Below, piece by piece: positions 1-64,000 of a stretch of 64,000 bases of DNA. Made by a program: the position numbers and the translations under genes. Positions within the stretch are counted from its first letter, which is position 1. Each line of letters opens with the position of its first letter. The stretch is from NCBI GenBank assembly GCA_965215015.1, contig OZ244042.1:4416001-4480000 (forward strand), in the 5' to 3' direction. Source of the DNA: Candidatus Poribacteria bacterium. GTDB taxonomy: Bacteria; Poribacteria; WGA-4E; PCPOR2b. The notes below the pieces were generated by a model. That model was not told the origin of the DNA and did not search any database. It saw nothing but the letters and a program-made list of their open reading frames with translations.

Positions 1-43
1 ACGAGAAAACAGTATCGTCTTGTTTTCCCACTCTATTCTTTGT

Positions 44-1966
44 TCAGAACCATGTTGTATACAGAGGCCTCTGCAGAATAATGCTCAGTAAGCCCCAATA
101 AGTGCCAACGATGAAATCCCCCACTACTAGTCCCATGAAAAACGGGACAACCTTCCGATAGCTCGTCGCCCCGCCATGTTTTAAGATCAGCAGCTTTATC
201 CCCCAGCAGACAAAGAGCGCGAACCAGTAGACATCAATTGTGCCGGAACTAATCCCCAGAATATATCCCGCTGGGTGAAATGGAAACCATATAAAACGCA
301 TCCGCATCCAACCTATCATGATTGAAAAAATAGCTGAACCACCAATAATATTTACACCTAGAGTATCAGGTTCTTTAGGGTTCTGTAACCACCCACTTAG
401 GCTATTGCACGCTTGGGTGCCTGCCGCTAACAATTCCCCTGCAGTTGAGGCTCCGTACCGGTAAAGCATGACCGGAAAAATCCAGAATGCCAGGAGAACC
501 CCAAAAATTAGGGAAAGCATCATCGCCCAAGTGAGTCGTCGGGTGTTGGTGCCGGTTCCTTCAGCGGACTTAAAGGCTTCCAATTGGTGGGGCATGGGAT
601 GGCTTCGGTTTAACCGATTGAACCAATAAAACAGCGAGAACATAGTTAAATTCGGCGCACCGATTTTGCGTGTTCCAAACGCAGAAATGAGCACCACTTG
701 TGGGTTCACGAGGACGATTGCGTGTAAGGGAGGCCCCAATTCTGCCCGCATTCGCGTGAGTGCTGTAGCGATTATAAAGTAAAGTCCGAAAAATGTCGGC
801 ACAAGCCATAGAGACATCCCCAAACTATTGCAGTAGAATGTCAGGGCGATCATTCCACCGATAAGACAGAGCACCGCTGTCCGATAACGCATTGGCTCAT
901 CAGAATCATCAAGCGTTGATTTTAGGTTAATAACGTTCTTGAAGATTTCCCAAAAATACCGTCGTCCCATGTAGAGTGTCATCACACATAACCCAATCAT
1001 CGCCCCGGTGGCTTGTTCACCAAAGAAAGGATAGCGTGGCAAGGTGTTCCAACCCATCATCGCACCGATTAGTCGCTCCATTTTGCGAAACAGAAAGAAG
1101 AACCAAGTGGAGAAGGTGAGATCTAAAGGTATCAGGAAGGAGAGACCAATAAGAAATGGGTAGAACCGCATTGGCAACGCGCCGATGGCATTCCACGGTT
1201 CTTCTGTGAAAAAGATACCCAGATTGTAGGTAGGCTCCTTGATTGGGATACGGGGAATCTTCGGATATATAAAGCTTATGCCGTTGATGAGACTGATTGC
1301 ACCCGCAACGCTGAAACCTATCCACATGAGCCGATTGCGAAAGAAACCGTGGGTGGGGTTGGTCATTTCTATGGGGATTTGGATAATCGGATAGGCGAGT
1401 CTCTCATGTTCGATCCACTGCTTCCTAAGGATAACATTGAGACAGATTAGCATAAAAAAGAGGACAGAAATCAGGAATGACCATGCAATGGCGGGCCGAA
1501 TCCAGAATCGGTAGAAACCTGTCACCCAGAAGGCAGATTCGCCTTTGTAGAAATATTCGACAGCGGCAGGGTCTCGGACGAGCAGCACATCCGGAAGGTA
1601 TCTGTGAAAGAGATTAGCCCAGTCGTTTGCAGGCGTGGCGTAAAAATAGGCGTGGGGGATAACCCCCATCATACAGACCATGTTGTCGTGGGCGGTGACC
1701 GCTGTAGTTGCGGAGACAGTACTATAAATCATCAGCAGTTCCGCCTGCGAGAACGGCTCCTTCGACATGAACCGTCCACCGATTTTGTTAAACAAAATTA
1801 GAAAAAAAAGGAAAAAAATTGAGAGCTGTGGGAGGGACATGGAGGTCCAGTGGAGCGAGTGCCATATCATCTCCTCAAGTGCCACAAGGTAGAGGCACAG
1901 GGGCATAAGCAGTAATCCAAACAGAATTGCTTTAATTGAGAGGCGGGAGGTTTCGACTTGTTTCAT
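44..1966 (-). CDS. DUF6785/DUF6784-type polytopic membrane protein (OPT-like putative peptide transporter), paralog 1
   Basis: 640-aa ORF with many TM helices; motifs RKQWIEHERLAYPI, RMRAELG, FPFHPAGY and PFFMGLVVGD are typical of this family. Confidence 0.75.
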   Translation of the reverse strand: MKQVETSRLSIKAILFGLLLMPLCLYLVALEEMIWHSLHWTSMSLPQLSIFFLFFLILFNKIGGRFMSKEPFSQAELLMIYSTVSATTAVTAHDNMVCMMGVIPHAYFYATPANDWANLFHRYLPDVLLVRDPAAVEYFYKGESAFWVTGFYRFWIRPAIAWSFLISVLFFMLICLNVILRKQWIEHERLAYPIIQIPIEMTNPTHGFFRNRLMWIGFSVAGAISLINGISFIYPKIPRIPIKEPTYNLGIFFTEEPWNAIGALPMRFYPFLIGLSFLIPLDLTFSTWFFFLFRKMERLIGAMMGWNTLPRYPFFGEQATGAMIGLCVMTLYMGRRYFWEIFKNVINLKSTLDDSDEPMRYRTAVLCLIGGMIALTFYCNSLGMSLWLVPTFFGLYFIIATALTRMRAELGPPLHAIVLVNPQVVLISAFGTRKIGAPNLTMFSLFYWFNRLNRSHPMPHQLEAFKSAEGTGTNTRRLTWAMMLSLIFGVLLAFWIFPVMLYRYGASTAGELLAAGTQACNSLSGWLQNPKEPDTLGVNIIGGSAIFSIMIGWMRMRFIWFPFHPAGYILGISSGTIDVYWFALFVCWGIKLLILKHGGATSYRKVVPFFMGLVVGDFIVGTYWGLLSIILQRPLYTTWF

Positions 1967-2081
1967 TTTAAGTCGATGTCCAATTTTCGTTTCGTGGAGG
2001 GGTGTTTTATACTAATTGCCCGCTTGAGGGCAAATGAACTGCTAAATTGATGAATATTTATCTGAAGCAGGCTTAAAGGAT

Positions 2082-2242
2082 TAGGATTTACGCACTTCAG
2101 TAGGGAACATATCGGTGTGCCTTACGGACTCCTTATGGAGCCTCCGCTGTAGTTGCCCAATTCATCGGGCGTTGGGAACAGTGTCCAGCGGCGATGAATC
2201 GCCGAACGACAAGGCTTTGAGCATTCAACTGAGTCAGTCCTA
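2082..2242 (+). mobile_element. MITE-like element, family A (TAGGA.TTACGCA...TGCGTAAGTCCTA ends)
   Basis: Ends TAGGATTTACGCA / TGAGTCAGTCCTA; flanking AGGAT direct repeat; internal GTAGTTGCCC.ATTCATCGGGC and CGGCGATGAATCGCCG hairpins shared with other copies. Confidence 0.75.
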
Positions 2243-2303
2243 AGGATTTTAAAAATAAAAAACATGATGCCTGAAATGTAAAAGTAATCTTCGCCCCTTT
2301 GTC

Positions 2304-4253
2304 CTAAAACCACGTTGTGTACAGGGGCGTTCCGAGGATGATACTCAGCAGCCCCCAATAAGTGCCGACGATGAAATCTCCAACTACCAATCCCATAAAG
2401 AAAGGCAAAATCTTCCGATAGGTTTTCACTCCACCGTGTCTCAGTACCAGTAGTTTTATCAACCAACAGACGAAAAGGGCGAACCAGTAAACGTCGATTG
2501 TGCCGGAGCTGACACCTAGGATATATCCACCCGGGTGGAACGGGAACCATAGAAAACGCATTCGCATCCATGACATCCACATCGAAAAGAGCAGGGACCC
2601 ACCAATAATACTGCCTGCGACCGGATCCGGTGGGCGTGGGTACTGCAACCATCCGCCTAGGCTATTATATGCCTGCCAGCCTGCGCCCAGCAACTCCCCG
2701 GCGGTTGATGCGCCATATTGGTACAGGACAACCGGGAAGATCCAGAATGAGACCAGAAGACCGACAATCAAGGAGATCATCATCGCCCAGAATAGGCGGC
2801 TGGTGCTAGCGTGAGTGCGTTCTGCTGACTTGAACGCTTCCAATTGGTGCGGCATCGGGTGGCTACGGTTGTATCGGTTGAACCAAAAGAGCAGGGAAAA
2901 CATGGTTAGATTGGCTGTGCCGAGTCTCCGCGTCCCAAGGGCTGCAACAAGGATAACTTGTGGATTCACCAGCCGGATCGGGTGCAAGGGGGGACCCAAC
3001 TCCGCTCGCATTCGTGTGAGTGCGGTGGCAATCATAAAATAGAGCGCGAAGAAGAGTGGCACAAGCCATTGGGACATTCCTAAGTGACCGCAGAATATCA
3101 TCAGCGCAATCATGCCGCCAACTAAACAGAGCACCGCAGTGCGATAGCGCATGGGTTCGTTTGAATCGTCAAGCGTAGATTGCAAGCCAATCACCTTCCT
3201 AAAAACTTCAACGAAGTGTCGGCGACCGAGATAGATTGCTGTGACGCATAGCCCAATCATAGCACCGGTGGCTTGTTCGCCAAAGAAGGGATATTGTGGG
3301 ATGGTGCTCCAACCAACCATCGCACCGACTAATCGCTCCATTTTGCGAAATAGGAAGAAGAACCAAGTCGAGAAGGTAAGGTCTAAGGGAATAAGGAACG
3401 AGAGACCAATAAGAAATGGATAAAATCTCAGGGGCAGTGTGCCGATGGCATTCCACGGTTCCTCGTTGAAATAGACACCTAGATCATAATGTGGCTCTTT
3501 TATCGGTATGCGAGGAACGCTCGGATAGAGGAAATTGAGACCGTTGAGAAGGCTTATCACTCCAGCAACGGTGAATCCTATCCACATCATCCGGTTGCGG
3601 AAGAAACCGGAGCGTAAATCGGTCATCTCCAGCGGAATCTGAATAATGGGATAAGCAAGTCGCTCGTTTTCAATCCACTGCTTCCTGAGAATGACGTTGA
3701 TGCAGAGCAGCATGAAAAACAGGACAGCAAGCAGAAAAGACCAACCGATGGCAGGCTTAATCCAGAATCGATAGTAGCCTGTTGCCCAGAAAGAGGATTC
3801 GCCTCTATAGAAATGGTTCACCGCATTGGAATCACGGATAACGAGCAGATCGGGGAGGTGTTTGTGGAAGAGTGCTGCCCACTCATTTTCCGGGGTAGCG
3901 TAGAAAAAGGCGTGTGTAAGGACCCCCATCATGCAGACCATATTGTCGTGCGCGGTGTATGCTGTGGTTGCAGAGAGGGTCGTATAAATCATCAACAATT
4001 CTGCTTGAGAGAACGGATTTCTGGGCAAAAACCGTCCGGCGACCTTGTTGAGGAGAATTAGGAAAAAGAGAAAGAAGATGGAGAGTTGCGGCAGGGACAT
4101 GGAGGTCCAGTGGAGCGAGTGCCATATCATCTCCTCAAGTGCCACTAAATATGCACACAGCGGCATTAACAGCAATCCAAACAGAATTGATTTTATCGAA
4201 ATACGAGAGGCGTCTGGCTGTTTAGCCTCACCATTTTCGTTCAGGTTCATCAC
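2304..4253 (-). CDS. DUF6785/DUF6784-type polytopic membrane protein, paralog 2
   Basis: 649 aa, colinear and highly similar to 44..1966 (tandem duplication). Confidence 0.75.
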   Translation of the reverse strand: MMNLNENGEAKQPDASRISIKSILFGLLLMPLCAYLVALEEMIWHSLHWTSMSLPQLSIFFLFFLILLNKVAGRFLPRNPFSQAELLMIYTTLSATTAYTAHDNMVCMMGVLTHAFFYATPENEWAALFHKHLPDLLVIRDSNAVNHFYRGESSFWATGYYRFWIKPAIGWSFLLAVLFFMLLCINVILRKQWIENERLAYPIIQIPLEMTDLRSGFFRNRMMWIGFTVAGVISLLNGLNFLYPSVPRIPIKEPHYDLGVYFNEEPWNAIGTLPLRFYPFLIGLSFLIPLDLTFSTWFFFLFRKMERLVGAMVGWSTIPQYPFFGEQATGAMIGLCVTAIYLGRRHFVEVFRKVIGLQSTLDDSNEPMRYRTAVLCLVGGMIALMIFCGHLGMSQWLVPLFFALYFMIATALTRMRAELGPPLHPIRLVNPQVILVAALGTRRLGTANLTMFSLLFWFNRYNRSHPMPHQLEAFKSAERTHASTSRLFWAMMISLIVGLLVSFWIFPVVLYQYGASTAGELLGAGWQAYNSLGGWLQYPRPPDPVAGSIIGGSLLFSMWMSWMRMRFLWFPFHPGGYILGVSSGTIDVYWFALFVCWLIKLLVLRHGGVKTYRKILPFFMGLVVGDFIVGTYWGLLSIILGTPLYTTWF

Positions 4254-4293
4254 TTCCTTATCGCGATCTAGAAGTTCGCACAGTAAAACTGGT

Positions 4294-4487
4294 AGCTTAT
4301 GTTAAGAAATCGTACAACAGAACCCGAGTTTTTCCGAAAAAAACTCGAGTTCAAATACCAATGGTGCTGTACTCCGATGTTTGGTGAATTAAGCCAAAAC
4401 TGTTGCGCGATGTTCCGGGTATTTACACTTTCTTTTGATATGAGCCAAACTGGTTTGACTCATGTTAGGAAATCGTGCAACTTGGGT
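4294..4487. repeat. Intergenic repeat mosaic
   Basis: ATGTTA.GAAATCGT.CAAC occurs twice (4299, 4462) and in reverse complement near 20100 and 57645; hairpin AACCCGAGTTTTT/AAAAACTCGAGTT; family C end CAACTTGGGT at 4478-4487. Confidence 0.5.
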
Positions 4488-4547
4488 AATCGTAAATCGG
4501 AAATTGACATAGAGCTCAACGATTGTTGGAGCCTATGAGTCAACCTA

Positions 4548-5645
4548 CTAGAGTTGTTTAAGTTTTCCCCATAGCGTTGTTAGCTTGTCTTGCGGAGAGA
4601 CAGACAGTGACCCCGGCGTGTACTCGTAAATTGATGGAAACGATTGTACCCCAGCCCGGCCGCCCGGCACATAAATCTTGCCTCCTGCTACGGTAGCAGG
4701 AACCCCGGCTCGCCCTCGCGGTAGTGGAACGGCTTCATCGATGACCCATTCGTCGAGGGCTGGGTTGTAAACATCAACCCTTTTAAGAACTTCATCATTG
4801 CTACCGTCGCTAAATGTGGACAGGCCGCCGATTGTGAAGATTCGACCGCTCAAAGTTGTAATTCCAAAGAGGGCTTTTTGTATTGGCATCGGTTTTTTGG
4901 CTTCCCATGTATCTGTCGCCGGATCGTAGACTTCGACAACATTCAGGACCTCTTCAAGATTCCATCCGCCGATTGCATAAACCTTTCCCTGAAACGCAGC
5001 GGCTCCAAGACCGCCTCTTGGTGTTGGCATATCCCTTTTCTGATCAAAGGTATCTTCTTTCGGATCATACTCAAAAACAGTGCCGTACACCTCTTTCTGT
5101 GCGCCTCTATCCCAACCGCCAATCACATAGATTTTGTCGCCGACCACAGCTGCAGAAGTTGCCGCGAGTGCTTTGGGTAACTTCGCTAGTTTTTTCCATG
5201 CGCCTCGCTCTCCTGCTTCTGGGTTGAATACTTCTACTGCATCAAGTACCTTGCCGCCACGGCTTTGGGCACCTCCAAACACATAAATCATACCATCGAA
5301 CGTAACAGCTACCATGCGTGCCCTTGTTGTTGGCATACTCCTCTTCGGTGCCCATGTATCGGTCACTGGGTCATACCCTTGGACGCGGTCTAGTGTCATG
5401 TCACCGGGGTTCGGAATGTGCGGTGCTCGGTTGACTTCGATGCCACCGATGACGTAGACCTCGCCGCCGACGCTGGCAGCGGCGACACAGCACCTTGACG
5501 ACTCTGGCATGTTTTCTCTTCTTTCCCATTTGTCATCTGCTGCCAAACTACTACCGGTGATGGCTAACAGACCAATCAGGGTCAAGCCTGCGAAAAGGCA
5601 AATGAGATTGGGTTTTATGTTATGTGTTAGTTTATCAATTAACAT
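4548..5645 (-). CDS. Secreted Kelch-repeat beta-propeller protein with C-terminal KLTTLWGKLK motif
   Basis: Signal peptide; six Kelch repeats (VYVIGG...V.YDP.TDTW); RBS AAGGAG. Confidence 0.9.
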   Translation of the reverse strand: MLIDKLTHNIKPNLICLFAGLTLIGLLAITGSSLAADDKWERRENMPESSRCCVAAASVGGEVYVIGGIEVNRAPHIPNPGDMTLDRVQGYDPVTDTWAPKRSMPTTRARMVAVTFDGMIYVFGGAQSRGGKVLDAVEVFNPEAGERGAWKKLAKLPKALAATSAAVVGDKIYVIGGWDRGAQKEVYGTVFEYDPKEDTFDQKRDMPTPRGGLGAAAFQGKVYAIGGWNLEEVLNVVEVYDPATDTWEAKKPMPIQKALFGITTLSGRIFTIGGLSTFSDGSNDEVLKRVDVYNPALDEWVIDEAVPLPRGRAGVPATVAGGKIYVPGGRAGVQSFPSIYEYTPGSLSVSPQDKLTTLWGKLKQL

Positions 5646-5746
5646 ATACTATTCTCCTTTTTCAGGGCTTAGACTGGGCCGGGCACAATCGTATGCCTGT
5701 TTCCCAGCATCAACCGTATCCGCACTGCTAGGTCAAGGGGATTTAG

Positions 5747-6919
5747 CTAATTTTTCGATAGTGCACTACGCTTGACCTCGCCAAAGATTGTGAAATGCTT
5801 CTGTTGTGGTTCGACAGAACGAAGCTCGAAGACGGGATTCCATCTTGGATGGGTATCGTTGCCATCAGGGTTATTACTGAGATTTCTTAGCTCACCGCCG
5901 TTGGCATCCATTACATAAATCTCTCGTTTCCCATCTCGTTTGGACTCAAACAAAATTCTTCTGCCTTTGGCGGACCAGACGGCTCCATTATCGCCCTTTG
6001 GATGGTTTGTAAGATTGACCTTGTTATTCCCATCGGGATCCATGCGGTAGATTTCCCAGTTGCCATCACGCTGGGTTTCAAAGGCAATGCCGCCTGTTGA
6101 CCATTCCGCTCGTCTGTCAGTTTTCTCGTGGTTAGTCAACCTTGTCAAATTGTTTCCGTCAACATCCATGACATAGATTTCCGAGTTGCCATCACGCTTT
6201 GACTGAAAGACGATCTGCATACCATCAGGTGAGAAACGTGCCCACTCGTCCGGTGCAATATGGTTGGTAAGATTGACTTGATTTTTACCGGCATTTCTTC
6301 CTTCTGCATCGGCAATAAAGATATCAAATTGAGATTTGTTATCGATCAAATCACGATTGCTCTCAAACACAATTTTTGTACCATCAGGGGACCAGGAGCC
6401 CTTCTGGTCCTTGTTGACGCCTTCACCTTCCGCATTTGTGATATTAACCAACGCTCCGGGTTTGTTACCTTTTTCCAAGGTCAGAAAGCCAACATCCCAA
6501 CTTGCGGCTTGCGGCAATGTCTGAGCATACACAAGGATGCGTGGATCGCCTTCCGGGGCGAATTGAGGTTCATTCAATTTCACACCTAGCGGTTTTCCAG
6601 TCAAGTCGTTGTCTTTTGGTCTTTGTGGGTCTGTCATATCGATGACACGCAAATCGAAATTTTCCCCACCTCGAGTATTTGCGCTGTAGACGATGTACTT
6701 ACCATCGGGAGACCAGTCAGGGGTTAGCGTTTTCGCCTTATGATCTGTGACTTTTGTAACCTCACCGTTATCGTATACCACACAGACTTGGGGGCCGTCA
6801 CCTTGGTCACAAAGAAAAGACGCCATCGGCACCTGCGCTGATGTGTTGTTGACGCTCAGGGAAACAAGCAGAGCCAATAGAATGCCTCCCCAAAATATTA
6901 TAGAATTTTTACCAAACAT
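5747..6919 (-). CDS. Secreted TolB-like/PD40-repeat beta-propeller protein, paralog 1 (lacks the C-terminal FlgD-like domain)
   Basis: WSPDG..I.F.S.RDGN.EIY.M repeats; start reassigned to MFGKNS at 6919 behind AAGGAG. Confidence 0.85.
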   Translation of the reverse strand: MFGKNSIIFWGGILLALLVSLSVNNTSAQVPMASFLCDQGDGPQVCVVYDNGEVTKVTDHKAKTLTPDWSPDGKYIVYSANTRGGENFDLRVIDMTDPQRPKDNDLTGKPLGVKLNEPQFAPEGDPRILVYAQTLPQAASWDVGFLTLEKGNKPGALVNITNAEGEGVNKDQKGSWSPDGTKIVFESNRDLIDNKSQFDIFIADAEGRNAGKNQVNLTNHIAPDEWARFSPDGMQIVFQSKRDGNSEIYVMDVDGNNLTRLTNHEKTDRRAEWSTGGIAFETQRDGNWEIYRMDPDGNNKVNLTNHPKGDNGAVWSAKGRRILFESKRDGKREIYVMDANGGELRNLSNNPDGNDTHPRWNPVFELRSVEPQQKHFTIFGEVKRSALSKN

Positions 6920-7121
6920 TGTTTTCTCCTTTCGATTAGATTGGAAGTTTACAGTCTGGAGGAAGAAAATTGAACTGCAAAGAAATGGTAGTGGAAGGAG
7001 GACGGGGCCCCGATGTGAAAAGTGTTGACTATAGCGGCAAATGCGATAGGTTTGGGGAGGGAACAGGGAGAAGGCTGTTTTCCCCGTCCCCTTTTCTCCT
7101 TCCAAAAGCTCCAACGTGCTT

Positions 7122-8549
7122 TTATTTTATCACTACCATTCGTCGAGTCTCGGAGAAGTCGTCAGCCAGAAGCTGATAGAAATAAACCCCACTTGCCACG
7201 GATTGTCCGGTGTCGTCTTTACCATCCCAATAGGCTGCACGTTGTCGGTTCATGTAAGCCCCTGCCACCTGCCTTCCAACATCGATAGACCGGATGAACT
7301 CGCCCTTGACATTGTAGATTCGCACGGTTACAGTAGTGGCTTCGGCGAGATAATAGGGTATCCACGTTTCAGGATTGAAAGGATTGGGGAAATTTTGCAT
7401 TAAGCTCGTGCGTTTGATGTCTCCAAGAACCGTGAAGTATTTGCTTTGTGGCTCAACTGAACGAAGCTCAAAAACTGGATTCCATCGGGCATCTGTGTCA
7501 CTCTCAGGATGATTAGTGAGATTCTTCAGACCGGCACCGTCGGCTTCCATGAAGTATATCTCTCGATTCCCATCCCGTTTGGACTCAAATAAGATTCGTC
7601 TCCCTTTAGGTGACCAGATAGGCTTCTGATCACTTTTGGGGTCATTGGTTAAATTAATTTGATTGTTTCCATCGGGGTCCGACTTATAAATTTCCCAATT
7701 ACCATCGCGTTGGCTTTCAAAGACGATACCGCCGGGGGACCAGTCCGCGTTTCGATCAGTCTTCTCATTTTCAGTGATCCGCGTCAGGTTCTCCCCATCA
7801 ATGCCTACCGTATAGATTTCCCAGTTGCCATCTCGCTTCGATTCAAAAACGACCGCTGTACCATCAGGCGACCAACGCGCCCGTCGATCTGCCGCCTCGT
7901 GATCGCTAAGATTTATCTGATTTTTCCCGATACTTCGTTTTTCAACGTCAGCGATGAAAATATCGAACTGGGATCTATCTTTCACTTTCTTGCGCTCGCT
8001 TTCAAAAACAATCTTGGTTCCATCTGGGGCCCAAGAGGCTTCCAGATCTTGTCCGGCCGCTTCGCCATCTGCATTTGTGATGTTAACCAGGTCATCCACT
8101 TTACCTCTTGCATCTAACGTTAGGAGTCCTATATCCCAACCGTTGGCGTTTGGTAGTCCAGCGGCGTAAATAATAATCCGCGAATCTCCGGCAGGATCCC
8201 ATCGAGGACCAGACAGTTTGAGTCCCGGTCCGTCAGGTGGGCCTGTCAGGTTTGACTGTTTCGGTTTCTGAGGGTCGGTGAGATCAACGATAAAGATATC
8301 AAAATTCTCCTCACCGCGCACATTGGTATCGAAAACGATGAAACTACCATCAGGCGACCACTCGGGAGTGAACACCTTGGATTTGTTCTTTGTGAGTTGC
8401 TTAATCTCGCCATTATCATACAAAAGATGAACCTCATCGTCACCGGAGCGGTCCGAGATAAAAGATGCCATAGGCACCTGCGCGTATGCCGAACCGATGA
8501 ACAAGAGGATGAAGCTGCCCAATAGGGTGACAATACCTTTGCGTGACAT
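7122..8549 (-). CDS. Secreted TolB-like/PD40 protein with C-terminal FlgD-Ig/T9SS-like sorting domain, paralog 2
   Basis: Signal peptide, PD40 repeats, tail QNFPNPFNPETWIPY...WDGKD..G..VASGVYFY. Confidence 0.88.
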   Translation of the reverse strand: MSRKGIVTLLGSFILLFIGSAYAQVPMASFISDRSGDDEVHLLYDNGEIKQLTKNKSKVFTPEWSPDGSFIVFDTNVRGEENFDIFIVDLTDPQKPKQSNLTGPPDGPGLKLSGPRWDPAGDSRIIIYAAGLPNANGWDIGLLTLDARGKVDDLVNITNADGEAAGQDLEASWAPDGTKIVFESERKKVKDRSQFDIFIADVEKRSIGKNQINLSDHEAADRRARWSPDGTAVVFESKRDGNWEIYTVGIDGENLTRITENEKTDRNADWSPGGIVFESQRDGNWEIYKSDPDGNNQINLTNDPKSDQKPIWSPKGRRILFESKRDGNREIYFMEADGAGLKNLTNHPESDTDARWNPVFELRSVEPQSKYFTVLGDIKRTSLMQNFPNPFNPETWIPYYLAEATTVTVRIYNVKGEFIRSIDVGRQVAGAYMNRQRAAYWDGKDDTGQSVASGVYFYQLLADDFSETRRMVVIK

Positions 8550-8597
8550 TGTTAGACTCCTTTCCAGGTGCTCCTACCCCATCCTTTGCAAGCCCTC

Positions 8598-10019
8598 CTA
8601 TTTCATCACTACCATTCGTCGGGTCTCGGAGAAGTCGTCAGCCAGAAGCTGATAGAAATAAACCCCACTTGCCACGGACTGTCCTGTATCATCTTTACCA
8701 TCCCAGTAGACTGCACGCTGCTGGTTCATGTAAGCCCCTGCAGCCTGTCTTCCAACATCAATAGACCGGATGAACTCGCCCTTGACGTTGTAGATTCGCA
8801 CGGTTACAGTAGCGGCTTCGGCAAGATAGTAGGGTATCCACGTTTCAGGATTGAAAGGATTGGGGAAATTTTGCATCAAGCTCGTGCGTTTGATGTCTCC
8901 AAGAGTCGTAAAGTATTTGCTTTGTGGCTCAACTGAACGAAGCTCAAACTGAGGATTCCATCGGGCACTTTTGTCATTACCGGGATCATTAGTGAGATTC
9001 TTCAGCGCACCACCATGTATCATGTATATCTCTCGATTTTTATCCCGTCTAGATTCAAACAAGATCCGCCTCCCTTTACTAGACCAAATAGGGTTCTGAT
9101 CGCTACCAGGGTCATTGCTGAGATTGACCTGATTGTTTCCATCGGGGTCCGACTTATAAATCTCCCAATTACCATCGCGTTTGCTTTGAAAGACGATGCC
9201 GCCGGGGGACCATTCAGCTCTTCGGTCATCCTTATCATTTTCAGTGATCCGCGTCAGGTTCTCCCCATCAATGCCTACCGTATAGATTTCCCAGTTGCCA
9301 TCTCGCTTCGATTCAAAAACGACCGCTGTACCATCAGGCGACCAGCGTGCCCGTTGATCCGGTGCCTCATGATTGCTAAGATTTATCTGATTTTTTCCGA
9401 TAGTCCGTTTTTCTGCGTCCGCAATAAAGATATCCATCTGGGCCCTATCGTTGATTTTGTTACGCTCGCTCTCAAAAACAATTTTGGTTCCGTCAGGAGA
9501 CCATGACCCTTCCTGGTCTTGGCCAACGCCTTCACCATCTGCATTTGTTATATTCACCAGGGCACCCGCTTTGCCCCTTGCATCTATCGTCAGGATTCCC
9601 AGATCCCAATTGTCAGCGTTTGGAAATCCAACGGAGTAGAGAAGAATCCGTGGATCTCCGGCAGGGGCCCATCGGGGTTCAGACAGTTTGACTCCCGGTC
9701 CATCGGGCGGGCCTGTCAGGTTTGACTGTTTCGGTTTTTGAGGGTCAGTGAGATCAACGATAAAGATATCAAAATTCTCGCCACCGCGCACATTGGCATC
9801 GAAAACGATGAAACTACCATCAGGCGACCACTCGGGGGTGAACACCTTGGATTTGTTCTTTGTGAGTTGCTTAATCTCGCCACTATCATACAAAAGATGA
9901 ACCTCATCGTCGCCGGAGCGGTCCGAGATAAAAGATGCCATAGGCACCTGCGCGTATGCCGAACCGATAAACAGGAGAACGAAGCTGCCCAATAGGGTAA
10001 TAATACCTTGACGTAACAT
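8598..10019 (-). CDS. Secreted TolB-like/PD40 protein with C-terminal FlgD-Ig/T9SS-like domain, paralog 3
   Basis: Same architecture as 7122..8549, with long identical DNA tracts. Confidence 0.88.
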   Translation of the reverse strand: MLRQGIITLLGSFVLLFIGSAYAQVPMASFISDRSGDDEVHLLYDSGEIKQLTKNKSKVFTPEWSPDGSFIVFDANVRGGENFDIFIVDLTDPQKPKQSNLTGPPDGPGVKLSEPRWAPAGDPRILLYSVGFPNADNWDLGILTIDARGKAGALVNITNADGEGVGQDQEGSWSPDGTKIVFESERNKINDRAQMDIFIADAEKRTIGKNQINLSNHEAPDQRARWSPDGTAVVFESKRDGNWEIYTVGIDGENLTRITENDKDDRRAEWSPGGIVFQSKRDGNWEIYKSDPDGNNQVNLSNDPGSDQNPIWSSKGRRILFESRRDKNREIYMIHGGALKNLTNDPGNDKSARWNPQFELRSVEPQSKYFTTLGDIKRTSLMQNFPNPFNPETWIPYYLAEAATVTVRIYNVKGEFIRSIDVGRQAAGAYMNQQRAVYWDGKDDTGQSVASGVYFYQLLADDFSETRRMVVMK

Positions 10020-10062
10020 TGTTAGCTCCTTTCCAAAAATGATAAGCTCCTTTCAACAAAGA

Positions 10063-10256
10063 TAAGACTTACGCATTTCAGTGGTGAACAACGATGGTGT
10101 TCCCGTGCTTTGAATTCCAATCTTATCGGGGAATTGTGTTCTCCGGAGATGAATCGCCGAGGATACCATGACTATAGCTCAATAATCATGGTTCAACCAG
10201 GGGCATTGCGCGTCTTTTCTGGTGTTGGCCTTGAGCGTTCAACTGCGTAAGTCCTA
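10063..10256 (+). mobile_element. MITE-like element, family A
   Basis: TAAGACTTACGCA...TTCAACTGCGTAAGTCCTA, flanked by AAAGA direct repeats. Confidence 0.78.
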
Positions 10257-10349
10257 AAAGATAAGAGATTTATGGGAAATGATGGTGAAAGTGTAATGGA
10301 AGGCAACAATAGATTTGAAACTCCATTACACCTCACCACACAAATGGTT

Positions 10350-11051
10350 TTACTGAGTAACTGCTGGTGTTCCACCACTTTTTAGTATGCCCCAAGTGGT
10401 TGCAAGTTTCCCTTTGCTCTCAACAGCACGTGGATCTTTTCTAGGAAACTCGGTGGGCCAAGGGTCGTCATCCGGTTGCTCGTCTTGGTCTTGGCTGAGC
10501 AGCATCTGATCAAGATTATGCGGCTGTTGTCTCGGCTGTGAACGTATTACATGGAGACCGCGTTCCTTTGCTTCCCATTCGACAACCGTCAGGGGTGGAA
10601 CGCCTTGGCTGAGCCACTTGTAAATACCAGCATCGAAAACGTCACGCCAATTGCCCAATCCACGACCCATAAAATCCGGGTCCGCGGTATGCTCTGTGGT
10701 ACCGATTTGGTTATCAAATTGTAACCAAAAGGCGTCAGTACCGGTGTTGCCATCGCTTTTGCCTCTTGCCCAGATGTAGTATGTGCCTTCGTCGCACCAG
10801 AACTCAACTTGCCAATACGCTGTTGGATCTGCAACCGGTGGGTTCATAGCACCACCGATAAATTGAAATGCAAGGCCATTGGACGCGTCGGCATCTCGCG
10901 CAAATGCAGTATTTTCTGGCGATGTTTCGCCATAATCTCTAATCGTCTCTGCGCTGATGACAACCTCGGTAATCGCAGCAAAGCTGCTAGAAGCTATGCC
11001 GACAACACAAAGTGCCATAAGCATACAGATTAATAAACTTGGTGCTCTCAT
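10350..11051 (-). CDS. Secreted hypothetical beta-sandwich (CBM-like) protein with C-terminal KLATTWGILK motif
   Basis: Start MRAPSLL behind AGGAGG; signal peptide; GTYYIWARG...DAFW motif of jelly-roll modules. Confidence 0.7.
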   Translation of the reverse strand: MRAPSLLICMLMALCVVGIASSSFAAITEVVISAETIRDYGETSPENTAFARDADASNGLAFQFIGGAMNPPVADPTAYWQVEFWCDEGTYYIWARGKSDGNTGTDAFWLQFDNQIGTTEHTADPDFMGRGLGNWRDVFDAGIYKWLSQGVPPLTVVEWEAKERGLHVIRSQPRQQPHNLDQMLLSQDQDEQPDDDPWPTEFPRKDPRAVESKGKLATTWGILKSGGTPAVTQ

Positions 11052-11325
11052 TATTAAGTAACCTCCTAATAGGCTATTAAACATTTGGTATATAAAAATA
11101 GGTTCTGTTGACATTTTGACAAATTGAACCAATCCTGAATACGCCTTGAGGCAATTTTGAACAACCGCCTCGATTTTGGGCGGATTGCCCAATGATTACA
11201 GCGTTTGCCGAATTGGTGACAGCCAAATGCCAACACACCTTACCTCAACAACATGAGTTTAAGGGAATGCGTTGGCATTCCCTTAAGGGATTCGCTTCAG
11301 AAACAGATAAAACATCACATTTACT

Positions 11326-11355
11326 ATTCTATAGCATTATAATAGAGACTGTCAA
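11326..11355 (-). promoter_or_regulatory. Sigma70-type promoter pointing toward the secreted-protein cluster
   Basis: TTGACA-18 bp-TAGAAT on the minus strand. Confidence 0.5.
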
Positions 11356-11609
11356 GACTTTTTTACCATAATTATTTTTTTAAGGAGAGGAACGATAATA
11401 AGTATACCATTGTTTGTCAAATACCGATAAACATTGGCGCGGGCATCAGGGGTCGCCCGAATAAATCGGTATTTATCTCTGTTCATTCCAAATGGCAAAT
11501 AGTTCAATGTTACCATTAATAAAAAATTGTACGCTAAATCAACAAGCTTAGAGGACGATGGCTAAAACCCAAGCTACCAAAGGGCTTTTGGCAGGTGGAC
11601 GCTTATAAA

Positions 11610-11643
11610 ATAATTCCATAGAATAGTAATTCTATGGAATTAT
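11610..11643. other. loxP-like recombination site (13-8-13)
   Basis: ATAATTCCATAGA-ATAGTAAT-TCTATGGAATTAT; perfect inverted arms; 34 bp upstream of the recombinase relic. Confidence 0.7.
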
Positions 11644-11677
11644 TAGGGGTTATGCACCCGGTCCTGGAAGAGTAATC

Positions 11678-12040
11678 ATGAATGAATCAGCGACGAAACG
11701 GAGAAATTAGTTAAAGCTAGCATCGCAGCGAGCACCGTCGAGACCTATCACCTCGCAATGCAACAGTTGGAAATCTGGTTGGCTGGACGCTTCTTGAGCG
11801 ATAGCCTACTTGCAAATTACATCATGGGGTTATATCAAGATGGACGCTAGCGACAATCAGTAAAATTGTCGCTGTGGTCAAATGGACAGTAAAAAATCAC
11901 GGCGTGGGGATCCCCTTTGAGATCGCGGAGAAGACACTTGCTAGCATTCGACGCAAAGGCAAAGATCGAGCGCGGGGTTAGGTAGATGGCATGATATGGA
12001 GCGAGTCTGTGCGTTTGCCGAAGCGGATAATACCGTAAGT
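11678..12040 (+). pseudogene. Cre-like tyrosine recombinase, N-terminal part (frameshifted, internal stops, truncated)
   Basis: Stitched frames read SDETEKLVKASIAASTVETY...LLANYIMGLYQDG / ATISKIVAVVKW...TLASIRRKGKDRARG*VDGMIW / ERVCAFAEADNT; the relic ends before the catalytic domain. Confidence 0.75.
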
Positions 12041-12289
12041 TGCTTTGAATCCCGATCTTATCGGGGAGGCATCAGGTCAAGGACTCTCGGAACGGAGATT
12101 AGCGCAATCTGTCAAATGTCAACCGAACCTTGTTATTGCACTCAACTAACCGGATTCAGATGGAAATTCCTTGAGTTTGTTATTATTTTTTGATACACTA
12201 CAACAAAGTTGAAATAAGTAAGGACCAATCTATATGTTCACCCTATCAGGGGGTATACACAGATACACGCCGACTTTAAGGAGGTTTGA

Positions 12290-12883
12290 ATGTCAGAAGC
12301 AGTCAGTAACGCGAGAGTCGAAGATTACAAAGGTATCTTGCAACAATATTGTCAGAAACGAGCTTTAGAGAATTTAACCTATGAAACGGATCAACAGGGG
12401 CCTCTCAATGAACCGAGTTGGATTGTCACTGTTAAGTATGGAGAAACAACCTACACCACACCAGCACCGATTCGTGGATCTAAACGCTTCGCGGAAAAGA
12501 TGGCAGCCAAACAGATTCTGGAACAAATAGAATCCCACCAAGAAGCGTTTCTAGTAGGTTGTTCTGAGTCCCGATCGCATCGGAGCGATTCCGTTGAAAC
12601 AACCGAAACGCAGGAGCAGTCAACAGAAGTATCGTCCCCAGAACCCCTCTATGTACCGACTGAGCTTGTTACTACAGTACTTGGCATTGCCAACCACCGG
12701 TTGGCTGGACTGCAGCGCGGCACACGCTACCGCGACTCAGTCGAATCCAAGCAAAGCAACCAAGCATTTGCACAGAACCTAGCAGAGCTCACCATGCAGA
12801 TTGTGCGTGAAATTGCGAATGCTGCAGAAGCTTCCAGTGTCAAATTTGGTGATACATCATCACAACCAGAATCTGATGAATGA
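12290..12883 (+). CDS. Double-stranded RNA-binding motif (dsRBD) protein
   Basis: DYKGILQQYCQK...GP...GSKRFAEKMAAKQIL; no RNase III domain; RBS AAGGAGG. Confidence 0.75.
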   Translation: MSEAVSNARVEDYKGILQQYCQKRALENLTYETDQQGPLNEPSWIVTVKYGETTYTTPAPIRGSKRFAEKMAAKQILEQIESHQEAFLVGCSESRSHRSDSVETTETQEQSTEVSSPEPLYVPTELVTTVLGIANHRLAGLQRGTRYRDSVESKQSNQAFAQNLAELTMQIVREIANAAEASSVKFGDTSSQPESDE

Positions 12884-13151
12884 CAAGTGATACTAAATCT
12901 GCCTCCAAATGTTACAAAGGCGGCCTTGTGACACGATAATCGAAAGCCCATATAAAAATTCACGCCTCATTCGTCACGTTTCACACGATGCCACAGGGCA
13001 ATCAGGCATATAGTAGTAGGCATACTCCGTATGCCGTAACCTCTCGTAGCCATAGAGCCTACCCACGATTCATCGGGGTTGCCTAACCGGTGATCTCCGC
13101 TGCGTAATTTCTATAACAGATTCAATTCCCCTACGCTATGCCATTATAGAC

Positions 13152-13180
13152 TTGACAAAAAGCAAGATTGTCCTTAAAAT
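13152..13180 (+). promoter_or_regulatory. Sigma70-type promoter
   Basis: TTGACA-17 bp-TAAAAT. Confidence 0.6.
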
Positions 13181-13427
13181 GACTTGGGCTTTCGTATGAA
13201 AGACGGTACAGGCATAGGAAGCTCAATAAAAAAAAACAAGATAGTCTGTCGAGAAACAAAGACAAAGATAAGAATAGAAACTTGAAGGGCATCAATCTAT
13301 ATCAGGACGGGACTCTGATTGTTATTAGTCTTGCTGACCACCACTTTGTTGGGTTTGTTGGATGACGTGATGCTTCCAAAGACCAACGGATACCTCCAAT
13401 TGCACTCCTCATAGAAAGGAATAAATA

Positions 13428-15524
13428 ATGTCTAATAACCCGAAGCATACTAACCGACTCATCAACGAAACGAGTCCCTACCTCCTGCAACATGCACACA
13501 ATCCTGTTGATTGGTATCCGTGGGGTGAGGAAGCAATCGCGCAAGCCACGCAGCGAGATAAGCCCATCCTGTTGAGCATTGGCTATGCTGCCTGCCACTG
13601 GTGCCATGTCATGGAGCACGAATCCTTCGAGAATGAGCAGATTGCCGCGGTCATGAATGAGCATTTCATTAACATCAAGGTTGATCGTGAAGAACGCCCT
13701 GACTTGGATGAAATTTACATGAATGCTGTCCAAATGCTTACGGGGCAAGGGGGTTGGCCCATGACCATGTTTCTGACACCGGATCTAAAGCCGTTCTACG
13801 GTGGCACCTACTTTCCCCCCGATAACCGCTACGGGCGTCCGGGGTTTCCACGGGTGTTGCTTGGTGTTGCAGAGGCGTATAGGGAGCGTCCTGACGCGGT
13901 GGGAGAACAGGCAGATCAGATTATCGCTAACTTGAATCAGTTGTCTGAAATAGAAGGGCATGGTCATCAGTTGACAATTGATATGTTGGATCGGGCATAT
14001 CAGGATTATCTATCACGATTCGATCACCATGACGGTGGATTCGGGAGTGCGCCTAAGTTCCCACCGAGTATGGGACTCTCGCTGTTATTGCGTCACTGGC
14101 ATCGCACAGGTAACCCCAACGCGCTTAACATGGTCGAAGTAACACTGGAAAAGATGGCGCGCGGTGGGATGTATGATCAGCTTGGCGGAGGATTCCATCG
14201 TTACTCAGTTGATGAGAGATGGCTCGTTCCCCACTTCGAGAAGATGCTCTACGACAACGCTTTGTTGAGTGTTGCTTATTTGGAAGCATATCAGGCAACG
14301 GGGAAGGTTTTTTATCGTCAAATCGCCACGGAAACGCTTGATTACGTTTTGTGTGAAATGTACGATGCGGAAAAAGGGGGCTTTTACTCAACACAAGATG
14401 CGGACAGTGAAGGCGTTGAGGGCAAATTCTTCGTTTGGATGCCAGACGAGGTAGAAGGTCTCCTTGGGGAGGAGAAAGCCAAGATCTTTTGCGAATATTA
14501 TGATATTACTGAGCATGGCAATTTTGAACACAAAAACATCCTGCATGTCCGAACACCGCCAGATCTATTTGCCAGAAAACTGGGTATGGATTTGGGTGAT
14601 ATAGAGGATATCCTCACCGAAGGGAGACAGAAACTCTTTGGAGCCCGTGAGGAACGGATTAAGCCCGGCTTGGATGACAAGATTCTCACAAGTTGGAACG
14701 GTTTAATGATTCGGAGCATGGCAATGGGGTATCAGGTCCTCGGTGATGAACGTTATCAGGAAGCCGCAGAAAAATCTGCGAGATTCATTTTATCTGAGCT
14801 CTCCCAAGATAACGGACTGTTGCTCCGTACACACCGTGCGGGCAAAAGCCACCTGAATGCTTACCTTGAGGATTATTCCTACTTCGTTGCCGGTTTAATC
14901 AATCTCTACGAGGCAACCTTCGCCGTTGAGTGGCTGAAAGAGGCTGAACGGTTGAATCAGATCATGATTGATCAATTTTGGGATGAAGCAAATGGCAGCT
15001 TCTTCTTTACAAGCAAAAACCACGAAACTCTCATCGTCCGATCAAAACCGGGGTATGATGGTGCAACCCCCGCCGGTGTGTCGATAGCTATCCATAATTT
15101 GTTGAGACTTGACAAACTCCTCAACTGTCCAGACTTCCGGGAAAAGGTGGAAACTACTCTCGATGTCTATTATCATCAAATCGAGCATTCGCCCAGCGGA
15201 TCGGCGCAGATGCTATGCGAGCTGGATTTTCTACTGTCCACACCCAAAGAAATTGCGATTGCCGGTCAGCGGGAGAACGAGGACACCCAAGCGGCGTTGG
15301 CAGCTATCCATAGCCGCTTCGTGCCAAACAAAGTGCTCGCTTTGGCTAGCGATGGAGAAAATGTCAGCGATTCGATTCCACTCCTTGAAGGTAAAACACA
15401 GATTGATGGTAAGGCGACAATCTATGTATGTGAGAACTACACTTGCCAAGCCCCGACGACAGAGGTGGAAGAATTGGCGGAGCTGCTTCAGTTAGGGGGA
15501 CTGCCCGAGGCGTCCAACCTATAG
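13428..15524 (+). CDS. Thioredoxin domain-containing protein, YyaL/SSP411 (DUF255) family
   Basis: [39 protein letters not shown]. Confidence 0.93.
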
Positions 15525-15543
15525 ATGACACAAGGAGCCTACT

Positions 15544-16035
15544 GTGAATGAAGATGAACTTGAACGGAGAGAACAGGCACTACTTTATTTGCTCGAGGGA
15601 GAAGCACACCAGATGCGCGGTGAATTCGGCCGCGCAATTGCGTTGTACATGAAGTCAATTGCCCTCTATCCCACAGCGAAAGCGCACACATGGCTCGGTT
15701 GGACCTATAGCATGATGGGACGTTTCCAAGACTCGATTGATGAGTGTCACAAAGCGATTCGTCTAGATGCTAATTTTGGTAATCCCTACAACGACATCGG
15801 CGCGTGTCTAATTCAACTCGGCGAATATGATGCTGCTATCCCTTGGTTAGAGAAAGCCCTTCAAGCACCTAACTATGAGGCGCGGTGCCATCCCCACATG
15901 AATCTGGGACGTATTTGGGAGCATCGCCTGGAATGGAATAAAGCGATCGAAAGCTACAAACGTGCCTTATATGAAAGCCCCGATTATCAACCCGCATTTG
16001 TCGCACTTAGGAAGTTGCGGGCAAAGTTGAATTAG
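15544..16035 (+). CDS. TPR-repeat protein
   Basis: Repeated TPR pattern (AHTWLG...AI..D..FGNPYNDIG). Confidence 0.85.
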   Translation: MNEDELERREQALLYLLEGEAHQMRGEFGRAIALYMKSIALYPTAKAHTWLGWTYSMMGRFQDSIDECHKAIRLDANFGNPYNDIGACLIQLGEYDAAIPWLEKALQAPNYEARCHPHMNLGRIWEHRLEWNKAIESYKRALYESPDYQPAFVALRKLRAKLN

Positions 16036-16139
16036 ATTACCATTACCTTACCCTGTTGCCTCGTTGAGGCTACGTTGGTTCCTTAGTTCAAAGGGTTCAT
16101 TATGCCTTAGCAACTTGGGTTAAAATTAAGGAGAAAGCT

Positions 16140-17804
16140 ATGGCAATTTTGGAAGGTGGTCAGATTATTACAAAGGTCCTGAAGCAAGAGAATATAAAAT
16201 ATCTATTCACACTCTGTGGTGGGACGATCGAATCGATTTACGAAGGGTGTCTGAACGACGGCATCCAAATTATTGACACACGGGTAGATCCGTCTGCGAC
16301 GATGATGGCAGATGCGTATGCACGGGTCACCGGGGGCGTCGGTGTTAGCGGTGTCACCCGCGGGCCAGGGCACGCCGCCATGATCTACGGGCTAGCGACA
16401 GCATACATGATGGGCAGTCCGCTGTACTCAATAAGTGGTAATAGCGACGCTGATCAGATTGACATGGGCGGCTCTCAAGAATATAACCAAACCGGGTTGG
16501 TCAAGCCGATTAGCAAGTGGACGCGGTTGGTCACACAGACCGAGCGGCTGCCGGAGTACGTCGGCACAGGATTCCGTAAGGCGTTGGGAGGGCGTCCGGG
16601 GCCCGTCCATCTGAACGTTCCCTACGATGTTTTGTATGACAAGATTGATGATTCAGAGATCGCTTACCCTGAACCAGCGAACTCTCGTATGCAAGCCAAG
16701 GTCCACGGTGATCCGGAGCAGATAGATCGCGCATTGAGGTTGTTGGCACAAGCAGATAGCCCAGTAATTATCGCCGCAGGGGCGATTCACTGGCAGAACG
16801 CTGCGGGGGCACTCTTAGATTTTGTGGAGGCAACGGGGATACCGTTCTTCTCAAGGGGTGCCGATGTCAATGCAATTACCCGCCCATCTCCGCTCTTCTT
16901 TGGCACCGCAACCTCTCGATTCGGCAATGCCTCAAAGGAGCTGTGCAACGCCGATGTAATTCTCGCCTTAGGGGTTAAGTTCGACACAAACATCAGCTAC
17001 GGCGGCCCACCGCTGTTTCACCAAGACGCTAAATTTATCTGCGTCGATATTGATGTTGAGGAGATGGGCAAGAACCGTTCATTTGATGTTGGTATCATCG
17101 GCGATCTACAACCCGTCCTGACCGAGATGACAAACGGCGTTTCCCGACACGATTTTCATGAGCCAACAGATTGGGTTGAACGTCTAAATCTCGTCCGTCA
17201 GGGTTTTCGGCAGCGACTCGCTGAAGCGGAGAACTCCGATGGCATTCCCGTTCATCCGTTACGCATCTGTAAGGAGGTGCGTGAACTCTTCGGGGATGAT
17301 ACCACAATTTCCCTCGATGGTGGAGATGCCTCACTCTTTTCCCACATGGCACTCGATCACTATCATCCCCCCTACCTATTGTTCACAGGTCCCATCGGTG
17401 GTATTGGGCAGGGCGTTCCCTTTGCGCTTGCTGGCAAGGTAGCGAGACCCGATCAGCCAAGCGTCCTGATCACCGGCGACGGCTCCTTCGGTTACGGTAT
17501 CATCGAGTATGATACCGCGCTGAAGCATAGCTTGCCGATTATTTCAGTAGTCTCAAGCGATGAGGCGTGGGGCATTGTGAGGCACCCGCAAATCCAACGC
17601 TACGGTTTGGATCGGGCGGTTGCAACAGATCTTCGAGCGGTTAGTTATGAGCGGCTTGCCGAAGCTTTAGATTGTTATGGAGAGCTTGTGAAGCAACCCG
17701 ATGAAATTGGTCCAGCTCTGCAACGTGCCGCCGATTCAGGGGTGCCAGCGGTGATCAATGTTCCCACAATTTTCACGAGTGCGGCAGCGTACTGCCCGCA
17801 ATAG
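16140..17804 (+). CDS. Thiamine pyrophosphate-binding enzyme (acetolactate synthase-like/oxalyl-CoA decarboxylase family)
   Basis: ADAYAR, RPGPVHL, ThDP motif GDGSF. Confidence 0.85.
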   Translation: MAILEGGQIITKVLKQENIKYLFTLCGGTIESIYEGCLNDGIQIIDTRVDPSATMMADAYARVTGGVGVSGVTRGPGHAAMIYGLATAYMMGSPLYSISGNSDADQIDMGGSQEYNQTGLVKPISKWTRLVTQTERLPEYVGTGFRKALGGRPGPVHLNVPYDVLYDKIDDSEIAYPEPANSRMQAKVHGDPEQIDRALRLLAQADSPVIIAAGAIHWQNAAGALLDFVEATGIPFFSRGADVNAITRPSPLFFGTATSRFGNASKELCNADVILALGVKFDTNISYGGPPLFHQDAKFICVDIDVEEMGKNRSFDVGIIGDLQPVLTEMTNGVSRHDFHEPTDWVERLNLVRQGFRQRLAEAENSDGIPVHPLRICKEVRELFGDDTTISLDGGDASLFSHMALDHYHPPYLLFTGPIGGIGQGVPFALAGKVARPDQPSVLITGDGSFGYGIIEYDTALKHSLPIISVVSSDEAWGIVRHPQIQRYGLDRAVATDLRAVSYERLAEALDCYGELVKQPDEIGPALQRAADSGVPAVINVPTIFTSAAAYCPQ

Positions 17805-17806
17805 GC

Positions 17807-18658
17807 TTAATGCGCTTGCCAATCGGTACGCTTCAGGGGGTCATGGACGTTAATCGTCAGGGCCGGACCAAATCCCTCAATTTCCAGACGCAGATTATCC
17901 CCATCCTGAATCGGTGCCAAAGCGTAGTGATGGGTTCCCGTGGATACGACGTTCCCGGGCTCAAGCGTTATGACCTTGGTAACCTCTGCCAACACCTCCG
18001 GTATGAAACGCGCCATGGAGTTCGAGGAGAAGTCATGCCGAAGCTCGTCGTTGACCCAGAGCCGAATGCCGAGTTCGTTTGGATCCGAAACCTCGTCGGC
18101 GGTGACCAACGCTGGTCCCATCGGAGCAAAAGTGTGCCAGCTTTTTCCGAGGAAGAAACCGCCGGGCAGGCCGCGGGCGGACACATCGATAAATTGAGTA
18201 TAGCCGAAAACATGATCCATCGCTTCAGCTTGTGAAAGGTGGCTTGCTGTTTTGCCTATGACTACACTGAGCTCAGGCTCGAAGTGGAAGACGGTCGCGT
18301 CTGTTTCGGGGAGTTGAACCGTATCGTCCTTTCCAATGATGCCGGTGGGGGATTTGAGAAAGGCGTTAAATTCTCCCCGATCGGGGGATGCAGGTTCTAT
18401 GTAATTGCCAGCAAGACAGACTAATTGACCCGGTCTGGGCAGGGGAGCCCTGAGACGAACGCTATCAAGTGCTGTTCCTACATTCCCTTCGGCAGCCTGT
18501 GCAAGTTGGGGTTGTAGGTTACTCCAATCTTGGATAAGTGTTTCGATAAGTTCTTGGGGGCTGTGGTAAGAGAGCCCCCCCAGTGCTGAGGCGACATCAA
18601 CAATCTGATCGCTGCTGATTACACCCAGTTGATAGTCATTGAAAAATGCAAGTTTCAT
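17807..18658 (-). CDS. Fumarylacetoacetate hydrolase family protein
   Basis: FLKSP, HFEPEL, DVSAR, GKSWHTFAPMGP, STGT. Confidence 0.9.
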   Translation of the reverse strand: MKLAFFNDYQLGVISSDQIVDVASALGGLSYHSPQELIETLIQDWSNLQPQLAQAAEGNVGTALDSVRLRAPLPRPGQLVCLAGNYIEPASPDRGEFNAFLKSPTGIIGKDDTVQLPETDATVFHFEPELSVVIGKTASHLSQAEAMDHVFGYTQFIDVSARGLPGGFFLGKSWHTFAPMGPALVTADEVSDPNELGIRLWVNDELRHDFSSNSMARFIPEVLAEVTKVITLEPGNVVSTGTHHYALAPIQDGDNLRLEIEGFGPALTINVHDPLKRTDWQAH

Positions 18659-18709
18659 CTGATGTTTTTCCTTTCGATCTGTGATGATAGTACAGGTTTG
18701 ATGATTTGC

Positions 18710-18737
18710 ATTATAGCACGAATCGTGAGGATGTCAA
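18710..18737 (-). promoter_or_regulatory. Sigma70-type promoter
   Basis: TTGACA-16 bp-TATAAT with extended TG. Confidence 0.55.
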
Positions 18738-18815
18738 GACGCTTTTGAAGCATTTGATATTTCAATCTACACCGTCTAACGGGAGAGGGCAGGAAGGTTT
18801 CCGCCTTACCTAGTA

Positions 18816-19931
18816 TTACATGCAGAACATCTCAATCATCCGTTGATACACATCGACAGCTTCTGAAAGCTGGGCGATGTCAATCCACTCTCCGACGGTA
18901 TGCGCTTGGACGATATCGCCGGGCCCCAAAATGACGAGTTGTAGGTAATTCTTAAAAGCATGTGCGTCTGTGCCGAATGGCACCGTCCCTGGTTTCGTTG
19001 CGCCTGTGGCTTTCAATCCCGCTTGGACAATCTCCGCATCGGGTGAGACGTAGAACGGCGTCCCGTTATGTCCGGAGGCTTCAAGACCGTACTTTTCAGC
19101 GATTTCCGTTATCATAGCAATCACATCGTCGCTACGATCGTTCGGCATCGATCTAAAACTGAGGGTACAGACCGTTTTCGCTGCGGCGACGTTTGGTCGA
19201 CAGCCACCGTCATCAAGCACCATATTAAATCCATTTGTCGGTGGGTCAAACTCCCTATTCATGAAGGATTCATCGGTTTTGAACAGTTTCGCCAACTCCG
19301 CCATCTCAGCGAGGAAAGGCGCAATTAGGAAGTTTGCTGAAACCCCTTTATCTGTGCTCGTATGCGCTGCTCGCCCTTTCGCGGTTACAAAGACCCGTCC
19401 GCCTCCTTTGTGGGCATAAACAGGGGTCAATCGTGTCGGCTCGGCAATGACACCGTGCTTGGGGCGTTCCGCGTTGAAGAGCTGTGACTCCCCTGCAACT
19501 TGGCGCGCTCCCCCACCGCTAATCTCTTCGTCCGCCGTGATGACGATAAAGAGGGGTTTCTTCAAATCGGCGGCGTTGACCTTTGCGCCCGCAATAATTG
19601 TCGCAGCTAGCGGTCCCTTCATATCACAACTGCCACGACCAAACAGGCGACCATCTTGAATCACTGGGTCAAATGGGTCCCACTCCCCCTCCAAGCCAGG
19701 AACGGTATCGGAGTGGGAAAAAAGTCCGAAACCATTGGAACCCTCTCCCTTTTTCCCCACTAGGCTCACCTTTTGCTCACTATTGTCATCAACGTATTCT
19801 AGACGCTCGACCTCAAACTCACATCCCTTTAGTGTATCTTCAAGGAGATCTGAGACCTCCTTATTGCTCCGTTGGCTAACGGAATTAATCGCCACAATAT
19901 CCCTAGTCAGTTGAACAACATCAAGTCCCAT
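18816..19931 (-). CDS. argE: M20 family metallo-deacylase (acetylornithine deacetylase ArgE-like)
   Basis: HSDTV, GRGSCDMKG, DEE, EPT, AHT; start reassigned to MGLDVV. Confidence 0.7.
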   Translation of the reverse strand: MGLDVVQLTRDIVAINSVSQRSNKEVSDLLEDTLKGCEFEVERLEYVDDNSEQKVSLVGKKGEGSNGFGLFSHSDTVPGLEGEWDPFDPVIQDGRLFGRGSCDMKGPLAATIIAGAKVNAADLKKPLFIVITADEEISGGGARQVAGESQLFNAERPKHGVIAEPTRLTPVYAHKGGGRVFVTAKGRAAHTSTDKGVSANFLIAPFLAEMAELAKLFKTDESFMNREFDPPTNGFNMVLDDGGCRPNVAAAKTVCTLSFRSMPNDRSDDVIAMITEIAEKYGLEASGHNGTPFYVSPDAEIVQAGLKATGATKPGTVPFGTDAHAFKNYLQLVILGPGDIVQAHTVGEWIDIAQLSEAVDVYQRMIEMFCM

Positions 19932-19987
19932 CAAGAATGAACTCCTATCCAAAATTTGACTCATTAATAAAAAAAAATAAACAATCA

Positions 19988-20120
19988 GGCTCATGAAAAA
20001 AGAGAGTGCAAAACGTAAAAACCGTGAAACGTGGAAACCACTGGTTCACTAGTACATTAATGAACGAGTGAGCCAATGAACTCAATCAGTTTTTGTTACA
20101 TGATTTCTTAACATGAGCCA
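19988..20120. mobile_element. MITE-like element, family D
   Basis: GGCTCATGAAAAAAGA ... TTTCTTAACATGAGCC imperfect inverted ends; interior made of GTGAAAC/AATGAAC short repeats. Confidence 0.45.
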
Positions 20121-20411
20121 ACAACCATTTATCACATTGTCAGAATGAGTAGTATGCTTTGTGAAATTGCCTTTTGAGAGCAGATGTAGTAATCTCAATA
20201 GATTTGCAACTGTTGGATTAAATTCTCAGGCGGTGGCAACGGCTCCATCGCGCTATGGGTACGGTAAAAGCCTATGCGAATCTCTGGCAGCAGTGTCTCA
20301 CCGTGTCCAAGCAGTCTGGACCTACCTTATCGGCCCGCACTTGTCAAAATCATGCTATGCTATCATATATTTAACAAGAGGTCTATGAAAAAATTAGTTC
20401 GTTGATTTTCG

Positions 20412-20440
20412 TTGACTTTTCATAAGAATATAGGTAAAAT
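20412..20440 (+). promoter_or_regulatory. Sigma70-type promoter
   Basis: TTGACT-17 bp-TAAAAT. Confidence 0.5.
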
Positions 20441-20571
20441 GGTTGATATTGCATATCCTCAGAATTGGCTTGTCAACAACGTTTTTGGCAAAATTTTTCT
20501 GACGAATAGCGAATCGTTCAGAAATCTTAATGCAGTGCACGTTAATAAAATGACCGCAGGAGGGGAAAATA

Positions 20572-21177
20572 ATGAAACGGAAGTTTAGAACTTACTTAAT
20601 CTGCGTGCTATTTGTAGTAGGCTTCATTGCTTGCGGAGGGGATTCGGACGATGACGTAGATCAGCAGCCCACACAACCGTCAACCCAGCCATCAACATCG
20701 GGCGGTGAAGTCCTACAAATTGAAGTTGATTATGCAGCCGAGGAAGCAGCCATTCGAGAGGTTTTTACCCTGCACGCCGAAGGTATTGGAACGAAAGACC
20801 CTGACGTATTTATGCCGTATTGGTTGAAAAGCGAAAGCGAAGATGTCTTTGTCGCTTGGGATTTTTGGGCGGGGGCATTTGAAAAACACCTCGGTTGGCA
20901 AGCGATCAAAAAGGGATGGGTAGGTATTTTTCGCCTACGCAGCGGCAAAATGACCGTTGAATTCGAGAGCATTGCAATCGATAAAATCGGCAAAAATGCC
21001 ACCTTGCGCGGCCGTTATCAATGGGCAGTCAGCGGGGGTCTGATCGCATCAATGAAGAAGGACCGCGAAGAGGGGTGGAAAATTCAGCAAGTTGATTACA
21101 CGAATGAAAAGTTTGGAAAACAGGTTGATGAGCTTAAGGATCCGGCCTATGTGAATCCTCCACCCGAAGAAGAGTAG
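20572..21177 (+). CDS. Lipoprotein with SnoaL/NTF2-like domain
   Basis: Lipobox FIAC; EEAAIREVF...GWQAIKKGW...WKI pattern. Confidence 0.65.
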   Translation: MKRKFRTYLICVLFVVGFIACGGDSDDDVDQQPTQPSTQPSTSGGEVLQIEVDYAAEEAAIREVFTLHAEGIGTKDPDVFMPYWLKSESEDVFVAWDFWAGAFEKHLGWQAIKKGWVGIFRLRSGKMTVEFESIAIDKIGKNATLRGRYQWAVSGGLIASMKKDREEGWKIQQVDYTNEKFGKQVDELKDPAYVNPPPEEE

Positions 21178-21297
21178 AAGTGAACGCTGGTTGAATTACT
21201 GATGGATTGAGGGGCGATTAAGACTGCCTTCCTTGGTAGGAGAGGGCGTCCGATTGCCAGTGCACAACCTACACAGAATTTCTATACCCTCGCGTTT

Positions 21298-22194
21298 CTA
21301 ATGTGAAACTAATTGCCGTGAAGGTTCAAGGGTGGGAAGATAATCCGGCGTAATCTCATCACCTTCGCAGAGCACTACCGCCCTCGATATCACCCCCCAT
21401 AATTCTCGAACATTCTCCGGCCAATCATACTTATAAAGTAGGTGCATTGCTGCATCAGATACCTTGGGCGGCTTTTTGCTATCTAATTCTGCTTGTTGTT
21501 CAACGAAATGCGTCACCAAGGCTGGGAGATCTTCAAAGCGTTCTCGAAGTGGTGGGGATTGCACCATACAAACACTCAGGCGATAGTATAGATCCGATCT
21601 AAACTTCCTTTGATCGACAAACTGCTTGAGGTCGCCATGGGTTGTACCGATAATACGAACATTGGCGTAAATCGGTTTTGTTCCGCCAACACGGGTAAAA
21701 TAACCGTTTACCAGAAAATCATGCAATCGATTTTGGGTTTCGAGTGGGAGTGTATCAATTTCATCAAGGCACAGCGTGCCATCATTCGCTATTTCCAGCA
21801 TTCCTTTTTTTTCGCTAACTGCTCCCGTGAAAGCCCCCTGTTCATGACCAAATATTTCACTATTGACAAGGGATGTGCCCGTTGATGCTGTGTGAAAAGG
21901 GACAAAGGGGCCGCTTGCATACTTGCTATTATAGTGGATTATCCGGGCGATCAATTCCTTTCCGGTTCCCGTTTCTCCCTGAATTAGGACAGGCGATTGC
22001 GTTGCTGCAATCTTGTGTAAGTTGGTGCGAAACTGTTGCGTCCATGTACTTGTGCCGACTAACTCAACTTTGGGAATTGATGGCACCGAGGACCGCTGTG
22101 GCGTTTCCATTGCGCTCAAGAGTTCTTCAGCTTCATCGACAGTGACTTTGTGGGCATGAAGCAGAGCGAGTACCTTCCGTTGTGCTGCGTACAT
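21298..22194 (-). CDS. Sigma54-dependent AAA+ activator with N-terminal SHOCT-like module and no C-terminal HTH
   Basis: GETGTGKE, GAFTGA, LDEI, FRSDLYYRL, WPENVREL; the protein ends shortly after the AAA+ lid. Confidence 0.88.
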   Translation of the reverse strand: MYAAQRKVLALLHAHKVTVDEAEELLSAMETPQRSSVPSIPKVELVGTSTWTQQFRTNLHKIAATQSPVLIQGETGTGKELIARIIHYNSKYASGPFVPFHTASTGTSLVNSEIFGHEQGAFTGAVSEKKGMLEIANDGTLCLDEIDTLPLETQNRLHDFLVNGYFTRVGGTKPIYANVRIIGTTHGDLKQFVDQRKFRSDLYYRLSVCMVQSPPLRERFEDLPALVTHFVEQQAELDSKKPPKVSDAAMHLLYKYDWPENVRELWGVISRAVVLCEGDEITPDYLPTLEPSRQLVSH

Positions 22195-22253
22195 GATTGT
22201 ACCTCCTAATTTTTTATCGGCAGTCTGTTTCTTAAATTCGGCTATGATTACCC

Positions 22254-22637
22254 CTAAGCGGACTTGTGAAATACACCGCTAAGAGTTTGCATGGCTGCGA
22301 TGCCTTCCTGTGGAGACATCTCACCACACTCGATTGCCTCAAGGATTTCGAGTTGTTCCCGCCGTTTTGCGTGAGGCGCATACCCCAGCGCGTCAATGAC
22401 CTCATCCAGCTTTTTTCGTACCGTTGGGTATGAGATTCCCAGTTCTTTTTCGACCTCTTTAATGTTGCCCCTCGCAACGAGGAACGCTTCAACAAACTGC
22501 TGCTGCTCCGAAGGTAGCAGTCCAAGTTTGGAGATTGGAAAACCTCCTTCCATTGCCATTTCGCAGGAGACGCATTTCAGTTTGACAGGTTCAAGCCGCC
22601 CGTCGCAGATTGGGCAGTTGCTGATTGGTTTGCGCAT
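22254..22637 (-). CDS. DUF2089 family protein (Zn ribbon + HTH + SHOCT-like tail)
   Basis: CPIC...CVSC, GNIKEVEKELGISYPTVRKKLDEVI, EILEAIECGEMSPQE; start MRKPIS behind GAGGAG. Confidence 0.9.
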   Translation of the reverse strand: MRKPISNCPICDGRLEPVKLKCVSCEMAMEGGFPISKLGLLPSEQQQFVEAFLVARGNIKEVEKELGISYPTVRKKLDEVIDALGYAPHAKRREQLEILEAIECGEMSPQEGIAAMQTLSGVFHKSA

Positions 22638-22681
22638 AAACACTCCTCTTAACAAAAAGGATTTCGATTCTACTGCCGCAT

Positions 22682-22738
22682 ATTATAACCGGCAAAATGA
22701 CAAATGTCAAATATAATAATTAATATCATTAATTATTA
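22682..22738 (-). promoter_or_regulatory. Consensus sigma70 promoter with adjacent 11-bp inverted repeat (candidate operator)
   Basis: TTGACA-17 bp-TATAAT (22710-22682); TAATAATTAAT-atc-ATTAATTATTA at 22714-22738. Confidence 0.7.
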
Positions 22739-22901
22739 ACAGATGTTTATCAAGGATATTAATTTTATAAATTGATTTTTAATAAAACAGGTTCCAACTG
22801 TCCGAAATCTATCTGCTCTACTTCGCACCTGTTCCAAATCCTCGCTGAATTGATTTGATTACATGTTTCTATTTTATTTTTGATGACGTTGTACTATAAT
22901 T

Positions 22902-23164
22902 ACGCAAGTTGGTAGTAGTAGGCATACTCCGTATACCGTAATCGCCGTTCCATGAACCTATTGAGTTTAAGAGTTCATTAATTGTACAGACGAACCAACA
23001 TAGCCCCAGTGACTTTGAATCTCGAAGATACCTACACCGTCGCGCGATAGAACACCCGGAAACTCACCAGACCGTTCTAGGCTCTATGAACCAGGAACTG
23101 AATGTGTGTAGTCTTAGATGTCGAGTATGGAAACTCGACCTACGGACTATCTAGCAACTTGCGT
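22902..23164. mobile_element. MITE-like element, family C (IS982-like ends)
   Basis: ACGCAAGTTGGTAG ... CTAGCAACTTGCGT (13/14 inverted match); AT-rich 7-bp flanks TATAATT/TATATTA; GTAG-REP hairpins inside. Confidence 0.65.
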
Positions 23165-23218
23165 TATATTAACTCAAATTTGGGAAATTAGGCAATCAAT
23201 CAGTAGAGGAGCGATAGT

Positions 23219-24031
23219 ATGCAGACACGGAAGCTGGCAACGCTTGAGGTGCCGCCTATCGGAATGGGCACTTGGAAAACATTTGATGTCCACTCAGAGA
23301 CAGAAATTGATGTTCGCAAGAAGATTATCACATCCTGTCTCTCAGAGGGTGTTTCCTTTCTCGATTCGTCGCCGATGTACGGCGAGAGTGAAAGCGTGGT
23401 TGGCCTAACAACTGAGGGCAAGCGAGAGCAGTTTCAGTTCGCAACGAAGGTGTGGTGCACGGGACTAGCACAGGGCAGAGCCGAGATCGCCCAATCTTTT
23501 GAACGGTTTCGGACCGACTATATTGACGTCTTTCAAATCCATAATCTCTTGGATTGGGAGACCCACCTACCAACACTAGAGGAATTGAAGGCGGAGAGGA
23601 AAATCGGTCTCATTGGGATCACACACTACCTGACCCAATCCTATCCTGAGATGATTCAAATTATAAAAAGTAAACGGATTAGCACGATTCAGATCCCCTA
23701 CCACGTGTTGGAACGGACGTGTGAGCAGGAGATGCTGCCGCTTGCCGAGGAACTTGGAATCGGCGTGATTGTGATGCAGCCGCTTGGCGTAGGAAAGTTG
23801 GTGACGGGTCTCAAAAGGGAACCGGATCTCTCGCCGCTTCAAGCACATGGGATAGAGACGTGGGCACAGGCATTATTGGCGTGGATTCTCGCGGATGCGC
23901 GGGTGAGCGTGGTAATCCCGGCGACCTCAAAACCAGAACGGATTCGAGAGAACGCTACGGTAGGTCGGTTGCCTGCACTGCCGACGGAGTTGCGGGCATA
24001 TATTGAGAGGGAAGCGCGACGATGCCTCTGA
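23219..24031 (+). CDS. Aldo/keto reductase
   Basis: GMGTW, DSSPMYG, ATKV, IPATSK. Confidence 0.9.
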   Translation: MQTRKLATLEVPPIGMGTWKTFDVHSETEIDVRKKIITSCLSEGVSFLDSSPMYGESESVVGLTTEGKREQFQFATKVWCTGLAQGRAEIAQSFERFRTDYIDVFQIHNLLDWETHLPTLEELKAERKIGLIGITHYLTQSYPEMIQIIKSKRISTIQIPYHVLERTCEQEMLPLAEELGIGVIVMQPLGVGKLVTGLKREPDLSPLQAHGIETWAQALLAWILADARVSVVIPATSKPERIRENATVGRLPALPTELRAYIEREARRCL

Positions 24032-24079
24032 CCGATTTTTTGCAAAGTATAACTTGACCTTGCATGAAAGGAATTTCAC

Positions 24080-24479
24080 ATGCTGACACAAGAGCAGACC
24101 GACCTCTATCAAACCAACGGTTATATCGCCGTTGAAAACGTGATTTCAGCGAAAGATATCGCGGAGCTCCGCAAGATTACTGATAAATTTGTCATAAATC
24201 CCGCGAGGGCACTGAACATACCAACGTTTTTGACCTTGAGCCCTTGCATACGCCAGAAGCACCTCAGTTGCGGCGTCTCAAAATCCGGCACCTCTGCAGC
24301 CAATTTACGACCGGATGCTGCGGCACGACTATCTTCTCGATAGTGCTGCCCAATTGATTGGATCGAATATTCGTTATGACACCTCCAAACTTAACATGAA
24401 ATCTGCCGAATTCGGTAGCCCGGTTGAATGGCATCAGGATTTGGCGTTTGGGGGATCTGAATTTTGCTTGACACTTTAG
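24080..24479 (+). pseudogene. PhyH-family dioxygenase pseudogene (frameshifted, 3' half missing)
   Basis: MLTQEQ...NGYIAVENV in one frame; SKLNMKSAEFGSPVEWHQD in another; homology stops after WHQD. Confidence 0.8.
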
Positions 24480-24613
24480 GAGACATTTGCTACCATTTTC
24501 ACACATCTTCATAGTAACCTTTGGAGCGGATAAATGCGGATAACCTCCTTATTGCATCGGTAGTTTGCCACACAACGATTAAGAATTTGTATCAATGCGG
24601 GGGGATGACCTCG

Positions 24614-25312
24614 ATGAAATCTAATAGTGTTCTATTAATAGCTCTCATGCAGATTGTCGTTTTGATGTGCGGGACGACTAGTTTCGCAGGTACATGGCGC
24701 GACGATTTTGAAGATAGAATTACTAGGGAATGGAAAATTTACAATTTAGACCGTCAGGTTGAAAATTGGTGGATCAATAAAGGCGAGGCAGTTGGACGAA
24801 TTTTTAAGCGTGGGTTCATCAGTTTGTGGTTGACAGGGAAGTTGGATTGGGAGAATTACTCTGTTTCGTGTCGAGCAAAATTGGTCAAGGAGCGTAATGA
24901 TCCGGCGCGTGTCGGACTCACCTTACACGACAGAGGTGATGAGCACAGCCGTTATCTTTTCTTTATCAATTTCTTTTTTGGGACTGTGTCAATCACTAAA
25001 GCGGCTCCAAATGTATGGTCTACGCGGGACTTCCCTTTTGTCTCGGACATTGATACATGGTATCAACTGAGGGCAACTGTTAGTGAGGGGTTACTCGAAT
25101 TTCAGGTCAATGATCAGGTCTTTACAGCAGAAGATCCGTCTCCCCTCAAGCCCGGTCAAGCAGGGCTTGTGGTCGGTAACGCAGAAGGTCGCTTTGATGA
25201 CGTTGCAGTCACGGGATCAAGCATTAAAAACGGCGGGCCGGGGCGTCAGCGTGCTGTGAACAAATGGGGGACACTTACGACAACATGGGGACAAATCAAA
25301 CGTAACGAGTGA
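24614..25312 (+). CDS. Secreted DUF1080/LamG-like beta-sandwich protein with C-terminal TLTTTWGQIK motif
   Basis: Signal peptide; WRDDFE, WENYSV, G.AGL...FDDV.V pattern. Confidence 0.7.
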   Translation: MKSNSVLLIALMQIVVLMCGTTSFAGTWRDDFEDRITREWKIYNLDRQVENWWINKGEAVGRIFKRGFISLWLTGKLDWENYSVSCRAKLVKERNDPARVGLTLHDRGDEHSRYLFFINFFFGTVSITKAAPNVWSTRDFPFVSDIDTWYQLRATVSEGLLEFQVNDQVFTAEDPSPLKPGQAGLVVGNAEGRFDDVAVTGSSIKNGGPGRQRAVNKWGTLTTTWGQIKRNE

Positions 25313-25665
25313 AACGTAGGTACTGTGTTTGACTTGCTGATGATTCTTCTCGTGTGAATTAGTGGCTGAGAAAACGTCCATCTAGGTGCATTTAGTTTTC
25401 GGTTTTCTCTCTGTCTGAGCGGTGTGTCGGGATTCGGAAATCCCGCTCCGTTCCGAGCGTTTTCAACCGACAGGCGCACTCAATACCCCGTTCCCCGGAG
25501 GTCGGGCATCTTGCCCAATTCATGCCCCAATGCACCGAGTATCGAGATGGGGAAACCCCTCCTACTGGAAAATTGAATGCCCCTAACGTCCATCAGATTG
25601 TGCTTGCATGGACCGAGGAATTGTGTTACAATGAGATAGATTTTTGCGATAAAGGAGGCTATTGT

Positions 25666-26118
25666 TTGAGAAGCGTTGATAATCAACCGTCCGGTTTTAC
25701 ATCTACACAACTCCTCATTGTGATTGTTATTATTGGGATTGTGGTCGCTGTCGTTCTAGCGTCAGGCTTACTGGGGCAGGCAGGGAAGGCGGATCAGGCG
25801 CAAGCGGCAGAGGAAATCGAAACTATCGGCATCGCACTGGATACCTATGCGAAAGACAATGGGGATTATCCATCAACCGAGCAAGGATTGGTAGCACTCT
25901 GGGAGAAGCCTGAACAACCGCCAACTCCTGTCAATTGGAAGGGACCTTATTTGAAGGTTCCCATCACCACGGATCCATGGGGAAACATTTACATCTACAT
26001 CCGGCCCGGTGTCCATGATCGATACGGGTACGATCTTGTCTCTTTCGGTAGCGATGGACGCGAAGGTGGGACCGGCGACGCAGAAGATGTGGTCAGTTGG
26101 ATTCGTCCGGATGAGTAA
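25666..26118 (+). CDS. gspG: Type II secretion major pseudopilin GspG-like protein
   Basis: ALDTYAKDNGDYPSTEQGL, WKGPYL, DPWGN, S.GSDGREGG; TTG start behind AAAGGAGG. Confidence 0.85.
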   Translation: MRSVDNQPSGFTSTQLLIVIVIIGIVVAVVLASGLLGQAGKADQAQAAEEIETIGIALDTYAKDNGDYPSTEQGLVALWEKPEQPPTPVNWKGPYLKVPITTDPWGNIYIYIRPGVHDRYGYDLVSFGSDGREGGTGDAEDVVSWIRPDE

Positions 26119-26159
26119 AGTGTAGAGCGGAAAATTTAAGGGGTGTTGTTAATTCGTCC

Positions 26160-26873
26160 CTAGCAGGTAGCAGCGATTGCAGCTTTCAAGTCTAAGGCCC
26201 CTGTATAAAGTGCTCGACCAACGATTGCCCCATGAACTCCTATTGCTCTGAGATCTTCAACATCTTGAATTGAGGTAATCCCACCGGAGGCGATGACCTT
26301 TACCGAGACAGCGTCGGCGATGGCTCCCGTCGTTTCCAAGTTGGGCCCTTGGAGCATACCATCACTTTTGATGTCTGTATAGATGATGGTTTGAACCCCA
26401 CAATTCTCCATTTCTTTGGCAAATGCGAGGGCAGGTTTTTCAGACACATCAAGCCAGCCCCCTGTGGCGACCATCCCATCCTTTGCATCGATACCGACGG
26501 CGATTCGGGAACCGTACTTTTCACATGCGACTTCGACCAACGGTGGATTTTTGAGTGCAGCTGTTCCCAGAATTGCCCTTGTCACACCGAGTAATAGAAC
26601 CTCCTCTAGTCTTTCCATCGTCCGGATACCACCCCCCAGTTGGACGGGGATTTGAAGCGTCTCGACAATCTTCTTAACAATGTGAAGATTATCGGATACT
26701 TTACCAAATGCGCCATCAAGGTCTACAAGGTGAAGGTATTGAGCACCACCTTGTTGCCACTGTTCCGCCATTTCCACAGGCTGATCTGAGAAGATGGTTT
26801 CCTCTCCTGCTCGTCCCTGCACCAAATTTACACATTTTCCATTTCGGAGATCGATTGCTGGTAAAATTAACAC
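26160..26873 (-). CDS. hisA: ProFAR isomerase HisA
   Basis: PAIDLRNGKCV, LHLVDLDGA, QLGGGIR, TDI..DG...GPN, ASGG; likely GTG start. Confidence 0.95.
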   Translation of the reverse strand: MLILPAIDLRNGKCVNLVQGRAGEETIFSDQPVEMAEQWQQGGAQYLHLVDLDGAFGKVSDNLHIVKKIVETLQIPVQLGGGIRTMERLEEVLLLGVTRAILGTAALKNPPLVEVACEKYGSRIAVGIDAKDGMVATGGWLDVSEKPALAFAKEMENCGVQTIIYTDIKSDGMLQGPNLETTGAIADAVSVKVIASGGITSIQDVEDLRAIGVHGAIVGRALYTGALDLKAAIAATC

Positions 26874-26970
26874 GATTGTTATGACTCCCTGTTTTGGAGT
26901 GAGAAAGTAACCATTCAGGTGGTATCGATTGTACGGATTTGAATGATTCGATGAAAGAAAGGAATCGCAG

Positions 26971-27699
26971 ATGCGTCCAGTTATTGGCATTACTTGCAGT
27001 TTAACGGCGAGCCCTATCGGTGACTCTATATATCCCCTTGAGCGCAACATAATCGCGCGCGATTATGCCCGCGCGATTGAATACGCTGGGGGCACCCCGT
27101 TCCTCGTGCCACACGTTGGAGATATGGAGTGCATTAATCAATACTTGGGAGTGCTTGACGGGCTTATTCTCTCCGGCGGTGGTGACATCGATCCGTTACT
27201 ATATGGTCAGGAGCCGCATCAAAATATCGGCAGTGTTGACCGGGTGCGCGATGAGATGGAACTTCAACTCACTCAAAAGGCATTAGCCCAAGACCTGCCG
27301 ATTCTCGCAATTTGTCGTGGCATCCAGATGCTAAATGTGGCTGCGGGAGGCACGATCTATCAAGATATCGCCGCTGAAATGCCGCAGCCAACTTTGTGTC
27401 ACTCGCAAAATGGTGCAGGCTGGTATGCTTCCCATACCATTGATATTTTGTCCGATAGCCGTCTGCTGCAAATTTTCGGCAGTCCAACCGCCCGTGTTAA
27501 TTCGTTCCACCATCAAGCGGTGCGCGATGTTGGCGAAGGCTTTATGATAACTGCCAAAGCGAAGGATAACGTCATTGAAGCCATCGAAGCCCCGACTCAT
27601 CGATTTGCGATTGGTGTGCAGTGCCACCCTGAGATGATGTGGGAGCACCATCCGGAAGTACTGAATCTGTTTACGACATTTTTGAAGGCGTGCCAATGA
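26971..27699 (+). CDS. Gamma-glutamyl-gamma-aminobutyrate hydrolase family (peptidase C26)
   Basis: SGGGDIDP, ICRGIQ, VNSFHHQ, VQCHPE. Confidence 0.9.
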   Translation: MRPVIGITCSLTASPIGDSIYPLERNIIARDYARAIEYAGGTPFLVPHVGDMECINQYLGVLDGLILSGGGDIDPLLYGQEPHQNIGSVDRVRDEMELQLTQKALAQDLPILAICRGIQMLNVAAGGTIYQDIAAEMPQPTLCHSQNGAGWYASHTIDILSDSRLLQIFGSPTARVNSFHHQAVRDVGEGFMITAKAKDNVIEAIEAPTHRFAIGVQCHPEMMWEHHPEVLNLFTTFLKACQ

Positions 27700-27798
27700 C
27701 CAATCTGTAGGATAGCTCGATAGATGCTTATCAGCTATTCATTGAAGAAATCCGCTCAGATTTCTCAGTTTGTTCAGCACCTGACCTACATATTTCCG

Positions 27799-28584
27799 CT
27801 ACGCCCAAATCTTGCTTTCACGCCCTTCCACCCGATGATCATACAATAATTTTGTATCTTCTGGAAACGTATCGAAAACCTCCGCCGGAATAGGTGCTTG
27901 ATTGACGCCGTAGAGCTCCAAATTGAGCCACCACGGTGCATAGCGCACTACCACTGCAGTTCGCGGTTTTTCACTAGGACTGGCTGCATTTGAATGCCAG
28001 ATACGGCTATCCATTATCAGTACGCTGCCGGCGTCGCCTGTCGCTTGCAATTCGCCCGGAATTGGGGCGAACTCATCGATACCATCGTTTTCGCCCCTCG
28101 GATTTTTCTGACTTACATGGGTGCCGGGTACAACCCATGTGCCACCGTTGCTGGTTGTGAACGGGGTGAGCATCCACAATGTTGTGATGCCGAGGGCCGC
28201 CTTGGGAAAAGGTTGGCTAACATGCCACGGCTGTTTGAGGTCGTGTGGGAAGTCCGAATGATAAGCGCGGTTCAGCTCGTAGTGTGGTGGGCGAATCTTG
28301 TATTCGGTTTGGGAGATTCGTACTTGCGGTCCCAATATCGCTTTAACGACGTTTAACAGGCACTTGTTAGATAGGTGGGGTGCTAAGGACGGGAAAAAGG
28401 CGATAACATTTTTGGACCATCGATCATGTTCTTCGCTAAATTTTTTATATAATGGCTCAGATGTCTCTACCTCTTCACGTACCGCATCCACTTCATCTGC
28501 GGGGATAACGCCTTCTATCACACACCATCCCTCTTGCTCCAACTGTGTAACATACTTATCGGTTGCCCGATCTAATCTATCCAT
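27799..28584 (-). CDS. PhyH-family Fe(II)/2-oxoglutarate dioxygenase
   Basis: H-S-D, NGGT.VVPGTH, GSV...DSRIWH. Confidence 0.88.
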   Translation of the reverse strand: MDRLDRATDKYVTQLEQEGWCVIEGVIPADEVDAVREEVETSEPLYKKFSEEHDRWSKNVIAFFPSLAPHLSNKCLLNVVKAILGPQVRISQTEYKIRPPHYELNRAYHSDFPHDLKQPWHVSQPFPKAALGITTLWMLTPFTTSNGGTWVVPGTHVSQKNPRGENDGIDEFAPIPGELQATGDAGSVLIMDSRIWHSNAASPSEKPRTAVVVRYAPWWLNLELYGVNQAPIPAEVFDTFPEDTKLLYDHRVEGRESKIWA

Positions 28585-28622
28585 AACATATACTCCCTTT
28601 CTTGAAAACTAGTTGAAAAACT

Positions 28623-29101
28623 TTAACGATACGTCAAGCGCGGTTCCTCACGCCGCTTCTTTAAACCGCTGACAATGATCTTGTTGTTCGGTTCCTTAGC
28701 GTCTATCCCGACAGGTTTCATCTCCAACGCATGGTAACCGATCCGGACTGATTTTCGCCATTGGTCTGTCTGGTTGACGTTGGACCAGTGAATCGTGCAA
28801 TAGCTGAAGAAGATGACGTCCCCTGCCTTGGCAGGGATTGGCACGGTTTCGATTTTGTCCGGATGGTACTTCTCAGGGGGTAGATACGAACGGGTATGCT
28901 CCCCAGTGATGTGCTCAAGGGGCCCATTAGTATGGCTGCCGGGAACAATGCACAGACAACCGCTGCTTTCCTCCCCCACCAGTCTTCGATTATCAAGTTC
29001 ATGGCAGAGTTTAACTCCTTAACCTCTTCCTGTGTGAAGAGGTCCTTAACCTTGAGATAGCCGTCCTGTTTATATGCTTCGACCTGCTTTTCGGTCAGCA
29101 T
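28623..29101 (-). pseudogene. PhyH-family dioxygenase with internal deletion and frameshift
   Basis: N-terminus MLTEKQVEAYKQDGYL joins out of frame to GCLCIVPGSH...GDVIFF...IHWS; the HxD segment is missing. Confidence 0.8.
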
Positions 29102-29131
29102 CTTTTTCCCTCCTCGCCTATGAAATAACGG

Positions 29132-30154
29132 CTATGCTGCGAGTGCTTCCATCTGTTGGGTATATTTGCCGTAACGCGCAGCACTGTTACACTTTGCTCG
29201 ATGGTAAAAGATTTTCTGCGCCTTGGAGGCATTGGCAGCATTTCCACCCCATGCTTCAAGCGTTGGACCCTGCAGTGCCCGGCCATAAGAGAAGCTAAGC
29301 TCCCAGGGGCAGTTACCTATGGCGTTCATGGCGTTGAGATGTTCTGTTGCCAATTTCGCACTTTGACCACCGGAGAGGAAGACAATCCCAGGCACCGCGG
29401 TGGGTACAGCTCGGCGGAAACAGCGCACAGTTGCCTCGGCGACCTCTTGGACACCTGCTTGCACCGGGCAGTTCGTCCCCGATAGAACCATATTGGGCTT
29501 GAGCAGTGTTCCCTCAAGGATAACGCGGTGTGCATGGAGTTCAAAATAGACGCGCTTCAATGTTGCTTCCGTTATCTCCTCGCAACGTTCGATAGTGTGA
29601 GTTCCCTCCATCAACACCTCCGGCTCAACAATGGGGACCAGTCCAACCTCTTGACAGATGGCTGCGTAACGCGCTAGCGCATGGGCATTGGCATCAATAC
29701 CAGAGCGCGTCGGAAGACCATCACCGACGTTGATAACAGCTCGCCACTTACCGAATTTTGCTCCGAGTTCTCGGTATTCGGCGAGGCGTTCACGAAGTCC
29801 GTCAAGCCCCTCCGTCACTGTTTCGCCGGGGAAGCCAGCGAGATCTTTTGGACCAGTGTCAGCCTTGATGCCGGATATAATGCCTTTGTTCGTAAGCAGT
29901 TCGGGAAAAGGTGTACCGTCTTGCGTTGTCTGACGGAGGGTCTCTTCAAACAGAATGACGCCGCTGATAAATTCTTCTGTTCCCGGTGTAGTGAACAACA
30001 TCTCGCGGTAGGCACGACGATTAGTCTCAGTGCATTCAACGTTAATACTATCGAAACGCCTTTTGATAGTAGCGGAACCCTCATCCGCGGCGAGGATACC
30101 TTTGCCCGCAGGAACGAGTGCTTGGGCGATAGACTCAAGTTCGTAAGTTTTCAT
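29132..30154 (-). CDS. fbaB: Fructose-bisphosphate aldolase class I (eukaryote-type)
   Basis: GKGILAADE, KWRAV, VPIVEPEV, LLKPNM, FLSGGQS, FSYGRALQ. Confidence 0.95.
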   Translation of the reverse strand: MKTYELESIAQALVPAGKGILAADEGSATIKRRFDSINVECTETNRRAYREMLFTTPGTEEFISGVILFEETLRQTTQDGTPFPELLTNKGIISGIKADTGPKDLAGFPGETVTEGLDGLRERLAEYRELGAKFGKWRAVINVGDGLPTRSGIDANAHALARYAAICQEVGLVPIVEPEVLMEGTHTIERCEEITEATLKRVYFELHAHRVILEGTLLKPNMVLSGTNCPVQAGVQEVAEATVRCFRRAVPTAVPGIVFLSGGQSAKLATEHLNAMNAIGNCPWELSFSYGRALQGPTLEAWGGNAANASKAQKIFYHRAKCNSAARYGKYTQQMEALAA

Positions 30155-30246
30155 GGATGCAGACTCCTTTTAATAGTGTGAGGTATGCAGATAGATTAAG
30201 TAGATAGACAGAAATTCTTGTGCTTATATCCGGGGTCGATTTCACA

Positions 30247-30407
30247 GCTAATAACCAATGGTGCTAGTTTACAATTGTTGAGACACTTTCCGGTCAAAAG
30301 CCAAGTGCGAAACGTGAAGGTATGGCGCAATGCACCCATGCCCCCCTGTACTGTTTACCGCTTGAGCGATGTGTAAACGATAGCCTCACCAGCTCGCGCC
30401 AAAGGTT
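30247..30407 (-). repeat. ~160-bp structured repeat, copy 1 (inverted relative to 32884-33043)
   Basis: Reverse complement aligns end to end with 32884-33043 at roughly 80-85% identity (counted by eye). Confidence 0.85.
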
Positions 30408-31444
30408 TAATACTCTCGTTCAATAAGAAAATCGATTAGATGCAGAAAGATATCTTTGGCTTGGGTTGCCGGCAAATAGGAAAATGTCTGATTAAACTGG
30501 GTATATGCCTCCTGTGCGAGTGTCTTGGCACGTTGCTGAGCGTACTGAATCGATTCATAATCTTCCATGAGATTTAATACCTCTTGAATCTCATCCTGAT
30601 GTTTTTCTGCCCGGTGCTGACTCATAATTTTAATGATGCGGTTTGCCTCCATCTGTGAGCAAACATTCAGCAGGTGGATGAGAATAAGGGTACGCTTTCC
30701 TTCGCTGATGTCTCCCGCAATCTCTTTTCCATACAGCTTTTCTTCACCGATGAGGTTGAGGACATCATCCTGAATCTGGAAGGCAACCCCAAGGTTCATG
30801 CCGATATCGACGAATAGGTCTATCTCGTTTTTGGACACCCCCGCGATGCGTGCACCGACGCGACAGGGGGTAATGCAGGTGTAAGAAGCAGTTTTCTTGA
30901 TACACATCGTCCAGTAGTCCGCTTCCGTTAGATCCCAGCGATTACTCTCAACCCAACTCAATTCAATGTGTTGCCCTTCGACGATACTATTGCTGAGTTT
31001 CGCAAATTCCGACGCAATCTCAAAGGCGAGTTCATATCCGAGCAGATCTGCGTTTCGGTTCAGCATCTCCCACATTTTACAGTGAAGTCCATCGCCCACA
31101 TTAATAGCAATCGGAATCCCATATTTCTGGTGGAGGCACGGCTCCCCACGACGCAAGTCAGAACCGTCCTCAATATCGTCGTGGATCAGTGCCCAGTTTT
31201 GCAAGAGTTCAAGCGCGGCGGCGGTATTGATAGCCTTCTGTGGGTTTCCACCGAACGCCTCGCAAATCAACAGACAGATTGCTGGGCGTAACCCTTTGCC
31301 CGCTCGGAGCGGGTAGTCTAGCATCATTTGATAAAACTGATGCACTTCAGGGTGATCGTGCTCACTGGGTAGAAAATCAAAGATATGTGCATCAATTTGC
31401 TTTTTTGTCTCTTTGAGAAATTCGAGCGGCTGGACTTTTGACAT
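30407..31444 (-). CDS. Polyprenyl diphosphate (GGPP-type) synthase
   Basis: GKGLRP, IHDDIED, GQ, KT, FQIQDD. Confidence 0.92.
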   Translation of the reverse strand: MSKVQPLEFLKETKKQIDAHIFDFLPSEHDHPEVHQFYQMMLDYPLRAGKGLRPAICLLICEAFGGNPQKAINTAAALELLQNWALIHDDIEDGSDLRRGEPCLHQKYGIPIAINVGDGLHCKMWEMLNRNADLLGYELAFEIASEFAKLSNSIVEGQHIELSWVESNRWDLTEADYWTMCIKKTASYTCITPCRVGARIAGVSKNEIDLFVDIGMNLGVAFQIQDDVLNLIGEEKLYGKEIAGDISEGKRTLILIHLLNVCSQMEANRIIKIMSQHRAEKHQDEIQEVLNLMEDYESIQYAQQRAKTLAQEAYTQFNQTFSYLPATQAKDIFLHLIDFLIEREY

Positions 31445-31834
31445 AATGAGTTATTGCCTTCTCAAGAGGGGTTTGGTATAATGTTGTATAGGGAGGGAAA
31501 TCTTGCACGTGAAATTGCCTTGATATCGCTCTCTAAAATTATACCCTATGTTTCCTCAATTTTTCAATGCCTGAGTTCCACTCTTGTAAGAAATTATGGT
31601 GACAGTTTTCGGTAAGAATGGTATACTACTTTTTATGCACGGTCAACCTGTGTATCCTACACCGTCTGCCCTTAAATTATTCTTTCACTAAAACCTAGAA
31701 AATCTTTCTGCTTGTGGGAGCAGTCTCACGGCATCATGAATAAAGCGTGAAACCAAAGGGTAGGATTCAGTTGTTCTGTAATAGCTTGAGTTACTATTTT
31801 ATGTTTCATAGCGAACAGTATCAGGAGAAAGAAT

Positions 31835-32881
31835 ATGCCCAATGTAGCACCCGAACGGTTGCGTAAAATCACTGCGGACATCTTTGAAGCAGCAAATGTC
31901 CCCGCCGAAGAAGCACAGATTATCAGCGAAATCCTTGTAGATGCCAATCTTGCAGGACACGATTCACACGGTGTCATTCGCATTCCACAATATATGGGCT
32001 TCATAGAGTCGGGCCAAATTGACCCGGGTGCCTCAATGGATATCGAGCGAGAATCCCCGTCACATGCCCTGATTAACGGCAACTGGGGATTTGGGCACGT
32101 CATCGCGCAACGGTCAATGTCGTTAGCCATTCGCAAGGCAAAATCGAGTACGGTCAGTGCTGTTAGTATCTATAATTGTAATCATATTGGTAGAATCGGT
32201 AGTTATTCCATGATGGCAGCGAAAGAGGGGTTGGTCGGGATAGTAATGGCGAACGCGGGAGGTGCCGCACTTTACGTCGCACCGTTTGGCGGTAGCGACG
32301 GACGGCTTGCAACTAATCCAATATCAATTGCTACCCCAACACGGGGTGATGAGCCCATCGTTTTGGACATCACGAGCAGCGTGGTCGCACAAGGAAAGAT
32401 TCGCGTTGCGGTGAATCGTGGCGATACTGTTCCGCTCGGTTGGTTGATTAACGGTAAAGGTGAGCCGACAACGGATCCACGTGACCTCAATGGACCACCG
32501 CCCGGTGCGTTGCTACCACTCGGAGGCATTGCGGGGCACAAAGGGTTCGCGCTTGGTTTGATGATTGATGTGCTGGGAGGGGCATTGTCCGGTGCCGGCT
32601 GTAGCGGTTCCGGCACAACAAAAGTCCAAAATGGGGTACTGATGATAGCAATTAACATTGCACAATTTACCCCGATGGAGGATTTCTACGGGCGAGTTGA
32701 TGCACTTGTCGAGCATGTGAAAGCGTCGCCGCCTGCTCCCGGTTTTGAGGAAATCCTTGTCCCCGGCGAAATCGAGTCGTGTCAAGCGAAACGTCGAGCG
32801 AGCGAGGGCATTCCAGTTGATGACGAAACGTGGAGGCAAATCCAAGAAACAGCAGCGGTAGCTGGGATTTCAGAGCTTTAG
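31835..32881 (+). CDS. Ldh_2 (malate/L-lactate/ureidoglycolate dehydrogenase) family oxidoreductase
   Basis: GHDSHGV.R, NHIGR, TNPI, GHKGFAL, PGE. Confidence 0.9.
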   Translation: MPNVAPERLRKITADIFEAANVPAEEAQIISEILVDANLAGHDSHGVIRIPQYMGFIESGQIDPGASMDIERESPSHALINGNWGFGHVIAQRSMSLAIRKAKSSTVSAVSIYNCNHIGRIGSYSMMAAKEGLVGIVMANAGGAALYVAPFGGSDGRLATNPISIATPTRGDEPIVLDITSSVVAQGKIRVAVNRGDTVPLGWLINGKGEPTTDPRDLNGPPPGALLPLGGIAGHKGFALGLMIDVLGGALSGAGCSGSGTTKVQNGVLMIAINIAQFTPMEDFYGRVDALVEHVKASPPAPGFEEILVPGEIESCQAKRRASEGIPVDDETWRQIQETAAVAGISEL

Positions 32882-32883
32882 AT

Positions 32884-33043
32884 AACCTTTGGTGCGAGCT
32901 AGCGAGGAGGTCGTTTACACATCGCTCAAACGGTAAACAGTAGGGGGGCATAGGTGCATTGCGCTATGTCTTTAGGTTTGACGCTCGGTTTTTGACCGGA
33001 GAGCATATCAACAGTTGTAAACTAGCATCATTGGTTAGATAGC
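32884..33043 (+). repeat. ~160-bp structured repeat, copy 2
   Basis: Matches 30247-30407; its 3' ~60 bp recurs at 36028-36087. Confidence 0.85.
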
Positions 33044-33070
33044 ATTTTGAAAGTCCAGTAGGGGGGTATT

Positions 33071-35749
33071 ATGGCGAAAAAACCGAAACGTTCCCCTTTG
33101 ATGGAACAGTACAAGCAATCAAAAAAACAATATCCGGATTCGATTCTCCTCTGTCGTGTCGGAGACTTCTACGAAGCATTTTACGAAGACGCTGAGCTGA
33201 TTGCTCGCGTCTTAGAGATTGCACTGACATCAAGGGATAAGGACAGCGCGGGCGGCGCAATCCCTATGGCAGGGGTTCCCCATCACGCGCTCGATTCGTA
33301 TCTTTACAAGCTGGTAAATTCGGGCTATAAGGTTGCAATTTTGGAACAGGTCGAAGATGCGAAAAAAGCGAGGGAGGAGAACCGGCTTGTCAAACGCAAC
33401 CTTGTTCGTATTGTAACAGCCGGCACTGTCACAGATCCAAAGGTTCTGGATGGAAAAACGAATAACTACCTCGTCAGTATTTATCCGCTCAAAGACTATT
33501 ACGGTTTGGCAGCGGTCGATCTTTCGACAGGAGAATTTACGGTAACGGAACTGGAAAACTTGGCAAAGCTCTGGTCAGAGATTCATCGGTTCGCTCCAAA
33601 AGAATGCCTTTTTTCTGAGGATTTCGATGATTCGGAGATACTAGACCAGATTCAGACGGATTTAAAGGCGGTCGTCAACTATCTCCCAGATTGGCGTTTC
33701 TCGTTTGATACGGCGCGGTCTGAGCTCGTCCAACACTTTAACACCCTTTCACTGGAGGGGTTCGGATGCGAACATTTGCCTGCTGCAATCTGTGCGGCAG
33801 GGGCGTTGGTCTACTACCTCTACGAAACCCAGAAACAGGAGGTGAAACATATTGTCTCCCTCCACACTTACACGATTTCCGACTTTATGCTTCTGGAAGC
33901 AGATACACAACGGAACTTAGAATTGACGACCTCTATCCGCGACGGTTCATCGAAGGGAACACTGCTGGAAGTGATGGACGAAACTGTGACACCGATGGGC
34001 GCGCGAAAACTCCGTCAGTGCATCTTGCAACCGCTGCTGCAGCCAGCGGAAATCAACGCCCGCTTGGACGCTGTTGATGAGTTGAAAAACCGGATTGGAT
34101 TGCAGGAGGAGTTACGGGAGCGATTAAGTAAGGTGTACGACATGGAACGGTTGATTTCTCGCATTAGCTTGGGTTCGGCGAATGCACGAGATCTCATCGC
34201 GCTGAAAGACTCGCTGCGCCTGCTTCCAGCGGTTAAGAACCAACTCAAGGATTGTGAAGCATCGCTATTGCGGACCTTGAATGAAAACCTTAATCCGCTG
34301 ACGGAATTAGCAGATCTGATTGAGACGTCCATCCATCCCGATCCGCCGGCAACGATTCGTGAAGGTAGATTAATCAACGATGGTTACAACGAACAGTTGG
34401 ATGAATTGCGCGGGATTACCAGCGAAGGAAAAAACTGGATTGCGGAACTTCAACAGAAAGAACGCGATAAGGTCAACATCCCTTCACTGAAAATCGGATT
34501 CAATCAGGTCTTCGGATACTACATTGAGGTTACCAAGCCAAATTTGCATCTTGTCCCAGAATATTATATCCGCAAACAGACGTTGACCAATGCCGAGCGA
34601 TTCATCACGCCAGAGCTCAAGGAACGAGAATCGCAGATCCTGAACGCACAAGATCAGATTCAGACGCTTGAATACGACCTCTTTTGCGAAGTGCGCACCC
34701 AAGTTGCAGGTGAAACCGAGGGGATCCAGAAAGCTGCCGCCATAGTTGCGATGATTGATGTCGCCGCTGGGCTTGCTTATATCGCCTCCAAATACGATTA
34801 CGCCAAGCCGATTATTGATGAGAGTGACGAAGTCATCATTCGGAACGGGCGACACCCCGTCGTTGAACGGCTTTTTACGCAGGAAGGGTTTGTACCCAAC
34901 GATACAGCGTTGAACTGCCGTGAGCAGCAGATGCACATTATCACCGGTCCAAATATGAGCGGCAAAAGTACATTTCTCCGTCAGACAGCACTCATCACGC
35001 TGATGGCACAGATGGGCAGCTTTGTTCCCGCGTCTGCAGCGAAGATCGGGATTGTAGACCGGATTTTCACCCGCGTTGGTGCCTCCGATAACCTTGTGAT
35101 GGGGCAGAGCACCTTCCTCGTAGAGATGAACGAAACGGCAAATATCCTGAACAACGCAACGCGCAAGAGCCTAATTATCCTTGACGAGATTGGGCGCGGC
35201 ACCAGTACATTTGATGGACTGAGTATTGCGTGGGCAGTGGTGGAATACATTTTGGACGAGAAGCGAATCGGCGCGAAGACACTGTTTGCAACCCACTATC
35301 ATGAATTAATCGAACTCGCCGGTAAATATAAGAATGTGAAAAATTACAATGTTGCTGTCCATGAGGATGGCGAAACGGTGACTTTTCTACGAAAGGTTGT
35401 AAAGGGGGGAACGGATCAGAGCTACGGGATTCATGTTGCACGTCTCGCCGGCTTGCCGCAGGTTGTCATTGAGCGGGCAAACCAAATCTTGGAAGTCCTC
35501 GAACAACACAATCTGAGCATCGAAGGCGAGCAATCGGACCAGCCTCCGCTAAAATCGGCTACGAAAGCCCCACGACCTCGCCGTCGAATATCGAAGTCTA
35601 CCTTCCAAGGAGATTCTCTACAACTCGCCCTGTTCACACCGAAAACGCACCCTATTGTTGAGGAACTTCAGAACACTGAACTTAATCAGATGACCCCGAT
35701 GGATGCGCTGAATCTCGTCTATCATCTTAAGGCGAAAGCGGAGGAATGA
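33071..35749 (+). CDS. mutS: DNA mismatch repair protein MutS
   Basis: GDFYE, TGPNMSGKST, STFLVEM, DEIGRGTST, SYGIHVA. Confidence 0.98.
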   Translation: MAKKPKRSPLMEQYKQSKKQYPDSILLCRVGDFYEAFYEDAELIARVLEIALTSRDKDSAGGAIPMAGVPHHALDSYLYKLVNSGYKVAILEQVEDAKKAREENRLVKRNLVRIVTAGTVTDPKVLDGKTNNYLVSIYPLKDYYGLAAVDLSTGEFTVTELENLAKLWSEIHRFAPKECLFSEDFDDSEILDQIQTDLKAVVNYLPDWRFSFDTARSELVQHFNTLSLEGFGCEHLPAAICAAGALVYYLYETQKQEVKHIVSLHTYTISDFMLLEADTQRNLELTTSIRDGSSKGTLLEVMDETVTPMGARKLRQCILQPLLQPAEINARLDAVDELKNRIGLQEELRERLSKVYDMERLISRISLGSANARDLIALKDSLRLLPAVKNQLKDCEASLLRTLNENLNPLTELADLIETSIHPDPPATIREGRLINDGYNEQLDELRGITSEGKNWIAELQQKERDKVNIPSLKIGFNQVFGYYIEVTKPNLHLVPEYYIRKQTLTNAERFITPELKERESQILNAQDQIQTLEYDLFCEVRTQVAGETEGIQKAAAIVAMIDVAAGLAYIASKYDYAKPIIDESDEVIIRNGRHPVVERLFTQEGFVPNDTALNCREQQMHIITGPNMSGKSTFLRQTALITLMAQMGSFVPASAAKIGIVDRIFTRVGASDNLVMGQSTFLVEMNETANILNNATRKSLIILDEIGRGTSTFDGLSIAWAVVEYILDEKRIGAKTLFATHYHELIELAGKYKNVKNYNVAVHEDGETVTFLRKVVKGGTDQSYGIHVARLAGLPQVVIERANQILEVLEQHNLSIEGEQSDQPPLKSATKAPRPRRRISKSTFQGDSLQLALFTPKTHPIVEELQNTELNQMTPMDALNLVYHLKAKAEE

Positions 35750-35769
35750 GGCTTTAATCTTAATTGATT

Positions 35770-36020
35770 TAGGAGTTACGCATTTCAATAGGGAACCTCG
35801 ATCTGTGTTCCCTACTGACCCATTTTATGGAGCCTGTACTGTAGTTGCCCGACTCATCGGGCGTTGGGAACGGTATCCAACGGCGATAAATCGCCGAGGA
35901 TACCATGACTCTAGCGCAATAGAATACCAGACACGGTTGCGCCACACGATTGGCTCAATCGGTCCGGGACATTGCACTATAGTCCGGAGGTTTTCAACCC
36001 ACCATGACCATTTACGCATC
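35770..36020 (+). mobile_element. Family A element, left part only
   Basis: TAGGAGTTACGCA followed by the same internal modules as 2082 and 10063; no right end found. Confidence 0.6.
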
Positions 36021-36027
36021 ACGTTTC

Positions 36028-36087
36028 ACTCTCAGTTTTTGACTGGGAGAGCGTATCAACAGTTGCAAACTAACATCATTGGCTAAG
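36028..36087 (+). repeat. Partial third copy of the 160-bp repeat
   Basis: CTCAGTTTTTGACTGGGAGAGCGTATCAACAGTTGCAAACTAACATCATTGG aligns with 32981-33038. Confidence 0.75.
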
Positions 36088-36096
36088 GAGTCAACT

Positions 36097-37107
36097 ATGT
36101 CTAAAATCCGATTAGGGATTATCGGTTGTGGCGGAAATTCGTCGGGTCATGCCCGCCGAATGAATGAAAATCCCGACGTCCAGATTGTCGGCACCTGTGA
36201 TGTGAACACCGACATTGCTAACAGTTATATCGATCGTAACCTACCAGAACTGGATCCGCGTCCAGCTGCCTTCGATAATATCCCAGAGATGCTCGATGAA
36301 ACGGCACCCGATGCTGTGGTGATTTCCACACCACACACGCTTCACTTTGAACACGGTATGCACGCCCTCAATGCGGGTTGCCATGTATTGGTGGAAAAGC
36401 CGATGGTGACAGCAGCGCAGGACGCATATACATTAGCCGAAAAAGTCAAAAAGACGGGTAAGGTGTTTACCATTGGCTATAATACCCCTTGCTCGGCGAA
36501 TTTTTACTATATCCGCGAATGCATCCGCAACCAAACACTCGGTAAGTTGGAATTGGTGATCGGCTATATTACACAGAATTGGCTTCGCGCAACGAAGGGG
36601 GCGTGGCGGCAAGTGCCAGAATTGTCTGGCGGTGGGCAAGCGTATGATAGTGGGGCGCATTTGTTCAATAGCCTGTGCTGGTCTGTTGAATCCAGCGTTG
36701 CTGAAGTCCATTCCTTCATAGACAATTGCGGCGCGGCAGTTGATATCAACAGTTCAACCAACATCCGGTTTAAAGACGGGGTTTTCGCGAGTATTGTCGT
36801 CAGCGGCAACTGCCCAAGCCCCGGTGGTACCCACATGGCTTTCATTTTTGATAACGGTCGAATCGAAGTTGACGGCTGGGGCGGCGGTTGGATTCGGGTC
36901 TATGAAGGTGGAGAACAGCTTGACCCACCACTAATTACCCAGGAGATGTCCGCGGGTTCACCAGATGACAACTTCATCGATGCCATTCTTGGCCGCGCTG
37001 AACCTCGCACCAGTCCGATGAACGGGATTATCCAGTCGGAGTTGATGGATGCTATCTACGAATCAAGTCGCACGGGGCTGCCCGCCCGACCCGTACGGCG
37101 CGACTAA
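36097..37107 (+). CDS. Gfo/Idh/MocA family oxidoreductase
   Basis: IIGCG, EKP, DSGAH. Confidence 0.9.
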   Translation: MSKIRLGIIGCGGNSSGHARRMNENPDVQIVGTCDVNTDIANSYIDRNLPELDPRPAAFDNIPEMLDETAPDAVVISTPHTLHFEHGMHALNAGCHVLVEKPMVTAAQDAYTLAEKVKKTGKVFTIGYNTPCSANFYYIRECIRNQTLGKLELVIGYITQNWLRATKGAWRQVPELSGGGQAYDSGAHLFNSLCWSVESSVAEVHSFIDNCGAAVDINSSTNIRFKDGVFASIVVSGNCPSPGGTHMAFIFDNGRIEVDGWGGGWIRVYEGGEQLDPPLITQEMSAGSPDDNFIDAILGRAEPRTSPMNGIIQSELMDAIYESSRTGLPARPVRRD

Positions 37108-37185
37108 GAGTCTGTTTGAAAATCTAAGGGGCTATGATAAAAGAAGGCAAAAGAAATAGAAATACTCAATTTTTTTGACATCCGG

Positions 37186-37420
37186 TAGGAGTTACGCCCT
37201 TGAGTTTGTCGTAACGCAATTTAACCCGCGTCTTTTCTTTAAGGTAGTAACCCCACGTCCCGCTTGCGGGGAGATTAGAAGGGGACAGCACGCGGAGCGT
37301 GCCTACTACTTTGGGATTAACTGTTGCTGCTCGATGAATCGGGCAACTACAATCTGAGGTCTGTAATCCTGTTTTTTAAGTACACAGGTTCGGACGGACA
37401 TTTACGCACTACGCTTTACG
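37186..37420 (+). mobile_element. Family A element, left part only
   Basis: TAGGAGTTACG...TGAGTTTGT and GCACGCGGAGCGTGCCTAC / CGATGAATCGGGCAACTAC modules. Confidence 0.6.
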
Positions 37421-37442
37421 TTTTGGGGAACGGAGGATACCG

Positions 37443-38519
37443 ATGCAAACATATCGCGCGGCGGTTATCGGCTGTAGCCGAATGGGCGCATTCATCGACA
37501 ACGAAGGAGTTGGGCATCTTGCATCTGAAATAACCGACTACCTAGCGCAGAATTTCCCACGATCACATGCTGCCAGTTTTTTTGCAGAGGAGCGGATAGA
37601 CCTCATCGCTTGCTCTGATCTCCGTACCGAAGTGATGACAGCATTCGGCAAACGATACAACGTCTCGAAAGCACGGCAGTATACCGATTATCAGGAGATG
37701 CTTGAAAAGGAGCAGCCGGATATCGTTAGTGTCGCAACGCAGCCGGAACAACGTGCGGAGGTCGTTATCTATGCTGCGGAGCACGGTGTCAAAGCCATCT
37801 ATGCGGAAAAGGCGATGGCGGCATCAATGGACGAGGCGGATGCGATGGTAGAGGTGGTTGAACGCAACGGCGTCGCGTTCAATTTAGGCACCAATCGCCG
37901 TTGGGATACCGGCTTTGATAAGATGAAGGAGATTATTGATAGTGGCGAGTTGGGCGCGCTGCGGACGTTGATTATTTACGGCAACGGATCGCTTTTCAAT
38001 ACCGCTAGCCATAACTTTGATCTCATCCTACGGCTCAATAGCGATGCACCGGCGTCTTGGGTTTCAGCGCATCTTCCAGATGGAAACCAAATCATTGATG
38101 GGGATATCGTCCGAGAAGACCCAAGCGGCCAAGGCATGATCCAGTTTTCAAACGGCGTGACGGCACACGCTCTGCTGGCGCAGCTGGGGTGGGAGGCTAT
38201 CTGTGAGAAGGGAAGCATCACTAGCTCCCGAGATGGTGCGATGTGGCAAATCCGCTGTCAAAACAGGCTTCAATCCTTTCCCAGATTTGAACGTACCAGC
38301 AGCGGGGCGAATATTGTAAAAGACCTTGTTCATGCGTTGGATACGGGTGAACCGACACGCGGCGGGGTTCGTGTCGCACACGCAAGCACGGAGTTGATTT
38401 TTGCGTTTATGGAATCCCATTTACGGAACGGGGCGCGGGTGGATCTCCCACTAAAGGGAAGTAAGCTGCGTTTACAGCGAGACCGTGGGCCGAGACAACC
38501 AAGATTCAATCCACAATAA
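37443..38519 (+). CDS. Gfo/Idh/MocA family oxidoreductase
   Basis: [16 protein letters not shown]; similar to 62087..63196. Confidence 0.85.
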
Positions 38520-38544
38520 TCAACCGTTGCAAAGAGGAGAGCCT

Positions 38545-38895
38545 ATGGCAGAAGAAACAATTTTCAGTAAAATTATCCGCAAAGAAATACCTGCCGACAT
38601 CGTGTATCAAGATGATTTAGTAACCGCTTTTCGGGACATCAACCCCCGGGCACCCACGCATATCTTGATTATCCCGAATAATTTGATTCCTACCGTTGAT
38701 GATGTGACCCCTGAAGATGAGCAGACTTTGGGACGCTTGTTCACAGCCGCGTCGAAAATCGCGAGAGCGGAGGGGATTGCTGAGGATGGCTATCGTTTGA
38801 TCGTCAACTGTCGGCAGCATGGCGGACAGGAGGTCTATCATCTGCACATGCACCTGCTCGGGGGCCGTCTATTGGGTCGAATGATAGCGGATTAG
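38545..38895 (+). CDS. hinT: HIT-family purine nucleoside phosphoramidase HinT
   Basis: [25 protein letters not shown]. Confidence 0.95.
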
Positions 38896-38907
38896 TAACG
38901 CTGCGTT

Positions 38908-40131
38908 TCACAATCGTAGGTCAAAGATAGTTTTCACTGCGCCGGATCTACCGGTGGACATCGCAGATTGGACAGCTTGTCGGTAATCCTTGAGCGAGAA
39001 CCGTTTGCCGATTAAACGGAGCAGCCTATCCCCCATCTGTTCTAGCAGTCGAATCCCAAGTGCAAAGGTACGGATTTCCTCACCTGCGTAGCTTTCGACG
39101 CCGTAAGTATATGCGCCGCTGACCTTCAATTCCTTATACCAAACTGAAGTCCAATCGATGTTTTTCGGAATCGCGGGCATACCCACAAGCATGACGCGTC
39201 CTTGCGCTCGTGTAAAGCGGAGGGCGTCGTCGATTGTTGTGGCGGAGGCGACACAATCAAACGTCGCATCAACGCCGCCTAGCAAGACAGGTTTACCCAG
39301 TTCCGGCTGATGGCTTTCCGCCTCTGTTAAGTAGCAGAAATTTGTGTAGAGCGACTTATCGGAGGAAAGGATTTCATCTGCACCGAGCTCGCTTGCGAGT
39401 TGACGCTGATGGGGGTACTTGGCAACAATTAGGATGCGGTTCGATTTCCCGATTGCGCGGATCGCCGCAACGGTGAGCAGCCCAACCGTCCCCGCCCCGA
39501 TGATTAGGACTTCGTCCGCGTCTGTGAGGTCGGCTTTCAAAACACCATGTAACGCACAGGCAAACGGTTCGAGCAGCACAGCGATTTCATCGGAGAGACC
39601 TTCTGGCAAGTGGTGGATTTGATTTTTATGTGCTAGAAAGTAAGGACTCCAGCTCCCACCGGTGTCCCGACAATATCCTGTCTGAATACCTGCCGAGATA
39701 TTCCCTTTTGTAATGTTCTCACAGTTCGCAAAATGCCCTTGTCTGCACTGGTAACAGGCGGGTTCAATGCCGCGGATTTCGCACGACAGCACAGGTTCAA
39801 TGACAACGCGATCTCCGATGGTATACCCCTCAACCCCTTCCCCTATCTCTGCAATTTCTCCGACTACCTCGTGTCCAAGCACAAACGGACACGACGTGAA
39901 CGGCGAGAAGTATGGACTGCCCTTCGCCGTAATGGTCGCAAGATCTGAGCCGCAGATTCCGCTCAACCGCGTCTTGATTTTTACCCAATCCGGTGCAGGC
40001 AAATGCGGCTCATCAATCTCAGCCAAACGGATACATGAAATACTAGAGGTGTAAAGCCAATTCCAGTGTTTCCCTAGGAGGCGCACCATTAGGTAGCGTG
40101 GCACGCTTTTAATATATTGGATAGCTTGCAT
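38908..40131 (-). CDS. Zinc-binding alcohol dehydrogenase (MDR family)
   Basis: GICGSD, GHE, structural Zn cysteines, GAGTVG. Confidence 0.9.
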   Translation of the reverse strand: MQAIQYIKSVPRYLMVRLLGKHWNWLYTSSISCIRLAEIDEPHLPAPDWVKIKTRLSGICGSDLATITAKGSPYFSPFTSCPFVLGHEVVGEIAEIGEGVEGYTIGDRVVIEPVLSCEIRGIEPACYQCRQGHFANCENITKGNISAGIQTGYCRDTGGSWSPYFLAHKNQIHHLPEGLSDEIAVLLEPFACALHGVLKADLTDADEVLIIGAGTVGLLTVAAIRAIGKSNRILIVAKYPHQRQLASELGADEILSSDKSLYTNFCYLTEAESHQPELGKPVLLGGVDATFDCVASATTIDDALRFTRAQGRVMLVGMPAIPKNIDWTSVWYKELKVSGAYTYGVESYAGEEIRTFALGIRLLEQMGDRLLRLIGKRFSLKDYRQAVQSAMSTGRSGAVKTIFDLRL

Positions 40132-40200
40132 GGTTTCGTAAAATGATAATGGAGGGTATATTAACGGACATTGCCACCCGTTTCCACGCTGAGGCTACGG

Positions 40201-40245
40201 GTCGGGCAAGTTGAAAATCCCGATTTATCGGGGAGGCCCGACCTA
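40201..40245 (-). repeat. GTAG-type REP hairpin with a nested TCCCGATTTATCGGGA palindrome
   Basis: Compare the uninterrupted copy at 56067-56089. Confidence 0.65.
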
Positions 40246-40292
40246 CGGGTATGTTGTGTTTGATATACATACCACCGCTTGGGGTTACTATA

Positions 40293-40728
40293 ACCTAAGT
40301 TGCTAGGTTCTGTTGACATAGGTGAAGTGTGTGCGAATGAGATACACAGTACACAATGGGTTGGGAGCCCCAACCCCTACGACGTGAACCGTGCTTACAT
40401 GGCATAAAGTAAGCTTCAAAGCCAACCAGAGAAATCGTAGGGACTTGGTTCCCTCGCCCGTTCCCCACCTCTCACTCTTGTCGGTCGAGATTTATATCTT
40501 GACCTCCAAATGTCAACACGCCCTAAGTATTAAAAATCTATTGATTTTCCGTTAAGGTTGAAGCATTCTACCTTCGCTCCAGAGGAGCGCAATAGATAGT
40601 AGTAGGGGTTCCAACTGCTCATAAGTCAATTACCTCTCAGGTTAGCAAACCTGCGCCACGATTGTATTGTAATTGTCAGGTGGTGACTTGAGCGAAAATG
40701 CCATGGTTATCCAACTAGCCACTTGGGT
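40293..40728. mobile_element. MITE-like element, family C, with a nested family B element
   Basis: ACCTAAGTTGCTAG ... CTAGCCACTTGGGT flanked by TACTATA direct repeats. Confidence 0.65.
40304..40525. mobile_element. MITE-like element, family B (IS5-like ends)
   Basis: TAGGTTCTGTTGACAT ... ATGTCAACACGCCCTA. Confidence 0.65.
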
Positions 40729-40756
40729 TACTATAACTTATAGGGGACTCATGGTA

Positions 40757-41731
40757 CTACTCAAACGCTACCCCCAGCTTGACGCTTTTTTCTGGATGTA
40801 GGTCCATCTCCTCGTAAGCTTGAGGCGATTCGTCGAACGGCACCACAGGTGAGACAATCTCCTCACACCGAAACCGTCCTTCGGAAAGCCACTGCCAGCA
40901 GTGGTCTGTAATGCGCCCGAAATCCCACCGTGGATGATCGCGATTGGGATCGCTGCACGCCCGCGCAAAGATTAGATTCGGGATGTCGAAATGTGCGACA
41001 GCACCGAGATCCAGGCCGCCCTTACATTCCTTCATCCAACCGACAACTGCGACGCTACCACCATACGCTAATCCTCGGATCGCGCCATCCAATGCTTGGT
41101 AATTCGCACTTGTCTCGATTGCCACATCGATTCCAAGGCCGCCAGTCGCTTTCTTCAGTTCCTCCCCTACATCAACGGTAGTTGGGTCGAGCGCGAGGTC
41201 TATCCCGACGTTTTCAACGACTGTGCGTCGTTTGGCGATCGGGTCCACGGCAGCGACAAAGGAAGCACCAGCCATCTTTGCCATCTGCACGGTCATTTGA
41301 CCAATCGCTCCGAGTCCAAAGACTGCAACCCTGTCTCCCAATCGCACCTGACCATCTCGAATGCCGGCAAGGGCAAAATGTGCAGGGTCGTAGCAGACGG
41401 CTTCTTTCCACGTCATCCGGTCGTTCATACGCAAGGCTCGTTCAGCGTTCCACGTGTGTGTTTGTCGGAGGTTTCCATATCCGGCGACCCGGTCGCCTAT
41501 TGAGAATCCCTTGACACCTTCACCAATTTCGATGACCCGACCTACACACATATTGCCCAGTCCCATCGGAAATGTTCCTCCACGAAACCCATGATACCCT
41601 GTCAATTCTGTGCCGCGTTTGGGTGCGCCGAACTCCACCTGGATGCGGATATTTCCTGCTGGCACGGGCCCTTCTTCGTAATCTTGTAAAACAGGCTGCT
41701 GCACTGCGATTGCGACTAATTCTTTTGGCAT
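40757..41731 (-). CDS. MDR-family (zinc-binding dehydrogenase-like) oxidoreductase
   Basis: GTEL, GLGAIG Rossmann motif; start at MPKELV. Confidence 0.8.
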   Translation of the reverse strand: MPKELVAIAVQQPVLQDYEEGPVPAGNIRIQVEFGAPKRGTELTGYHGFRGGTFPMGLGNMCVGRVIEIGEGVKGFSIGDRVAGYGNLRQTHTWNAERALRMNDRMTWKEAVCYDPAHFALAGIRDGQVRLGDRVAVFGLGAIGQMTVQMAKMAGASFVAAVDPIAKRRTVVENVGIDLALDPTTVDVGEELKKATGGLGIDVAIETSANYQALDGAIRGLAYGGSVAVVGWMKECKGGLDLGAVAHFDIPNLIFARACSDPNRDHPRWDFGRITDHCWQWLSEGRFRCEEIVSPVVPFDESPQAYEEMDLHPEKSVKLGVAFE

Positions 41732-42000
41732 TTTGCTCTCCTTATCTTGATTTGACTCCAATCGCCCCGCTGGAGCTTTATAGATAGCAATTTGTGTTAT
41801 TGTAACATTGTGTATAAATTAAATACCAGTGAATTGTGCATAGGGGACATGAAGCTTTCAAGGCTGCCGATATCCTGTTTGCTTCATTGCATATTTCTAT
41901 GTTGACGTCTTGCGGAAAATCTGCTAAAATCACATATGTGAAAAGTAGGCGTCTTATGCCGCTTTGTTTGCGCTATTTGATCCACATATTAGGAGAAATC

Positions 42001-42738
42001 ATGATAAACACGCCAGACATTGAACGCCCGCCCAAACAACTCATTGAAACCCTCTCCGCTATCAGCAGTGCCACTGCTGCTGGTGAACTTTGCCGCTTGG
42101 GTATACGGGATCCTCAAATCTTGGGACCCATTCCCCGCATCCCCGGAAAGTCAGTCGTTGGCCCGGCACTTACCTTGCAATTTATGCCCAAACGCGAAGA
42201 CATCTACGCAGTCGATGAATATAACGATCCTGAAAAACAGCTGCACCGCCACGCGCTCTATCACACCCAGCCCGGCGATATCATCGTCGTTGACGCAAGG
42301 GGAGACATGAGCAGCGGCGTTTTCGGCGAGATGATGTTGACCTTTTTTAAGGGGCGAGGCGGCATCGGCGCGATCGTAGACGGTTGCATCCGGGATTTTC
42401 CCTATGCACAAACTTTAGGGTTGGGATTGTGGTTGAAAGGGACGACTCCCAATTTCCATACGCAAACGAATATCTATCCCTTCGCGGTCAATGTTCCTAT
42501 CGCTTGTGGTGAGACTTTGGTCATGCCGGGGGATATCATTGTGGCTGACGATGATGGTGCGGTTGTGGTTCCGATTAAGCTAGCACCTCAGTTGTGTGAA
42601 ACAGCCACCGCCCACGCGGAATGGGAGGACTTCAGTCGTATGAAGCTGGCTGAGGGTGGTCATTTACGTAAATACTACCCCCTCAACGATGAGGCACGAG
42701 CCGAGTACGAGGCGTGGCGGAAAGCTCAAGAGAAATAG
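42001..42738 (+). CDS. RraA-family / HMG aldolase-like protein
   Basis: GVFGEMM, VDGCIRD, PGDIIVADDDG. Confidence 0.88.
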   Translation: MINTPDIERPPKQLIETLSAISSATAAGELCRLGIRDPQILGPIPRIPGKSVVGPALTLQFMPKREDIYAVDEYNDPEKQLHRHALYHTQPGDIIVVDARGDMSSGVFGEMMLTFFKGRGGIGAIVDGCIRDFPYAQTLGLGLWLKGTTPNFHTQTNIYPFAVNVPIACGETLVMPGDIIVADDDGAVVVPIKLAPQLCETATAHAEWEDFSRMKLAEGGHLRKYYPLNDEARAEYEAWRKAQEK

Positions 42739-42841
42739 AAGGGCAAAGTATCGGTTATCAATGCTAAGCTTGAAGCTTTCGTTAATCATGAAACTCTTGT
42801 AACAGGAGACCACTACCGAGGGATAATTTAAGGAGGGAAAT

Positions 42842-43981
42842 TTGCTGATATCAACAACACAAATTCCTCCCCAGATAGGTGAGTTTTGGACATCGAAACA
42901 ACGCGCGGGACACTCTCTACATGAAATTTCATACCGTGCATGTTACAAGCCCCAGTTGCCTGCGTTTTTTATTAAACGGTTCTGCAAAATGGATGATGTT
43001 GTTTATGACCCGTTTATGGGACGCGGAACTACACTGATTGAGGCACAGCTGCATGGCTGTCGTGCCTATGGAAACGATATAAACCCTTTGTCTCAGGTCC
43101 TGACAAAGCCTCGCCTTACACCGCCAACCTTATCACAAATTGAACAACGGTTACTAGAGATAACATTACCAACAACTAAAACAATAAACCCCGACCTATT
43201 GGTATTCTTTGAAGAAGGAACCCTTCAAGAGTTGTATGGGTGGCGGACATACTTTCGGGAAAAGCAGGAGGATAACCAATTGGATCGGACTGATGCGTGG
43301 CTACAGATGGTTGCGTGTAACCGTTTAACCGGACATTCCAAGGGGTTCTTTTCGGTTTACACACTCCCGCCTAACCAAGCAACCTCAGTACAAGCACAGC
43401 AAAAGATTAATCAGAAGCGCGGTCAAAAACCGGAGTACAGAGATACAAAACAGCTTATACTCAAGAAATCCAAGCAGTTGCTTAGACATAGTATTCCTGA
43501 TCGCTTCTGGCGAGATGATGCACGCCTGTTTGCTGAATCGGCAGATCAAACAACACAGATTCGTAACGATTCCGTTAATCTTGTTGTGACCTCCCCACCG
43601 TTTCTCGATACGGTCAATTACATTCAGGATAATTGGCTGCGAATGTGGTTTTGTGATATAGAGATGGCAACCGGCAAAATATGGCAATTAAAACGTCTAA
43701 AAGATTGGATTTTGCAGATGAAGAAGGTATTTATTGAATTGCGAAGGATTCTTAAACCCCAAGGTCGAATCGCTTTTGAGGTAGGTGAGGTACGCAGTGG
43801 ATCCATATTGTTAGAAGAGGCGGTTGTCGAGGCAGCATCAGGAGCGGGGTTGATAGCGGAAGGCATACTCATCAATACCCAGCACTTTACAAAAACTGCA
43901 AACTGTTGGGGAGTTTCCAATAATAGCAAAGGCACAAATAGTAATCGCATTGTGATTCTGAAGAAGGACACACCTATTTAA
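42842..43981 (+). CDS. Site-specific DNA methyltransferase (amino-MTase, probably N4-cytosine)
   Basis: DPFMGRGTT (motif I) precedes TSPPF (motif IV); RILKPQG. Confidence 0.85.
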   Translation: MLISTTQIPPQIGEFWTSKQRAGHSLHEISYRACYKPQLPAFFIKRFCKMDDVVYDPFMGRGTTLIEAQLHGCRAYGNDINPLSQVLTKPRLTPPTLSQIEQRLLEITLPTTKTINPDLLVFFEEGTLQELYGWRTYFREKQEDNQLDRTDAWLQMVACNRLTGHSKGFFSVYTLPPNQATSVQAQQKINQKRGQKPEYRDTKQLILKKSKQLLRHSIPDRFWRDDARLFAESADQTTQIRNDSVNLVVTSPPFLDTVNYIQDNWLRMWFCDIEMATGKIWQLKRLKDWILQMKKVFIELRRILKPQGRIAFEVGEVRSGSILLEEAVVEAASGAGLIAEGILINTQHFTKTANCWGVSNNSKGTNSNRIVILKKDTPI

Positions 43982-44010
43982 GTTTTCATCTATTCATAAG
44001 GAGAAAGTCA

Positions 44011-45639
44011 ATGCAAGACACAAATGCTCAACAGATAGGTTGGAAGGCTGTCAGCAAGACAGGTGTTGTTGCTGCAGGCGGTGCCGGGGCTGTTGCTGCC
44101 GGGATTGAGATTCTGGAGGCAGGTGGTAATGCGGCAGATGCGGCGGCGGCTACAATTCTTGCGCTTAACGTCACAGACCATATTGCCTGTTCTATCGGTG
44201 GTGAGGTGCCGGTGCTTATTTTTGACGCGGAAAATCGGGAAGTGAAATCGCTCTCTGGTCAGGGACGCGCTCCGCTTTCACAAACAGCCATTGATTGGTA
44301 TATGAAAAACGGCATTCCAGCGAGTGACATGAAAATGGCACCTGTGCCTTCGGTTGTCGATCTGTGTATTACAACACTCCAGCGGTATGGAACTAAGACG
44401 TTTGAGGAAATCATTGCGCCCACGCTTGGTCTCTTGGACGCGGGAGACGAGGATTGGCACCCCAAACTCGCGGTTACCTTACGCCGGATGGTCGAGGAGG
44501 AGCAGATTACACCCGGGGACCGTGAAACAAAGCTGCAAGCTGCAACCGATCGCTTTTACGGACGGAACAAATTTCGCAATGATATTGCCGAAGAATTGGA
44601 AGCGTTTTACATCAAAAAGGGCGGATTCCTTCGTAAGGCGGATCTTGCCGCTCACACCACGCTAATCGAGGACCCCGTAAAAGTGGATTACCACGGATAT
44701 ACGGTGTACAAGTGCGGCACGTGGACACAGGGACCTTATCTCTGTCAGGCGTTGCGCTTGCTGGAAGGTTTTGATTTGAAAGGGATGGGGCATTTCTCAG
44801 CGGATTATGTCCATGTGGTCACGGAGGCGATTAAGTTGGCGATGGCAGATCGCGACGAATACTACGGCGACCCGGTCTTTGTGGATGTTCCGATGGAGGG
44901 GCTACTTTCCGCGGCCTACACCGAAATTCGCCGACCACTAATTGATATGCAAAAAGCCTCACTGGACGCCCGTCCGGGTGATATAAAGAACATGCAGCCG
45001 TTGAAGCCGGGTGGCGTGTTTCGGCCGGGGGTTGGGGGAACGACGACCTGTGTCGTTGCGGATCGATGGGGCAATGTAGTTGCTGCTACGCCTTCTGCCA
45101 ACGTCTACCGCGAAGAAGGTATGGGGGGATCAACAGGCGTCAGCTACGGAAACCGCCTGCGAAGTCTCAACACAGTTCCGGGGCATCCAAACTGTATCCA
45201 ACCGGGAAAGCGCCCGCGTATTACGCTGACCCCCACGCTCGTTCTGAAGAATGGGAGCCCGATTTTGGCGATTAGTGTCGCAGGCGGCGATTTGCAAGAC
45301 CAAGCAACCCTGAACTTACTTTTGGATTTCATTGAGTTTGATATGCAGCCTGAAGCTGCCGTCATCGCGCCACGCTTCGCCACGACACATCACCAAGACT
45401 CCTTTGATCCAAATCCCAACCGTGAAGAGGCATTCATTCAGGCAGGGGCGTTGACTGTCAGTGACACGGTGGATTCAGAGGTTCAACAGGAGTTGGTCCG
45501 GCGTGGACATCAGCTTGAGGCCAAGGCATCTCCAATTGCTACACCTGTTATGCTCTCTATTGACCAAGATAGTGGGATGCTCTATGCTGCGGGCGATCCG
45601 GCTGCGAATCGTCATGCGGCGGGGTTGGACGACGAATAA
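44011..45639 (+). CDS. ggt: Gamma-glutamyltransferase family protein
   Basis: GGNAADAA, ADR..YYGDP, GTT...VAD..GN, PGKRPR.TL.P. Confidence 0.9.
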   Translation: MQDTNAQQIGWKAVSKTGVVAAGGAGAVAAGIEILEAGGNAADAAAATILALNVTDHIACSIGGEVPVLIFDAENREVKSLSGQGRAPLSQTAIDWYMKNGIPASDMKMAPVPSVVDLCITTLQRYGTKTFEEIIAPTLGLLDAGDEDWHPKLAVTLRRMVEEEQITPGDRETKLQAATDRFYGRNKFRNDIAEELEAFYIKKGGFLRKADLAAHTTLIEDPVKVDYHGYTVYKCGTWTQGPYLCQALRLLEGFDLKGMGHFSADYVHVVTEAIKLAMADRDEYYGDPVFVDVPMEGLLSAAYTEIRRPLIDMQKASLDARPGDIKNMQPLKPGGVFRPGVGGTTTCVVADRWGNVVAATPSANVYREEGMGGSTGVSYGNRLRSLNTVPGHPNCIQPGKRPRITLTPTLVLKNGSPILAISVAGGDLQDQATLNLLLDFIEFDMQPEAAVIAPRFATTHHQDSFDPNPNREEAFIQAGALTVSDTVDSEVQQELVRRGHQLEAKASPIATPVMLSIDQDSGMLYAAGDPAANRHAAGLDDE

Positions 45640-45651
45640 GAGGAAATAGCA

Positions 45652-46635
45652 ATGGCTGAACGACTGACAGTCCTGTTTTTGCCCCATCCACTCGGCCCCC
45701 CAATGTTCAAACCGTCGGGGGAGGATGTGATAGCTGCAATCGGGGACCGCCACGATTTGCGTATTTTGGATTACAATCAACCCATCGCCCCGCAGTTTGA
45801 GCGGGTTGACGTAGTCATAGATCACGGCGGTTCAGCAGGCACCCGAGAGATGGCTGACGCAGCGGCAGGAACGGTGCGTCTCTGGCAAATTCTTGGAACA
45901 GGCTTTGACCATTTCGATTTGGAGTATTGGCAGTCCAAGAATCTGCCTGTTGCGAACTGTCCGGGGATTTTCAGTGCTGTGGCGTTGGCTGAATGTGCCA
46001 TAATGTTCATGCTGATGCTCGCACGTCAATACCCGGTTACCCAAACGAATCTGAAGCGGGGAGACCTGTATAGACCGGTTGGGATGGAGCTTGACGGATT
46101 GAGCTTGGGAATTGTCGGTTTCGGTGCGAGCGGAAAAGAGTTGGCACGTCGAGCCGCGCCTTTTGGCTTGAAAATGTCGGCGATTGATATCCGCGATGTT
46201 GGGACGGATGAAATCAACGAATTTGATTTGGAGTTTGTTGGGAAACCGAAGGATCTGGACTCAGTTATCGCTGCCTCCGATTTTTTATCGCTACATCTCC
46301 ATCTCAGCGCGGAGACGCACCACACCATTAACGCACGTCGTTTGCGCTTGATGAAACCGACAGCGTTTCTAATTAATGTCGCAAGGGGGGCATTGGTTGA
46401 TGAAGACGCCTTGATCGAGGTGTTGGCGGAGGGCAAAATCGCCGGTGCAGGGCTTGATGTCTTCGGACAGGAACCACCGGATCCAGATTCGGCTATCTTC
46501 AGTCTACCGAATGTGATTGCAACGCCTCATATCTCAGGGACAACCGATGGCACCTCACAGAAACGGGCGGGTGCGGCGGCGGAGAATGTTGATAGGATAG
46601 CAGCGGGATTGGAACCGTTGTACCTCATATCTTGA
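45652..46635 (+). CDS. D-isomer specific 2-hydroxyacid dehydrogenase
   Basis: GFGASG, INVARG, LDVF..EP, TPHI. Confidence 0.9.
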   Translation: MAERLTVLFLPHPLGPPMFKPSGEDVIAAIGDRHDLRILDYNQPIAPQFERVDVVIDHGGSAGTREMADAAAGTVRLWQILGTGFDHFDLEYWQSKNLPVANCPGIFSAVALAECAIMFMLMLARQYPVTQTNLKRGDLYRPVGMELDGLSLGIVGFGASGKELARRAAPFGLKMSAIDIRDVGTDEINEFDLEFVGKPKDLDSVIAASDFLSLHLHLSAETHHTINARRLRLMKPTAFLINVARGALVDEDALIEVLAEGKIAGAGLDVFGQEPPDPDSAIFSLPNVIATPHISGTTDGTSQKRAGAAAENVDRIAAGLEPLYLIS

Positions 46636-46669
46636 GAAATCATTATCCTCCAGTCTGTAGAAGCAAGGA

Positions 46670-46933
46670 TGGCGCAGCGGAGTGTACCTACTATTTTGGG
46701 ATGAGCTGTCGCCGCCCGATGAATCGGGCGGCGTGAGTCTTATAGACACCAATACTGTCGCTCAACATACTTGGTATTTTCAATTCACCAAACACTGTCG
46801 AGAGGCACACTTGGTATTTGATGAGTCACCGAGGATACCATGACTATTGCGCCATAATCCTGGCTCAACCAACCATAACCATTGCGCGACCTTTTTTGGT
46901 GTTGGGTTTGAACGTTCAACTGCGTAAATCCTA
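46670..46933 (+). mobile_element. Family A element, right part only
   Basis: Ends TTGAACGTTCAACTGCGTAAATCCTA; modules shared with 10063, 49540 and 63212. Confidence 0.65.
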
Positions 46934-47212
46934 AATGTCAATAATTTGTAGGTTGGGCCTGCTCGCCTAACCTATAGTATAGGTCGAGATATGAATCTCG
47001 ACAAAATACCCGGCGTGTCGAGCAATAATCCGGGCAGCTTGAGCTAGGATTATCGTCCCATAGTATCTGGTACTCTATAGCGCAATGTTGTAGGTACTTT
47101 CGATTTTGGAAAATCGACCGACACATTGAAAACACTCGGAATGGAGATGGGTTCAATTTATCAAATGTCAACACGTCCTAGTTGGGAGGGAGGTATTTTA
47201 CAAAGGTTTTGA

Positions 47213-48562
47213 ATGTTTTTTAAGAGGAACTCACAAAATCGTAACCTGAACAAGCAGATTCTTAGCCTTGCTATCCCCAATATTATCAGCAATCTGTCGG
47301 TGCCGATGCTGAGTGTCGTGGATACCGCGTTGATGGGACGGCTAGAAAATGAACGGTATCTTGGAGCCATTGCCATCGGCGGCATCATTTTCGGTTTTGT
47401 GTACTGGGGGTTTGGATTCCTCCGAATGGGTGTCACAGGACTGACGGCACAAGCTTATGGCGCAAGAGATTCCCAGGAAAGCACGTTAATCCTGAAGCGG
47501 GCGGCGATTGTCGCACTACTGATTGGTCTGCTGCTCATTATCCTTCAACCCCTAATTGCAGCACTTAGCTTTTATCTGATGGACGCCGGCACCGAAGTTG
47601 AACAACTTGCGCGTTCCTATTTTCACATCCGTATCTATGCTGCGCCAGCTACTTTAACTCTGCATGTATTCCATGGTTGGTTCCTGGGCATGCAGAATGC
47701 CAAATATCCGATGTTCCTCACCATCGTGGTGAATCTGCTGAACCTTGCGTTGAATTTCTTTTTTGTGAAGATTCTGATGATGACCTCCGATGGGGTTGCC
47801 CTTGGAACTGTGATTGCCCAGTACCTTGGGTTGTTATGCACAATTGGACTATTTTGGAGGAGATATAGGCATCTATGGGATGGGTGGCGTCTAAAAGGGG
47901 TGCTGCATCTTCCAGCCTTGAGGCGTTTTTTCGGGATAAGCAGGGATATCTTCATCCGCACGCTGTCCGTGCTTTTCTGCCATGCGTTTTTCACATCAAA
48001 GGCCGCAGCGTTCAGTGACACAGCACTCGCCATCAATACCATCCTTTTGCAGTTTATCCATATCTTGGCTTATGGTACTGACGGTTTTGCTTTTGCGGCG
48101 GAAAGCCTTGTCGGCAGGTACAAAGGGGCACGGCAGATAACCAACTTAAAACGTTCCGTGCGATATTCGTTTTGGTGGGCGTTGTTTCTTTCGGCAGGAT
48201 TCAGTCTGGTCTTTGGATTACTTGGGACAAAATTACTGTACCTTTTCACGGACAAAACGAATCTGCTAACCGGTGCCCGCCCCTACCTAATCTGGATCGC
48301 GATAGCCCCGCCCATCAATTCTATCGCGTATATCTGGGACGGGGTGTTTATCGGTGCCACTGCCTCTGCTGCCATGCGAAACTCGATGTTGGCTTCGACG
48401 GTAGTCTTTCTATTAGCATATTTTCTATTGAGAGGATTGGGAAACCATGGGCTCTGGATGGCATTGACGCTATTTTCGATTGCACGCGGCGCAACGTTAA
48501 CCTTCTTTGCACCTAAGCACATCTTTTCATTGAGTGCGCCGCAAAATCGGTGTTTGACATGA
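47213..48562 (+). CDS. dinF: MATE family efflux transporter, DinF-like
   Basis: LA.PNIISNLSVP, GFLRMG.TG..AQA.G, DGFAFAAESL.G. Confidence 0.88.
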   Translation: MFFKRNSQNRNLNKQILSLAIPNIISNLSVPMLSVVDTALMGRLENERYLGAIAIGGIIFGFVYWGFGFLRMGVTGLTAQAYGARDSQESTLILKRAAIVALLIGLLLIILQPLIAALSFYLMDAGTEVEQLARSYFHIRIYAAPATLTLHVFHGWFLGMQNAKYPMFLTIVVNLLNLALNFFFVKILMMTSDGVALGTVIAQYLGLLCTIGLFWRRYRHLWDGWRLKGVLHLPALRRFFGISRDIFIRTLSVLFCHAFFTSKAAAFSDTALAINTILLQFIHILAYGTDGFAFAAESLVGRYKGARQITNLKRSVRYSFWWALFLSAGFSLVFGLLGTKLLYLFTDKTNLLTGARPYLIWIAIAPPINSIAYIWDGVFIGATASAAMRNSMLASTVVFLLAYFLLRGLGNHGLWMALTLFSIARGATLTFFAPKHIFSLSAPQNRCLT

Positions 48563-48730
48563 GAATAATGTGTAAAAGCAATGCGAATGCGTAAGAGATT
48601 TTCTACACAATCACCGTCATGTTTGTAAGCATGTTTTTTTTACCCTTACGTATTATTTTTTCAGAAAACACAAAGAAGTCAGTAGTAACTTATTGCCTTA
48701 CATAACATGCATATTTGGAGGAAGTTCACG

Positions 48731-49504
48731 ATGGTATTAAAAGATCGGGTCGCCATTGTTACCGGTGCCAGTTCCGGTATCGGACGAGGAATTGCGGTCG
48801 AATTCGCCCGTGAAGGTGCTAATGTTGTCATCGCTGATATTCAAGAAGTTCCCAAACGTGGCAAGTACCATGAACAGGACGTGACACTCCCAACGGTTGA
48901 AGAGGTCGAAAAACTGGGAGCCCAAGGGCTATTCGTCCAAACCGATATGTCAGATGACTCGCAAGTCGATCGACTGATTCAGGAGGCGGTTGGACACTTT
49001 GGTGAGTTGGATATTCTTGTCAATAACGCTGGTGTCCATATCCCCGGCACTAGCCAAGAAATTACGATCGCCGATTGGGACAAGGTGGTTGGTGTGAACT
49101 TGCGTGGTATTTTTGTGGCGACAAAGCTCGCCATCCCCCACTTGACAAAATCTCAATATGGTCGTATTATCCAAATCGCTTCCGTTCACGCCTTCGGTGG
49201 TGGCGGTGGTCCCGCTTACGCTTCGGCGAAAGCTGCCCTTGTCAACATGGTGCGTGACACCGCCTTGGAAGTCGGAGGATACGGCGTCACCGTCAACGCA
49301 ATCTGCCCCGGCTATATTGAAACCGCGATCCAAGATTACCTGACGCCCAAACAGATTCAGGAAGCGAGTGAGAGAACGGTGATGCCGCGTTTCGGTTTGC
49401 CGCGGGATATTGGTCGGGCGTCGGTTTTTCTGGCATCGGATGATGCAGAGTGGATCACCGGTGCTTCGTTGCTGGTTGACGGTGGGTATATCGCTGGGCT
49501 TTAG
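48731..49504 (+). CDS. Short-chain dehydrogenase/reductase
   Basis: TGASSGIG, NNAG, YASAK, VDGG. Confidence 0.92.
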   Translation: MVLKDRVAIVTGASSGIGRGIAVEFAREGANVVIADIQEVPKRGKYHEQDVTLPTVEEVEKLGAQGLFVQTDMSDDSQVDRLIQEAVGHFGELDILVNNAGVHIPGTSQEITIADWDKVVGVNLRGIFVATKLAIPHLTKSQYGRIIQIASVHAFGGGGGPAYASAKAALVNMVRDTALEVGGYGVTVNAICPGYIETAIQDYLTPKQIQEASERTVMPRFGLPRDIGRASVFLASDDAEWITGASLLVDGGYIAGL

Positions 49505-49539
49505 TGAGGGGGTAAGGGTTACGATTTACTCAATCAGAT

Positions 49540-49832
49540 TAGGAGTTAGGGAATTGAGTTTATAGTAGCGTAATTCAACCCGCGTCTTTAGGGGACTAGG
49601 CATACGCCGTATGCCATAACCCTTGCACAAATGATGGGATAGCGGAGGTGGGCATACTCCTGTAGGATGAACTGGAGTTGCCCGATGAATCGGGCGGCGT
49701 GAGTCGTATGGATACCAACAACGTTGCGCGACAGGTCCAGGCTCAATTCACCAAACACGGTCCCACAACATACCGGGTATTTGATTCATCACCGAGCTAC
49801 GAGGGTTTGAACGTTCAACTGCGTAAGTCCTA
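49540..49832 (+). mobile_element. MITE-like element, family A
   Basis: TAGGAGTTAGGGAATTGAG ... TTCAACTGCGTAAGTCCTA. Confidence 0.72.
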
Positions 49833-49883
49833 TAGGTATTACACTTTATCATACTGTAAATCAGACTGAAAAAGGAGAATTTC

Positions 49884-50957
49884 ATGAGTCAGAAAACGTA
49901 TCGTGCCGCTGCGATTGGACACACCGGTGCCGGAAACTATGGACACGGACTTCATTTGCCGTTTAAGGAGTTGGAGAACATTGAATTTGTTGCCATTGCG
50001 GATCCAGACGCAGCAGGACGGCAGACGGAGATGGAAAAGACAGGCGTGCAACTTGGTTACGCCGATTACCGTGAAATGCTGGGCACAGAGAAACTGGACA
50101 TTGTCAGTGTGGGACCCCGCTGGACGAGCGATCACCTTGAGATATTACTGGCATGTCTCAACGCCGGTTGCCACGTCTACAGCGAAAAGCCGATGACAGC
50201 TACCCTCGCCGAGGGAGATCAAATCGTAGAAGCGGCAAGTCGAGCAGAAAAAAAAGTCGCGGTCGCGCATCAGGCGGTCTATCTGCCATCGGTTCAAGCG
50301 ATCAAACAGATGCTGCACGACGGGGCAATTGGGACGGTTCAAGCGATTCACGCACACGGTAAGCAGGACCGGCGCGGCGGTGGTGAGGACATGATTGTGC
50401 TTGGCACGCACCTTTTCAATATGATGCGCTTTTTCATCGGAAATGTTAAATGGATGCAGGCACATGTCACAGAAAACGGGGAAGAGGTTACAATCGACGA
50501 TGCGCGTAACGCTACCGAGCCAGTAGGCCTTGTCGCTGGTGATTGCATCAACAGCTACTTCGCTTTTGAAAGTGGTGTTTCTGGATTATTTGATTCCCGA
50601 AAGCACGAGGTGAGCGGTGATTACTACGGAATGGAGATTATCGGTAGCGAAGGCAGATTATCGATGCGAGGCGGTGGGGGGGACAGTTTGGTCATCTATC
50701 CCCATTCGTGCTGGTCACCGGCTGATACCTCTCAAAAATGGGAAGCGGTGCCGGTTGATGACACGCCTTTTTCTAGCGGGAACAACCTTGCAGTTCTTGA
50801 TCTGATTGATGCGATTGAAAACGACCGTAAGCCAATTTCCGCTGCGGAAGATGCCGTTGCGGCGTTGGAAATGATTCTCGGTGCCTACGAATCACAGCTG
50901 ACAGGAAAGCGTGTTTCGTTCCCTATCGAAAATCGAGAGCATCCACTGAAAAGATAA
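49884..50957 (+). CDS. Gfo/Idh/MocA family oxidoreductase
   Basis: EKPM, LGTH. Confidence 0.88.
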   Translation: MSQKTYRAAAIGHTGAGNYGHGLHLPFKELENIEFVAIADPDAAGRQTEMEKTGVQLGYADYREMLGTEKLDIVSVGPRWTSDHLEILLACLNAGCHVYSEKPMTATLAEGDQIVEAASRAEKKVAVAHQAVYLPSVQAIKQMLHDGAIGTVQAIHAHGKQDRRGGGEDMIVLGTHLFNMMRFFIGNVKWMQAHVTENGEEVTIDDARNATEPVGLVAGDCINSYFAFESGVSGLFDSRKHEVSGDYYGMEIIGSEGRLSMRGGGGDSLVIYPHSCWSPADTSQKWEAVPVDDTPFSSGNNLAVLDLIDAIENDRKPISAAEDAVAALEMILGAYESQLTGKRVSFPIENREHPLKR

Positions 50958-51013
50958 CTGTGGACATCATTGAAAACTCCCTTTAGGTCTGAAGGCCCGG
51001 GCTGTAAACTTAA

Positions 51014-51297
51014 TAGGAGTTACGGAATTGAGTTTGTAGTCGCGCAATTCAACCTACGTCTTGAAGGGAGTAGGCATACGCCGTATGCCGTACCCCCCCT
51101 AACCCCTCCGCTTGCGAGGGGACTAAGGGGATCTTAGGGGAGGACGGCACGGCGGAGCGTGCCTATTACTGTAGAATTAACTGTAGTTGCCCGATTCATC
51201 GGACGTTAGAAAAGGTATCCAGCGGTGATAAATCGCCGAGCTACAAGTCAAAGCCTCTTGGAACGGAGGCTTCGAGCGTTCAACTGCGTAGGTCCTA
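51014..51297 (+). mobile_element. MITE-like element, family A
   Basis: TAGGAGTTACGGAATTGAG ... TTCAACTGCGTAGGTCCTA. Confidence 0.75.
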
Positions 51298-51325
51298 GTA
51301 AGTAGGATTTGGGCTGCGTTTGATA

Positions 51326-51354
51326 TTGACGTTACCCTTTTTTCGTGTTAAAAT
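51326..51354 (+). promoter_or_regulatory. Sigma70-type promoter of the nfeD-floA operon
   Basis: TTGACG-17 bp-TAAAAT with extended TG. Confidence 0.6.
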
Positions 51355-51530
51355 GAAAGGGTAAGATTGTATTGTTCCTTTCAAGGGAATAGTTCCTGCA
51401 ACTTTGGTAAATAGACATGTGGATTGTCCTATTAATTTGCCAGGGTCAAGTTATTCATGGCCATACAAAATCAGCACGACTTGGTAAACAATCTGAACGC
51501 TTTAGCGGTTTCTTCAAGGGGGGAAAGCCC

Positions 51531-53048
51531 ATGAAAACCAAAAGAGGCATTTTCAGCGGTATGTTGATACTACTTGGCAGCCTACCTTGGTTGGCAGCCC
51601 TATCGTCGAATGGCGCACTTGTGTATGTTATCAACATACGAAATGAAATCGGGAATGGACTTCGCGTGTATATTGACAACGGGATTAAGCGGGCATCGGA
51701 TGCGGAGGCGGACGCGATTATTTTTGATGTTCACACACCCGGGGGTGCCGTTGGTGCCGCGCGAGATATTATTGATGCAATCCAGCGGACAGAGATTCCC
51801 ACAATCGCTTACGTCAACACGGAGGCAATCTCCGCTGGGGCAATGATTTCCTTATCGTGTGACCAGATTGTCATGAGGTATGGCGGCGCAATTGGGGATT
51901 CCGCTCCAGTTTCGATTCAAGGGGAAGAACTAAATGAAAAGGCAGTATCTTATATCCGTGGCAAGATTCGTGCTACAGCGGAACGGGGTGGCAGAAACCC
52001 TGATATCGCCGCTGCCATGGTAGACAAACGGCTCTATCTCGTCAGATTTATAGATGGCGAAATTATTACACTCAGGGAAGAAGAATATATCGAAAATAAA
52101 GAAGCTGGGGTGGAGATGGATATTATCGCCGCCGGGGGACCCGAGGGTGAATTACTGACTTTAACGACTGAAGAGGCGTTGGAGTATAATCTAGCAGATG
52201 GAGAAGCAGATTCCGTCGAAGATTTGTTGGGGTTGTATCAGATTGTCGAAGTTGATGGAAAACGCAAAGCCTTGACAGTAGCAGAGGTTGCACGAAAGCA
52301 GATAGAACTTGGCGATGATAGCGTAAAAGTGATTAAGTCACTAAAAAACGCGACACAGGAAACAGTTTTGGTAACTTTGGCAGACCGGTTTGTCTTTTTT
52401 ATTACTAGTCCCCTTATTAGTGCAACACTGCTTACATTGGGCGGGCTCGGATTATTCGTGGAAATTCGGACTCCCGGTTTCGGTTTTCCCGGTATTGCTG
52501 GGCTTATTTGTCTCGGACTGTTTTTTGGAGGACATAGGCTCCTAAATGTTAGCGCGGACTATGCAGCAATCGCATTCATCATCGGTGTAGCACTGCTTCT
52601 GATAGAGCTGTTTGTGATACCGGGGTTTGGTATTGCAGGTATCTCCGGCATTGTGCTGATGTTAGGCAGCGTCTTTTTCGTATTCCAAAACGCTTACAAA
52701 CTGGAAACAGCGGTTTTTGGACTGTCGTTCGCGATAATCCTTACCTTTGCCCTTGCAATTGCGCTTTCCTACATCGTGCCCAAAACCCGTACGTGGAACC
52801 ATCTTGTCTTGAGTGCCGCCATGGATTCAGGTATGGGATTTCACTCCGCACCACGAGAGGATTTTCAGGGGTACGTGGGTAAGACGGGGGTTGCCCTCAC
52901 GCCGTTGCGCCCTGCCGGTACTGTCCGTGTTGACGACAAACGGCTCGATGTTGTTACTGCCGGTGACTTTATCGTGCGCGAAACGCCTGTGAAAATCATC
53001 AATGTCGAAGGATCGAAAATCTTCGTCGAAGCAATTGATGAAGCGTAA
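51531..53048 (+). CDS. nfeD: Long NfeD (ClpP-class protease domain + TM + OB fold; YqeZ-like)
   Basis: TPGG, AISAGA.I, LLTLT, PGFG, TPLRPAG. Confidence 0.88.
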   Translation: MKTKRGIFSGMLILLGSLPWLAALSSNGALVYVINIRNEIGNGLRVYIDNGIKRASDAEADAIIFDVHTPGGAVGAARDIIDAIQRTEIPTIAYVNTEAISAGAMISLSCDQIVMRYGGAIGDSAPVSIQGEELNEKAVSYIRGKIRATAERGGRNPDIAAAMVDKRLYLVRFIDGEIITLREEEYIENKEAGVEMDIIAAGGPEGELLTLTTEEALEYNLADGEADSVEDLLGLYQIVEVDGKRKALTVAEVARKQIELGDDSVKVIKSLKNATQETVLVTLADRFVFFITSPLISATLLTLGGLGLFVEIRTPGFGFPGIAGLICLGLFFGGHRLLNVSADYAAIAFIIGVALLLIELFVIPGFGIAGISGIVLMLGSVFFVFQNAYKLETAVFGLSFAIILTFALAIALSYIVPKTRTWNHLVLSAAMDSGMGFHSAPREDFQGYVGKTGVALTPLRPAGTVRVDDKRLDVVTAGDFIVRETPVKIINVEGSKIFVEAIDEA

Positions 53049-53064
53049 GGTATTGCCTAATCCC

Positions 53065-53547
53065 ATGTCATGGTTTCTAATTTTCATCATCGGTCTAGGG
53101 GTTTTATTACTGTTCATTGAGATTGCTTTGCTACCCGGCTTTGGGGCAGCAGGTATCCCCGGCATAGTGTTAATCATCGCAGGTATAGGACTTGTGTGGG
53201 TGAAGTTTGGATTGAGAACTAGCTTGATTTATGGAAGTGCTACGATTGCGTTTACCATCCCTGTGGCAATTTTGGGACTTTGGCTTTTTCCACGGACACG
53301 GCTCGGAAGATCGTTTATCCTCGATACTGCTGCCAATCGTGCAGAGGGCTTCCAAGCACCGCCACAAGATTTAGTCAACCTGGTTGGCAAATCAGGTAAA
53401 TCGATCACTCCCTTACGCCCTGCCGGTACTGCGTTGATTAATGATCGGCGTGTTGATGTTGTGACACTTGGCGATTTCATTGAAGCCGAAGTTGAAGTTG
53501 AGGTCGTTCTCGTTGAAGGCAGTCGTGTCGTCGTTCGGAGTTTGTGA
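53065..53547 (+). CDS. Short NfeD (TM + OB fold)
   Basis: EI...PGFG, TPLRPAG, RVDVVT.G.FI. Confidence 0.85.
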   Translation: MSWFLIFIIGLGVLLLFIEIALLPGFGAAGIPGIVLIIAGIGLVWVKFGLRTSLIYGSATIAFTIPVAILGLWLFPRTRLGRSFILDTAANRAEGFQAPPQDLVNLVGKSGKSITPLRPAGTALINDRRVDVVTLGDFIEAEVEVEVVLVEGSRVVVRSL

Positions 53548-53594
53548 AAATAGATATGTGAGACCAAAAAACATATTACACAAGGAGGTCAAGA

Positions 53595-54497
53595 ATGGCA
53601 CCAGAACAGATGTCTCTCGTGTTTCTCGCTATCGTGATAATTATTGGGTTGTTAGTGCTTTTCTGGGTTGTGCCCGTTGGGTTGTGGATTGCTGCTATTT
53701 TTGCTGGCGTGCGTGTCCGCATTATCGAATTAATTGGTATGCGTCTCCGGCGGGTCAGTCCACCGGTGATTGTAAATGCACAGATTAGTGCCCATAAAGC
53801 AGGACTGACACTTGATATGGAGCGATTGGAAGCCCACTACCTCGCACGCGGAAACGTCATTCGCGTTGTCAATGCCTTGATTGCCGCCGACAAGGCAAAG
53901 ATTGATCTCAGTCTTCAACAGTCGACAGCGATTGATTTGGCTGGACGTGATGTACTTGATGCCGTTCAGGTCAGCGTTAATCCACGAGTTATTACCACAC
54001 CGAAGATTACGGCGGTCGCGCTTGATGGAGTTCAACTCATTGCTACAGTGCGGATTACCGTCAGAGCAAACATCAACCGACTTGTCGGGGGTGCCGGTGA
54101 GGAGACAATCATCGCACGGGTTGGCGAAGGAATCGTTAGTGCGATTGGTGCTTCAGAGACGTACGAGGACGTTTTGGAAAATCCCGATATCATCTCCCGA
54201 ACTGTATTGGATCGGGGACTGGATTCAGGAACAGCTTTTGATATTCTCTCCATTGATATTGCCGATGTGAATGTTGGGAAGAACATCGGAGCCGAGCTAC
54301 AAGCGGAACAAGCGGAGGCAGATCTTGTCGTTGCACAAGCGAAAGCGGAGGAACGCCGCGCTATGGCAGTTGCACGCAAACAGGAGATGACAGCAAAAGT
54401 GCAAGAGATGCGCTCTAGAGTTGTTGAAGCAGAAGCGAGCGTCCCCCGCGCAATTGCCGGCGCATTTCGAGACGGAAATCTAATTAGCCAGAATTAA
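53595..54497 (+). CDS. floA: Flotillin-like protein FloA (YqfA), copy 1 with short C-terminus
   Basis: [43 protein letters not shown]. Confidence 0.9.
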
Positions 54498-54551
54498 GGG
54501 TCGGTCCCGATAAATCGGGATTTACATTTCAACCCCAAAAGGAGATTTTAG

Positions 54552-55577
54552 ATGCCTATTCCATACGTTATTCCAGCGATTCTTGTAATTCTTTTTTTGC
54601 TTTGGTTGGCTTGGTTTGTACCGTTGGGACTCTGGATTGCTGCCCTTGCAGCAGGGGTACGCGTCCGAATTTTTGGCGATCTCGTCGCAATGCGTCTGCG
54701 CCGCGTTCCCCCTAAAGCAATAGTGGAGCCTCAAATTGAAGCGACAAAAGCCGGGCTGCGACTCAGAATTGATAACCTTGAGGCGCATTTTCTCGCCGGT
54801 GGCAATGTAACAGACGTTGTGCGGGCACTCATTGCTGCGGATAAGGCGAACATCAAGCTAGACTTTGCACAAGCTGCCGCAATTGATCTGGCAGGCAGAG
54901 ATGTGCTACAAGCCGTACAGATGAGTGTCAATCCACAGATTATTGATGTCCCTGCCAAGGGCGACGTTAGCCCCGGCATTACCGCTGTGGCACGCGACGG
55001 AATTCAACTGATTGCCAGAGCCAGAGTTACTGTGCGAGCCAACATTGATAGGCTCGTCGGGGGTGCAGGCGAAGCAACCGTCATCGCTAGAGTCGGTGAG
55101 GGGATTATTACAACGATTGGTTCGTCAGCGAGCCATAAAGCGGTCTTGGAAAATCCGGCGCAAATCTCGGAGGTTGTACTAGAAAAGGGTTTAGCGGCGG
55201 GTACTGCTTTTGAAATTCTGTCTATCGATATTGCAGACATTGACATCGGCGAAAATGTGGGTGCTAAGCTACAAACGGATCAAGCCGAGGCAGAGTTGAA
55301 AATCGCTCGTGCCAAGGCGGAAGAACGCCGCGCACTCGCGCAAGCGCAAGAAGAAGAAAATAAAGCGTTGGTCGAAGAGATGACCGTGAACCTTGTCGAG
55401 GCAGATGCCGAGGTCCCTCGCGCAATTGCAGATTCTTTCGCATCTGGCAGGATTAGTGTTATGGACTACTATAACCTGCGAAATGTGATTGCGGATACAG
55501 AAATGCGCCAATCAATTGCCTCCCCTATGGGTGATGGGGATACGACCCGTTCATCCCATGCGGTGGGTCTGTCGTAA
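54552..55577 (+). CDS. floA: Flotillin-like protein FloA (YqfA), copy 2
   Basis: Same motifs plus VMDYYNL.N..ADT.MR..I. Confidence 0.92.
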
Positions 55578-55610
55578 GAAACCAGGGCGAATACCAACAG
55601 GAAAATACCA

Positions 55611-56006
55611 ATGGAAGAATGGATTAACCTGATTATTTTTATAATTTTTGGGGCGGTGGCACTGTTCTCAAGGATGTTGAGTCGGAGGGGCTCAAAGGAA
55701 GAGCCTGACGTTGTGCCGGAAGAGATAACTTTGCCGCCTTGGGGAAATTTGCCAATGGAGGAAGAGGCTCCGCCTCCTGAATTCATCGAGGAGGAAGCAC
55801 TTGCCGCGCCACCTGAGCCGACCCCCACCATTCAAGTTGCTTCAATACCCGACCCAGTAGAGGAGGAGACCCCAGCTCAATCTCCCGCTGACCGTACAAT
55901 GCCGACAATTGCAGGTATCCCACTGTCTCCCCAAACCTTTCGACAAGGGATTATTCTCGCCGAAATCCTGCGTCGTCCCAAATCGCTCCGGGAACCGCGT
56001 CAGTAG
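55611..56006 (+). CDS. Single-TM acidic/Pro-rich protein (YqfB-like position)
   Basis: N-terminal TM; C-terminal RQGIILAEIL..P motif; follows floA. Confidence 0.65.
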   Translation: MEEWINLIIFIIFGAVALFSRMLSRRGSKEEPDVVPEEITLPPWGNLPMEEEAPPPEFIEEEALAAPPEPTPTIQVASIPDPVEEETPAQSPADRTMPTIAGIPLSPQTFRQGIILAEILRRPKSLREPRQ

Positions 56007-56010
56007 ATTC

Positions 56011-56165
56011 ACCGAAGTTGCTAGTAGCAAGCATATTGCTTTGAATCTTGATTTTATCGGGACTCCGTAGGTCGGGCATCTTGCCCGACCCGCCCGGTTC
56101 AGTACTGGCAGGAAGTTTGTAAATCAAGATTCATGTCTCGACACCCAAATGTCAACGGAACCTAG
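56011..56165. repeat. Repeat mosaic between convergent genes
   Basis: Family C end ACCGAAGTTGCTAG, REP GTAGGTCGGGCATCTTGCCCGAC, and family B end ATGTCAACGGAACCTAG overlapping the neighbouring stop codon. Confidence 0.6.
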
Positions 56166-56923
56166 TCAGTGCACAGCACTTCCCATAAGGCGCGATAGTA
56201 GTTCATCATGCACACGGGATCGGAACTCCCCGGAATTTCAGCCAATGTGTAGCCTTCATATCCAGATACCTTCAACAGCGTGAAGAACTCACGCCACGGG
56301 TATTCCCGCCGATACAGCTCGTTGATGTGCACTAACTGAATCCACTCCTTGATTAGATTGAAATTACCTTTGACAGACCCATCTTCGACTTCCCCCGGAT
56401 TGGAATTCCAGCAGACAAACACGTTATCGTGATCAGCGATTTCCATGATCGTTCGGATGTGTGGGATGTGCGATGTTTCCCTGCCGTGTACCTCAAGGCG
56501 AATTTGAACTCGCAAATTTTTGGCAAACTCCCCGCACTCGCGCAGGGCTAACCCGATTTGCGTTAGCGTTTTTTCCACAGGGATACCTTCAGGGAGACCG
56601 TTGGGTCGAACCTTCACGCCGGGTGCCCCGACATCTGCTGCAAGTTGTGCATATTCTTTCGTCCCTTCGATATTGTGGCGTACTTCCTCAGCATCTGTTG
56701 AGTGATAGTCGAAAGCACTCCCCAAGCCCGCCAATTCAATCGGCGAATCCTCAAACTGCTTCCGTACTTCCTGACGCTCGTCTGCAGAAAGATTCACCTC
56801 AACGTTATGGGCGTGAGTGGTGCGGAGTTCAACACCTTGAAAGCCCGTCGCTGCACAATTTTCGATAATCGTTGGCACGTCCCAATCCTTTGCCATGTTA
56901 TACGTGACAAGCCCCAATTTCAT
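56162..56923 (-). CDS. Sugar phosphate isomerase/epimerase (xylose isomerase-like TIM barrel)
   Basis: G..GVELR, LEVH, VHI, GYEG...E. Confidence 0.82.
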   Translation of the reverse strand: MKLGLVTYNMAKDWDVPTIIENCAATGFQGVELRTTHAHNVEVNLSADERQEVRKQFEDSPIELAGLGSAFDYHSTDAEEVRHNIEGTKEYAQLAADVGAPGVKVRPNGLPEGIPVEKTLTQIGLALRECGEFAKNLRVQIRLEVHGRETSHIPHIRTIMEIADHDNVFVCWNSNPGEVEDGSVKGNFNLIKEWIQLVHINELYRREYPWREFFTLLKVSGYEGYTLAEIPGSSDPVCMMNYYRALWEVLCTD

Positions 56924-57235
56924 GGTATATCTCCTTCTCGGCCTCCCCTATGTAAGGCCCACTCCGATTCAGCCCAAGCATAGGCGTAGGGGTCAAACGG
57001 ATATCGTTTCATGCCATACCCCACGGCTTACAGGAGGAGAGGGAGTATAGCGCAATAGTTCTTCTGGTACAGGCTCAATATCGCCGTAGTACCAGTGGCT
57101 TCCGAAATAGCTACCCACAACAAATTAGACAGGCACCGGCGATAACTGACTTGGGAGTAAAGGTAAATTTCACAACGAAAACTCCCTTCTATGCACCTCG
57201 CCAAATCGTATTTTCTAAAGTGCCATCGCCTTGAC

Positions 57236-57256
57236 AAAAAAGCTGCTTCGGCAGCT
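57236..57256 (-). terminator. Intrinsic terminator
   Basis: AGCTGC-CGAA-GCAGCT followed by TTTTT. Confidence 0.65.
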
Positions 57257-57396
57257 GAGCAGCCCCCTTATCCTATCGGAAATGAGGGCAAATGGATATA
57301 CACCGTACACTATGATTGTTAGACTGGCACCTAACAATCATGAAGTAGTAGAGTGGGGACTCGGTTGCTTCGAGCCGAGCACTCGGAATACCACAA
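57236..57396 (-). ncRNA. Candidate structured small RNA or attenuator leader
   Basis: Lies between a consensus promoter and a GC hairpin + U6; contains nested stems; no ORF of 60 aa or more on this strand. Confidence 0.5.
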
Positions 57397-57402
57397 TTCT
57401 TT

Positions 57403-57431
57403 ATCTTAAATCATCTTGAAAAATATGTCAA
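57403..57431 (-). promoter_or_regulatory. Sigma70-type promoter
   Basis: TTGACA-17 bp-TAAGAT. Confidence 0.65.
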
Positions 57432-57769
57432 CAAAGGATGATGACTGCTATAAAAAAAGTGTAAAGCACCGAGAGAAACCGAAAGAGAGGTGAAAGTACC
57501 AATTTGGCCGGAGATGCTGCGGCTCTGTCTCACATTTCTCTGGGGTTACCCTGTTATCTATTCATTCGGGAAGGGGGCAGGCGGCACGAATCCATCTTCC
57601 GTGCTTCCAGTCTTGCAAATTTTGCTAAAACCTCTGTTTCTATTGCACGATTTCTTAACATAAGACAAACAAATTATGTTCTGATAACGGAAAACATTTG
57701 ATCTCGATTGGTTTTTATATTACAATACTTTTCATCAGATGCAAAGGCAAAAGAGAGGGTTGTAAACAG

Positions 57770-58858
57770 ATGGAAAGAAGATTTTATGATGAACTTGCCC
57801 AAGCAGGTTTACATGGGGAAATGCTCACCGACGAATTATGTCTGCATATATTAACTTCAGCCGCGGTTGAGCTCCTGCCGTTGCTTGATGCGGCCTATCA
57901 GGTGCGTAAAAAGTACACCGGCAAAGAAGTACAGCTACATATCATTAACAACGCCCAGAATGGCTACTGTCCTGAAGATTGTTATTATTGTGCACAGGCG
58001 AAGTCATCAAACGCGGAGATTGATGCCTACGCGATGAAGTCTGACACAGAAATGCTGGCTGAGGCGCAATCTGCTTATGAATCGGGTGCTTATCGCTATT
58101 GTATGGTCTTTGCAGGTCGAGGTCCATCAAAAAAGCGTGTTGAGCATCTTGCCCGATTGATTAGGAAAATAAAATCCCGCTACCCAATCCAAGTGTGCCT
58201 TAGTGTGGGTCTAGTCGATGATGAGAGTGCACAAACCCTCAAAGCGGCTGGGTTGGATAGACTTAATCACAATCTCAATACATCAGAAAGACACTATCCC
58301 AAAATCTGTACAACCCATACATATCAGGATCGACTGAACACATTGCACGCCGCACAAACGGCGGGTATTGAATTATGTGCTGGAATCATCGTTGGGATGG
58401 GAGAGGCGGAGAGGGATATGATAGAGGTTGCTAAGACTCTACGGGATTTAGGGGTTGAATCGATACCCGTCAATTTTTTGATTCCGATTCCGGGGAATGC
58501 CCTCTCAGAGGCACCGGATCTCAATCCGGAGTATTGTCTGCGTGTGCTGTGCCTGTATCGTTTCTTGAACCCAAAGGCGGAGATCCGAATCGCCGCAGGC
58601 AGGGAGGTGCACCTGCGAAGTATGGAGGTTATGGCACTGTATCCGGCAAATTCACTCTTTGTGGAGGGTTACTTGAATACGCGGGGAGCGTCGAGAAGAC
58701 AAACGTTACAAATGATCAAAGATGCAGGATTTACGATTAAAGCGGATCGTGCCTTGGAAGAGCTGTTGAAACAGGAAGATGAAGCCCAAAATCTACTGAC
58801 AATTGACGCCCCCAAAGCATTGCTGAAAGACGTTAAGGACCTGAGACCACAGATTTAA
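57770..58858 (+). CDS. bioB: Biotin synthase
   Basis: CPEDCYYCAQ, NHNLNTS, IPVNFL.P..G, IRIAAGRE, ANSLF. Confidence 0.95.
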   Translation: MERRFYDELAQAGLHGEMLTDELCLHILTSAAVELLPLLDAAYQVRKKYTGKEVQLHIINNAQNGYCPEDCYYCAQAKSSNAEIDAYAMKSDTEMLAEAQSAYESGAYRYCMVFAGRGPSKKRVEHLARLIRKIKSRYPIQVCLSVGLVDDESAQTLKAAGLDRLNHNLNTSERHYPKICTTHTYQDRLNTLHAAQTAGIELCAGIIVGMGEAERDMIEVAKTLRDLGVESIPVNFLIPIPGNALSEAPDLNPEYCLRVLCLYRFLNPKAEIRIAAGREVHLRSMEVMALYPANSLFVEGYLNTRGASRRQTLQMIKDAGFTIKADRALEELLKQEDEAQNLLTIDAPKALLKDVKDLRPQI

Positions 58859-58953
58859 CTTGAGGGAATATCCCCCGATGAGATCGGAGTTCACACCTAT
58901 GTTAGGGGATTGATACGCAATACTTCTCTATTAGGAATAAGGAGGATCGACCA

Positions 58954-59748
58954 ATGGTTAGATTATCTAATGAGGATATTCTGTTTTTTAAACGAGAAGG
59001 CTATCTGATTAAACGGAAAGTTCTGGATCCAGACCTGATGGCGCGGGCGAGAGATCGGTTGTGGGAAGGTGCACCGCCCTCTATCAACCGATATACCCCG
59101 GATACCTGGGTGGGCCCCATCAAAAAGGAAGAGGAATGTGAAGATACGATGAATCGGAAGGGCGGCTTCCGATGGAACTTCCGCGAACCGGGGGGCGAAG
59201 ATTGGATGATTCAGCTACTCGCCACGGACCCAAATGTGTGGGGGATGGCAGAGCAGCTTCTGGGCGAAGGAAATCTACAGATACCCGATCGGATCCGAGG
59301 AATCTACTGCACTCTCCCTTACGGTGCTGAGCCCGAAAAGCCGACCACCTGTCATGTGGATGGGCATCCTTTTCATCTAGGGGTTGTTGGATATATTGAC
59401 CACGTTCCCCCACGGGGCGGCGGATTTACAGTTTGGCCCAAAAGCCACCGGAAGTTCTATTACGAGTTTCACTCGCAATACAAGCATGAACGAACCGAGG
59501 GATACGATGACGTGCTAGGGTTGGTTAACCAGTGGGCCTATGTCGAATGTCACGGTGGACCGGGAGATATTGTCTTCTGGCATCACCGCATCGGTCATGC
59601 GGCGGGCCAAAATTTCTCCGAGCAGATTCGACAGGCGGTGCTATACGATTTCCGAAAAAAAGACCTGGAGCAGACGCAAGAGGAGCCACCGTGTGAGGAT
59701 ATGTGGCGGGATTGGCCCGGTATTCAAATGTTGAACGACGAGGATTGA
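58954..59748 (+). CDS. PhyH-family dioxygenase-like protein
   Basis: FKREGYL, HVD, GGGFTVWP.SH, GDIVFWH...GH. Confidence 0.82.
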   Translation: MVRLSNEDILFFKREGYLIKRKVLDPDLMARARDRLWEGAPPSINRYTPDTWVGPIKKEEECEDTMNRKGGFRWNFREPGGEDWMIQLLATDPNVWGMAEQLLGEGNLQIPDRIRGIYCTLPYGAEPEKPTTCHVDGHPFHLGVVGYIDHVPPRGGGFTVWPKSHRKFYYEFHSQYKHERTEGYDDVLGLVNQWAYVECHGGPGDIVFWHHRIGHAAGQNFSEQIRQAVLYDFRKKDLEQTQEEPPCEDMWRDWPGIQMLNDED

Positions 59749-59760
59749 TGAGGAGGAGAT

Positions 59761-60999
59761 ATGGACAAAATTAGACTTGGATTGGTAGGTTGTGGTGGTA
59801 TGGGGACACGACATCTCTACGGTTTGCGAGAGTTGACACAAACCCCATTCAACAACGTCGATCTGTGTGCCCTGTGTGACATTCGTCGCGAAAACGCTGA
59901 ACTCGCCGCCGCTGAAGCAGAGAAGCTGCTGGGGGTACGCCCGGCAATCTTTACCGATCTGGAAGAGATGGAGCGTCAGACCCCGGATCTCACCGCCGTA
60001 GATGTGGTAACAGATCCATCGGTACATCACACTGTCGTCTGTCAGGCACTGGACTTGGGGCTGCATGTGATGGTCGAGAAACCGATGGCAATTACAGTTG
60101 GGGCGTGTCAGAAAATGATTGACGCTGCCGAGCGGAACAACCGAAAGCTGTCGGTGGCAGAGAATTACCGACGTGACCCTTCGGCAAGGTTAGTCAACCA
60201 TCTTTTGAAAATAGGTGCAATTGGTACACCCTATATGGGGCTTTTCCACTCACTCGGCGCAGGCAATACGATTTTCATTACCCCGTGGCGACACCTCAAG
60301 GATAAGGGGGGACCCATCGTTGATATGGGGGTCCATATCGCGGATCAGATCCGTTATCAACTCGGAGACATCGCAGAAGTCTACGGCGATGTGCGGCTGG
60401 TCGAGCCGGTGAGGCGTAAGCCGGACAGCATTGGGGATACTTACACCTTCTACCAGAATCGGCATCGGGCGATGGATACTGAAGTTCCGGCGACAGCAGA
60501 GGACACCTCAATGGCGATATTCAAGATGGAGAGCGGTGTGACTGTGAACTGGTTAGTTAGCAGGGGCGGCACCGGCAGTTATGGTGGTGAACTCATTTTA
60601 GGCGATCAGGGATGCATCAACGGCTTTGGGGCGCGCGGCAGCCGGATCAGTATGAAACGGCGTGACGAGGAGGAAATGCGTCAGGAGGACCTCCTTGCCT
60701 CCGTGGACGGATTTGGTCTGGAACCCTTGGCGGAACATCTTTTTCCCAGTCGAATCACCGACAAGGATGGCAAAGTGGATTGGAAAATTATCGCTCTTGA
60801 GTATTATGAACTGGCTGAAGCTATTCTCAATGGACGAGAGATAGAGGTAGATGGGCTTGAAGGGATGAAGGATGTGGCAGCGATCTACGCCATATTTGAG
60901 TCAGCGAGGGCCGGGCGGGCAGTGAAAATGGGTGAGGTAGAGAGCTGCCAAGTTTACGACTATCAATCGGAAATTGACGAAGTGCTAGGGCTTCTGTGA
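59761..60999 (+). CDS. Gfo/Idh/MocA family oxidoreductase
   Basis: VGCGGMG, EKPM, DMGVH. Confidence 0.9.
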   Translation: MDKIRLGLVGCGGMGTRHLYGLRELTQTPFNNVDLCALCDIRRENAELAAAEAEKLLGVRPAIFTDLEEMERQTPDLTAVDVVTDPSVHHTVVCQALDLGLHVMVEKPMAITVGACQKMIDAAERNNRKLSVAENYRRDPSARLVNHLLKIGAIGTPYMGLFHSLGAGNTIFITPWRHLKDKGGPIVDMGVHIADQIRYQLGDIAEVYGDVRLVEPVRRKPDSIGDTYTFYQNRHRAMDTEVPATAEDTSMAIFKMESGVTVNWLVSRGGTGSYGGELILGDQGCINGFGARGSRISMKRRDEEEMRQEDLLASVDGFGLEPLAEHLFPSRITDKDGKVDWKIIALEYYELAEAILNGREIEVDGLEGMKDVAAIYAIFESARAGRAVKMGEVESCQVYDYQSEIDEVLGLL

Positions 61000-61009
61000 G
61001 GGAAAAAAT

Positions 61010-61990
61010 ATGGAGTATCGAAACATAGGAAAGACCGGCGTCACGGTGTCTAGTATCTGTCTGGGGACAGCGTTCCGCGGTCAGGCGGACGAAAAGACCT
61101 GCATACGGGTGATAGATCGGGCGATTGATCTCGGGTGCAATTTTATCGACACCGCTCTCTATGGTGGGGGCCGGTCGGAGATTATTGTGGGCAAGGCGAT
61201 AAGGGAGAAACGCGACGATATTGTGCTGTGCACCAAAGTCTTTGGGTCGCTTGGGGATAGCCCGAACCACACCGGCTTATCGCGCGTAAATCTGATGCGG
61301 GCGGTCGATGCGAGCCTCGATCGGCTTCAGACCGACCATATTGACCTTTATCTGCTCCACAGCTTTGACCCCAAAACCCCGCTCGAAGAAACCGTGCGTG
61401 CGTTGGACGATATGGTACGCACAGGAAAGGTGCGCTATGTGGGTTGCAGCAATTTCCGAGCGTGGAAAGTCATGGAAGCCCTCGGAATCAGTGCGCTTCA
61501 CAACTTGGAGCCGTTTGTCTGCATCCAAAACCAGTACAACCTGTTGAACCGTTGGGAAATCGAGCCGGACCTGATGCCGTTGTGCCGCGAGCGCGGCCTG
61601 GGAATTATGACCTTCAGTCCACTCGCCATTGGATTGTTGAGCGGGCACTTCCGTCGTGGGAAGGAGCCACCGGCGAACACCCCTTGGGGGAAAGGTCCTG
61701 AATGGGGCTTGAGTCCACATAAATACAACTTTGCAGAGGCAATGACCGAGAGAGTCGATAAGATTGTACAGACGTTAATTGACATCGGCTCAGAGCACGA
61801 TCGGACGCCCGCGCAGGTAGCAGTCGCGTGGATTTTAGACCATCCAGAGATTACCGCTCCAATTCACGGAGCAGACTTCCCTGAACATGTGGATGAGGTT
61901 TTCGGTTCGGCGGACTGGCGATTAACACCGGAGGCGCGGGAGGCCTTAGATGAGGTGTCAAAGGTCGAGGAGTTAAGGCGATACGCCTGA
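61010..61990 (+). CDS. Aldo/keto reductase
   Basis: IDTA.LYG, TKV, LQTDHIDLY, GCSN, QYNLL. Confidence 0.92.
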   Translation: MEYRNIGKTGVTVSSICLGTAFRGQADEKTCIRVIDRAIDLGCNFIDTALYGGGRSEIIVGKAIREKRDDIVLCTKVFGSLGDSPNHTGLSRVNLMRAVDASLDRLQTDHIDLYLLHSFDPKTPLEETVRALDDMVRTGKVRYVGCSNFRAWKVMEALGISALHNLEPFVCIQNQYNLLNRWEIEPDLMPLCRERGLGIMTFSPLAIGLLSGHFRRGKEPPANTPWGKGPEWGLSPHKYNFAEAMTERVDKIVQTLIDIGSEHDRTPAQVAVAWILDHPEITAPIHGADFPEHVDEVFGSADWRLTPEAREALDEVSKVEELRRYA

Positions 61991-62086
61991 GACTGGAAAT
62001 ATGCAAAACTCCTTTGAAGAAACGTCGTATGAAAATTCAGATTTCGGTTAATTGGGCGTGAACGAATATTACCGGAGGACAAATCT

Positions 62087-63196
62087 ATGTCAACCTATCG
62101 TGCCGCAGTGATCGGCCTGGGCAGAATGGGCAGCGCCTTTGACGATGAGATTACGCAGGGGGGTTCGCTTTTCCTGCCCTATTGCCATGGACCAAGCTAT
62201 AACGCAGCACCCAATGTCGAACTGGTCGCCGGTGCAGACCTCCACGAGGAGCAGGCAGCTATCTTCGGGGAACGTTGGGGTATCAATTCTGACCATCTGT
62301 ATAGTGATTATCGAGAGATGTTGGCGGAAGAACAGTTAGATCTGGTCAGCGTATGCACAACGGCACGTGTCCGCGCAGCTATCGTGCAGGACGTCGCTCG
62401 TGCGGGGGTTAAAGCCATCTGGGCGGAAAAGCCGATTGCCTTGACCCTAGAGGAAGCGGATACGATGGTGAACGTCTGTCGAGAAAATGGTGTCGCGTTG
62501 GCCGTCAACTGTGCTCGCCGTTGGAATCCGTTTTTCAGTGAAGCCCGACGACTCATCGACGCCGGTGAACTCGGCGAGCTTTTACAGGTGACTGTTTACG
62601 CGCAATGCGGCTTGTCCCATAACGGTAGCCATGCCATCGATATTTTGCGCTATATGGCTGGTGGAAATGTCGAATGGGTGTTTGGAGAGATGGAATCGGA
62701 TGAAGCCGCTGCCGGTGAAAATGACCTGATGGGCAATGGATACCTCGCTTTTGATAATGGGGTGCGTGCTTATCTTAGAAGCATGTCTTGTGGTGCTGCA
62801 TCTTGGGAGGTCGATGTGATAGGCACAGAGGGGCGTATCCGTTCCTTAAACAATGCAGAGGAGTTTGAACTTATCCACACCGTCCCCGGTGGGCGTCGGG
62901 GGCGCGGCAGACCGGCAAAGGTTCCATTTCCTTGGCCCGTACGGATGCAGGGCATGGGCTTGACAATCGTTGCGGACCTGATTAACGCAGCTGAAACAGG
63001 GCAGCCACCCAAATGTTCAGGGGATGATGGACGCGCGGCGTTGGAAACCGCGGTGGGGTTACGAGAGTCGCATCGGCGCGGTGGGGCCAAGGTCAACCTT
63101 CCGTTAGCAGACCGCAGCCTAGGCATTCAATCTATAGAGATTGCCAACGATGACGTGCCCGCACGGATTCGACGGTTGCAACTGGAACGTTCCTAG
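62087..63196 (+). CDS. Gfo/Idh/MocA family oxidoreductase
   Basis: IGLGRMG, EKP, HNGSH. Confidence 0.88.
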   Translation: MSTYRAAVIGLGRMGSAFDDEITQGGSLFLPYCHGPSYNAAPNVELVAGADLHEEQAAIFGERWGINSDHLYSDYREMLAEEQLDLVSVCTTARVRAAIVQDVARAGVKAIWAEKPIALTLEEADTMVNVCRENGVALAVNCARRWNPFFSEARRLIDAGELGELLQVTVYAQCGLSHNGSHAIDILRYMAGGNVEWVFGEMESDEAAAGENDLMGNGYLAFDNGVRAYLRSMSCGAASWEVDVIGTEGRIRSLNNAEEFELIHTVPGGRRGRGRPAKVPFPWPVRMQGMGLTIVADLINAAETGQPPKCSGDDGRAALETAVGLRESHRRGGAKVNLPLADRSLGIQSIEIANDDVPARIRRLQLERS

Positions 63197-63211
63197 GTAT
63201 TCGGACGTAGG

Positions 63212-63544
63212 TAGGAGTTACGTGCTTCAGTGTGTAGTCGCGCGTTCATTGCGCGTCGGATGCCAATACCCTTGTGCTAAAGCGGACGCCCGACACTGTT
63301 GCATAATGTGCCGGGAGTGAGACATGACTGTCGCGCAACATACTTGGTATTTTCAATTCACCAGATACAGTTTCGTGATATTCCGGGCACTCGATAAATC
63401 GCCCGACTACAAACCGAAGACCCTACTGTAGTTGCCCGATTCATCGGGTGCTGGAAATTGTGACCTGCGACGATGAATCGCCGAACTATCTCCCTGATAA
63501 GGGAGGCAGGGAGTGGCTTTGAGCGTTTAACTGCATAAGTCCTA
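63212..63544 (+). mobile_element. MITE-like element, family A
   Basis: TAGGAGTTACG ... TTGAGCGTTTAACTGCATAAGTCCTA. Confidence 0.72.
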
Positions 63545-63649
63545 AATAACTCAAACCCGATAAAAACATGGGGGTCAGCTGCAAGTTGAAATCTGTAAAA
63601 GGAAGCGGCACTCCAATTCACCGAATTTTGTTCTGAGCGGCACCGGCAG

Positions 63650-63892
63650 TGGATTCCGTATCACCTTGCCCATAACGCTGATGTACAGATTTTGATCTAT
63701 GACACAAAGAGGGGGTTGGTACGTCGGTTAGATTTGGGGCATCAGAAGACAGGAGATTATACAGATCGGAATCGATCTGTGTATTAGGACGGGCGTAACA
63801 AGCACGGGGAATCGGTGTCGAGTGGAGTGTGCTTCTACACACTGACGACCGATGACTACACTGAACCCCGTAGGATGCTGACTCTGAGGTAG
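63650..63892 (+). pseudogene. Orphan relic of a FlgD-Ig/T9SS-like C-terminal domain
   Basis: WIPYHLAHNADVQILIYD...VY*DGRNKHGESVSSGVCFYTL...RRML; conserved Trp replaced by TAG at 63785; no N-terminal part. Confidence 0.8.
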
Positions 63893-63935
63893 TGGCAGGC
63901 TCGCGTGTCTGTCACTCCTATAAGGAGAAATACTG

Positions 63936-64000
63936 ATGAAAATTACGCAAGTTGATCTTTACGAGGTAGAAATCCCTCCAATTCCACCAATTGCTAAACA
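63936..64000 (+). CDS. Partial CDS, probably enolase superfamily (mandelate racemase/muconate lactonizing) enzyme
   Basis: AAGGAG RBS; MKITQVDLYEVEIP; runs off the window edge. Confidence 0.5.
   Translation, partial: MKITQVDLYEVEIPPIPPIAK

Follow-up and report, generated by a model that had tools for sequence, protein, structure and literature searches.

A perfect lox-like palindrome beside a decayed recombinase gene is probably one site of an invertible promoter in Poribacteria

Introduction

What is the role of a perfect palindrome of lox-like dimensions that lies directly upstream of a ruined recombinase gene? The locus lies in a 64,000-nucleotide stretch of a Candidatus Poribacteria genome, referred to below as the window. 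The original prediction took the palindrome to be a lone target site of an uncharacterised family of Cre-like recombinases. As described below, the family does appear to be Cre-like, but the site is not alone: together with a second, inverted site farther from the gene it surrounds a segment that carries a predicted promoter.

The palindrome

The site under study is:

11609..11644, no strand: putative gene-proximal recombination site, a perfect 16-4-16 palindrome; related imperfect sites lie at the same place in relatives

The palindrome had been described as a perfect 13-8-13 structure. This is exact for 11610–11643, although a repeat search extended the perfect arms to 16 nt each (11609–11624 and 11629–11644), leaving 4 nt between them. 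In the lox register the site consists of an arm at 11610–11622, a spacer at 11623–11630 and a second arm at 11631–11643, and the 34-nt string is ATAATTCCATAGA-ATAGTAAT-TCTATGGAATTAT. A direct count agrees with the earlier figure of 9 matches out of 13 between this arm and the loxP arm. The spacer had also been called asymmetric, which is correct for the central AGTA only; the rest of the 8-nt spacer ATAGTAAT is itself symmetric.

The palindrome is real and beyond chance, because as single-stranded DNA it is predicted to fold at −13.8 kcal/mol (z = −9.0, with 0 of 200 shuffles as good), because the genome (one contig of 5,943,281 bases) contains 30 perfect hairpins with a stem of at least 16 and a loop of 0–12, and because among those 30 its sequence occurs once. 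A chance palindrome was rejected on the rarity of such hairpins and on the comparison with shuffled sequences. Separately, we note that the genome contains families of perfect hairpins, AGAAACCGAGTTTTT...AAAAACTCGGTTTCT and CTGCTAAATGCCTC...GAGGCATTTAGCAG, each present at several loci (for example 4671675, 3541929 and 1823127).

The idea that the genome might hold further sites found little encouragement. No second exact copy of the 13-nt arm occurs in the 5,943,281 bases, matches with one mismatch number 4 compared to 3 for a control pattern, and a solo half-site upstream of one intact paralogue (L009, described below) is only partial. In this genome full arms are confined to the window locus, and the segment described below is present once. 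A related palindrome had further been expected upstream of homologues. A related 34-bp site that is partly palindromic does occur in the same place, but a scan upstream of 19 homologues found no perfect palindrome of 9 bp or more: perfect symmetry sets the window's copy apart.

A stable hairpin such as this, followed on the minus strand by a T-rich run, might be a transcription terminator, or else the operator of a regulator unrelated to recombination, given that in relatives the site overlaps the −10 box of a predicted promoter, where a bound protein would repress transcription. The terminator reading was rejected: only 3 of the 16 pairs are G-C, and a scan for intrinsic terminators (a G+C-rich stem with a T run) did not call the palindrome. 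Moreover, the hairpin is not conserved in relatives, whereas its pairing with a distal site is, and we regard both roles as scarcely credible. An Rfam search of 10000–13500 gave no match at E values up to 1.

The recombinase pseudogene and its intact paralogues

Two features lie immediately downstream of the palindrome:

11679..12036, plus strand: tyrosine-recombinase pseudogene, N-terminal domain only, with frameshifts near 11685, 11848 and 11990 and a TAG stop at 11979–11981; it ends at 12036
12037..12134, plus strand: multi-copy repeat of approximately 100 bp, replacing the rest of the recombinase gene; approximately 40 other places in the genome match it, and depth peaks there

The frameshifted N-terminal remnant of a tyrosine recombinase is present just downstream as had been claimed, its ATG at 11679 being 35 nt past 11644. 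Its pieces run from 11686 to 11847 in frame 2 and from 11805 to 11978 in frame 1, with a shift to frame 3 near 11990. They are too short for Pfam, but a tblastn search with an intact paralogue matched paralogue residues 11–64 at 80% and 67–125 at 63%. The 65-residue open reading frame at 11996–12193, which had been read as a recombinase fragment, is recombinase-like over approximately 14 residues only. Similarity ends at 12036, where the multi-copy repeat starts, and the whole catalytic domain is therefore missing. The gene carries at least three frameshifts, a stop and a truncation, and two sister genomes hold similarly decayed copies, likewise in this orientation; the earlier suggestion of recent decay is thus doubtful.

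Within the repeat are a CCCGAT-N3-ATCGGG palindrome and, in addition, the motif CAAATGTCAAC. To the left of the segment, 11099–11160 holds part of the repeat in the opposite orientation, so that the whole unit is bracketed by inverted copies of the repeat. Another copy lies within the remnant recombinase gene of a related locus (L058). In sequencing run X7, a contig from a relative of approximately 89% identity (depth 41) joins 11067 to 12164, the segment, the pseudogene and both repeat copies being missing or replaced.

The same genome encodes two intact paralogues of the recombinase, of 305 residues (locus L008, 987–1904, minus strand) and 303 residues (L009, 996–1907, minus strand). Both carry PF00589, that of L008 with an E value of 2.1e-16. 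The proposed kinship to Cre is supported by these proteins: their top 17 matches among PDB sequences are all Cre or Cre-derived (E values from 4.8e-07 to 7.8e-06), followed by a XerC-like protein at 3.9e-05. In the alignment of the L008 protein to Cre, the R of LLRI, the K of sKT, the H and R of GHSxR, the W of AGxW and the Y of xHY align with what we take to be the R, K, H, R, W and Y of Cre. NCBIfam Xer models match the paralogues at E values of 1e-15 to 1e-20, yet the scores are far below the cut-offs for membership, at 71.7 bits against 220 for the XerA/integron-integrase model, 67.1 against 329.6 for XerD and 56.3 against 335.15 for XerC. A metagenome scan with the recombinase gave one distant locus only.

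The original prediction allowed for use of the site in trans. This is possible, because the genome contains two intact paralogues, and it is plausible for one of them in particular, since L009 retains upstream a solo, half-conserved site whose core TAGAATAGTAA and outer arm are identical to the window at 24 of 25 positions. Upstream of the other paralogue (L008, 1910–2260) the segment has been replaced by two tandem, unrelated units of approximately 115 bp and the distal repeat is mutated (ATTCTC); L008 therefore has no switch of its own.

A distal partner site and an inverted segment

Where the scan for perfect palindromes had found none, short-word BLAST, in which window 11200–11685 was compared to 22 related loci, revealed imperfect sites and an inversion. 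The features concerned are:

11307..11340, no strand: putative distal partner site in inverted orientation (BLAST, alignment and repeat-pair scan)
11333..11617, minus strand: invertible segment in orientation B (defined below), the 285 bp between the repeat cores, reverse-complemented compared to relatives (alignments, BLAST and orientation tally)
11259..11286, no strand: left-flank hairpin with a perfect 12-bp stem and a 4-nt loop, kept beside the distal site in most related loci
11574..11594, minus strand: terminator-like hairpin, at the end of the segment away from the promoter (consensus match only)

In the short-word BLAST, the left flank (11256–11311) and the 5′ end of the gene match relatives on the same strand, while for 11350–11447 and 11482–11579 the matches, in the DNA preceding homologous recombinase genes, are on the opposite strand. 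Direct alignment with relatives breaks down within the segment. By contrast, the reverse complement of 11300–11660 aligns end to end with 14 relatives, with a mean column identity of 72%. The limits of similarity on the two sides are TACTATTCTA and TAGAATAGTA, which are the window's cores at 11321–11332 and 11618–11629; the inversion break points thus fall within the inverted repeat.

The two sites are related as follows. A perfect 12-bp inverted-repeat core, TTACTATTCTAT, at 11321–11332 pairs with 11618–11629, and 17 of 19 positions match between 11322–11340 and 11610–11628. Within the distal site, the inner arm (11328–11340) agrees with the palindrome arm at 11 of 13 positions, the spacer is at 11320–11327, and the outer arm (11307–11319) agrees at 7 of 13. 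Because the distal outer arm is such a poor copy, the sites may need accessory factors or may differ from simple lox sites. In the alignment, the imperfect sites of relatives keep the frame ATAATT...TAGA, 8 nt, ...AATTAT.

For the left-flank hairpin, the consensus fold has 11 predicted pairs, four of which show a double change, in one sequence each, and its G-U pairs are compatible with the plus strand only.

The orientation of the segment in the window is not an artefact of assembly, because contigs of three runs from two studies (X1, X2 and X5) each span 10800–12400 in this orientation. The joint expected of the alternative orientation was not listed in the contigs of four runs, contigs being blind to minority forms. 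The contigs of run X7 do not cover 11556–11663, perhaps simply because the assembly graph breaks at the palindrome where depth is low.

As for the symmetry of the palindrome, the inner arm that formerly belonged to the distal site is in the window identical to the outer arm of the proximal one, and in relatives the corresponding sequences show approximately 9 identities in 15–16 positions (by eye). As guesses at how perfect symmetry arose, we suggest homogenisation after the two were juxtaposed, or selection for tight binding.

These results can be set against another explanation, that the palindrome is a stand-alone lox-type site, as in the original prediction; it would then serve a mobile element, in excision, integration or the resolution of dimers, and not promoter inversion. 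A 34-bp 13-8-13 palindrome does adjoin a Cre-like gene, and it is a site that the search rules in the accessible text of PMC10250229 would retrieve; in addition, the paralogue L009 has a solo half-conserved site upstream, and the contig from the relative of approximately 89% identity, which joins 11067 to 12164, indicates that the whole unit can be absent. However, a stand-alone site does not have an inverted partner 285 bp away with the intervening DNA inverted compared to relatives. In one orthologue group the gene downstream of the recombinase is conserved in 8 loci, so that the recombinase gene appears to be chromosomal rather than hopping, and its immediate surroundings showed no phage or plasmid genes. 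We therefore consider a stand-alone site very unlikely, and continue with the inverted pair.

Co-variation of the two repeats

A perfect repeat pair of 11–19 bp, with the copies 270–290 bp apart, was found in 36 of the 49 loci scanned. For the analysis of co-variation 47 loci were scanned, of which 32 passed a filter requiring CTTGACA or TGTCAAG near an end (the filter dropped some loci, including L020 and L029). Removal of identical segments left 18 distinct switches. The 5 nt beside ATTCTA fall into eight classes: ATGCT, ATACT, ATAGT, ACACT, ATACC, GTGTT, ATGTT and TTACT. The class is the same at both sites in all 18 switches, compared to 52 of 306 when partners are swapped between loci. Kin among the 18 are not independent; nevertheless, each of the eight classes requires matched changes at two places.

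The variable 5 nt sit in the presumed 8-bp spacer. The 13-8-13 register proposed for the palindrome fits these data, since it is in the spacer that the loci differ from each other and in the spacer that partners agree. In Cre-type sites the spacer is free in sequence but identical between partners, according to the available text of PMC10250229, and partner-matched variation of the spacer is the pattern that would be expected of such sites.

The predicted promoter and its presumed outputs

Two further features indicate what the segment may control:

11326..11355, minus strand: predicted sigma-70 promoter, with TTGACA at 11355–11350, 18 nt, and TAGAAT at 11331–11326 (consensus match only)
10350..11051, minus strand: divergent gene of 233 residues, presumed to be what the switch drives in its present orientation; GGAGG precedes the ATG, and the N-terminus is hydrophobic and signal-like (by inspection only)

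The predicted promoter matches the consensus at 11 of 12 positions, which is the best match in 10900–12400. Both TTGACA and TAGAAT are invariant in the 15 aligned sequences, one locus being off by one base of spacing. TTGACA lies within the segment, while TAGAAT is made up of the last 4 nt of the inner arm and 2 nt of the spacer; in the window the −10 box sits in the distal site. Because TAGAAT belongs to the repeated part of the site, both orientations rebuild the same promoter with the same 18-nt spacing. In relatives, the predicted promoter faces the ATG of the recombinase approximately 55 nt downstream. In the window it faces left, towards the divergent minus-strand gene at 10350–11051.

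This gene matched no Pfam or NCBIfam family. More generally, in 14 of 17 loci the gene at the far side lies on the divergent strand and, by inspection, has a signal-like N-terminus. Pfam finds LRRs in the far-side proteins of L020 and L028, LRRs together with a dockerin in that of L040, and WD40 in that of L061. In the orthologue group comprising L008, L015, L016, L020, L022, L023, L027 and L031, the gene downstream of the recombinase is common to all and the far side varies. Downstream of the pseudogene in the window, a plus-strand open reading frame of 197 residues (12290–12883) carries a dsRNA-binding motif (PF00035, E value 4.5e-10, residues 13–79); its C-terminal half belongs to no family.

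Orientation of the segment among relatives

We then searched 60 relatives with the segment, which gave 29 non-self matches, and scored each against the recombinase gene. In orientation A the promoter points towards the recombinase, and in orientation B away from it, as in the window. Orientation A with a full-length recombinase accounts for 20 of the 29, and one (L064) is a deletion. Orientation B was scored for four: L049, L051, L058 and L060. Of these, L049 and L051 represent one lineage from another genus, with only the first 40–50 codons of the recombinase left, and L058 has recombinase remnants and has lost its proximal site by deletion. The remaining four (L040, L044, L052 and L061) have no recombinase within 1.5 kb. 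L044 is in orientation B, with 85% identity to window 11099–11485, and its proximal half and recombinase are gone. Perfect repeats persist in L040 (14 bp) and in L061 (19 bp); the switch of L040 fronts the LRR-dockerin gene, and that of L061 lies between two divergent genes for secreted proteins, one of them the WD40 protein. L052 is a weak match of 54 nt only and is uninformative.

A search for orthologues of L061 within its genus singled out none, its flanks being multi-copy gene families. When 176 genomes of the phylum were searched for the exact pattern of the B-type left junction, only the window was found; this reflects a pattern that was too strict, since it missed L044.

A further comparison comes from a diverged subfamily. 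In L060 the repeat AATTAGCATTAT occurs twice, approximately 190 bp apart, and a predicted TTGACA-17-TATAAT promoter faces away from an intact recombinase of 302 residues (orientation B). L074, in orientation A, also has an intact 302-residue recombinase, 80% identical to that of L060. The segments of approximately 200 bp in these two loci are 86% identical only after one of them is reverse-complemented, whereas the gene starts align directly. Both orientations therefore exist with intact enzymes. They are found in different genomes, and may also coexist in one population. Beside the distal repeat of L060, a transposase-like open reading frame of 315 residues (identified by eye; 451–1398, minus strand) replaces the conserved left flank.

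Within the window's own subfamily, every copy in orientation B has a decayed, dead or missing recombinase. Inversion may accordingly have been a rare event in evolution, and not a frequent phase variation. Copies in orientation B with a dead enzyme fit a switch that was locked once the enzyme decayed, a gene that decayed once it had lost its promoter, or rare one-off inversions.

This raises the alternative that the window contains a once-active switch that is now a fixed relic, in which inversion and palindrome were one-off events (for example, through template switching at the repeats during replication) and the palindrome has no present function. Such a history would account for the heavy decay of the recombinase, for sister genomes with the same orientation and further deletions that include the proximal site (L044 and L058), for the presence of orientation B alone in contigs from three runs, and for the perfect symmetry unique to this copy. 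It sits less well with the survival of both sites and of the 12-bp core despite decay of the adjacent gene, or with the two intact paralogues, one of which (L009) shares the core TAGAATAGTAA and outer arm at 24 of 25 positions in its upstream site. The co-variation of repeats across the family also favours recombination at the sites. We judge a functionless relic to be unlikely.

Proposed mechanism

In our view the palindrome is probably the gene-proximal site of a recombinase-linked invertible promoter with lox-like sites. The anatomy of the locus, its inversion compared to relatives, the co-variation of the repeats and the consensus of the promoter were all observed. In the mechanism that we propose, two 34-bp lox-like sites in inverted orientation (11307–11340 and 11610–11643) would bracket the segment of approximately 285 bp that carries the −35 box. 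In orientation A, found in relatives, the promoter would read through the proximal site into the gene of the Cre-like recombinase; in orientation B, found in the window, it would read leftward into the divergent gene for a putative secreted protein. Strand exchange by a Cre-like tyrosine recombinase within the 8-bp spacers would flip the segment. Catalysis of the flip by this recombinase, firing of the promoter and reversible flipping within populations are inferred from sequence. With the segment in orientation B and a dead recombinase beside it, the switch of the window would be either locked ON for the left-hand gene or flipped only in trans, by one of the two intact paralogues.

The switch is thus a probable on/off control of secreted proteins in a sponge-symbiont bacterium. 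A broader proposal, to which we give even weight for and against, is that Poribacteria carry an active and undescribed family of Cre-like invertible promoters that makes secreted eukaryote-like proteins (LRR, WD40 and others) phase-variable in the sponge, with the promoter alternating between recombinase and target; that the spacer classes, of which there are at least eight, could be orthogonal lox-like pairs; and that the copy in the window is locked ON or served in trans.

In sponge symbionts, eukaryote-like repeat proteins are believed to mediate interactions with the host. If the proposal is correct, a switch placed before genes for such proteins would allow symbionts to vary them cell by cell. 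For recombinase engineering, the family would offer compact Cre-like enzymes of approximately 300 residues together with natural 34-bp sites in which the divergence of the spacers is matched between partners.

Comparison with known systems

Our literature search found no report of invertible DNA or phase variation in Poribacteria, the one phase-variation paper retrieved being unrelated, and none that joins a sponge symbiont with invertons.

In the integron platform, the gene for IntI has attI just upstream, and an outward promoter, Pc, reads into variable neighbouring genes. The Poribacteria locus resembles this in having a tyrosine recombinase gene with a site just upstream and an outward promoter into variable neighbours. 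It differs in that no attC-like cassettes were seen, and in that the promoter itself moves.

The fimS element of E. coli is an invertible promoter element of approximately 300 bp with short inverted repeats and adjacent genes for the tyrosine recombinases FimB and FimE, and controls a surface structure. The Poribacteria switch is likewise a short invertible promoter element with inverted repeats and an adjacent tyrosine recombinase. Unlike in fimS, the repeat contains the −10 box, the other output is the gene of the recombinase, which diverges from the target gene, and the enzyme has its best solved-structure match in Cre, with lox-like sites of 34 bp.

The switches of Bacteroides that use Tsr-type tyrosine or Mpi serine recombinases are also invertible promoters. 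Invertons of Bacteroides and other bacteria are the subject of a survey whose reference list names the Tsr and Mpi papers (PMC11602134); its main text does not mention Poribacteria or sponges. In both cases promoters invert next to genes whose products are secreted or lie at the surface, a genome holds several switches, and some switches are orphans that might be served in trans. The two differ in phylum and in recombinase family.

The resemblance to Cre/loxP, and to Dre, Vika and YR1-11 as they appear in the accessible text of PMC10250229, lies in a 34-bp 13-8-13 site close upstream of the gene. The same text describes a G(T)-A-T(G)-A motif that adjoins the spacer and a conserved T at arm position 7; the Poribacteria arms end in T-A-G-A, which fits the motif, and the T at position 7 is absent. 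As in Cre, the catalytic R-K-H-R-W-Y align, including the Trp that is typical of Cre. The similarity to Cre is nevertheless remote (best E value 4.8e-07, approximately 32 bits), the sites of relatives are partly symmetric, and they form an inverted pair around a promoter, located on a chromosome and not on a phage or plasmid. The system would work like known recombinase-linked invertible promoters, with four differences: its enzyme is Cre-like, its sites have a 34-bp lox-like frame, its −10 box lies in the repeat, and its recombinase gene is one of the outputs.

Follow-up and report, generated by a model that had tools for sequence, protein, structure and literature searches.

Organisation of the locus

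The window, that is the whole stretch of 64,000 nucleotides of Poribacteria DNA analysed here, carries on its reverse strand two adjacent genes, a DUF2089 gene encoding 127 amino acids plus a stop codon (22254..22637) and, downstream of it, a sigma54-type AAA+ gene encoding 298 amino acids plus a stop codon (21298..22194). The first was assigned using Pfam (PF22747 and PF09862) and an AF2 model, the second using Pfam, NCBIfam, sequence motifs and an AF2 model. A sigma70-type promoter, TTGACA-17 nt-TATAAT, lies upstream of the DUF2089 gene on the same strand (22682..22710) and matches the consensus at 12 of 12 positions, in agreement with the initial annotation, which had described a two-gene operon under a perfect promoter. 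A promoter scan of the window returned 7 promoter-like sites, compared with a mean of 3.6 in shuffled sequences, and the single perfect one was that at 22710..22682 of the reverse strand. Of 18 Poribacteria loci, 11 share the TTGACA-17-TATAAT architecture, which can also be seen in most of 10 metagenome loci.

The two genes are separated by a spacer of 59 nt (22195..22253, reverse strand), in which AGGAGG precedes the start codon (ATG) of the AAA+ gene by 7 nt. The corresponding spacer measures 42-59 nt in 14 of 17 Poribacteria loci, and is 8 nt long in L022, 170 nt in L020 and 364 nt in L017. At four further loci (L030, L031, L032 and L034) the DUF2089 and AAA+ genes overlap by 4 nt (ATGA).

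An AT-rich stretch upstream of the -35 hexamer (22711..22800, reverse strand) is a candidate operator or UP-like element. It contains the half-sites ATCAA and TTGAT at 22772-22776 and 22749-22753, respectively. Of 21 upstream regions, 11 contain a related 8-mer, AATATCAA/TTGATATT, among them regions from unrelated metagenome lineages; the 8-mer itself is absent from the window's own upstream region. Inverted repeats of the form ATCAA-N(1-11)-TTGAT occur genome-wide at 11-41 sites per spacing, which are raw counts and have no bearing on an excess. Boxes of the AATATCAA type showed no enrichment upstream of the 375 sigma54-like sites considered.

The DUF2089 protein

The open reading frame of the DUF2089 gene spans 22254..22655 on the reverse strand, with translation most likely starting from the ATG at 22637, since MRKP, MRQP or VRKP opens every one of the 26 orthologues. 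The protein comprises a Zn ribbon at residues 8-38 (22524-22616; PF22747, 29.7 bits for a cut-off of 27.6), a helix-turn-helix (HTH) domain at residues 41-86 (22380-22517; PF09862, 85.5 bits) and a two-helix tail at residues 89-121 (22275-22373), all read from the reverse strand. This is the anatomy proposed initially for the first gene, and all peptides quoted at the outset for the two genes are present in the translations. Residues C8, C11, C22 and C25 of the ribbon are invariant among 26 sequences, forming a Cys4 set. The AF2 model places the HTH helices at residues 43-54, 59-66 and 70-83, and the tail helices at 89-103 and 109-121, the latter two with a pLDDT of 80-89. The HTH has a Fis-like character, with sub-threshold HTH_8 matches in 25 of 26 cognates. 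A fold search of the PDB using the model returned generic HTH matches alone (LuxR/GerE, sigma region 4 and Fis), none of them at E ≤ 0.001.

The AAA+ protein

The AAA+ protein consists of a core at residues 46-211 (21562-22059; PF00158, 193 bits) and a lid at residues 217-288 (21331-21546; AAA_lid_14), preceded by a two-helix SHOCT-like module at residues 2-29 (22108..22191), all on the reverse strand. The motif scan located Walker A, GETGTGKE, at residue 73 (21955-21978), the GAFTGA loop at residues 120-125 (21820-21837) and Walker B, LCLDEID, with its catalytic Asp-Glu present, at residue 141 (21754-21774), again on the reverse strand. FRSDLYYRL and ENVRELW are found at residues 198 and 260. 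The AF2 model has a pLDDT of 89.3, and the solved chains nearest to it (FlrA, NtrC1 and FleQ) match over residues 44-288 only. In the N-terminal module the model shows helices at 2-13 and 19-29, with a pLDDT of 79-88.

The absence of a Fis-type HTH and of any receiver, GAF or PAS domain, as noted initially, was upheld by a Pfam scan, in which no match to HTH_8 (PF02954), receiver (PF00072), GAF or PAS was found at E ≤ 1. The protein's C-terminal end lies 41 residues from the point where the WPxN motif of the lid begins, and no HTH remnant is present downstream of the stop codon.

A hairpin module in both proteins

The initial annotation had claimed that the two proteins bear matching modules, and these map to the SHOCT-like family PF22746 at the level of the protein families, the window's own two copies being below the Pfam cut-off. 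At the N-terminus of the window's AAA+ protein PF22746 matches residues 16-32 with 14.4 bits (E 0.03), below the 27-bit cut-off. The search of this N-terminus that had been suggested initially was thus sub-threshold for the window copy itself and positive for aligned relatives: among 16 family N-termini scanned, five scored above the cut-off (P0143, 45.6 bits; L027, 38.1; P0092, 32.1; P0169, 28.6; P0156, 27.4), four were sub-threshold and seven gave no match, and the five N-termini above the cut-off align with the N-terminal module of the window protein. The DUF2089 tail of the window copy gave no PF22746 match at E ≤ 1 in the Pfam scan, and 12 of 15 aligned orthologous tails matched the family, with a best E of 3.7e-5. 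A profile-profile alignment of the DUF2089 tail with the AAA+ N-terminus was in register over 28 columns with an E of 8.4e-4, for an hhalign probability of only 24%, and both segments are helical hairpins in the AF2 models.

The module is also found in the neighbours of other DUF2089 genes, as had been stated at the outset. PF09862 genes adjoin genes encoding an N-terminal PF22746 followed by other output domains at L035, L037, L038, L040, L041 and L042, and the second DUF2089 locus of the genome studied here (C1:5259247-5261007) is a canonical dyad whose partner has an N-terminal PF22746. Such dyads, composed of a ZnR-HTH-SHOCT-like protein and a Toastrack/YvlB/LiaX-type partner, are described in passages of Ravi et al. 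(2024, mSystems, PMC11237479). The pair in the window resembles those described there in the architecture of its DUF2089 protein and in an adjacent partner that starts with a PF22746 SHOCT-like hairpin. It differs from them in the body of the partner, which is PF00158 plus AAA_lid_14 and not a Toastrack (YvlB/LiaX-like) or other domain.

Gene pairing and changes in HTH state

About 100 relatives of the AAA+ protein form one clade of proteins of approximately 290 amino acids (support 100/98), and 97 of the 101 family proteins are 270-310 amino acids long. Truncation of the window's copy was rejected in view of this family length and of the lack of a downstream HTH remnant, so that the protein is HTH-less by design. 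A DUF2089 gene lies directly upstream of the AAA+ gene, on the same strand, at 17 of 17 Poribacteria genome loci and at all 11 metagenome loci for which upstream DNA is available. The pair, whose co-occurrence the initial annotation had proposed to survey, is therefore conserved at 28 of the 28 assessable loci, a count which leaves out L029 with its 53 nt of upstream sequence.

In a survey of 81 Poribacteria genomes a full-length N-terminal match was found in 8, all belonging to genus g1, and none was found in 72 genomes of other genera. Three genomes lacking a full-length N-terminal match each show one DUF2089, and in the two of these that were checked (G059 and G062) the single DUF2089 adjoins the other kind of partner. 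No DUF2089-AAA+ fusion was found among the best 120 matches, which is weak evidence, and the sole longer match obtained was a DUF2089 protein of 229 amino acids. A second sigma54-like gene was considered as a specific partner and rejected, as full-length copies are also present in genus g6 and in G059, both without the pair.

Relatives bearing an HTH_8 domain are rare. One of them (L034/P0159, 348 amino acids) is still paired with DUF2089, which implies that the supply of DNA binding cannot be the only or the original role of the partner; the notion of DUF2089 as a simple stand-in for a lost HTH does not survive this observation. Another HTH_8-bearing protein, P0091, is the sister of the HTH-less L028, with 84% identity (96/81). 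A single clade of HTH bearers was rejected by the AU test (p 0.018), and the HTH of the AAA+ protein has been lost or gained at least 2 times within a shallow clade. Judging from these sequences, it is dispensable.

Sigma54 and candidate target promoters

An rpoN gene, whose presence the initial annotation had left to be confirmed, is found in the same genome as an open frame of 568 amino acids (TIGR02395, 372.9 bits summed, for a cut-off of 277). The genome contains 31 sigma54-like -24/-12 promoter sites with at most one mismatch, among them sites ahead of an Hsp20 gene and of a ClpB-like gene. At the same stringency none lies inside the window, and neither in the window nor at 37 loci was a conserved sigma54 promoter found close to the operon. 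These searches yielded no sigma54 promoter or enhancer target of the pair.

Instability of the Walker B glutamate

The initial annotation had listed intact Walker A, Walker B and GAFTGA motifs. This is correct for the window copy and does not extend to the family, in which the catalytic Glu of Walker B is kept in 30 of 101 members, compared with 163 of 168 other activators. The position is occupied by Lys in 49 of the 101 members, the L006 orthologue being one example, and by Ala, Ser and other residues in the remainder of the 71 Glu-less proteins. At least 14 switches occur on the family tree, at least 5 of them forced by well-supported branches. Among 18 Poribacteria genomes representing sister species, 7 encode DE and 11 encode DK, and a single G/A change converts Glu and Lys into each other. 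The other motifs are more stable: all 101 members conserve Walker A, 91 of them have an exact GAFTGA and four have lost it by deletion, namely P0145, P0158, P0169 and P0247, and an exact FRSDLYYRL is present in 81. In view of the Glu-less and GAFTGA-deleted members, a portion of the family cannot consist of classical activators, and from their motifs a sigma54 activator role appears doubtful for much of the family; the role proposed initially could not be generalised to all its members.

Discussion

Classically, enhancer-binding proteins are one-chain machines which combine sensor, motor and DNA-binding domains. Activators without an HTH exist, namely FlgR in Helicobacter, CtcC in Chlamydia and FleT in Rhodobacter/Cereibacter. 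In FlgR and CtcC a receiver domain is present, and the partner of FleT is a further activator. PspF has retained its HTH, and PspA inhibits it via a patch on the surface of the AAA+ domain.

The AAA+ protein described here shares with FlgR, CtcC and FleT a sigma54-type AAA+ core with GAFTGA and the lack of an HTH of the Fis type at the C-terminus. Unlike FlgR and CtcC, it has no receiver domain (no PF00072 at E ≤ 1) and its accessory part is a hairpin of 30 residues only. Its partner is a small ZnR-HTH protein, whereas that of FleT is another activator. In the portion of the literature consulted, FleT works in a hetero-oligomer with the DNA-binding FleQ (PMC7277832). As with PspF and PspA, a minimal activator of approximately 300 amino acids must receive its control from a separately encoded protein. 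Unlike PspF, it has no HTH, and no pspA-like gene was found beside the operon.

We propose that DUF2089 and the AAA+ protein constitute an obligate two-protein transcription regulator docked via PF22746 hairpins, in which DUF2089 gives DNA binding or control, a reading that we hold to be evenly balanced between right and wrong. DUF2089, with its Cys4 zinc ribbon, Fis-like three-helix HTH and C-terminal hairpin, would be the DNA-binding and probably the signal-receiving subunit, and the 298-residue protein, with its N-terminal PF22746-family hairpin as sole accessory part, would be the sigma54-contacting AAA+ subunit. The hairpins of the two proteins would dock on each other, and DUF2089 would carry the ATPase to DNA, decide on its assembly into an active ring, or both. 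In this genome the complex would most likely activate distant sigma54 promoters, because no catalytic motif is missing from the ATPase and sigma54 is encoded as well. The initial proposal of a split sigma54 activator is thus retained in part: the HTH-less design, the pairing at 28 of 28 loci, the PF22746 module on both sides and the presence of rpoN speak for it, and the pairing of the HTH_8-bearing L034, the 71 of 101 members without a Walker B Glu, the GAFTGA deletions and the failure to find a sigma54 target speak against it. Also against the two-subunit reading stand the window's own two modules, which fall short of the Pfam cut-off, the low hhalign probability, the lack of a fused protein among the matches obtained and the failure of a classical SHOCT domain to self-associate (PMC3581485).

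DUF2089 might instead act as an anti-activator, keeping the ATPase inactive and non-hexameric through the N-terminal hairpin, in trans as PspA does on PspF, with the freed ATPase acting from solution without an enhancer; or the ATPase might control DUF2089 as a real sigma70-type factor. Such partner switching has a modest chance of being correct. It accords with the pairing of HTH-bearing relatives, from which it follows that the partner's conserved role is other than to provide the ATPase with DNA binding, with the lack of any enhancer or sigma54 promoter adjoining the operon, and with the non-transcriptional, Toastrack-type partners of other DUF2089 dyads, including those in passages of PMC11237479, which suggest that the partner controls DUF2089. 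However, it leaves unexplained the repeated loss or gain of the ATPase's own HTH within a shallow clade and the retention of the hairpin in members with a dead ATPase and no GAFTGA, and the Zn ribbon is the sole signal-sensing domain present.

A loss of motor function from the AAA+ partner, leaving it to bind ATP as a scaffold for oligomerisation or as a sensor in the service of a DUF2089 transcription factor and largely independent of sigma54, appears unlikely. The window's DE/GAFTGA copy would then be one state of a drifting family, as suggested by the rarity of the Walker B Glu compared with other activators, by its many switches, including those between the DE and DK forms of sister species, and by the complete loss of the GAFTGA loop from four members. 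Against this, the conservation of GAFTGA, Walker A and FRSDLYYRL argues for selection on sigma54 contact and nucleotide binding, and the window copy has all motifs.

The same instability of Walker B admits a more speculative reading, to which we give little credence at present. The family might constitute a module that engages sigma54 while tethered to a Zn-ribbon/HTH protein, ATP hydrolysis being optional in it. Lineages would toggle between a true activator, with Glu, and an ATP-locked form that traps or engages RNAP-sigma54 at DUF2089-bound sites as a repressor or poising factor. According to Darbari et al. (2014, PMC4132715), the ATP-bound PspF variant E108Q still engages and remodels RNAP-sigma54, and DNA melting needs hydrolysis. 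The Glu-less family members resemble this variant in the loss of the Walker B Glu; E108Q is a laboratory mutant, whereas the Glu-less forms are here the natural majority (71 of 101).

Each hairpin might also anchor its protein to the inner membrane face without binding the other, the co-localisation coupling both to an envelope signal. Membrane anchoring is predicted for SHOCT-like domains in passages of PMC11237479, and the one published test of a classical SHOCT domain, in the portion of PMC3581485 consulted, showed no self-association. We nevertheless find this improbable: a DNA-binding protein and an activator held at the membrane would be kept away from promoters, the N-terminal module's second helix (VDEAEELL) is strongly acidic and seems unlike a lipid-binding helix, and the pair has no conserved membrane protein as a neighbour. 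Finally, mere co-transcription of an unrelated DUF2089 autoregulator with an autonomous HTH-less activator working from solution, like FlgR or CtcC, has a precedent in the existence of HTH-less activators such as FleT (in the portion of PMC7277832 consulted) and is highly improbable in view of the pairing at 28 of 28 loci across distant lineages, the overlapping stop and start codons, the module family common to both proteins and the joint absence of both genes from the genomes checked.

We found no published description of a pair formed by DUF2089 and an HTH-less sigma54-type AAA+ protein, a combination that goes unmentioned in the passages of PMC11237479 consulted and that its supplementary tables might list. 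Here a motor has been cut down to its core and a hairpin of 30 residues, and is always encoded with a ZnR-HTH protein bearing the same hairpin. With two genes and approximately 1.4 kb, the system is small and easy to study in vitro. If the hairpins dock, they would constitute a modular plug linking the widespread DUF2089 signalling proteins to sigma54 and would give the PF22746 SHOCT-like module a testable function. The unstable Walker B Glu beside the kept GAFTGA and Walker A raises the question of whether sigma54 activators can evolve non-hydrolysing regulatory forms; an ATP-locked form, if real, would be the natural counterpart of the PspF E108Q phenotype and a new use of a sigma54 activator.

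Results

The initial annotation had described a two-gene operon behind a perfect promoter, and its account of both genes and of the promoter was correct, as coordinates, Pfam domains and motifs agree. The DUF2089 gene (22254-22637, minus strand) most likely starts at the ATG at 22637, preceded by AAGAGGAG, and the N-terminus reads MRKP, MRQP or VRKP in all 26 orthologues. Its product contains the Zn ribbon PF22747 (29.7 bits) and the DUF2089-HTH domain PF09862 (85.5 bits). The second gene (21298-22194, minus strand) has its own AGGAGG, starts 59 nt past the first and encodes a sigma54-type ATPase with a sigma54 interaction domain (PF00158, 193 bits), AAA_lid_14 and the motifs GETGTGKE, GAFTGA, LCLDEID, FRSDLYYRL and ENVRELW; the family searches found in it neither HTH_8 nor a receiver, GAF or PAS domain. 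The sigma70-type promoter TTGACA-17-TATAAT (22710-22682, minus strand) matches at 12/12 positions. A full rpoN, whose presence the annotation had left to be confirmed, was found in the host genome (one contig of 5.94 Mb), together with about 20 further genes for sigma54-type ATPases.

The protein search scored 8000 candidates. Among the best 120 of these, the 90 clusters P0001-P0090 (256-301 aa, 59-100% identical) contained no PF02954; they were followed by P0091 (345 aa, with PF02954), P0092 (292 aa, without) and, from P0093 onward, ordinary activators (369-518 aa). In an exhaustive profile search, which gave 215,644 matches at E<=0.001, 10 of the 150 matches listed had an alignment that began at residue 1 of the protein, entering the profile at position 1 in 8 cases and at position 11 in 2. 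Of these 10, 8 were 272-294 aa long; the other two were a 348-aa protein carrying HTH_8 and a 382-aa protein with a tail of another kind. Overall, 97 of the 101 family proteins compared measured 270-310 aa, and no HTH remnant was found past the stop codons of the HTH-less loci. In an IQ-TREE phylogeny of 30 family members and 34 other activators (290 columns, those of the N-terminal module being dropped by the fill filter), a branch supported at 100/98 separated the family from the other activators. Given lengths clustered around 290 aa, the lack of a downstream HTH remnant and the single clade, the reading of the gene as a truncated activator was rejected, and the HTH-less protein can be regarded as genuine, as had been proposed.

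In 17/17 Poribacteria genome loci found by tblastn, the ATPase gene is immediately preceded by a DUF2089 gene in the same orientation. A metagenome scan using only the N-terminal 61 residues of the ATPase (alignment A2) returned 20 loci, 12 of which (L023-L034) have the hairpin-AAA+ gene; the L023 and L024 proteins are identical, and the L033 reading frame is interrupted. All 11 of these loci having upstream DNA show a DUF2089 gene of 120-122 aa directly upstream, L029, with 53 nt only, being left out of the count. The two genes share an ATGA stop/start overlap in L030, L031, L032 and L034. The locus relatives come from Candidatus Poribacteria MAGs. Identity between the cognate DUF2089 proteins and that of the window is 61-94%, and the Cys4 and recognition-helix residues are invariant. 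Full-length matches occurred in 8 of 81 sampled Poribacteria genomes, all of genus g1 (8/9, host genome included), and in none of the 72 sampled genomes of the other 15 genera. Three genomes without a full-length match (G059, G062 and G003) have one DUF2089 match each, which in G059 and G062 adjoins weak hairpin matches. The pair, which the annotation had suggested surveying for co-occurrence, is thus conserved and obligatory.

A true HTH_8 was found in the L034 protein P0159 (348 aa, 38.5 bits), whose start is overlapped by a DUF2089 gene, and in P0091 (345 aa, 48.5 bits). Both belong to a well-supported clade of 7 that also holds the HTH-less L028, P0148 and L030, as well as P0160, whose tail differs; L028 is the sister of P0091 (84% identity, support 96/81). 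On the tree the HTH state must have changed at least twice, and a single clade of HTH bearers, a group named after a quick tree had been viewed, was rejected by the AU test (p 0.018). Since the state switches within this clade and L034 is still paired, the HTH of the ATPase itself is gained or lost, whereas the DUF2089 partner persists. This fits redundant DNA binding. It also shows that DUF2089 does more than stand in for a missing HTH.

The SHOCT-like hairpin (PF22746) said to be shared by both proteins holds as a profile assignment at family level, but not for the window's own copies, where the ATPase N-terminus scores only 14.4 bits (cut-off 27) and the DUF2089 tail gives no match. Among 16 scanned N-termini, five exceeded the cut-off (P0143 45.6, L027 38.1, P0092 32.1, P0169 28.6 and P0156 27.4 bits), 4 were sub-threshold and 7 without match; 12/15 cognate DUF2089 tails matched (best E 3.7e-5). 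When the tails (A3) were compared with the N-termini (A2) profile to profile, 28 columns aligned in the expected register, with weak statistics (E 8.4e-4, probability 24%). AlphaFold2 predicted helical hairpins at DUF2089 residues 89-103 and 109-121 (pLDDT 80-89; whole model 71.7) and at ATPase residues 2-13 and 19-29 (79-88; 89.3). Matches of the ATPase to solved structures cover residues 44-288 only.

PF09862 genes also neighbour genes that start with PF22746 and continue into unrelated bodies (L035, L037, L038, L040, L041, L042), and the host genome's second DUF2089 locus has the same arrangement, with a YvlB/LiaX-like partner. This second locus, outside the window at G000:C1:5259247-5261619 (L004 1381-3140), is a canonical DUF2089 operon, with PF22746 scores of 29.6 bits for the DUF2089 tail and 32 bits for the N-terminus of the following YvlB/LiaX-like gene; a further hairpin-first frame starts nearby, at about G000:C1:5261503.

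The Walker B pair was read pairwise in 101 family proteins and, by the same read-out, in 168 other activators. The latter have DE in 163/168. In the family, DE occurs in 30 proteins, DK in 49, DA in 5, DS in 4, GP in 3, DT and DR in 2 each and other pairs in 6; the 18 Poribacteria genome copies divide into 7 DE, the window's included, and 11 DK. Once the Walker B columns had been taken out, a FastTree built from the 101 proteins required at least 14 DE/non-DE changes, at least 5 of them forced by well-supported branches. Walker A is kept in 101/101, GAFTGA is exact in 91 and FRSDLYYRL in 81, and the GAFTGA loop is entirely gone in 4 long-branch members. The annotated intact Walker B and GAFTGA are therefore true of the window's copy but do not extend to the whole family. 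In one family member of 417 aa (L027 3501-4751) the AAA+ lid is followed by a C-terminal Biotin_lipoyl domain (49.7 bits). This domain is missing from the closely related L026 (290 aa), where Walker B reads AE instead of DE.

Ahead of the pair (window positions 22711-22800; the 200 nt before DUF2089 in L006-L034), unrelated lineages repeatedly show a strong sigma70-type promoter and an AT-rich upstream stretch with AATATCAA/TTGATATT-type boxes. An 8-mer of this type occurs in 11/21 upstream regions, against a roughly estimated chance expectation of about 1, and is absent from the window's own; it may be a DUF2089 autoregulatory operator. No target -24/-12 element was found close to the operon, either in the window or in 37 related loci. 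Elsewhere in the genome, a perfect sigma54-type site, TGGCACGATACTTGCT, lies at G000:C1:920895, 72 nt before an Hsp20-like gene, and a 1-mismatch -24/-12 site at G000:C1:1524500, 23 nt before a ClpB-like gene; two Hsp20-like genes directly precede the pair in L032 (all named by reading translations). Two further short frames for sigma54-type ATPases (319 and 325 aa; G000:C1:4946870-4948709 and 4969593-4971922) adjoin sigma54-like promoters at 4947540 and 4971697; the 16-mer TGGCATGGGTCTTGCT recurs at 5669362. Also outside the window, a second sigma54-like gene (457 aa; G000:C1:872066-873436; L002 1441-2814, minus strand) matches only the Sigma54 DNA-binding domain in Pfam (85.9 bits); at E<=0.001 neither an activator-interacting nor a core-binding domain is listed. 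Its full-length orthologues are present in g1 (9/9, host included), g6 (5/5) and G002, so it does not track the pair.

Discussion

An obligate two-subunit regulator, joined via its two PF22746 hairpins, is the best-supported reading: pairing is strict, with translational coupling and joint absence, the module is shared, and the general DUF2089/partner rule applies. DUF2089, with its Cys4 ribbon and an HTH of sub-threshold Fis-type similarity in 25/26 cognates, would bind DNA and perhaps sense a signal, and the ATPase would contact sigma54. We infer docking, DNA tethering and activation; with all motifs intact and rpoN present in the host genome, the most likely output there is sigma54-dependent activation of distant promoters.

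The same two partners could instead form a partner switch or an anti-activator pair, or the ATPase could be a scaffold and no motor. As to the Walker B glutamate, in the published account of PspF, E108Q abolishes hydrolysis, the ATP-bound variant still engages and remodels RNAP-sigma54, and DNA melting requires hydrolysis (PMC4132715). Both proteins might also be co-anchored at the membrane, SHOCT-like domains being predicted to anchor proteins beneath it by Ravi et al. (2024, PMC11237479), who describe DUF2089 as ZnR + HTH + SHOCT-like in Toastrack neighbourhoods. As to docking through the hairpins, self-association of a classical SHOCT domain was not found in one published experiment (PMC3581485), which weakens a homotypic contact and would still permit a heterotypic one. 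Strict pairing and joint absence argue against mere co-transcription of the two genes.

As far as the literature on DUF2089 or the SHOCT domain was covered, no mention of a sigma54-type partner of DUF2089 was found in PMC11237479 and no description of the pair elsewhere; the one study naming both SHOCT and sigma-54 is unrelated by its title and abstract. DUF2089 dyads and HTH-less activators are each known, but their combination in this pair is new, and the unstable catalytic Glu of Walker B is an unexpected addition in this family.
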